64,000 nt of DNA, from assembly GCF_009914755.1 (NCBI RefSeq), contig NC_060941.1. One strand, 5' to 3'. The notes below the pieces were generated by a model, which did no database searches, was not told where the DNA came from, and saw only the letters and a list, made by a program, of their open reading frames with translations. The DNA is from the human T2T-CHM13v2.0 reference genome, Homo sapiens. The first letter of the stretch is position 1; every line of letters starts with the position of its first letter. Position numbers and translations under genes: made by a program. This document shows, piece by piece, positions 1 through 64,000 of this stretch.

Positions 1-15962: not shown

Positions 15963-17371
15963 GAGTACCAATGTCCGTTTCCTTGGTTTTGATATTGAAT
16001 GACACTTAGATAAATGTAACTATTGCGTGAAATTGGATGAAGGCTACACCAGACCTCTCTGTCCTATTTTTGCAAGGCCTGTGAATCTATAATTATTTTA
16101 AAAATAAAAAAGCTTTTACAAAAGTATATTTTGTACTGCAAATCTGAGTTTTCTCTCCAAATAAATACTAAAAATTAAAAAAATAAGAAGTTGTAGTTGA
16201 ACTTAGGCAACAGCTCTCGAGGTTTGCGTGGGAACAGGCAGAGAGAAGGTTGGAGAGACGGCCTGGAGGGTAATGGTCACACTGAACGCCTGTGAGGAGA
16301 GAACGTTCCAGGATCACGACTTAGGCGGGGGTTCCTGGCCCTGTTTCCACCCCCACAAGAGCCCTGAAGGAAGCCGATGACATTCTCCTACAAGGTGCCC
16401 TTCCCCCAGGGCAGAGCTCCGGTCCAGCAGCTGTGGCTCCAAGCCTGCAGCACAAAGCCGACTTCACATGGAGGATTTGAAGCGGAGACACCAGAGCTTC
16501 GGAACTGGCAGGGCCTGTTCCCTCCCACTCAGGGGAGCATCTTGGATTGTGAGTGACATGCAGGAGAGTCCTTTCAGGAGTTAATCTTTCCCAAGCTTCG
16601 GGGCTTAAATTACGGGGGCCTGCCCATCCCACACTGCCCCCAACCTTCCCGTGGCCATCTGAGCATGGTACAGTGCCCTTCATTGGCAGTCCCTGAGAAT
16701 ACGCCTGGCAGTCCCCATGGTGACCCAGGACAGGGCTGGGCAGGTACTCTCGCTGGGTAAGACCAAGGTTATCAGTGGCAGGAGAGAAGGTCAGGGTTAG
16801 GCTACCAGGAGGGATAGAACTTTCCTATGTGGAACACAAATGGGTCTTCGGAGGTTGGATACTTTAGGAGAGAAACAACAGCCTGGAGTGGAAGCCTCCC
16901 CCTCCAACCTGTTTGCCCCTCCCCCAGATCCAATGGCCCAGCTTGGAGCTGGTAAACCCTGAGACAATCCCAGCAAAAGCTGGGCACCTGGGACCGCCAA
17001 TGATACTCAGTTAATGCCTGAGGCTGCAGCATTTGCCAAACACCAAAAGGAGCCCAGGGCCTATGGCTGCATTATTCTGCAATGAAGATGTCTCCTGAGC
17101 GTCAAGGTTTGGGAAAAGCACAGATATCCCACAAGGAAGGATCCTAAGAGAGAAGGCACCAAGACATGGGAGGAGAGTCAGAAATCCAGGAAGGGTCTTG
17201 GGGCATCCTCTGAGGTCCTAGGCATCAAGAACGTGTCCTCTGCACCCTGCAGAGGCCCAGATGACACAGCACCCAACGCCCCAACATCTACACAGCCCTG
17301 TTGAGCTTTGCAAACTTGCAGTTAAAAAAACAACAAAAACAAAACAAACAAACAAACCAAAAAAAAAAAAA

Positions 17372-17756
<385 letters not shown>

Positions 17757-18888
17757 TCATACTGGTGGAGGGTGTCAGGACCAGGCCCTCCATTAAGGTC
17801 TGCACTGTTTCATTTTATCCACATGCTGGCCTCATGAGGGAGGTCGTGTTATTTCTCCTGTTTATTAGGTGAGGAAAGTGACACTTAGATGTTGAATTAA
17901 GTAACTTGCTCAAGGTCAGGGCAGCCAGTGGGGCTGGGAGTTCAACCATGGCTTCAAAGGCTGGTCTTGAACTCCTGACTTCAAGTGATCCTTCCACCTC
18001 GGCCTCCCAAAGTGCTGGGATTACAGGCGTGAGCCCCACTGTCCTCGCCGCCACCCTGTGTGGCAGACAAGACCAGCACCCTCCTCCAGCAGTGCACTTG
18101 CCTCACCAATGTCAGCCAGACTGGGGAGACTGGTCTGCCCCTTCCCCCACACTTGGAACTGGACCCTCCCCAGAGGGTAGCTGGAGGGCACCTGTGGGAT
18201 GAAAAAATCAAGACGCATCCCACGTAGGTCAGTCGGAGGCTTGAGTAATAAACTACTCGGGCCCTGTTCCTCAGCCCACTGCAGTCCACCAGGCAGGTGT
18301 CACGACATGAAGCGGGAGCCAAGCCTTTCCTCCCCAGCTTCGAGGGGGCTTGCAGGCCTGAACCTGGTTCCCTAGACAACTGCAGGGTCATCGTCAGCAA
18401 ATATTGATGGAAGAATATTGCCAAGAGCTCAAGTCTGTGCCAGGAGCTGAAGAGTCAAAGAGGCAAAGATGAAGCCACTGGGCTTACGGGGACAAGACAG
18501 CATTCACAAGCAGAATGCAGCACTGAGGCTATCTGGGTATCTCAAGCGTGCTGGGTTTCCGGTGGAGCGCTCCAGTAGAGAAGCCCAGGAAGGCTTCTCA
18601 GAGGAGGCGTCCTTGGCCTCCTGCATTCATTTGGCACACATGATAGCTATGGTGTGGGTGTAACACTTTGGTGGGTATCAGATTCACCTGTGGAACTTGG
18701 TAAAAACACAGTGGCCCGAGTCCTCTTCTCCAGCAAGCCTGGGCCTCCAGATCATTCTGCTACACACCGAAGTTTGAGAACCACTAGGTTACCTCTGTGC
18801 AATAAATGCCTTGCAGCCAAGCAGTCCCAAAGCCTCAGTACCTGCTCCTCATCCTCAGCTGCCTCTAGGCTCCTGGTACTCAGTACAG

Positions 18889-19130
18889 CTTTTTTCTTTT
18901 TGATTTTTTTTTTTTTTTTTTTTTGAGACAGAGTCTTGATCTGTCTCAGCCTCCTGAGTAGCTGGGATTACAGGTGCGTGCCACCATGCCCGGCTAATTT
19001 TTGTACTTTTAGTAGAGATCAGGTTTCACCACGTTGGTCATGCTGGTCTCAAACTCCTGACCTCAGGCGATCCACCTGCCTCGGCCTCCCAAAGTGCTGG
19101 GATTACAGGTGTGAGCCACCGCGCGCAGCC
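18889..19130 (-). mobile_element. AluS with an internal deletion
   Basis: TSD CTCAGTACAGCTTTTTT on both sides. Confidence 0.85.
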
Positions 19131-20315
19131 TCAGTACAGCTTTTTTAAAAATCCAAACATAGCTCATTCTGCCCCTGTGACCCAGCATTATGACACAGTC
19201 CATGTCACCAGCACAGCCCAATGTCTCCCTTGCCTCTCTGTGGATTACAAACTTGGCGGGCAGCTGACCCAGACTCCAGAGCCTGGCCCGTGTCTTAGAG
19301 TCTGGCCGGGACTAATGCTCAGGGCTCCGTGGGAAAGGAATTGTCTTGAAATTGACCCTGAGGATCAGAAGCCTGTCAGTTCCTCTTGTCTTCAGCACTT
19401 TGATGTGTGTGCTGGTGAGAGGGGCAGGGGAGGGGAAGAAGCAGGGGATAGTGCTAGGTGAGAAATGCTTCATCCACTCAGCTGAGTGGATAGTGATGAT
19501 ATATGTGTGTGTAGACAGTTATATAAAGTTATATAACTTTATAAAAACTTAATAATTGAGTTAATTGGTCACAACGACCAGTCCTTCCAGAAAAGAACTG
19601 TTTCTGGTCCCAGCTTTCCTATTTATTCATAAGGTGTGGCCATTCATTTATTTAGGGGAACCATCACCTGGGTGACCAGGCGACGGTCCCCCTGGAAAGG
19701 AGGAGGGAGCAAGTTCAGCAGAGGAACTGGGGAGGCCTGGAGACCAGTCAAGAGAGAAAGACAAGCTGGTCGAAACTTTTGCCTTCCTGGGCGTGCCCGA
19801 AGGTAAGAAGGCCAAGGTCGAACTGGGAAGGGGTGGAAGAAGGGAGGGCAAGGGTCAGGTGAGGTGGGTACTTCCTGGAGCTGACCCCGGGGAGCAGGGG
19901 GCTTCTCAGGAAGGCTAGGCCATGGCCAGGCATCAGAGGAGCATCATCCGGAGTAAGGACGCTGCCCCTTGTGGACACTGGGCCCCTCCTCCCCCTCCCT
20001 TTCTGTCTGTGGGTCACATTTTAAACCCTGACTGCAAAATCTGGAGGCCCCACTGGTTGTAACTGTGGGCCAAGACAGCGGCATACTCATCCTACAACTC
20101 TCTACCCATGGGGTGCAAAGACCCGCTCAAGGGCTTGGAGAAGTCCTCAGACACGCTGTAGTGCATACTGCACCAGTGGACCGGCATACCATCAGCTGCA
20201 GCGGCCTGCCCCCGTGGGCACATGCACAGCTGGACACACCCGCATGCTCGAACAGAAGAATGAGGCTGCCACACGGTCCCAGCAGCTGCCTGCATCCTCC
20301 TTCTCCCAGGCTCAC

Positions 20316-20482
20316 CTCCACAAAGAAAAGCAGCCAGATCTTGCTCCAGCGTTTGGACTCGGTGAGGGCCCCATGAGTGGCCAGGTGGCTGCCCTTGACA
20401 GTGAGTGTGTAGTGGCACACACCCAAGATGGTGATGCCGGATGCAAAGACCAGGGCATTCTCCCAGCGCAGGCACAGGAAGC
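20316..20482 (-). CDS. FADS6: FADS6 coding exon 2 (first His box HLATH)
   Basis: CCACGCAG|GC TTC CTG ... GTG GAG|GTGAGC; 167 nt; FLCLRWENALVFASGITILGVCHYTLTVKGSHLATHG...FFVE. Confidence 0.95.
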
Positions 20483-20662
20483 CTGCGTGGAGAGGAGGAA
20501 GAAGACGGGTCTTTCTCTAGCTCTGGGTGATCTGGGCCCAAATACCTCAACCCTTACCCTGGGAGCCCAGGCTAAAGTGGGCTAGGCTCTGGGGGCTGCC
20601 ACTGGCCGGAGTGAGGCAGGTCCCACTGTGGCCTGAGGGGAACCAGGACTGCCCCTCCAGCG

Positions 20663-20710
20663 GTCCTGACTCTCCCGTGCCTGGTCCTGACTCTCCCGTG
20701 CGTGGTCCTG
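20663..20710. repeat. 21-bp tandem duplication
   Basis: GGTCCTGACTCTCCCGTGC(C/G)T twice plus a partial third unit. Confidence 0.85.
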
Positions 20711-21144
20711 GGCCCCCAGCCAAAGCAATGTTGGGGCCTCAGGTACCATGGGTGTTCCAGACCAGGAAGGGTCCAGGGGAAACTCCCACCCCCTCCCCAC
20801 TCACCTAGGTCCCCAAAGAACACCGTCTCCCTTCCCGGGGGTGGGGGGGCACCTCATCACTCCCGGCCACTCCCCCGCTCCTCTCAACTTTCCCTTCCAC
20901 CACCCTCCTGCGCCCCCTCCTAGGGTACACAGGGCAGAACACCCCAGTCCAGACTCTCAGGTTCGGGGTGTGACCCTCCATCCTTGGGTGCGGGGCCCCG
21001 ACCACCTCCGCCTCCCTGCCGCCGCCAGTCCACTCCGCAGGCTGCACTCCCACGGCTGCTGTTGCAGACCCCGCGCCGCCACCTCCGCCGCACCCCGCCC
21101 CCACCCGCAGCCCGGCCGGGACGCCGGGTCCCCGCGTTCCTCAC

Positions 21145-21388
21145 CTGCCGGCAAGGCGAAGAGGCTGAGCGCGAGGATGGCGCAGTCCACGCCGTGGCGC
21201 TCCCACCAGGAGCTCGTCCTCACCACGTCCTGCACCAGCACCTCCAGCTCCCGCAGCAGCGCCTCGCCCCCACGGTGCGCGCTCCGCGCCGGTTCCATGG
21301 GCTCCGTAGGTTCCATGGGCTCCGTAGGTTCCATGGGCTCCGTAGGTTCCATGGGCTCCGTAGGTTCCATCGGCTCCGTGGGTTCCAT
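21145..21388 (-). CDS. FADS6: FADS6 coding exon 1 with (MEPTEP)n N-terminal repeat
   Basis: ATG at 21388; (MEPTEP)5 MEPARSAHRGGEALLRELEVLVQDVVRTSSWWERHGVDCAILALSLFALPA; donor CAG|GTGAGG; 244 nt, phase 1. Confidence 0.95.
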
Positions 21389-21398
21389 GGACTCTGTG
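21291..21398 (-). repeat. 18-bp coding tandem repeat, 6 units
   Basis: GGTTCCATGGGCTCCGTA x4 plus variants GGTTCCATCGGCTCCGTG and GGTTCCATGGACTCTGTG. Confidence 0.95.
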
Positions 21399-23006
21399 GG
21401 CTCGGGCCCGACGCGCACGGAGGACTGGAGGACTGGGGCGTGTGTCTGCGGTGCAGGCGAGGCGGGGCGGGCCGGGGCGGAGTCACGCGCCGCCTGGGGA
21501 CACCCGCCCCCGGGGTCAAGGTGCGAGACACCCTGGCTCCTCTGCTGCGGGCGCTGGCGACCCAGGCCCGGCTCAGGCGCGCGACCCTGGCAGGCGGCAT
21601 CAGAACCGCCGCGGAGGGAGGAGCCAGGCCGATGAGCTGAGAGTGGCTAGGCGGGGAGGCGACCCTGCGGTGAGACCCAGCCCAGGTAGTAGGGACGGAG
21701 GCGTCAGGGGCACGGAGACCCCAGTGGAGACACCCCCCACCCCCGCCCCGCCCCGAGGGCCTTCCCTGACCTCCGACCTCAAATAACTCCCTGAGTTCCC
21801 TCGGTCCCTGAGATCTGTCCGAGCATTCTCTTCCCTCGACCCTGACTATTCGTAGTGGCACTGAGCAGCTCCCCTCGTACGTGACACACATGACACATGC
21901 TGTCGTCTGTCTCTGCCAACAGACGGACCCTCAGTGCCGTAGAGACGTCCTCGTTTTGCCCAAGCTCTGTCTTCAGTACCTAGGGCAATGCTTGGCACAG
22001 AAACATCTGGGAATTCCTAGGGCAGAAAGTTCAAGGACTCCCCACTCCCCCTCCCCGTGGGTCAAGGAGTGAGAGGTCCCCTCTGAGTATGGCTTCAGCA
22101 GAGGTGACCCAGGGGAGCTGGCTCTTCAGCCCAATAATGTTTTGGGTGAGACGGGTAGCTACAGGGAAAACACATCCGGAGGTCATCATTCTGGGTGGGC
22201 AGGCAGACCAGCCGGGTCCCGCTGCCATTCCACTCCCTCAAGAGCGCCCAGGCCTGAACCCAGGGCCAGGGCCTCAGCCAAGCCCTCTGAGATGTGGGAG
22301 CCACACCTGTCACATCCCCTTCCCATCAGCCCAGGCCCCCACCCCGCACTGCTGGAGATGGCCTTGGTCCTCAGGGGATAAGCCTCTGTCCTCTACAAAC
22401 TCCTCTTCCCTGCTTCTGAATACCCTTTCTCTTTTCTTTTTTGTTTTACTTACTCCCAGTTTCATGACTTAAGGGATCTGGTATGGTGAGGACAGTGGCA
22501 TCTTTAGCAGGAGACCCCTAGGAAAGAGAAGTTGGGTGGGTGGGGTAAGGGAGAGACAGTCAGGGATCCTAATGACATTGATTCCTTTTGACTCCTTCCT
22601 GGTGTTTTCCTTCAGGAATTCTTTTTTTTCTCTCTTTGTTTAGAAACAGGGTCTCGCTCTATCACTCAGGCTGGAGTGCAGTGGCACAATCACAGCTCAC
22701 TGCAGCCTCGATTTCCTAGGCTCAAGTGATCCTCCCCCTCAGCCTCCTGAGTAGCTTGGGACTACAGGCACACACGGGGACCACTAAGCCTGGCTAATCA
22801 TGAATTCGTATGAGCTTATTCCTTTAATTCTTTATCAAAGAATAAGATTTATTTACCAGCTCAGTATTCTAAGGGACTGACAATTTAATAAACCAATTCT
22901 CACCAAGTGCACGTGCGCATATACCTGCCCCGCAGGTTATCATTGACTTTCACATACTGATGAGGTTTTGTGGATTCCCCACATCCCTCAAGGATGGCAT
23001 CATCTA

Positions 23007-23318
<312 letters not shown>

Positions 23319-23355
23319 TCATCTTCATTTAATCAACGGAGGCCCCAAGAGATGA

Positions 23356-23737
<382 letters not shown>

Positions 23738-24699
23738 CTTAAGAGATTCTTAAGACAGATAAGGAAGAGTCGCCCTCCTCCCTCCCTTTCCCACTCTACC
23801 GTCAAATCCCTCCCTCTCTAGCATACTACAATTTTCAAGGAGGGGATATGTATAATTTGTAAAAGCATATGTGATATTAATATCCCATATTTTAAGCTTA
23901 TAAGGAGATGTTATCATTTTTATCATATATGCCAGGAACTTCCTGGCACCAAGAAGCTCCTCTCCAGGCCCTGGCTCCCTCCTGGACATCCAAGTGGTAC
24001 TGGACAGAGGTAAATGCTGAGCGCCAGAGGAAAGAACATGTTTCAGAGGAGCTCAGAGGAACAGGGATCCCTGTGGGGTAGGGCTGGCTGGTAGCCTCCC
24101 AAGAGAGAGGCAGACTTGATTTAGAACAGACTTAGCATGGTGGCTCACAACTATAATCCCAACACTCTGGAAGGCTGAGGTTCAAGGATCGCTTGAGCCC
24201 AGGAGTTGGAGGCTGCAGTGAGCGATGATTGCATTCCAGCCTGCACGACAGAGCAAGACCTTGTCTTAAAACAACAATGACAATAACAGCAAACAGACTA
24301 CTTAAACCTCAGAGAGAAGGAAGAGAACCAAGTATTCTGGGTCCTCAAGGCATGGGCCAGGAGTAGAGTTTGAGAGATTGGTGGGAAAGGCAAGGGAAGG
24401 CAGGAAAGAAAGGCTGGGACCACGGGCTGGAGTGCCACAAAGGCAGACTGAGAAGCTGAGGTTTGTCCTCACAGGCATGGGAGCCATAGGAAGTTTCAGG
24501 GCAGTGGAGTGACTTGTGCAATGCTGTGTTCAGGAAGGTTTGTCTGGCACAATGGAGTAGCCACTGGAGTGAGGGGGACCGGAGTGAGGGGGACCAGTTT
24601 AGAGACGTTCCAGTCCCCCAAACATAAAGGTGCTAAGGGTGCAGATAGCAGAGGGAGGGACTGTGGAAATGATGATGGGGGTAACAAAATAAGGAAGAA

Positions 24700-26102
<1,403 letters not shown>

Positions 26103-26638
26103 TGAGTGTGGGTGGGTGGTAGAGCGGCCAACCTACCCCTGCCAGCTGCCCCCAGAGTCTGAGTGACACCCCTCAACTCCTCCCTATCCCTCTCTGTCAT
26201 CTTGCCTTGACCTCTCAGCCACTGGTCCTCCCCATCCCTGCCTCGGGATCCTGCTCACAAAGTGAGGCTGAATTGTCAAGCCTGGGACGAAGCGCTTTGG
26301 ATGGCAGGCCTGCACTCACCGGGGCTCCCTGCTTCCGTGTTTCCCAACAGGCCCTAGAGGCCTAGTAAGCAGGCCTGGGCAGGCTCCTTAACCTCTTTCC
26401 ACAGTGGCAGAAACAGCCAGGGGCTGCCTACTCTCCCAGCCACCCTCCCCTAGACTTGCCTCTGCCCCCACCCAAGCCCTCATCTGTTTGCACAAGACTC
26501 AGCATAAGTGAAGAGCACAGCGGGGTTTTGGAGTCAGGCACACTTAGTAGCTGTGTGACCTTGCACGAGTTACTCAACCTCTCTGAGCCTTGGTAGCTTC
26601 ACAGACACTAAAAAACAGACATTTAAAGAAGTGAGATA

Positions 26639-27003
<365 letters not shown>

Positions 27004-27547
27004 TTAATGTGCACACCCACGCTGGAGACCACTCCAAACTTCTGACAAACATAAGGTCTTTTAGATCTTAGGCTGTAAAAGTAAAGTAGTCTGCAGCCTA
27101 AGGTCTAAATTGCTTAGCTTGGCATTTGAAGGCCTCCAAGTACCAGCTCCATCTCCGGATACCCTCCTGCTTGGGCTGGAGTGAAGCTCACCGATCTCTG
27201 ACTCACGGATAAGTGTTGCCTTTTCTCCCCTCCAAGCCTTTCTTCCCAGGTTAACTGTCTCTACTCCTATCCCCCAACCAAGCCCCACTCTTCCTCTGGG
27301 TTTCTGGCAACTTCACCCGCCACCGCAAAGCTCTTCTAATGTTTTCGTGTATTTCATTCATCCTATGTTATTGAGCACCTACTATGTACCAGGCACTCCA
27401 CCTTTCACCGTTCATCCTTCCCCTCCTCTGACCTCATACCCACTACCAGCTAGCATTAGACGTCACACATTACCTCGCAATGAGCACTCCTGGACACTGT
27501 GATCCAGCCACAGGATTCAAGCTGTTCCCCTGTCTGCATCGTCTGCC

Positions 27548-27915
27548 TGTATCAGTCAGGATAAACACTAGCTGTTGTAACAAACAACCCCAACATCTCA
27601 GTGGCCAAACACAATACAGGTTTATTCTTGCTCCCATCACAGTCCAATTTCAGGTTCCTTGCATCTGTGATGCCTCCTCCAACACAGGGCTGCCCCAGGA
27701 TTGCCAGGGGATTGGAAGGGAGAACATGGGAAGGTAGTTTTAGGTCCAGGTCTGGAGGTGGCACACATCACTTCCATCCACGCTCCACTGGCCAGAATCC
27801 AGGCATATAGCCCCAGCCACAGGCTGGCTTGGAACTGTGGCCTTTCTGTGTACCCAGGACGAAGAAGTTGCATAAAGGACTGTATAGCCAACCTCTCCCC
27901 TGTAGCCAACTGCAC
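27548..27915. mobile_element. MLT1-type (MaLR) LTR fragment
   Basis: TGTATCAGTCAGGATA...GCTGTTGTAACAAACAACCCCAACATCTCAGTGG...GTTTATTCTTGCTC. Confidence 0.6.
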
Positions 27916-30617
27916 TGTGAGCTTCCAAAAGGCAAGGATCCTTCCCACGCCTTCCTGATGTTTCCCTGAATCTCCTCCATAACTTCCAACCGGCCTGCCT
28001 ACCAGTGCATATCACCCACCCATCATGCCCAGCACACTGCCCTGTACCCAGCCGGTGCTCAGTGTTTACCAGCTAATGGATAGACTAGTGTGAGTTGAAA
28101 CAGGTTGGCTGAAGGAGAAGCACATAGGGCTTGGTGGAGAGACAGGTCCTTCCTGTTCTTTGGACGACACGGCTTCCCGGACCTCACGCTGTGCTTGGAA
28201 CATAGTAGGTGCTCAGTAAGCGTTTGCTGACTATATGAATAGACAGATGCATGGAATGATGAGAAAACAGGCTCAAGAGAATGAAGGAGGTGGTAAAAGG
28301 TTTGAAAAAATATTCAATGGTGGAAAAGACTCGAGTCCAAAGCCGAGACAAACAATACCTTCCCAAACTTCACCTGGATGGGGAGGTGGTGCCCTCCACC
28401 CCAGCCCCAACAGACTGGGGGCATCTGGGCCTACTCAGGCCACAACAGTGGGGCAGGGTGTGTCAGATGAGCCAGGGCTTAGCCTTCCTGGGCCCTCTGG
28501 GGTTCCCCATCCTGGGGCAGTGATGATCCCTCCCTTCTGTGATTCGGATCTTTATTTGTTGGGGTTCACTGGGGTTAATTATTGTTGTGGTTGTGTAGGG
28601 TGGTGGGAAGGGCCCCACCCTGGTCCAGGGCCTGGAGGGGAATCCCAAGAGTCAGATGAGTCTGGAGACCTGGAGGGCTGGTACCAGGGCTCAGGGATGG
28701 CACTGGATGGCTTAAGAAGGCGCCTTCTGCCAGCAATTTAACTGTCTCTATGCCCTGAGCCTAGGTGGCTGAGTCTTTAACCCTTCCTTGTACCTCTTCC
28801 ATTCATGCCACCCTCCAAATAGTCAAAGCCTGAGTGAGGCCCAGCTCCATAAAGCAACTGGCATTATTCACAGGGGTGGGGCTGGGCAAGCTGCGGGAGA
28901 AGTGGCCTGGCCTGTGGCTCAGATCCCGGCCAGCTGGGGGTGGGACTGGCACCCTGAGATACCCTGGCTCCAGCAGGGCAGGGCTACATCTGCAGCATCT
29001 CAGCATCAGCCACACCTCTCAGAACCCTACCCTTGGCCTTCTGCGGCTACCCCAAAGCCTGCAACTGGTGTTCCCAGGCAGCTGCTTTCCTGTGGGGACG
29101 ACGCCAGGTTAGTGATGGCCCAGAGAGGCAGGGCAGGGGAGGGACGGGAGGGATGGAGAGAGCCAGCCTCTAGCTGGCAGGGGCTCTGCTGAGGCTCCAA
29201 GGGCTGTTGGCCTCTCCTCACCTTGCAAGAAGGGAAACTGAGGACTGAGCCCCAGGATTACTCTCCGAGCTGCATAGCAAGTTAGGTCCTTGGCAACCCA
29301 GAGCTGGGGCTGTGAGCAGCGCAGACACTGTTCCACTTGGTCTCTCCTCTGCGTCAGATCAGCACCACGGTCCCTTGAGTGAGTGGCTCTGGGGTGTAGA
29401 TTAGCCTAAAGGATGTGTGTTGGGCCTGGTGGGACCAGTGCCAGAGCTGGGAGGGGAGTGAGGGCTGTGATTCCTACAAAGTGCGGAGGCACCCAAAACA
29501 GAGTCTAGAGCAGGACTCTGGATCAGACACACCCAGGTTCTAGTTCTTGCCGTTACTTAGGTGAGTTGTTTAACCTCCCTGAGCCTCGGTTTTCTGAGAG
29601 GGTGATTTGGAGTGAATGAGGGTGATGCTACCCACCTCATTGGATCTCTGGGGAGAGCAATGACATCATTTCTGTACTGTGGATATCATGGGCCACAGCA
29701 GGGCACGTGCTCGTGGTAGATATCGCTACCACAAACACCTTTCCTTGTGTTATCGTAAATATAACATGATTGTGATACTGAGTTGTTTAATTTAAATCTA
29801 GCATATATTGCTACTGATAATGACAATGAAAAATGGTTTTGGTTTCCAGCAGGAAAGGAACCTGAACATGCACACGCTCTATTTCCTCTCCTCTTCGCCC
29901 ATGTCTTCCCTCGAGGGCTGGGGGCCAAGGGAGTGGTGTTCCCTCCTAGCCCCGCTCTGTAATACTGAACAGGCTGTGCAAAGGCTGTGGTGGGCACGGA
30001 AAGGGGGGTTTGGGAGCAACCCAGCCTATCAGTTCTCTCTGACACCAGCTCAGGGCTGCCCAGGCCTGGCTGATGCCCACTGAGCCCTCCCTATCCCCAG
30101 ATTCCCATCCGCCAGGTCCCTGGGCTGCTCCTCCACCCACTGGGCATTGAGTCCTGAGCTAAGTGCTTTACGTTCATGCTCACAACTGCCCTACAATGGG
30201 CGGGGGGGTGGCATTCAATCATCCCCACTCACAGATGGAAACACTGAGGCTTGGAAAGCTGAGCTGGCCTTTCTAGGAAGTAGCAGAGCTATGCACTCAA
30301 ACTGGACACCCCTGCCCAGGAGGAGAGCCCACCCAGGCCCCTCAGCACCCTAGGTGCCCCAAGAGGTAGACTTGCCTCCACCCCATCCCATCAGTTCTTC
30401 TCCCACTACAGCCCACCCTATCCCCCAGGCCTGGGACCCCCAACAAGCCAGTCACCCAGAGAGAGAGTGGGGGACTCTCTCTGTAGAAACCCCCAGTTCA
30501 GGGTGAGGGTGGGGCAAGGGAAGGTGGGGTGTCCAGGAGCTTCAATCTTCCAGTCTAAAGGAACTGGGGCCCTAAAAATAGATACCAGGGCAGAGGAAGA
30601 GTCTAAAAATAGACTCC

Positions 30618-30940
30618 AGCCAGGCGCGGTGGCTCACGCCTGTAATCCCAGCACTTTGGGAGGCCCAGGTGGGCGGATCACCTGAGGTCGGGAGTTGGAG
30701 ACCAGCCTGACCCACACGGAGAAACCCCATCTCTACTAAAAATACAAAAATAGCCAGGCTTGGTGGCACATGCCTATAATCCCAGCTACTTGGGAAGGCT
30801 GAGGCAGGAGAATCGCATGAATCTGAGAGGTGGAGCTTGCGGTGAGCCGAGATCGCACCATTGCACTCCAGCCTGGGCAACAAGAGCAAAACTCCATCTC
30901 AAAAAAAATTAAAAATTAAAAATTAAAAAAAATAAAAATA
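30618..30940 (+). mobile_element. AluS
   Basis: Alu dimer with TSD AAAATAGA(C/A)TCCA. Confidence 0.88.
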
Positions 30941-31124
30941 GAATCCAGCTGAAAGCGATGGAGCCCTCTGTGGGCGCGCACCCACACACACATGCACACA
31001 CACACATGCACGCACACACACACACACACACACACACCTCTCTTCTGAGAAACTTGGAGGCACTGAATCAAAGACAAATGAGCAAAATCACAGACACACA
31101 CTCAGCTCACAAATAAACACCACC

Positions 31125-31469
<345 letters not shown>

Positions 31470-33231
31470 TCACAGAGATGCGCGTGTCCTCACCCATGCC
31501 ACACACACACACACACAGGCTGCACAGGCACACATGTGCACACACAAGCATACAGATGCAGTGGTGTATCCAGAGGAGGGAGGCGCCCAGGGACAGAGGG
31601 AGAGGAGAGGCAGTGAGTCCTGCCGGTTTCCCACCCCACCTCCCCATGTCCCACCAGTTGAGCCTGTGTTCCTGGTCTGTTCCTGGCAGCCCCTGTGCCA
31701 GGTGAGAGCCTGGAGAGATGGTTTGGTGAATGGGGTGGAAGAAGGCTTGGACTGCCGTGGAAACAGCCAGAGTTTAAGGTTCAAATCCCACAGTCCCGAT
31801 ATTCTGCACTCCAAGGTTCAGAGAAATGACTTAACCTGCCTGAGTGCAGTTTCCTTGTCAGAGAGGCAGGTCAATGAGACCATTCTCATGCGTTTGCCGT
31901 ACCTGGTATGTAGAAGGTGTTAGATACATGTTTTGAGAAGGCATCTAGCAGACTGCAGCAATGTAAATGGACCAGACTATACATCCCAGCTGATGGACTT
32001 CCTAGTGGGTCATTTGCCATCCCCCACCTGAACCTCAGTTGCTGCATGTATAAAATGGGGCTAGTCAATGATGCCTTCTGCCTGGTCTATCTCAGACGAC
32101 TGTTGTGAGGCTCAAAAAAATGACACTGTGAGGGGTGGTTTGGTCCTGTGGGGGAGAGAGAGCCCCATGGGGCAGTGATGTTGGGGGCCGGGGAATCACT
32201 GGCAGCTGCGTTTTCCCCCATCCCCTCTCCTCCATGAGAACACCCCTCCCCCACCCGCCAAGGAACCCACCAGTTATTGTTTGGGGTCCAGCGGAGAAAC
32301 TGCCCCAGGATGTGCATTTCCAGAGTAGGGAAATGCTCCAGCCAGAGTGGTGTTGGGGGCCAGGAGTGGGGAATGCATTTTCATATGGGGGTTGGAAGAA
32401 CTGCTCCCTGGAACTGCCTAGGACCCACCTGCTGAGCAGCTCGGCCAACCACAAATGCAACGAACACCCCATGGCCAGTCTCAGACCAACAACAACCATG
32501 ACCATTATTAACTCGTGCGTGCTAAATACCAGGGAGTGTGCTGGGTGCTTTCTATGCATCATCATTTCACCCTCCTAATAACTTATGGGGTTAATGCTGT
32601 TATTATAATACCTATTTTTACATATGATTAAACAGACTCAGAGAGGCTGGGTAACTTACCCAAGGCCACACAGCTGGAAAGGGGTGGAGCCAGTTTTGCT
32701 GCCCAAACCTGGCTGTCCCCTGAGTCCTTGCCACCTCCCATACAACCTGGGCCAATCTCAGAGAAGGTCACAGACATAGCACACACTGGAGGGACAGGGG
32801 TGCCATGCTGTTGGGGACTGGTCATAACATGGGGACAGAAGGCAGCGGGCACCGTCAGGAGACCTAGTGCTGCCTTGCCCACTTGGTGACTCAGCGACCT
32901 TTGGCCAGCCCCTTCCCCTCTGGGTCTCAGTCACCTCATCTGTAAAATGAGAGGATTGGGCCATGTCCCCTGGAGGCCCTCTCTGCCTCTGATTCACTCC
33001 ACCACCCCCACCTCCAGTAAGTCAGTCATCTCATGTAGGATGTGTTCATTTCACAGCTGTCTAACCAAGGCTTCTTAACCAATGAGGTTCCCGCACCTCT
33101 CCATGAACTACCTGGGGTATGAGCAAAATTGCACATGAGTGTGTGTGCACAATTTGCATTTTTCTAGGAAAAACGTCCATATTTTCACCAGAGTCTAATC
33201 CCAAAAGGCTGAGAACCATTAATTATTCTAA

Positions 33232-33707
<476 letters not shown>

Positions 33708-35390
33708 TGTCTTCGGAATTGGTGGGTTCTTGGTCTCACTGACTTCAAGAATGAAGCCGCGGACCCTCACGGTGAGCGTTACAGTTCTTAAAGGCGGCGT
33801 GTCCAGAGTTTGTTCCTTCTGATGCTCGGATGTGTTTGGAGTTTCTTCTTTCTGGTGGGTTTGTGGTCTCATTGGCTTCAGGAGTGAAGCTGCAGACCTT
33901 CGCAGTGAGTGTTACAGCTCTTAAGGTGGCATGTCCGGAATTGTTCATTCCTCCCGGTGGGTTCATGGTCTCACTGGCCTCAGGAGAGAAGCTACAGACC
34001 TTTGCGGTGAGTGTTACAGCTCATAAAGGCAGTGCGGACCCAAAGAGTGAGAAGCAGCAAGATTTATTGCAAAGGGCAAAAGAAGAAAGCTTCCACAGTG
34101 TGGAAGGGGACCCGAATGGGTTGACACTGCTGGCTTGGCAGCCTGCTTTTATTCCTTTATCTGGCCCCACCCACATCCTGCTGCTTGTTCCATTTTACAG
34201 AAAGCTGATTGGTCTGTTTTACAGAGAGCTGATTGGTCCGTTTTGACAGGGTGCTGATGGGTGCATTTACAATCCCTGAGCTAGACACAAAAGTTCTCCA
34301 AGTCCCCACTAGATTAGCTAGACACAGAGCACTGATTGGTGCATTTACAAACCTCGAGCTAGACACAGGGTGCTGATTGGTGTATTTACAAACCTTGAGC
34401 TAGACACAGAGTGCTGATTGGTATATTTACAATCCCTTAGCTAGACATAAAGATTCTCCAAGTCCCCACTAGATTAGCCAGATACAGAGTGCCGATTGGT
34501 GTGTTTACAAACCTTGAGCTAGACACAGAGTGCTGATTGGTGTATCCACAATCCCTTAGCTAGACATAAAGGTTCTCCAAGTCCCCACCAGATTAGCCAG
34601 ATACAGAGTTCTGATTGGTGCATTCACAAACTTTGAGTTAGTTTATGTTTGCATTTACAAACCTCTAGCTAGACACAGAGTGCTGATTGGTGCATCTACA
34701 ATCCCTTAGCTAGACATAAAGTTTCTCCAAGTCCCCACTAGACTCAGGAGCCCAGCTGGCTTCACCTAGTGGATCCTGCACCGGGGCCGCAGGTGGAGCT
34801 GCCTGCCAGTCCTGCGCAATGCGCCTGCACTCCTCAGCCCTTGGGCGGTCGATGGGACCGGGCGCCATGGAGCAGGCGACAGCGCTCGTCGGGGAGGCTC
34901 GGGCCGCACAGGAGCCCACGGCAGAGGGGAGGCTCAGGCATGGCAGGCTGCAGGTCCCGGGCCCTGCCCCTCAGGGAGGCAGCTGAGGCCCGGCGAGAAT
35001 TTGAGTGCAGCGCTGGTGGGCCGGCACTGCTGGGGGACTCGGCACACCCTCCGCAGCTGCTGGCCCAGGTGTTAAGCCCCTCACTGCCGGGGGCCCGGCG
35101 GCGCTGGTGACCGCTCCGAGTGCGGGGCCCGCCAAGCCCACGCCCACCTGGAACTCGCGCTGGCCCACAAGCGCCGTGTGCAGCCCCAGTTCCCGCCCGC
35201 ACCTCTCCCTCCAGACCTCCCTGCAAGCTGAGGGAGCCAGCTCCGGCCTCGGCCAGCCCAGAAAGGGGCTCCCACAGTGCAGCGGTGGGCTGAAGGGCTC
35301 CTCAAGTGTGGCCAGAGTGGGCGCCAAGGCCGAGAAGGCACCTAGAGCAAGCGAGGGCTGCAAGGGCTGCCAGCACGCTGTCACCTCTCA
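33708..35390 (-). mobile_element. Complete LTR12 (HERV9 LTR, LTR12C-like) in the 3'-LTR position
   Basis: On minus it starts TGAGAGGTGACAGCGTGCTGGCAGCCC (35390), has tandem CACCAATCAGCAC/CTAGCT U3 repeats, an AATAAAAGCAGGC box and U5 repeats, and ends CCAATTCCGAAGACA. Preceded by the polypurine tract CAGGGGGGAT (35400-35391). Confidence 0.92.
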
Positions 35391-35558
35391 ATCCCCCCTG
35401 TAAACAGGACACCCCAACTGCTGTTGGGAATTTGGCCAATGACCGTTCTAGCTACTTCCTGCTGGATAGGGGTGATGAAGGGGCCCTGCAGCTGCAGTGT
35501 CCTCCAGAGGGGTGCTCTCTAGGCCAGTAAAAGTGCCAGCGGGTCAGTCCAGGGGTCC

Positions 35559-36290
35559 TCAGTAGAAGTTGTTAGTTGAACTCATTTGGGGTTCCATTTG
35601 TAAGACCATCTGTAGCTTGATGGCCTCGATTCTAGAGGAAACAAATTTGACAAGAAGGTTAAAAATACAGGGCCCAAAGGCAAGTAACAGCAAGATGGCT
35701 GCCATGGGACCTACAAGGAGAGAAGCCATGTTGCCCAACTCCAGAGGTTGGTATAAGAATTTGAAAGGCATTGCCTGATTTCAGAAGCCTTTTCCTGTAA
35801 ACGCCGGGTGGCATCTCTTACTATCCCTGACTGGTTAGTGTAAAACCAACACTCTTCCCCTAAGAAGGTGCAGAGTCCTCCTTTCTCAGCAGTGAGGAGG
35901 TCTAGGCCTCGGTGGTTTTGGAGAGTCACTGCTGCCAAAGAGTCTATTTGGAATTGTAGAGTAAGAATAGATTTCGTTATTTCTTGCAAACTGTCTGAGA
36001 AATCCTTTGAGAGTGTGTGGTAGTAGGATAATGAAGTAGATAAACCAGCTATTCCAGTTCCTGTAGCAGTAGCCATTCCTAACCCTATAATTAGGGGTAT
36101 TAGTTGTATGGCTCTGCACTGACGGACTTGAGCTTTGAGGGGTACTGATAAAAGTCTGATTTCCTGGGGCAATGTTAATGTTGGGACTTAGAAAGACTAA
36201 GGTGCCAGTGCCGGTCCAGTTAGTGGGGAGGCAGATATAGGTCGATGTTCCACATAAGAAGAATATGCCTTGGCTGGGTAGGCAGAACTT
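35559..36290 (-). pseudogene. HERV9 env remnant (end of SU plus TM)
   Basis: Cleavage-site remnant RQCR, fusion peptide AIQLIPLIIGLGMATATGTGIAGL, immunosuppressive domain LQNHRGLDLLTAEKGGLC, decayed CX6CC (CTFLGEECW), frameshifted TM/cytoplasmic tail. Confidence 0.9.
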
Positions 36291-36294
36291 TACC

Positions 36295-36540
36295 TGGCTT
36301 TTAAAGGAATAGGGTACACTGTTTTTTCTTTACTATTTCTATCTCTCTCTTTCTCTCTTCGACTTCTTCTTTGTCTCTCTCTTTCTCTCTTTCTCTCTGA
36401 CTCCCCCTTTGTCTCTTCCTCTCTTTCCTTCTTTTTGTCTCTGTTTCTTCCTCTCTCTTTCTCTGACTTCCTGTCTCTTTCTCTCTTTCCTTTCTGCTGC
36501 CTCTGCCAGCTGCTTATGCTGCTGTTCTCCTCTCTCCTCC
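36295..36540 (-). repeat. AG-rich low-complexity tract of the HERV9 internal region
   Basis: On minus: GGAGAACAGCAGCATAAGCAGCTGGCAGAGGCAG...(AG-rich)...GATAGAAATAGTAAAGAAAAAACAGTGTACCCTATTCC. Confidence 0.8.
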
Positions 36541-36658
36541 AGACATGCTGCCTTTAAGAACTGTAACACTCACCGCGAGGGTCCACGGCTTCATTCTTGA
36601 AGTCAGTGAGACCAAGAACCCACCAATTCCTGACACATTTTGGCAACCTTGAAGGGAC
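36537..36658 (+). mobile_element. Terminal ~100 bp of an LTR12 U5 followed by a tRNA-Arg-type primer binding site
   Basis: ...GAGACCAAGAACCCACCAATTCCTGACACA (ends 36637), TTT, then TGGCAACCTTGAAGGGAC (36641-36658). Confidence 0.85.
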
Positions 36659-37857
36659 TATCACCTATCACCAAGCGGTGAGACCATTGTGTATCACTGA
36701 GTGAAGGGACTATCACCTATCGCCAAGCAGTGAGTACCATCGGACCCCTTTCACTTGCTATTCTGTCCTATTTTTCCTTAGAATTTGGGAGCTAAATACC
36801 GGGCACCTGTCGGCCAGTTAAAATCCACTAGCATGGCCACCGGACTAAAGACACGGATGTCAGGCTTTCTGGGAAAGGGCTCTCTAACAATCCCCTACTC
36901 TTCGGAGTTGGGAGCGTTGGTTTGCCTAGAACCAGCTTCCACTTTTCCTGTACTTCTGGGCTGAGCCAAGCGTTGACAGAGAGGAAAGCCATGCAGCTCT
37001 GGGGTCCCAACAACAAGTTGGTTGACCCTGTGGCCATGAGCAGAACTCTCAAAGGCATGTTGCCCAAGCAAGACTCGCCCATCTATCCTATCTATCCTGA
37101 CCCTTGTCCCCTGGGTCCTAATGCTTGCCAGACAAACTTCCTCTCACCTATCTTCTCCAAGGTTAGTCCTGCTTCTAAAAATCACTACCTGTCTCTGGTG
37201 CTTTTCTAGTTTCTCCTATAAGAATGACTTCTAGTATAAACTCTGTTACCTTCTTTAGGCACCCAGGCTCACCAATCAGAAAGACATAATTTTTGCCCAA
37301 AGCCCCATCATAGTGGGACTACCTGGAAATTTAGGATCCCTTCTCAGACAAACAGGCCTAACAAAATCTATTCCTGAAGCTAGGATATGGGGAGCCTCAG
37401 AAATTGTATCCTTCCTGTTCATATAAGTGAGGGCAAAAGGTGTCACTCTTCCAACCCTGGAGATCCCTTCCCTCCCTCAGGGTATGGCCCTCCACTTCAT
37501 TTTTGGGGCATAACATCTTTATAGGACATGGGTAAGGTCCCAATACTAACAGGAGAATGCTTGGGACTCTAACATGTTTTTGAGAATGCGTCAGTAAGGG
37601 CCACTAAATCCTATTTTTCTCAGTCCTCCTTGTGGTCTAGGAGGACAGGGAAGGGTGCAGGTTTTCGAGAATGCATAGGTAAGGGCCACTAAATCCAACC
37701 TTCCTCGGTCCTCCATGTGGTCTGGGAGGAAAGCTAGTGTTTCTGCTGCCGCGTCAGTGAGCACAACTATTCTGATCAGCAGGGTTCAGGGACCGTTGCA
37801 GGTTCTTGGGCAGGGGGAGAAACAAAAACCAAAACCACGGGCGGTTTTGTCTTTCAG

Positions 37858-39318
37858 ATGGGAAACACTCAGGCATCAACAGGCTCACCCTTGAAATGCA
37901 TCCTAAGCCATTGGGACCAATTTGACCCACAAACCCTGAAAAAGAGGCGGCTTATTTTTTTCTGCACTACGGCTTGGCCCCAATAGCCTCTCCCTGATGG
38001 GGAAAAATGGCCACCTAAGGGAAGTACGAATTACGATACTATCCTGCAGCTTGACCTTTTCTGTAAGAGGGAAGGCAAATGGAGTGGAATACCTTATGTC
38101 CAAGCTTTCTTTTCATTGAGGGAGAATACACAACTATGCAAAGCTTGCAATTTACATCCCACAGGAGGACCTCTCAGCTTACCCCCATATCCTAGCCTCC
38201 CTATAGCTCCCCTTCCTATGAATGATAATCCTCCGCTAATCTCCCCTGCCCAGAAGGAAATAAGCAAAGAAATCTCCAAAGGACCACAAAAACCCCTGGG
38301 CTATCAGTTATGTCCCCTTCAAGCTGTAGGGGGAGGGGAATTTGGCCCAACCTGGGTACATGTCCCTTTCTCCCTCTCTGACTTAAAGCAGATCAAGGCA
38401 GACCTGGGGAAGTTTCAGATGATCCTGATAGGTACATATATGTCCTACAATGTCTAGGGCAAACCTTCGACCTCGCTTGGAGAGATGTCATGCTGCTGTT
38501 AGATCAAACCCTGGCCTTTAATGAAAAGAATGTGGCTTTAGCTGCAGCCCAAGAGTTTGGAGATACTTGGTATCTTAGTCAAGTAAATGATAGAATGACA
38601 GCCGAAGAAAGGGACAAATTCCCTACTGGTCAGCAAGCCATCCCCAGTATGGATCCCCACTGGGACCTTGACTCAGATCATGGGGACTGGAGTCATAAAC
38701 ATCTGTTGACCTGTGCTCTAGAAGGACTAAGAAGAATTAGGAAAAAAGCCCATGAATTATTCAATGATGTCCACCGTAACTCAGGGAAAGGAATAAAATC
38801 CTTCTGCCTTCCTCAAGCAGCTACGGGAGGCCTTAAGAAAATATTCTCCCCTGTCACTCTAATCACTCGAGGGTCAACTGATTCAAAAAGATAAGTTTAT
38901 TACCCAATCAGCTGCAGATATCAGGAGAAAGCTCCAAAAGCAAGCCCTGGGCCCTGAACAAAATTTGGAGGCAGTATTAAACCTGGCAACCTCAGTGTTC
39001 TATAATAGGGACCAAGAGGAACAGGCCCGAAAGGAAAAGCAAGATCAGAGAAAGGCCGCAGCCTTAGTCATGGCCCTCAGACAAACAAACCTTGGTGGCT
39101 CAGAGAGGACAGAAAATGGAGCAGGCCAATAACCCGGTAGGGCTTTTTATCAGTGTGGTTTACTAGGACACTTTAAAAAAGATTGTCCAATGAGAAACAA
39201 GCTGCCCCCTCGTCCATGTCCACTATGCCGAGGCAATCACTGGAAGGTGCACTGCCCCAGAGGATGAAGGTTATCTGGGTCAGAAGCCCCCAACCAGATG
39301 ATCTAACAGCAGGACTGA
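37858..39318 (+). pseudogene. HERV9 gag (disrupted)
   Basis: ATG GGA AAC ACT CAG (MGNTQ); PPPY-like LPPYP; capsid fragments in the ORF track; zinc knuckles QCGLLGHFKKDC and CPLCRGNHWKVHC; several stops and frameshifts. Confidence 0.88.
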
Positions 39319-41337
39319 GGGTGCCCGGGGCAAGCACCAGCTCATGTCATCACCCTCACTGAGCCCCGGGTACGTTTAACCATTGAGGGCCAGGAAATTG
39401 ACTTCCTCCTGGACACTGGCGTGGCCTTCTCAGTGTTAATCGTTAATCTCCTGTCCTGGATGACTGTCCTCAAGGTCCATTACCATCTGAGGAATCCTGG
39501 GACAGCCTGTAACCAGGTAGTTCTCCCACCTCCTCAGTCGTAATTGGGAGACTTTGCTCTTTTCACATGCCTTTCTTGTTATGCCTGAAAGTCCCACACC
39601 CTTATTAGGGAGGGATATATTGTCCAAGGCTGGAGCTATTATCTACATGAATATGGGGAACAAGTTACCCATTTGTTGTCCCCTACTTGAGGAGGGAATC
39701 AACCCTGAAGTCTGGGCACTGGAAGGACAACTTGGAAGGGCAAAAAAATGCCTGCCCAGTCCAAATCAGGTTAAAAGATCCCACCACTTTTCCTTATCAA
39801 AGACAATATCCCTTAAGGCCTGAAGCCCATAAAGGATTACAGAATATTGTTAAACGTTTAAAGGCTCAAGGCTTAGTAAGGAAATGCAGCAGTCCCTGCA
39901 ACACCCCAATTCTAGGAGTACAAAAACTGAAAGGTCAGTGGAGACTAGTGCAAGATCTTAGACCCATCAATGAGGCAGTAATTCCTCTATATCCAGTTGT
40001 ACCCAACCCCTATACCCTGCTCTCTCAAATACCAGAGGAAGCAGAATGGTTCATGGTTCTGGACCTCAAGGATGCCTTCTTCTGTATTCCCCTGCACTCT
40101 GACTCCCAGTTTCTCTTTGCCTTTGAGGATCCCACAGACCACACATCCCAACTTACATGGACGGTATTGCCCCATGGGTTTAGGGATAGCCCTCATCTGC
40201 TTGGTCAGGCACTGGCCCAAGATCTAGGCCATCTCTCAAGTCCAGGCACTCTGGTCCTTCAATATGTGGATGATTTACTTTTGGCTACCAGTTCGGAAGC
40301 CTCATGCCAGCAGGCTACTCTAGATCTCTTGAACTTTCTAGCTAATCAAGGGTACAAGGTGTCTAGGTCGAAGGCCCAGCCTTGCCTACAGCAGGTCAAA
40401 TATCTAGGCCTAATCTTAGCCAGAGGCACCAGGGCCCTCAGCAAGGAACCAATACAGCCTATACTGGCTTATCTTCACCCTAAGACATTAAAACAATTAA
40501 GGGAGTTCCTTGGAATTACCGGCTTTTGCTGACTATGGATCCCCAGATACAGCAAGATAGCCAGGTCCCTCTATACTCTAATCAAGGAAACCCAGAAGGC
40601 AAATACTCATCTAGTAGAATGGGAACCAGAGGCAGAAACATCCTTCAAAACCTTAAAGCAGGCCCTAGCACAAGCTCCAGCTTTAAGCCTTCCAACAGGA
40701 CAAAATTTCTCTTTATACGTCACAGAGCAGGGATAGCTCTTGGAGTCCTTACTCAGACTCGTGGGACAACCCCACAACCAGTGGCATACCTAAGTAAGGA
40801 AATTGATGTAGTAGCAAAAGGCTGGCCTCACTGTTTAACGGTAGTTGCAGCAGTGGCCATCTTAGTGTCAGAGGCCATCAAAATAATACAAGGAAAAGAT
40901 CTCACTGTCTGGACTACTCATGATGTAAATGGCATACTATGTGCCAAAGGAAGTTTATGGCTATCAGACAACTGCCTACTTAGATACCAGGAGCTACTCC
41001 TTGAGGGACTGGTGCTTCAAATATGCACATGCGTGGCCCTCAACCCTGCCACTTTTCTCCCAGAGGATGGGGAACCAATCGAGCATGACTTTTATGGTCC
41101 AGACTTATGCCACCCGAGATGATCCCTTAGAAGTCCCCTTAGCTAATCCTGACCTTAACCTATATACCAATGGAAGTTCATTTGTGGAGAATGGGATATG
41201 AAGGGCAGGTTACGCCATAGTGAGGTAACCATACTTGAAAGTAAGCCTCTTCCCCCAGGGACCAGGGCCCAGTTAGCAGAACTAGTGGCACTTACCTGAG
41301 CCTTAGAACTGGGAAAGGGGAAAAAGAATAAATGTGT
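39319..41337 (+). pseudogene. HERV9 pro-pol (protease, RT, start of RNase H; truncated, no integrase)
   Basis: FLLDTG at ~39403; RT motifs WRLVQDLR, LDLKDAFF and QYVDDLLL in ORF 39687-40532; RNase H LYTNGSSF; breaks off at ...KRINV. Confidence 0.92.
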
Positions 41338-42239
41338 GCGGACTTGGAGAAACTTTACGTCTAGCTAAGGGATTGTAGATACACCAATCAGCACTCTGTG
41401 TCTAGCTCAAGGTTTGTAAATGCACCAATCAGCACTCTGTGTCTAACTCAAGGTTTGTGAATGCACCAATCAGCACTCTGTATCTGGCTAATCTGGAGGG
41501 GACTTGGAGAAGCTTTATGTCTAGCTAAGGGATTGTAAATACACCAACCAGCACTCTGTGTCTAGCTCAAGGTTTGTAAATACACCAATCAGTGCTTTTC
41601 GTCTAGCTAATCTAGTGGGGAGTTGGAGAACTTCTGTGTCTAGCTCAGGGATTGTAAACACACCAATCAGCACCCTGTCAAAACAGACCAATCAGCCCTC
41701 TGTAAAACAGCCCAATCAGCTCTCTGTGAAATGGACCAATCAGCAGGATGTGGGTGGGGCCAGATAAAGGAATAAAAGCAGGCTGTCCAAGCAGCACTGG
41801 TAACCCGCTGGGGTCCCCTTCCACACTGTGGAAGCTTTGTTCTTTCACTATTTGCAATAAATCTTGCTGCTTCTCACTCTTTGGGTCTGCACCGCCTTTA
41901 TGAGCTGTAACACTCACTGCGAAGGTCTGCAGCTTCACTCCTGAGGCCAGCGAGACCATGAACCCACCGGGAGGAATGAACGACTCTGGACGGGAGGAAA
42001 AAACAACTCCAGATGCACCACCTTAAGAGCTGTAACACTCACCGCGAAGGTCTGCAGCTTCACTCCTGAAGCCAGCGAGACCACGAACCCACCAGAAGGA
42101 AGAAACTCCAAACACATCCGAACATCAGAAGGAACAAACTCCGGACATGCTGCCTTTAAGAATTGTAACACTTACCGTGAGGGTCTGCAGCTTCGTTCTT
42201 TAAGTCAGTGAGACCAAGAACCCACCAATTTCGCATACA
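41338..42239 (+). mobile_element. 5'-truncated LTR12 (U3 repeats, R, U5)
   Basis: CACCAATCAGCACTCTGTGTCTAGCT repeats, GGAATAAAAGCAGGCTG ~41769, GCAATAAATCTTGC ~41854; ends CCAATTTCGCATACA followed by TSD CTGG. Confidence 0.92.
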
Positions 42240-42298
42240 CTGGGACCACAAGTGCACACCACCAACCAGGTTAATTTTTAAATGTTTTGTAGAGATAG

Positions 42299-42628
<330 letters not shown>

Positions 42629-44652
42629 AAATGTCCCTATTCTTGATCTAAATCTTTAGGGAAATGAGTCATGAAAGTTGAGCCCCTACCATGTAATATT
42701 TTCTCCTCTTTGCTTGTGTTGAACATCCCCACAGGCTCCCTGGAGCAGCTCCTGCTCCTGGCACCCCAGGCTTCTGCCCTGGAGCCACACTGACCCATGG
42801 AGCCCCTCATCCTGCTGCCTCTGGTTCATCTCTGCTGGGATGCCAAAGTGCCCCTCGGCTCTCTGTCTTGTCATTCCTCACCCGTGTCCTCTTCTGGACC
42901 ATCGCGGCAAGGACCAGTGAGTCTTTCCTGAGGTGGGTGCAGTGACCAGGATGGCCAAAGAAGCCGCAGGGAGGTGCGCCCCCAGGGCATGGCTGGTGGA
43001 ATCCTGTTGTGTTAGCGCCCTTGGCAGCCTGAGTGTGAGGAGAGCATGGCAGCAGCCAGAGACCCGCGTTCTGGGTCTGACTCTTCCCCTCTGTGGGCCT
43101 CAGTTTTTCCATCTGTAAAGTGGAGGGAGGTGGCTTGGAACCCCTGGATGGTTGCTAGGCAACCTTCCTGCACCAACATCCTGGGGACCTTTCTGATTGA
43201 TGCTGAGGGAAGGGAACTGTCTTGAACTCCCTTTGGCAGAAGAAACTGGCCCAGCAGCTTAGGCAATGGAGCAAGATGACTCCAGGGCCCTTCCTCAGAC
43301 CTGACTGAGAAAACAGAGCCCACTAGGCACCAGCTTATGGAGGAGACTCACCCCTGGGAGAAAGCAGGGCTTCAAATCAGGCTGCCCACGAGCTGCCTGC
43401 GGTGATGAGGGACATGGAGACCCCTCTGGGCCTCTGGAGGGCCCTCATGGAGACCCCTCCAGAGGCCCAGAGCCCAGGTGACAGGCAGCAGCCTCCTGGA
43501 GTATGTTTCTGCCCATCTCTGGAAAAACCCAGGTAGGCACTGGTGGGAAGAGAGAACATGCATCCTCCTGCCCTCCGTAGCTGCAGGCCCTGGCAACAAG
43601 CCTGGAGGCTCAGCCATCCTCCTTGCTCAGGGGGACTCTCCTGCCCTAGTTCTCAGCCCTGCCTCTCCACCAGCTCCTAATTCTGGGCTGAGCTAGGAGA
43701 GCAGGTAAAGGCCTAGGGATCCCTGCAAAGATGCACAGCATGGGGTCTCGAAGACACTCCAGAGAATAGGACCCAGTCCTCACAAGCGCAGAGCAGACCC
43801 CCTCCCGCCCCCACCCCCACCCTTCCACTCTTCACTCTATCCCCAAAGCATTAAAGGACAAGACAGGTACGATACTGATAGAGAACATTCTCTACAAAAG
43901 TGGCAATGAGCCTGCAGGAGGGATTCGGGGTACAGTGGTGGGAGCACAGAGCCTGCTGCACCCCAGCACCAGAAGAACCAGGAGGGGCTGCGGCAGTAAA
44001 CGGACGAGGAACAGGAGAGAAGGGGCAGCACCTGGGGCTCTGGGAGAAACAAGTCGGCACTTGGGGGTGGCCCCAGGCTCAGGCCCAGAGAACAGGGAGA
44101 AGAGCTGTGGTGGGCTCCAGATGGCGGTGGCAGGCAGCCAAGCCCTCAGTGTCCTGCAGTAGGACAGGGACCATCTCCTCCATGCCCCCTACTCTGGGCA
44201 CATGTGTGGGAATGGGAACCCCCAGACAGACCAGAAAGAGGCCTTTGAGGGCTCTCTTTCCCCTGCCCCAGCCATGGGGGCCCCAGGAGATGCTGGGGGC
44301 TGAGGCCATGCTCCCAGCAGGAGCTGCTTCCCAAGCTGAGGTCAGGGATGGGGGGCCATGGCTGAGAAAGGAGGAGAGCACCTCTGCATGGGGTGCAAAG
44401 GGGCGCACACGTGTCAGCGGGCTCATCAGGGACTCTCCCACATCTGTGACCTCAGTCTGGCTGGAGAGCTTTGGGGGCATACGTCAGAGGACACATGCTG
44501 TGACCACCCTCTGAGCTGGCCTTTCCCCTGGTCTCACCACCATCAGAGGGCTGGGACACAGGTGAGCTCTCTTACCCCCGATCCACGCAGAATCACGCAA
44601 CAGCCCAGTCCCTACCAGACCTGGAGGGAAACCTACCAAACACCACCCAACG

Positions 44653-44885
44653 TGAGTGTGCACACACGCACACATGCACACACACACACATGCATGCACA
44701 CACACACATGCACACACATGCATGCACACACACAAACACGCACGCGTTCACGTGCACACACACGTACACATGTATGCAAGAACACACACACACCCAAGCA
44801 CACACCCGTGCTCACACATACCACATACTTACACACACATGCATGCACACACGCATACATGCACACAAACATGCACACGCACACA
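44653..44885 (-). repeat. Long imperfect (CA)n/(TG)n tract in the probable USH1G 3'UTR
   Basis: About 230 bp of CACACACATGCA-type repeats. Confidence 0.9.
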
Positions 44886-45859
44886 GCCCTGGTGACCTGG
44901 GGACAATCTGCAGTTTAGAGGATCCACTTTCTCCAGTGTCCACATCGCAGGACTTACCCACCCCAGGCCTGACACCCAGCCACACCCTGTTCTGCCTGTC
45001 CCAGGCCTGGGAGACTGAGGAGGTTGGCGGACACCTTTCTCTAGCCCAGCGCATGCCTGCCAGGCCTGGGGGCTATAATACTGCAGCCCATTGGTCTAGC
45101 ACCTTGCATCTAGCGCCCTGGCCCTCTGGGGTCCCTGGGGGGCCAGGCTGCACAACGAAAAAGGGGGAGGTTGGAGGAAGACAGGCCAGGCTCCACCCCT
45201 GGATGAGCTGGGAAGGGCGTCAGTACCCCCACCCCACCCCAACCCGGCTTTCCAGCTCCGGGCCTTGACCACTAGGTGAAGGAGGGGGAGCTGGCTATGC
45301 TTGGGATGGGGTACAGACTGAAAGTTGGGGCATTTGGCTGAAGAGTCTGGCTGAGGAACTTCCCCTCTGGGGTGGACGGGAGGAGGGGAGGCAGCCCAAA
45401 CTCTTCCCTTCACAACAATGCAGGAAGTGAGCAAGTCTCTGGCCTGAGCACAAGAGAACAAGACCATCAGGGGAGGGGTGGGAGAGGCCACGGCGCCCGG
45501 GACAGGTGCACCCTCCCGCATCCACCTCCCACACTCTCATCCAGTTCCGATGCCCCTGCCCTCCCTCTGGGGCAGGCCTCCCCCAAGTCTACATGTCCTT
45601 TACGGCTGCTCAGAATGGGTGGCTCAGGGCCTTCAAGACCCCTCAGAACTGGAGTTCCGGAACATTCTCTTGCCCCTCTGGTGCCTCCAGGCCACACCCT
45701 CAGCTTCAAGGTGCAGACAGACTTTCAAAGGAGTCGCCCCAACTGGTCCTTGCTCCTGGGGAAGGGGGCTGCAGGGCTGGCAACTGTGAGGACCTCGAGA
45801 CCCCACCATAGGTTGTGGCAACTTGCAATTCATTTTGGTCTGGGGAGAGGAGCCCCCGG

Positions 45860-45863
45860 TTAT
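45860..45863 (-). CDS. USH1G: USH1G coding part of exon 3 (last base of Leu461 plus TAA)
   Basis: Polypyrimidine tract TGTTTCTTTCTGTCTCTTCCTCCACAG|A TAA; 164+1218+4 = 1386 nt = 461 aa. Confidence 0.85.
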
Positions 45864-46321
45864 CTGTGGAGGAAGAGACAGAAAGAAACAGATCTCACAT
45901 GAGGCCCTCCAGAGGCATCATTTTCACCCAGGGCAGCCATCTGGACAACTTAGCCTCCCCATCTCTCGGCAGGCCAATTGTCAGGGATGGGGGACGCCAG
46001 CCTATGGGTGACCTCCCCATCCCCAAAACTCTGAACCAGCCTGCCTCCCCACACCCATCCCTGCCCCAGCCATTCAGGATAACGGCCATAGATACCTAAG
46101 AGGAAATGAGGACAAAGTTTGTTGGGCCTGTGGGATGCCATTGGGGAGGGGCCAGGGCAGGGGCTGGCCACAGCATGACCATTGTGGTGGCAGCCTTGGG
46201 CAACTATGACGGCCTTTGGAACATGAACTCTGCCTCCAGGGCTGCTGCTGACCCTCTTGGGAGCATTTGCCCACGTTCCTGATTGCAAAGTTCAGGAACA
46301 GTAGGTAAAACATCTCCCTAA

Positions 46322-46615
46322 GGCCAGGCGCGGTGGCTCACGCCTGTAATCCCAGCACTTTGGGAGGCCAGAGTGGGCAGATCACTTGAGGTCAGGAGTT
46401 CGAGACCAGCCTGGCCAACATGGCAAAACCCCATCTCTACTAAAAATACAGAAATTAGCTGGGCATGGTGGTGCACTCCTGTAATCCCAGCTACTCAGGA
46501 GGCTGAGGCAGGAGAATCGCTTGAACCCGGGAGGTGGAGGTTACAGTGATTGTGCCACTGCACTCCAGCCTGGATGACAAGAGGGAAACTGTCTCAAAAA
46601 AAAAAAAAAAAAAAT
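46322..46615 (+). mobile_element. AluS in USH1G intron 2
   Basis: Alu dimer with A tail. Confidence 0.9.
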
Positions 46616-47239
46616 CTGCCTGAGGTCTTGGGCAATTGAGAGGCCCTGCTGACTGCACGCCCTGCATCCCATGGCAGCCACCTTGACCCCAGGCTCTAAA
46701 GCCATGCAGACCAGGGATCAAGCCTAGCTCCATGCTGAGCAGCAGCAGGACCTTGAGGTGAGCTATTCTAACTGTCTGAGCCTCCACTTGCTCATTGGCT
46801 GTAAAATGGGAACGATATAATCCACCAATATAGTCCAGCGCACACAGGCTTTTAGAGGGATTAAGCAAGAGGACTTGTTCAAGGGCACAACCCAGCACCT
46901 AGGAGGTGGGAGGGCTCAAAAACACCCCAGCTGTGATTCCTGTGACTGTTGAAATTCATTGACATTAAGAGGCCCATTTCCCCACTTGTCGATGTCCCCA
47001 GAATCGAGGTGCACTTTCACTGTGATAAGAATGCCTCGGGTCATCATTAAATTGGCCACTTCTTTTTCTGAGCTGGTGGTAAATAAAATAAGGGTGCCTT
47101 TTATCATCGATGGCCTCATTTCGATTTTATGAAATACAGTATCCCCCACCCCCTACTCCTGAATAGGCAGATCTGTACCCCCTCCCCAGGGGCCTTCCAA
47201 CTCCTGCTCCTCCATCCCCCCCGCCAGGCTGGACACTCA

Positions 47240-48550
<1,311 letters not shown>

Positions 48551-50695
48551 TCACAGCAACCCCCAAAGGGACCGTGGGCCTGAGATCTCTCCCACTCCAG
48601 GAGACCTGCAGGCCTGAGCCACCCAACAGGTGAGCCCAGGGGTGAGCCCAGGGGAAAATGGCCTCAGGCATGCAGGGGGTGGGGTGACAGAGAAGGCGGG
48701 ACTGGGGCGGGGCCTTCCCCAAGCTAACTGAGGGCTGGGAATCTCAGGGGATGAATATTTGATGCCCTGAGAGAAGGGAGTAAATTATTGATGGGGCCCA
48801 GCACAGAGCTGGCCCAGAGCGCTGGTGGGCCAGGGCCGCGTCTGGGTCTCTAGGCAGGCGTGGTGGTGAGTGTGGCTGCGTGTGCCGAGTGACCGTAAAA
48901 GAGAACAGACCAGTGGGTGGTGTGTGCCGGGCCCCAGCCCCGGGTGAGCGTGTGTGAAGTGTGGGCTTGCATGTCAGCAGGCAGGGCCCTGTCTGCAGGG
49001 AGCAGGGCCAGCCCTGGCAAGCCCGAGTGTGAGAGGAGGTGTCGGGCCTTGGCCTGGGCGGGGAGGGGAGTGTGGGGGCAGCCAGGACTGGAGGGGAGGA
49101 GGAGGGAAATCAGCTGCCCGTGCTCCGAAGCCCTCCCTTCCCTAGGTTGCCCCCTCTTTGGTATCCCTGCAAGGCTGGCTCACTTGAGCCTGTCCAGGGA
49201 CCCCCGACAGCCCCCACAAGCACCCTTCACACCAGACGGGTGTCCCCCAGGGCAAGCTCCCAAGACTCCTCCGGAGCTCTCCCTCCCTTGGGGGCCCAGC
49301 ACAGCACCCCTGCCCTGCACTAATGAGGCCACAAGGCCAACCCCCAGGGCTGGGGGAAGAATCACTCCCTTGTCTCAACAGCTCCCCACACACCCCTTCC
49401 TGGGCCTCCCCTCCTGGCCGCCAAGTCCTGCAGGCCAGTGTGGGAAGGACCTGCCAGCACCCAACCCACAACCCATCAAACACCAATCCTGGTCTCTGGA
49501 GGAGTTGGGGCTTGGTGTACCCAAGGGGAGCCCTCTTCCCCTCCTCTCATGAGCCTCTCTGAAGGGATGGCAGGGACAGTGTCACTGTGTGCCCTCCTGG
49601 GGTGGGGAAGGGCCAGCCAGCCTTGGCCTCACGGGACATGGTTCAGCTGCCCAGGCTTCAAGGCTGCTCCCACCTGATGCTGGGCCCAAGGAGCAGCCCA
49701 AGGAGAGGGCAAGAAGGAGGGGTCTCCAGCACCTACTACATGTTCAGGCACTGGCCAGTACCTGGTACCGGGGCCAGCTAAGCCCCTGGCCCTCTCTCCC
49801 ATGACCTGAGACTTCATATCAACCTTCCTGGGGTGTCCTGTCCAGGCTGCCCTGATGCCCAGACCAACCTGACTTCTCTTTATAAAGCCACTGGGGCTGA
49901 GGGAGTTGGTCACAGTCATTTGACTTTAGCCCCAAGGAACCCATATCAGTGGCTCTGGTCCTGGAGGTGGCTCAACTGCCACCTCCAGGCCCCTTCCCTG
50001 GCACTGACACCTGCACTGTATGCCCACCCCCCCACCCAGGACAACTCCAAAGGGAGGGGGAGGGAAGAGAAGCCCCTTCAGGGTGACCACATCACAGCCT
50101 CCACCATTGCTTAGCTGTGCCCGGCTGTGGGGGAGGGACTTGGAGAGAGTTAATGGAGTGGCTGAATCAGTGACATTTGGCGCCCTGGACAGTGTCCATA
50201 AATCCCCAAAATGAGCAGGTTGAGGGCAAGCGCTGTGTGACACCAGCCTGCCGGAGAACGTGGGTGCTGGCTGGCAGAGCCCTTTGGATCAAGGCTGGAG
50301 AGTGGGCAGTGGAGACCCCTCCCTTTCTAGCCCCCACTGCTGGCCCCTCGAGACTTCCTAACCTTCTCTCCGAGTCTCACTATCCCCTCACTCTTGCTTC
50401 CAGGGGGACCCCAGCCAGGGGATCTCTCCCACCTTCCCCTCACTCTGCAGCAACCCCCCATAATCAGGAACCCCCAAATCCCGGTTTCTCCCCTCCTAGC
50501 CCCAGATCCAGGTCACAAGTGTTAACAAGTGTCAGATGCCTCCGCTTGGGTCCCCTCAACATGTGTCTCTCCCACAAACGCCAGGGTCTAAGGGTCCGCC
50601 TGTCTGCAGGGGAAGGAGGCAGCTCAGAGGAGTGGTGGACGAGGAAGTTTGGGGTGGTCTCAGGGGCCTCAAGGGCACTGGGTGGGGCGTACTCA

Positions 50696-51028
<333 letters not shown>

Positions 51029-51472
51029 CTACCAAGACATCTGAAACGCTCACCCGGGGGCGGGGGCGGAGGGGGCGGGGGACGAAATCTCCCGCTGTCC
51101 AGGGAGCCGCCCCCGGTCTTCCCCTGGGTCCTAAACACCCTGCATGCACCTCAATACACGAGGGTGACCCACGCAAGGCCCTGTCCTCCTCTTCAAAAGT
51201 GCCCACCCCGGGGCCGCGCACTGTGACGCCCAGTCCGGGGACAGTCAGAGATCTGTCCTCACTAGAGCCTGGGGCGCTGTGGCTCCGTATTTCTCCACCT
51301 GTCAGTGGAACGAACCGAGAGCTGGGGAGGGGTGCCGGAGGGCGGGGTGGGGGAGCCGTCCTGAGCCCCAGGACAGTGGACCTAAGAAGGGGCACCGTGA
51401 CCGACCGCGGTTCGGTCAGCGAGTGGGACGGGCCAGGCCGCCGCCGCCTGAACGGAGTCCCTCGACCGCACT

Positions 51473-51487
51473 CCAGCAGGGGGCGCT
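51473..51487 (+). promoter_or_regulatory. CTCF core motif between USH1G and OTOP2
   Basis: CCAGCAGGGGGCGCT matches the CCASYAGRKGGCRS consensus. Confidence 0.65.
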
Positions 51488-52030
51488 GGAGGACTGGCAG
51501 CGGCTCCGCGTGCCGCGTGGAACTTCGCACCCAAGCCCCGGAGTCCAACGGAGCGCGGGCCGGCGGCGGGGGCGGGCAGGGCGGTGGGATAGAGGAAAGG
51601 GGAGCTTGGATCACTGCGAGGACCGTGGGGGAGAGGGGAACTGGGGTTGCCATCCCAGGCAGGAGCACAGGAGCACAGGATTCAGGGTGCGCCGCGGCTG
51701 GAGGGCGTCAGGGTGCCCGCAGGCTTTTTGGACGTCTCTTGAGCTTAGCTCTCGGGGCTCTGGGCGCCTGGAATGCTGCGCGCCAGGGCGCGGTGGGCAC
51801 CAGGGGCGGGGTGCCCTCTAGGTGCCGCAGTGCGGGGCCGCGCCCGAGCCTGGCCGCACCGGGGTGACGGAGTGGGGTCGCCTCTCAAAGGGTAAATATG
51901 AATCTTGCCTTATCTGGCTCCAGCGGGCTCTTCCCTAAATTCACCTTGGAGAAAGATGGATCATGTGAGCGGGACTGAGAGCTTTATGGAGCCAAACTCC
52001 CGCAGCTGTAAATCACCCTGTCCTCCTGGG

Positions 52031-52120
52031 TATAAAGCGCCTGTCCATCTCGGCGTGGGAGAGAGGAGACGCTCGCCGTCCCCTGACCCCCAGCTCAGCG
52101 CCGGCTCCAAGCCCAGCCAG
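52031..52120 (+). promoter_or_regulatory. OTOP2: OTOP2 TATA box and short non-coding exon 1
   Basis: GGGTATAAAGCG; donor CCAG|GTGGGT at 52120/52121; next acceptor CCCCTACAG| at 52386. Confidence 0.7.
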
Positions 52121-52419
52121 GTGGGTGCCCCGGGCCGGAGGGCAGTCGGACTTGGGGAGTGGGGACCTTGGAGGGGTCCAACCGGGTGCTGCCGCTTCTC
52201 CTTTCTTCCCATCCAGCGAGAGGGGCAGGTTCCGCATTTTCTCTTCCCCTTTCCCAGCGCTTCCTCCAGCACCCGAAGCCCCAACCCTGCGGGTCAGGAA
52301 CTCCCTAGTCCCCAAGTCTAGGGATGAGATGGGGGAAGGAGAGCCGTCAGGGTTGACCTGGAGTTTTGTCCGCTCCTCCCCTACAGTGATCCCTCTAGCC
52401 TTCTCCAGTCGCCTCCACC

Positions 52420-52732
52420 ATGTCCGAGGAGCTGGCCCAGGGCCCCAAGGAGAGCCCCCCGGCGCCGCGTGCGGGCCCCAGGGAGGTGTGGAAGAAGGGT
52501 GGCCGCCTGCTGTCGGTGCTGCTGGCGGTGAACGTGCTGCTCCTCGCCTGCACGCTCATCAGCGGCGGAGCCTTCAACAAGGTGGCCGTGTACGACACCG
52601 ACGTGTTCGCGCTGCTCACTGCGATGATGCTGCTGGCAACGCTCTGGATCCTCTTCTACCTCCTCCGAACCGTGCGCTGCCCCTGCGCGGTACCCTACCG
52701 GGACGCGCACGCTGGCCCCATCTGGCTCCGAG
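52420..52732 (+). CDS. OTOP2: Otopetrin-2 proton channel, first coding exon
   Basis: CCACCATG; MSEELAQGPKESPPAPRAGPREVWKKGGRLLSVLLAVNV...DAHAGPIWLR; donor CGA G|GTGCC; 313 nt. Confidence 0.96.
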
Positions 52733-53342
52733 GTGCCAGGGGAGGTGGGGGCGAGGTAGGGTGGGCACAACAGGGAGCTGCAGGCTAGGGCTCTCGCAGG
52801 AGTTGCAGAGTGCAGATTGACATACGAGGGCGAGAGGCTCCCTAGGGAGGACCAGGAGGACCGGAGGGTGAAGTGGGCTGCAGTTAGGGAAAAAGAGGAA
52901 GGTAAGGGGTCCTGGGGGAGGGATGAATAGAGGGATGGAAGGGGACCTCTTTGCCCCCGGTCTGAAGATTAGAGAAGGCTGGCTGAGGGAGGGCCTTTGA
53001 TGGAGAGCAGGAACCAGAAGATGGCAGCCACTGAAAGAGCTCAGCCAGGGCCCTTTGCGGTATCCACACAGCCCCAAAGAGAGGGGGGCTTGGTAGCAGG
53101 TCCATCCATCCACCCACTCAGTCATACACTCACCCTTCCATCCACCCATTCACCTTTCAGTCTGTCTATCCACCTATCCACCTGTCCTCCCACCCTCCCC
53201 ATTGATCCATCCAACAGTGCACTCACTCACCCATCCACCCACCCATCTAGCCTCCCATCCTCAGGGCCTGTCCTCAGCTCGGCAGGCCTTCTCTCCTGCC
53301 TCTTTGATCCACCACCACCACCCACCCACCCCTGGTTTCCAG

Positions 53343-53479
53343 GTGGGCTGGTGCTGTTTGGAATCTGCACCCTCATCATGGATGTCTTCAAGACCGGCTA
53401 CTACTCCAGTTTCTTTGAGTGCCAGTCAGCCATCAAGATCCTGCACCCCCTCATCCAGGCTGTGTTTGTCATCATCCAG
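53343..53479 (+). CDS. OTOP2: OTOP2 coding exon 2
   Basis: TTTCCAG|GT GGG CTG; GLVLFGICTLIMDVFKTGYY...VFVIIQ|GTGGGT; 137 nt. Confidence 0.95.
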
Positions 53480-54524
53480 GTGGGTGGAGGAGTGTCGCTG
53501 TGTGGAAGAAAGGAGCTAACACTTGGCCATTGGGAAGGACCCAACAAGGGGTCGGAGACCTGAGCTCCATCCGCCTCGTATCCTGAGCTATTAAGTAAAC
53601 CAGGGACAGGGCTGTAGAGAGCATCACAGGAGTCCATCAATGTGGAAACGCCTCATAATGAAGTAACATCCCAACGTGAGCTCCCACTTGGAGCTCTGCA
53701 ATGTTATTTCAACCTAAGCAGTGCCAGTAGTTAACACCTAGGAGGTGTGAGTTGTGCCAGCCAGCCCTGTCTCCTAGAACCTGGCCTGCCCTTCTTGGGT
53801 GCCCGTAGGGGGCTTCTGTGTCAGCCCAGGCTCCTGCCAGCTTGGTCCCTCTGTGCTGTATTTGTTTGGAAAGTAGGGTAGCCTGTAACTGGGATTTCTC
53901 AAACATTCACTTTGTAGTTGTTGTTGCATAAACAATACTTTGAAAGATCTTCTGATTGAGCTGAGACAGGACTGGGCTTAGATGGGATCAGAACAGCCCC
54001 CAGCCCTCTATCATGACCAAAATGGCACCATGGATGATGCCCTCCCCAGAAACATCACTCCTGCTGCCCAGGTTTTCACAGTTCAGCACACATGTGGCTG
54101 TGGCATTTATGTAGTTTTAGTCTTTCGTATTTTATGGGTTTGAAGAATACTCAGGTAAAATGAAAATATAGATATCCCCACATCACCAAATGCCATAGCA
54201 GGGATTCACAGGCAGCCAGATGGTAGCAAGGCCTGGTACGGTGACAGAGGAAGAGGATGAGCAGGGGATGTTGTCAAATGAAGGTGAGAAGTCCACAGAG
54301 ACTCCTTCCACCCTGAGCAAGACCTAACCTGAGGCTGGCCTTGCTCCCAGAAAAAAAAAAAAACTAGATAGTCAAAAATCTACTTGACCCCCATCTCCAC
54401 ACAAAGTAAACCCCACCACGAGCAGGGTTTTACATGTGACGTTTTGCAAACCTTTAAAGAATGGAGAACCACTATTTTATACAAACTGTGTCAGAATAGA
54501 AAAAGACAGTGCTCCCCACCTAAT

Positions 54525-54886
<362 letters not shown>

Positions 54887-55009
54887 TGAACCTGATAACT
54901 CAGTGTAAGGGTTCCTCAGGCGGAGAGAACAAGATGGCATGGACTTGGGTGCGCTGGAGTTTTGTCCATCTATGGAGTAAATGACTCTCACCAATGTCTC
55001 TCCATACAG

Positions 55010-55068
55010 ACCTACTTTCTCTGGGTCTCTGCTAAAGACTGCGTTCACGTCCACCTGGATCTGACCTG
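55010..55068 (+). CDS. OTOP2: OTOP2 coding exon 3
   Basis: CCATACAG|ACC TAC TTT; TYFLWVSAKDCVHVHLDLT(W)|GTGAGA; 59 nt. Confidence 0.93.
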
Positions 55069-55451
55069 GTGAGAACTGCAGCTCGATGCCTGTACCCAGC
55101 GTGCTGGTGTTCACCTTGCAGGAGAGATTCAGGCTTTCCACCCTGGGGCAGGGCCTCTCTTTATGTCCCCTGGGTGGGGTTGCAGCCAAGCCCTCCTTGC
55201 TTTGTCAGGCTGACTTCCACTACCTTGTGGGGCCCTTTCTCCCAGGGGAGGGAGTGGTGGTGGCCCCCGGGAAAACCTCCTAGCCCTCTCTTTGGTGGCA
55301 TACCAGCCAGGCTGTGTTCCTACCAAAATCAGCTTCCCTGTTCACACAGGGCCTGGCTGCTTTATCATTTCTCAACACCAGCTCTCAGTATTGCTCCCCA
55401 ACCTGCCAAAGGGTCACAGGCCTCTTTGTCCCCACCCCTGACCCCAAACAG

Positions 55452-55585
55452 GTGTGGTCTCATGTTCACACTCACCACCAACCTGGCCATCTGGATGGCG
55501 GCCGTGGTGGATGAATCTGTGCACCAATCCCACTCCTACAGCAGTTCTCACAGCAACGCCAGCCACGCCCGTCTCATCTCTGACC
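55452..55585 (+). CDS. OTOP2: OTOP2 coding exon 4
   Basis: AAACAG|G TGT GGT; CGLMFTLTTNLAIWMAAVVDESVH...RLISD-C|GTGAGT; 134 nt. Confidence 0.94.
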
Positions 55586-55845
55586 GTGAGTTTCCTCTTA
55601 ATGCTGGCCCTGTGGCTACCAGGCCTTGGGCCGGGTGCTTTGTGAATTTATAACGTCAGTCTCCTGTGCCCTCATGAGGGCATAGAGGCAAAGGACAGAG
55701 CCAGGGTCCTCCTCCTGTTGCAGGATCTACCTCTGCAGTATAGGTGTAGGTGACCCCAGAAGGGAAGTATCAGGGGTACCCTTTTATCCTTGAGGCTGCA
55801 GCCCAGGCCCCCCTGTCCAGTCTCCATCCCACCAAGAAGGGACCC

Positions 55846-56148
<303 letters not shown>

Positions 56149-57168
56149 AGACCCAGACCCAGAATCCAGGAAGAAAGGGCAAGAGTGATCAAGCTGGGAA
56201 AAGGAGAAGGGAGGCAGAGTGGTTCTGTGGTGCAAGCATGGATCAGATGGGAGAGCCCGGGAAGGAGGAGAAGGTGAGAAATAATCATGGCATCACAATG
56301 GTAAGGGTGGCAATTTACTGAGGTCTGTATGTCAGGCACTGTGCTGAGTGTCTTAAACACTCCATTTAACCCTCAACACTTCCCTGTGAAATAGGTACTC
56401 TCCCCATTCCCATGCATAGGTGCAGAAACTAAGGCAGAGAGAGCTTAAGTAGCTCACCCAAGATCTAGCACTAGCATTCATATGCATCTTTGTTTTTAAA
56501 CAATATGCTAAACTAAGGAGGAACGGGATCCAGTCTCCAGTCCTCATTCTCTGGACTTCTCTAGGGTCCCCCAATAGCCAGGACCAGACAAGATAACTAA
56601 GACATGCACGCTCCTAGCATGGGAGGGTCCGGCAACAGAAAGCATGGCCCCTGCCCTCAGGGAGACCCCAGCCCAGCAAGCCTTACAAAGAACCACCCTG
56701 CACAGAGAGGACTCCTGAGGGTGCAAAACCAAACCAGGGAGGTGATGGACTTCACATGGGGGCCTGCAGGCTGGAGAGAGGCCTGTCAGAGAAGTACCTG
56801 TCCCGGGGTCAGAAGTCAGGCAGTTGGCGTTGACTCTGCCCTTACAAGTCACATCACCACGTTAAGCCTCAGTTTCTTCATCTGCAAAACCAGCTGGGCT
56901 AGTTCTTAGGATGAAAAGAGACGTTTGCCAAGGCCCAGAGTATCCTAAAAACACATTCTGGAATCAAGTCAAGACTCCTTTCCATGTGGTACAAACAGAA
57001 GTAACGGGAGGTCATGGTGGAGACTTGGGCACAGCAGCTGGCTTTCTGGGCTGAATCAGATGGTAGGGAGAGCTGTGAGGAAGCCTGAACTTTAGAGGTT
57101 CCCAAGAGAGCCACTTTCTATCTCAGGGAGCCAGGGCAGAAAGGGATGGAAGGAATGGAGTGGGGTGA

Positions 57169-57993
<825 letters not shown>

Positions 57994-58065
57994 TCACAGG
58001 CTAGGGGTGAGACCTCTCTAGGAAGGCAGGAGGGCTGTCCAGCCCTGTGTCTCTCTCCACAACAG

Positions 58066-58940
58066 AGCATGCAGACAACCCGGTCGGAGGAGACTCCTGC
58101 CTCTGCAGCACGGCCGTCTGCCAGATCTTCCAGCAGGGGTACTTCTACCTATATCCCTTCAACATCGAGTACAGCCTCTTCGCCTCCACCATGCTGTATG
58201 TCATGTGGAAGAATGTGGGTAGATTCCTGGCCTCCACCCCTGGCCACAGCCACACCCCAACCCCTGTCAGCCTCTTCCGGGAGACCTTTTTTGCTGGCCC
58301 GGTTCTGGGCCTGCTGCTCTTCGTGGTGGGGCTGGCTGTCTTCATCATCTACGAGGTTCAAGTGAGCGGGGACGGGAGCCGCACCAGGCAGGCCCTGGTC
58401 ATCTACTACAGCTTCAACATTGTCTGCTTGGGACTCACCACCTTGGTCAGCCTGAGCGGCTCCATCATCTACCGTTTTGACCGCCGGGCCATGGACCACC
58501 ATAAGAACCCCACGCGCACTCTGGACGTGGCCCTGCTGATGGGTGCCGCCCTGGGTCAGTACGCCATCTCTTACTACTCCATCGTGGCTGTGGTGGCGGG
58601 CACACCCCAGGACCTGCTGGCAGGGCTCAACCTCACCCATGCACTGCTCATGATCGCCCAGCACACCTTCCAGAACATGTTTATCATCGAGAGCCTTCAC
58701 CGAGGACCGCCCGGGGCTGAGCCTCACAGTACCCACCCCAAGGAGCCCTGCCAAGACCTCACCTTCACCAACCTGGATGCCCTCCACACGTTGTCCGCCT
58801 GCCCACCCAACCCCTGGCTGGTTAGCCCCAGCCCTTCAGACCAGCGGGAAGCAGTGGCCATCGTCTCAACCCCCAGAAGCCAGTGGAGACGCCAGTGCCT
58901 AAAAGACATTTCTCTGTTTCTCCTACTCTGCAATGTCATT
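58066..58940 (+). CDS. OTOP2: OTOP2 coding exon 5 (large transmembrane exon)
   Basis: CAACAG|AG CAT GCA; otopetrin motif YLYPFNIEYSL; ends LLLCNVI|GTGAGT; 875 nt. Confidence 0.96.
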
Positions 58941-59458
58941 GTGAGTAGCTGGGGGGAGAAAGGGTGGGCTTGGGAGAAGAGACTGAGGAAGGATGCTCTT
59001 GCAGGCTTAAGCCCTTAGCCTTCTCTGTCTTGCCCCCAGCCCGCCTGAGAATCTTACAGCTCTCTAGGAAAGGAGCAGGTTCAGAGGGGGCCAGCTGTAG
59101 CTTTGGGGCAAATGGCATCTCAGGGCACACAGAGAAAATGAAATCCTAGCGTTCTGGCATCTAAGCAGCAGATGGAGCTGGAAGGGTCCCAGGGAAGGTT
59201 GACACAGGGGCTGGGCAGAGGTGAGAGGGAGCTGAGAGCTGATGTGGAAGGCGGGGTCCTCACCCCCCAGTGGGAGGTGTGACTGCTCCTGGGAACTTGT
59301 GATCTGCCTGCTTCTCAGAATAATTGGAACAGTGTCAGGAAGTAGCGGAGACCAGTGTTAAGTGTGAGCGGTCTGTTAGCAGAGTGAACTGGGAAGGAGG
59401 GCATCTACAACAGCCACCCCCTCCCTAGTGACTCAGCAAAGATTAAGAACAACAGACT

Positions 59459-59760
59459 TGGCCGGGTGCAGTGGCTCACGCCTGTAATCCCAGCACTTTG
59501 GGAGGCCGAGGCAGGCAGATCACAAGGTCAGGAGTTCGAGACCAGCCTGGCCAAAAGGGTGAAACCCTGTCTCCACTAAAAATACAAAAATTAGCCAGGC
59601 GTGGTAGTGTGCGCACCCTATAATCTCAGCTACTTGGGAGGTTGAGGCAAGGGAATTGTTTGAACCCAGGAGGCGGAGGTTGCAGTGAGCTGAGATTGCA
59701 CCATTGCACTCCAGCCTGTGCAACAGAGTGACACTCTGTCAAAAAAAAAAAAAAAAAAAA
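59459..59760 (+). mobile_element. AluS
   Basis: Alu dimer with A tail. Confidence 0.9.
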
Positions 59761-61160
59761 GCAATAGACTTCACCCAATACAAATATATTCTCTGTATAG
59801 AAGTACCCCAGGGCAGAAACACTGGTAATGAAAGTGCATACCAATAGGAAAACACTCCTGGTGTTTCTAGTACAACCCAAGACAGAAATGGCCCAGTGGG
59901 GGCTTATTATTACCTCTGATATAGAAACATGTACCTATGTGGGTACATCTCAAAGAGAAAAAAACAATTCTAATGAAGTTTCACTCAATAGAAAAACAAT
60001 CCTTCCAGCTAGAACCTCCAATAGAAAAATATCCCTAATATAGAAAATTACTTAATGTGGGTATATCCCAGGACAGAGCAAGAGCCCCAGAGTGAATTCT
60101 ACCCCATGAAATCCTACCTGCATGAGGTACACCAGTGGCCCTAACTAAGAGTCATTCTTAGTGAGGTCCCACTGTGAAGGGCCATCCACCAGGTCATGGT
60201 CCCCATAGATGTGGGATGATGCCACGCAGGAGCCTTCCAACACAATCAATTTCACTTAAAAAAAATGTGGTCATCAATCTCTGACCCTACCAGCAGAATC
60301 ATTAAGGTCCAGACCTCAGCATGTCTTGGAACGTCTTTGGTACCTGGCCCCCTGCCCTCTGGCCCCACCTCCACCTTCCACCCAGGCCTGGCTTATAGGC
60401 TAGGGGCCACCTTCTGGGAGGCTATTCTTGCTCCAGGCATCTGAGCCTAAATCACCTCCAGTAGCATCTTCTCCATCTCCTTCATTTTATAGGACAGAAC
60501 AGGCTTAGAGGGGACTGCAATGTGCCCAAGGATGAAGTTAATCAGGGGTAGGGGTGGAGCTAGCCTAGAAACCTTTGTTCTTTGCTTCTTACCCACACCT
60601 GAATCTTCTGAGCTCCTAGCCAGAGAGGAAGCAGGATTCCAACTTCCACTTCCTCCCACTCCTGGAAAGGGAGAAGGGGATGAGGGGAGAGCTGGAGGGC
60701 AGAGCTCAAGGAGGGCTGGGGTGGGGTGGCCTTCTGTCTGAACCCCAAACCCCTGCCTTGAGCCTATCTGATTCTGCCACCCCCACCCCTGTGCACAAAA
60801 CCCCCCAGGACAGAGCTGCTGATTTCACTGTTTGTACCTCTTCTTCTAGAGAAACCTCTTCTCCCCTCCCCAATCCCACATTGAGGCCCTGCTAAGATTT
60901 TGGGAGAGGTGGTCACAGGTGTCCATGAGGTGGGCTAGCCTAGGGATGGCGAATTCAGTTGGGCTCACTTCCTGAGCCCCTTAGAGTGTGCTAGGTCCTG
61001 TCCAAAATGCTAGAGCTGCCCATTCACTGACACCCAGCCCTCCGTGTCCACCAAGCTAGAAGGATGGGCCCCCATCTAGCCACGGCCCAGCAAAACCCAC
61101 AGAAATGACCCACAGGCATCCATCCAGGCCAGCTCCTGAAATGCTCCTCTCTCCACACAG

Positions 61161-61331
61161 CTGTGGATCATGCCTGCCTTCGGGGCCCGCCCTCATTTCA
61201 GCAACACAGTGGAGGTGGATTTCTACGGCTACTCCCTCTGGGCGGTCATCGTCAACATCTGCCTCCCTTTCGGCATCTTCTACCGCATGCACGCTGTGTC
61301 CAGCCTGCTGGAGGTCTACGTGCTGTCCTGA
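61161..61331 (+). CDS. OTOP2: OTOP2 last coding exon
   Basis: CCACACAG|CTG TGG ATC; LWIMPAFGARPHF...PFGIFYRMHAVSSLLEVYVLS-TGA (otopetrin FYRMH motif). Total CDS 1689 nt = 562 aa. Confidence 0.96.
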   Translation: MWIMPAFGARPHFSNTVEVDFYGYSLWAVIVNICLPFGIFYRMHAVSSLLEVYVLS

Positions 61332-61675
61332 GGCCTCCAACAGAGGCATGGGGGGCAGGAAGAGGGGGCTCAGCTCATGTGCCCACTCAGACACCCTCTG
61401 GGAATGAATCCCAGCTGGTGCCATATGACAGCCCATTTCCTTCTGGTCCCAGAGTGGAATTTTCACAAAAGTTATTTTTCCAGGTTCAATTTTTAAATCA
61501 CAGTCAGGACAGGCCCATCCACCCCAGTATGACCGTGGGGCATGAGGTGACTGGGGAAGGGAGACCTCTCCTGGCAGCATTTCTAGGACCCAACAAGATC
61601 TGGAGGTGCCGGCTCTGGTTCCATCTCTAATCCCCTGCTGTGGCCTGGCCAGTGTACTGCCCGGAGCTGGAAACC

Positions 61676-61681
61676 AATAAA
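61676..61681 (+). terminator. OTOP2 polyadenylation signal
   Basis: AATAAA 345 nt after the stop, followed by GT-rich TGTTTGTCTCTGTTGT. Confidence 0.8.
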
Positions 61682-61913
61682 CCTGTGATTTGCCCCCATC
61701 CCCACTGTTTGTCTCTGTTGTCCCGTCTGAGGTGGTCACAGGAGAGGATCTTGGGAGTCAGAGCGGGAAGGGCCCCTGGAGATTTTCAGGTCTCAAGTTT
61801 TGCAGTGTGTGAGCAAAATCCAAATGACAGACTAGCTACAGGGTGGGTAACTGGAGTTCCCAAACTGCCATCTTCCTCTTCCCTTTATCTCCAGGTGGCA
61901 TATACATATAATC

Positions 61914-62076
61914 TTTTTTTTTTTTTTTTTTTTTTGAGAGAGTGTCTCACCTTTTTGCCCAGGCTGGAGTGCAGATAGATCACTGCAACCTTAACCTCCT
62001 GGACTCAAGAGACCCACCCACTTCAGCCTCCTGAGTAGCTGGAACTACAGCTACTACTGCCACCACGCCTGGCTAA

Positions 62077-62127
<51 letters not shown>

Positions 62128-62245
62128 AGATGAGGGTCTCATTGTGTTGCCCAGTCTGGTCTTGAACTCCTGGGCTCAAGTGATCCTCCCCCCTCAGCCT
62201 CCCAAAGTGCTGGGATTACAGGCATGAGCCACAGCACTCAACCTA
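61914..62245 (-). mobile_element. AluJ containing a (TG)n microsatellite (~62079-62126)
   Basis: Alu arms flank about 24 TG units at the linker position. Confidence 0.85.
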
Positions 62246-62494
62246 ATCATTTTCTTTGTGTGTGTCCCATGACAGAAGCAAGTTTAGGAAGCAGTGACCT
62301 AGTCTAATGTCTGCATTTTACAAAGAAGGAAGCTGAGGCCCAGAGAGGTAAAGTGACTTGCCCAAGGTCACACACCTGCAAAAAATCCAGAGCCTTTCTG
62401 CTAAGAACAATAATTTTCAAACTTTGTTTTCAAGCAGAACATTTTTCCCTTCAAATAAAATATTACAGGAACACAAGTTTATAACATAGATATA

Positions 62495-62790
62495 GGCTGT
62501 GTGCAGTGCCTCACGCTTGTAATCCCAGCACTTTGGGAGGCCGAGGCAGGCAGATCACTTGAGGTCAGGAGTTCGAGACCAGCCTGGCCAACATGGCGAA
62601 ACTCTGTTTCTACTAAAAAATACAAAAAGTAGCCAGGCATGGTGGCGTGCGCCTGTAATCCCAGCTACTCAGGAGGCTGAGGCAGGAGAATCACTTGAAC
62701 CCAGGAGGCAAAGGTTGCAGTGAGCCGAGATCATGCCACTGCACTCCAGCCTGTCTAAAACAAAAACAAAAACAAACAAACAAAAAAGAT
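62495..62790 (+). mobile_element. AluS
   Basis: Alu dimer with a (CAAAA)n tail. Confidence 0.88.
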
Positions 62791-63604
62791 ATAAACAAGG
62801 CAGTTCTAATTTAAAAGGAGTTGGGAGTCTCAGATCCTCACCACTTGACTTCCCCCTGCCCCAGGAGGTCCCCGAGGAGTTTCCCCTAAGCCCTAGGGTT
62901 TCTACTCTACAAAGGGTATAGAGATGCTTAGGAGGGAAGACAGCAGAGAGATGGGAAGGAGGCTCCACAGTTAGAAGAGTGAAAGGTGGTGGTGAGCATG
63001 CAGAGGCAGAGGGAGGGGAAGGGCTGGGAGAGGGAGGGCTGGGCGGGACCCATGGAGCAGATGGCATTTGGGGGAGATCATGGGAACAGCAGCACTGGGA
63101 GCTCAGGGGACTTTGAGGAAAGTGTGCCTGGACCCTGTCAGCAGAAGGAGGTGAGTAGTTCTCAGAGGCCGCAGGTGGAGCTGAGGAGGCCTCCTCCCCT
63201 GTCAGAATGGGGCTGTGCTCCAACTCCCCCCACCAAGTTCAGGTTTGACTTAAGGGAAACACAGGGTCCTGCTAGGCGGCCTCCAGGCCTGGGGCTAGGT
63301 AGGGTACAGGAAAAAGCGACTCCAGGCCTGGAGGGAGGGCGTCCATTCCCAGCTTGATCACCAAAGGAAAACGAGGCCTGAATTCCGCAAGCTCTTTACT
63401 GCGGACCTAAGAACACTGCACCCCTCTCCACCCCATCCGAGGGCGGGCTGCGAGTTGGAGACCCTGCAGGCCCGCGCCTGCACAGCCCTCAGCCCCGCCC
63501 GCTTGTCCAGCTGCCTCGCAATTGGCTGCACCCTCTGGGTCCGAGCCCCCGGGAGGGTAATTAACGAGGGATTAATGAGATTTCCAAAGTCAACAGAAAA
63601 ATCG

Positions 63605-63710
63605 ATGGGCCGCGGAGCCCGAGCGGCGGCTGCGCAGTCCCGCTGGGGGAGGGCGTCGCGGGCATCGGTCTCACCTGGACGGACGATCCGCTCAGCGCCC
63701 GCAGTCGGTG
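63605..63710 (+). CDS. OTOP3: Otopetrin-3, first coding exon of a long N-terminal isoform
   Basis: MGRGARAAAAQSRWGRASRASVSPGRTIRSAPAVG matches my recollection of the OTOP3 N-terminus; weak donor G|GTTAGC, phase 1; CpG island directly downstream of OTOP2. Confidence 0.7.
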
Positions 63711-63724
63711 GTTAGCCCACGGCG

Positions 63725-63743
63725 ATGCCTCTCCCGGCCTCAG
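63725..63743 (+). CDS. OTOP3: OTOP3 alternative short first coding exon (MPLPAS)
   Basis: GGCGATG CCT CTC CCG GCC TCA G|GTAAGC with a near-consensus donor, phase 1. Confidence 0.7.
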
Positions 63744-64000
63744 GTAAGCCCGGAGCGCCGGCGGAACTTTCCCAGCTTGCGCACCCCAGACACTGGCACA
63801 TACTACCCACCCCCCCAAAAGGGGGGTTCACAAGTAGGGGCTGCAGGGATTGGAACGGGAAAGCGGGGTGACTGTGGAGAGGTGAACTCCCTTTAATCTG
63901 AGGCCGGCCCCTCCACCCGCCCCGCAACCCGCGCTCCGCGCCCCTACTCCTTTCCGTGGACCCGGGGAGCACAGAGGGCCTCAGGGCGCGACTCCTCCCG

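What the first reader, a model, noticed from the sequence alone, without database searches (positions are those of the whole stretch)
33704..42243. HERV9 insertion with two outward-facing U5 ends, three U5 copies and an internal strand switch, yet a clean 4-bp TSD
Seen: an AluJ is split at GAGTAG-CTGG|...|CTGG-GACCAC (CTGG at 33704-33707 and 42240-42243). The left terminus TGTCTTCGGAATTGG is the reverse complement of an LTR12 U5 end, and the right terminus CCAATTTCGCATACA is also a U5 end. Order: [minus: full LTR, PPT, env, AG-rich tract] junction ~36537-36540 [plus: last ~100 bp of U5, PBS, leader, gag, pro, RT, start of RNase H] junction ~41337 [plus: partial U3, R, U5]. Knowledge: a normal provirus has direct-repeat LTRs, one U3 end, one U5 end and only two U5 copies; 4-bp TSDs are the signature of gammaretrovirus-like integrases. 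Inference: integrase joined two U5 ends. Either ends of two different cDNAs were used together and their free ends were then fused (short microhomologies CTCC and GTG are plausible at the junctions), or an aberrant strand-transfer/autointegration product integrated. From my recollection of the element, the pol breakpoint (KRINV) and the start of the minus-strand block are only about 0.2 kb apart in intact HERV9, so the two halves are nearly complementary. This would be a germline fossil of a non-canonical integration route.
Basis: partly seen in the sequence, partly recalled or inferred. Interest (0 to 1): 0.85.

Follow-up and report, generated by a model that had tools for sequence, protein, structure and literature searches.

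The report
HERV9 insertion with two U5 ends
An ancient retrovirus copy between FADS6 and USH1G sits in the genome with the same kind of viral end on both sides yet a perfect integration scar, so it looks like a fossil of a rare, non-standard integration event.

Summary
An 8,532-bp HERV9/LTR12 insertion (window 33708-42239) splits one Alu and is flanked by a 4-bp duplication, CTGG. Both outer termini are U5 ends that keep the terminal CA. The left LTR is full length and on the minus strand (33708-35390). The right LTR is a 904-bp partial LTR on the plus strand (41336-42239). A third U5 piece (36537-36637) runs into the primer-binding-site (PBS) position, leader, gag, pro and RT on the plus strand, while env lies on the minus strand. 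Both internal junctions are unique among the genome candidates scored and overlap by 2 nt. In ordinary HERV9 copies the two internal breakpoints lie only 181-183 nt apart.

Four ordinary copies all have 4-bp duplications, a U3 start and a U5 end. No rearrangement after integration gives a second U5 end exactly at the host boundary. Concerted integrase joining of a DNA with U5 at both ends is therefore the best reading (about 0.8).

How that DNA arose is inferred. I favour head-to-head joining of two minus-strand DNAs during reverse transcription over end-joining of two finished cDNAs. The one-versus-two-parent test was uninformative. Orthologues and long reads could not be checked.

The parts
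33567..33707 (-). Left half of the host Alu (poly-T side first, so the Alu lies on the minus strand)
   Evidence: collinear with the neighbouring Alus up to ...GAGTAGCTGG.
33704..33707 (.). Target-site duplication, copy 1 (CTGG)
33708..35390 (-). Full LTR12-type LTR (1,683 bp), reverse-complemented. Its U5 end (…GAAGACA, read as TGTCTTC on the plus strand) abuts the host. The U3 start TGAGAGGTGAC lies at 35390.
35391..35400 (-). Polypurine tract (AGGGGGGATT in element sense) next to the U3 start
   Evidence: sequence. Same context as the 3' LTR starts of the ordinary copies.
35401..36329 (-). env remnant: SU C-terminal part and TM (PF00429 TLV_coat in the ORF 35711-36187)
   Evidence: Collinear with ordinary copies.
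36330..36538 (-). AG-rich tract (CT-rich on the plus strand) plus the last RNase H codons. The minus-strand block ends at 36538 (breakpoint b).
   Evidence: (family D2).
36537..36538 (.). Junction 1, head to head: 2-nt overlap (CT), or up to CTCC at 36537-36540 if one mismatch is allowed
   Evidence: Only the window's own locus spans the junction among 40 of 1,914 candidates scored.
36537..36637 (+). Third U5 copy: the last 101 bp of U5
   Evidence: (D5, I8).
36638..37737 (+). Primer-binding-site (PBS) position (TTT TGGCAACC...) and leader, contiguous with U5 as in ordinary proviruses
   Evidence: The name PBS is given by position only.
37738..39650 (+). gag (broken frames) and protease remnant
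   Evidence: ORFs; collinear with ordinary copies at 92-93%; a weak RVP match, below the curated cut-off, in the ORF 39319-39543.
39651..41337 (+). RT (PF00078), RT_RNaseH connection and the start of RNase H, up to breakpoint a (…KRINV)
41336..41337 (.). Junction 2: pol joined to the middle of U3, with a 2-nt overlap (GT)
   Evidence: Only the window's own locus spans the junction among 40 of 1,125 candidates scored.
41336..42239 (+). Partial LTR (904 bp): the last part of the U3 repeat array, R and a complete U5 ending ...CATACA
42240..42243 (.). Target-site duplication, copy 2 (CTGG)
42244..42385 (-). Right half of the host Alu

Best explanation
Core claim (about 0.8): one rearranged HERV9 DNA that carried a U5 attachment end at each terminus was inserted by the viral integrase in a single concerted reaction. 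That reaction cut the Alu with the usual 4-bp stagger and left CTGG on both sides.

Favoured route to that DNA (the 0.45 below is for the core plus this route): it was made during reverse transcription from two minus-strand DNAs, each primed at a tRNA and therefore each starting with U5.
- One minus strand copied R-U3-PPT-env and stopped at b, just past the AG-rich tract.
- Its 3' end then paired by a few bases 101 nt inside U5 and was extended through U5 and the PBS position.
- The PBS position let it pair, as in the normal second strand transfer, with a second minus strand that carried PBS-gag-pol.
- Mutual extension gave a duplex whose two ends are ordinary U5 ends.
This is a retroviral counterpart of L1 twin priming.

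The pol|U3 junction (a|u) is either a second template switch before integration or a later deletion inside the right arm.

Shown: the architecture, the ends, the duplication, the junction positions and the 181-183-nt gap. Inferred: that integrase acted on both ends, and every step of the route.
For: - Both termini are U5 ends that keep the terminal CA, and a 4-bp duplication sits in one collinear Alu.
- 4 of 4 ordinary HERV9 proviruses have 4-bp duplications, so the scar is the family's own.
- When only one viral end is joined by integrase, the passages I read in PMC5041404 describe large duplications, deletions or inversions of host DNA, not the short repeat.
- A provirus with inverted LTRs joined through two like ends has an experimental precedent in Colicelli and Goff 1988. 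I saw only its title, in a reference list.

For the reverse-transcription route:
- The middle U5 piece runs without a break into the PBS position and leader, as after a normal second transfer.
- Each strand of the insert reads as minus-strand DNA from a U5 end inward and then as plus sense (my reading).
- Breakpoints a and b are only 181-183 nt apart in 6 of 7 ordinary copies. Two independent breaks in a 5.8-kb interior would fall this close about 6% of the time. The closeness follows naturally if both halves were copied from one RNA, broken or occupied at that point.
- Both junctions are unique to this locus among scored candidates, so neither was inherited from a circulating deleted variant seen elsewhere.
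Against: - Nothing in the sequence shows reverse transcriptase rather than host end-joining made the junctions. A 2-nt overlap fits both and is close to chance.
- The route needs two minus-strand DNAs in one particle plus one or two non-homologous switches.
- The left and right LTRs are not resolved as sisters. Two trees are star-like, with 21 and 16 of 29 inner branches open. Forcing the two together is not rejected (AU p 0.75). They share only 2 rare bases, which 59 of 435 control pairs reach.
- The U3 repeat-unit order differs between the two LTRs...78-41-78-41-41-78 against 78(partial)-41-41-78-41-78. This could mean two templates, slippage during reverse transcription, or later slippage.
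- The a-b closeness could be chance.
- Orthologous loci and long reads were not available, so a later origin of junction 2 and an assembly error are not excluded by data.
Confidence: 0.45

Rival explanations
1. Same core (integrase joined two U5 ends) by a different route. Two finished double-stranded cDNAs, or fragments of them, each gave one U5 end. Their broken inner ends were fused by host non-homologous end-joining before or during integration.
For: - Overlaps of 2 nt at both junctions are typical of end-joining.
- Three U5 copies need more than one LTR pair.
- The different U3 repeat order in the two LTRs fits two source molecules.
Against: - It needs at least three breaks or joins: at b, at U5 minus 101, and at a|U3.
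- It leaves the 181-183-nt closeness of a and b to chance, about 6%. The exception is a version in which one cDNA was cut once and a third LTR fragment was added.
- It gives no reason why the inner U5 piece is exactly contiguous with the PBS position and leader.
Confidence: 0.3
2. An ordinary provirus integrated here and was rearranged afterwards by inversion, inverted duplication or deletion, or by a secondary HERV9 integration followed by deletion.
For: - Rearranged HERV9 copies exist: L048 on contig C1 has an internal inverted U3-R-U5-PBS-leader block.
- Antisense LTRs in HERV chains are usually read as secondary integrations (Vargiu et al. 2016, PMC4724089, passages seen).
- Junction 2 alone could well be a later deletion.
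Against: - An ordinary provirus has a U3 start at one boundary (4 of 4), and here neither boundary has one.
- Any later event would need a breakpoint exactly at the virus-host boundary while leaving the 4-bp duplication and the Alu intact.
- Recombination between the two inverted LTRs only flips the interior into its mirror image, which again has two U5 ends.
- A second provirus would have had to enter the very same 4 bp.
- No other HERV9 piece lies elsewhere in the window.
Confidence: 0.06
3. Assembly artefact: a collinear provirus was mis-joined in the T2T-CHM13 assembly.
For: No call gave evidence for this. I could not check reads or other assemblies.
Against: - The inverted arms are only 89-90% alike, so they would not be confused in assembly.
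- The whole insert is 8.5 kb. From my own knowledge, that is shorter than typical long reads.
- The junctions have clean 2-nt overlaps and the flanks form one Alu.
Confidence: 0.03
4. An L1-mediated processed copy of HERV9 RNA with a 5' inversion made by twin priming.
For: The inverted and direct halves are nearly adjacent in the source sequence (a 181-183-nt gap), as in L1 twin-priming inversions. That feature of L1 is recalled from memory.
Against: - There is no poly(A) at either boundary.
- Both ends carry a complete U5 that stops at CA, whereas an RNA copy would end in R plus poly(A).
- The duplication is 4 bp, not the longer L1 type.
- A full U3 is present.
Confidence: 0.01

Closest known systems
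Moloney MLV provirus with LTRs in inverted orientation, integrated through two U3 sequences (Colicelli and Goff, J Virol 1988;62:633)
   Same: The provirus has LTRs in inverted orientation, and the same LTR edge is used at both host junctions. I saw only the title, in the reference list of PMC5778647. The paper itself (PMC250582) is not held. Anything beyond the title is recalled.
   Different: That case used two U3 ends in a cultured-cell infection with a laboratory virus. This one has two U5 ends, in a germline-fixed primate ERV roughly 20-35 million years old, with a third partial U5 and a head-to-head internal junction.
Ordinary HERV9/ERV9 provirus with LTR12 LTRs
   Same: - LTR12-type LTRs with 41/78-nt U3 repeat units and repeated U5 units (described in PMC11853044).
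- An interior 92-93% identical and collinear, block by block, with genomic copies.
- TG...CA ends and a 4-bp duplication.
   Different: - The LTRs are inverted, not direct.
- There is no U3 start at either boundary.
- The env-3'LTR block is flipped.
- 181-183 nt of RNase H are missing.
- pol is joined to the middle of U3.
Aberrant integrations in which integrase joins one viral end and host repair joins the other (ASLV and HIV-1 work summarised in PMC5041404)
   Same: The viral DNA is rearranged, and extra viral sequence in either orientation can be attached at an end (passages read).
   Different: Those events give truncated viral ends and large host duplications, deletions or inversions. Here both ends are complete to CA and the host scar is the normal 4 bp.
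L1 twin priming (5'-inverted L1 and processed-pseudogene insertions; recalled from memory, no paper read here)
   Same: Two cDNAs made on complementary parts of one RNA are joined head to head by microhomology, with a small loss at the inversion point.
   Different: The enzyme, primers and ends all differ. Here the primers would be tRNAs, the ends are U5 attachment sites, and insertion is by integrase.
Autointegration products (the reference to Lee and Coffin 1990 was seen only in a reference list)
   Same: They contain inverted internal segments made by integrase acting on viral DNA.
   Different: Autointegration joins an LTR terminus to internal DNA with a short duplication and gives circles. 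Here the internal junction lies 101 nt inside U5, 181-183 nt are lost rather than 4 bp gained, and the product was linear with two usable ends.

Membership tests
HERV9/ERV9 (LTR12) element | LTR12-type LTR with ~41-nt tandem units carrying CCAAT in U3 and repeated units in U5 | tested here: met
   Unit spacings of 41, 78, 25 and 24 nt around ACCAATCAGCAC in both LTRs. Three U5 units per LTR (D5 and D9). 88-91% identity to 39 other genomic LTRs. The feature list comes from PMC11853044.
HERV9/ERV9 (LTR12) element | Interior homologous to HERV9 gag-pro-pol-env | tested here: met
   Blocks at 88-93% identity to four proviruses on contigs C18, C1, C8 and C2. Matches to PF00078, PF17917 and PF00429.
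HERV9/ERV9 (LTR12) element | Integrase-type ends (TG...CA) and a 4-bp target duplication | tested here: met
   CTGG|TG...CA|CTGG. 4 of 4 ordinary copies have 4-bp duplications.
Canonical provirus architecture | Two LTRs in direct orientation, with a U3 start at one boundary and a U5 end at the other | tested here: not met
   The LTRs are inverted and both boundaries are U5 ends. The only U3 start (TGAGAGGTGAC) lies inside the insert at 35390.
Provirus integrated through two like LTR ends (Colicelli-Goff type) | The same LTR edge abuts host DNA on both sides, with the family's normal target duplication | tested here: met
   U5 lies on both sides with a 4-bp duplication. The published case used U3 (title only).
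Provirus integrated through two like LTR ends (Colicelli-Goff type) | Both joins made by integrase in one concerted reaction | not testable with these tools
   Inferred from the intact CA ends and the 4-bp stagger.
L1-mediated processed pseudogene with twin-priming inversion | A 3' poly(A), ends within R, and a long variable target duplication | tested here: not met
   No A-run at either boundary, complete U5 at both ends, a full U3 present, and a 4-bp duplication. The defining features are recalled.
Autointegration product | An LTR terminus joined to internal viral DNA with a short duplication of the internal target | tested here: not met
   Junction 1 joins RNase H sequence to U5 minus 101. 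Junction 2 joins pol to the middle of U3. 181-183 nt are missing between a and b.
Secondary (nested) integration, as in Vargiu et al. 2016 | An extra LTR or provirus with its own ends and its own duplication inside or beside a primary element | tested here: not met
   The minus-strand block has only one LTR terminus, which is the outer one that shares CTGG with the far end. Its inner end is a break in RNase H. By contrast, the two outward-facing solo LTRs in L047 each have their own duplication.

The most novel reading that the evidence does not exclude
This locus is a germline fossil showing two things. First, both co-packaged RNAs of an ERV9 particle (or two primers on one RNA) were reverse-transcribed at once. 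Second, the two minus strands were joined head to head, a retroviral twin priming, to give a linear DNA with U5 at both ends that integrase accepted as readily as a normal U3/U5 pair.

If so, two-U5 and two-U3 insertions should form a small, so far unlisted class among ERVs. Their junctions would record where reverse transcription fails in vivo.
Probability: 0.35. Interest if true: 0.7.

Novelty: new variant of a known kind. Interest (0 to 1): 0.55.

Why it matters
Integration through two like ends is known from test-tube assays (recalled) and from one laboratory MLV provirus (title seen). I found no description of a germline ERV of this kind. Searches gave nothing on HERV9 or ERVs with inverted LTRs and a matching duplication. 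These searches cover open-access papers and preprints only, and supplementary HERV tables were not opened.

The locus would be natural evidence that a gamma-like integrase needs only two competent ends, not a U3/U5 pair. It also preserves the junctions of the aberrant DNA for study.

There is a possible practical side effect, which is inference only. Both LTR12 promoters point outward, the left toward FADS6 about 12 kb away and the right toward the 3' end of USH1G about 1.6 kb away and antisense to it. If active, this element would send transcription into both flanks and none into its own interior.

Tried and rejected
- **One versus two parental genomes.**
  - A tree of a 578-nt LTR part for the left LTR, the right LTR and 30 other copies is star-like.
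  - Forcing the two LTRs together is not rejected (AU p 0.75).
  - They share 2 rare bases, which 59 of 435 control pairs reach.
  - The three 101-nt U5 tails are 91, 88 and 88 of 101 identical, and each pair shares one rare state.
  - A second tree meant to benchmark ordinary 5'/3' LTR pairs failed, because only 1 of 8 reference LTRs passed the length filter.
  - All of this is uninformative.
- **Age.**
  - The left and right LTRs differ at 9.9% of all sites and 7.1% of non-CpG sites.
  - The ordinary copies show 2-10% between their own LTRs.
  - The element is therefore old, or its LTRs were already unequal at integration. The two cannot be separated.
- **Genome scan for other outward-facing U5 pairs.**
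  - A 22-nt U5 pattern has 2,370 matches, but only the first 100 are listed.
  - Among those 100 I saw two outward-facing pairs within 12 kb.
  - One is two independent solo LTRs (L047). The other is an internal inverted block in a rearranged provirus (L048).
- **Junctions inherited from a deleted lineage.** No other locus spans either junction, but only 40 of 1,125 and 40 of 1,914 candidates were scored.
- **Rejected readings.** L1 twin priming, plain autointegration, secondary integration, and inversion between the LTRs, for the reasons given under the rival explanations.

Full report
**What is there.**
- Between FADS6 and USH1G, an Alu on the minus strand is split after ...GAGTAGCTGG (33707) and resumes with CTGGGACCACAAG at 42240.
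- Joining the two halves with a single CTGG gives one Alu that is collinear with its two neighbours. The two flanks therefore belong to one element, and CTGG (33704-33707 and 42240-42243) is a true 4-bp target duplication.
- The 8,532 bp in between are all HERV9/LTR12. No other HERV9 piece lies elsewhere in the window.

**Anatomy, from left to right.**
- A full 1,683-bp LTR lies on the minus strand (33708-35390), with its U5 end against the host and its U3 start (TGAGAGGTGAC) at 35390.
- Next come the polypurine tract (35391-35400) and an env remnant with a strong TM match on the minus strand (PF00429, E 8e-42, ORF 35711-36187).
- An AG-rich tract follows (CT-rich on the plus strand, about 36330-36536), then the last RNase H codons, ending at 36538.
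- The strand then switches. The last 101 bp of U5 (36537-36637) run without a break into the primer-binding-site (PBS) position, leader, gag, a protease remnant, RT (PF00078, E 4e-24) and the RT_RNaseH connection, up to 41337, all on the plus strand.
- At 41336 a partial LTR begins. It is 904 bp long and comprises the end of the U3 repeat array, R and a complete U5. It ends ...CATACA at 42239.
- All three U5 ends read CCAATT..ACA. The left and right LTRs pair as inverted repeats at 89-90%.

**Breakpoints.**
- I used natural genomic HERV9 copies as rulers.
- With a pol query, all 39 other scored loci stop aligning at window 41337 or 41338 (40 of 1,266 candidates scored).
- With 120-nt queries centred on each junction, only the window's own locus spans the junction. 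Other loci match one side or the other, and the two sides overlap by 2 nt: 36537-36538 and 41336-41337 (40 of 1,125 and 40 of 1,914 candidates scored).
- In ordinary copies the pol breakpoint a (after ...KRINV) and the start of the flipped block b are 181-183 nt apart in 6 of 7 loci. The seventh did not align at the block start. The missing piece is the C-terminal part of RNase H.
- The insert therefore holds nearly a whole parental interior, with the env-3'LTR part flipped, plus an extra partial LTR.

**Why integrase must have joined two U5 ends.**
- Four ordinary HERV9 proviruses (contigs C18, C1, C8, C2) all begin TGAGAGG at U3 and end ...ACA at U5. All have 4-bp duplications: ACAG, GCAC, ATAT and TTTT.
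- The window element has the same scar and the same terminal CA, but U5 on both sides and no U3 start at a boundary.
- Any later inversion, inverted duplication, deletion or nested integration would need a breakpoint exactly at the virus-host boundary without disturbing the duplication or the Alu.
- Recombination between the two inverted LTRs only turns the interior into its mirror image, which again has two U5 ends.
- Two separate proviruses would have had to enter the same 4 bp.
- When one end is joined by host repair, the literature I read describes truncated viral ends and large host rearrangements, not the short repeat (PMC5041404, passages).
- An L1-made copy is excluded by the complete U5 ends, the full U3, the lack of poly(A) and the 4-bp scar.
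- A laboratory precedent for integration through two like ends exists: Colicelli and Goff 1988, using two U3 ends. I saw only its title, and the paper is not held.

**How the two-U5 DNA arose (inference).**
- Read from either outer end, each strand of the insert looks like a minus-strand DNA that starts at the tRNA/U5 boundary and later continues as plus sense.
- The simplest scheme I can build uses two minus-strand DNAs.
- The first copies R-U3-PPT-env and stops at b. Its 3' end pairs by 2-4 bases (CT, or CTCC) at a point 101 nt inside U5 and is extended through U5 and the PBS position.
- The PBS position then pairs, as in the normal second transfer, with the second minus strand, which carries PBS-gag-pol. 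Mutual extension yields a duplex with an ordinary U5 end at each terminus.
- This scheme explains the three U5 copies, the unbroken U5-PBS-leader in the middle, and the closeness of a and b, provided both halves were copied from one RNA that was broken or occupied there.
- Two independent breaks would fall that close only about 6% of the time in a 5.8-kb interior.
- The pol|U3 junction may be a second template switch, or a later deletion trimming the inner part of the right arm. I cannot tell which.
- The alternative route is fusion of two finished cDNAs by host end-joining. It fits the 2-nt overlaps equally well, but it needs more breaks and leaves the a-b closeness to chance.
- I put the core claim at about 0.8, the reverse-transcription route at about 0.45 and the end-joining route at about 0.3.

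**Tests that gave no answer.**
The three U5 tails have no informative shared variants.
- The order of the U3 repeat units differs between the two LTRs. This fits two templates but also slippage.
- LTR divergence is 9.9% at all sites and 7.1% at non-CpG sites. This places the event early in ERV9 activity, which a review dates from about 30 to 6 million years ago (PMC11853044, passages).
- The four ordinary copies show 2-10% divergence between their own LTRs.

**How common, and is it in print.**
- A U5 pattern has 2,370 genomic matches, but only 100 were listed.
- The two outward-facing pairs among those 100 are not of this kind.
- Six literature searches found no description of an ERV with inverted terminal LTRs and a matching duplication, and none of this locus.
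- Vargiu et al. 2016 treat antisense LTRs as secondary integrations (passages). Their supplementary tables were not opened and might list this locus.

**Verdict.**
- It is a new natural variant of a known kind of aberrant provirus. It is of moderate interest to retrovirologists, and more so if a genome-wide census shows a class with recurrent junction sites.
- Orthologues and long reads are the decisive missing checks.

Noticed in passing
L048 (G000:C1:86641200-86651199), locus 1117-9419: This is another rearranged HERV9. It is a minus-oriented provirus that carries a plus-oriented block, comprising partial U3, R, U5, the PBS position and about 265 bp of leader (locus 6437-7317). The block sits in place of about 333 bp of gag, and the BLAST blocks overlap by 9 and 6 nt at its two junctions. 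It also has three U5 copies, but its left outer end is ordinary. The U3 end of its 5' LTR was not found within 1.5 kb more (L049).
   Followed up: partly
L047 (G000:C1:12872800-12882799), locus 1372-2875 and 7566-8862: Two complete LTR12 solo LTRs face outward, 4.7 kb apart. Each has its own 4-bp duplication (GCGC/GCTC and GTAG/GTAG). They are independent insertions that mimic the outward-facing pattern.
   Followed up: yes
window 36330-36538 and loci L002-L008: In the HERV9 copies examined, the RNase H C-terminus is followed by a roughly 200-nt AG-rich tract and then the SU C-terminus and TM. In the C8 copy only about 1.1 kb lies between the pol breakpoint and the 3' LTR. No integrase-coding stretch is present, so this lineage, including the window's parent, must have used integrase supplied in trans.
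   Followed up: partly
window 33708-35390 (minus) and 41336-42239 (plus): Both LTR12 promoters point out of the element. The left one points toward FADS6 (TSS near 21433). The right one points toward the 3' end of USH1G (43868) and is antisense to it. No expression data were examined.
   Followed up: no
window 34189-34691 and 41383-41735: The U3 repeat arrays of the two LTRs differ in unit order. The left reads ...78-41-78-41-41-78 and the right reads 78(partial)-41-41-78-41-78. One 119-nt (41+78) gain or loss would account for the difference.
   Followed up: partly
window 33255-33566 and 42386-42640: Two further Alus, in the same orientation as the split one, lie directly on either side of it. 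The insertion therefore sits in a tight cluster of three Alus.
   Followed up: no
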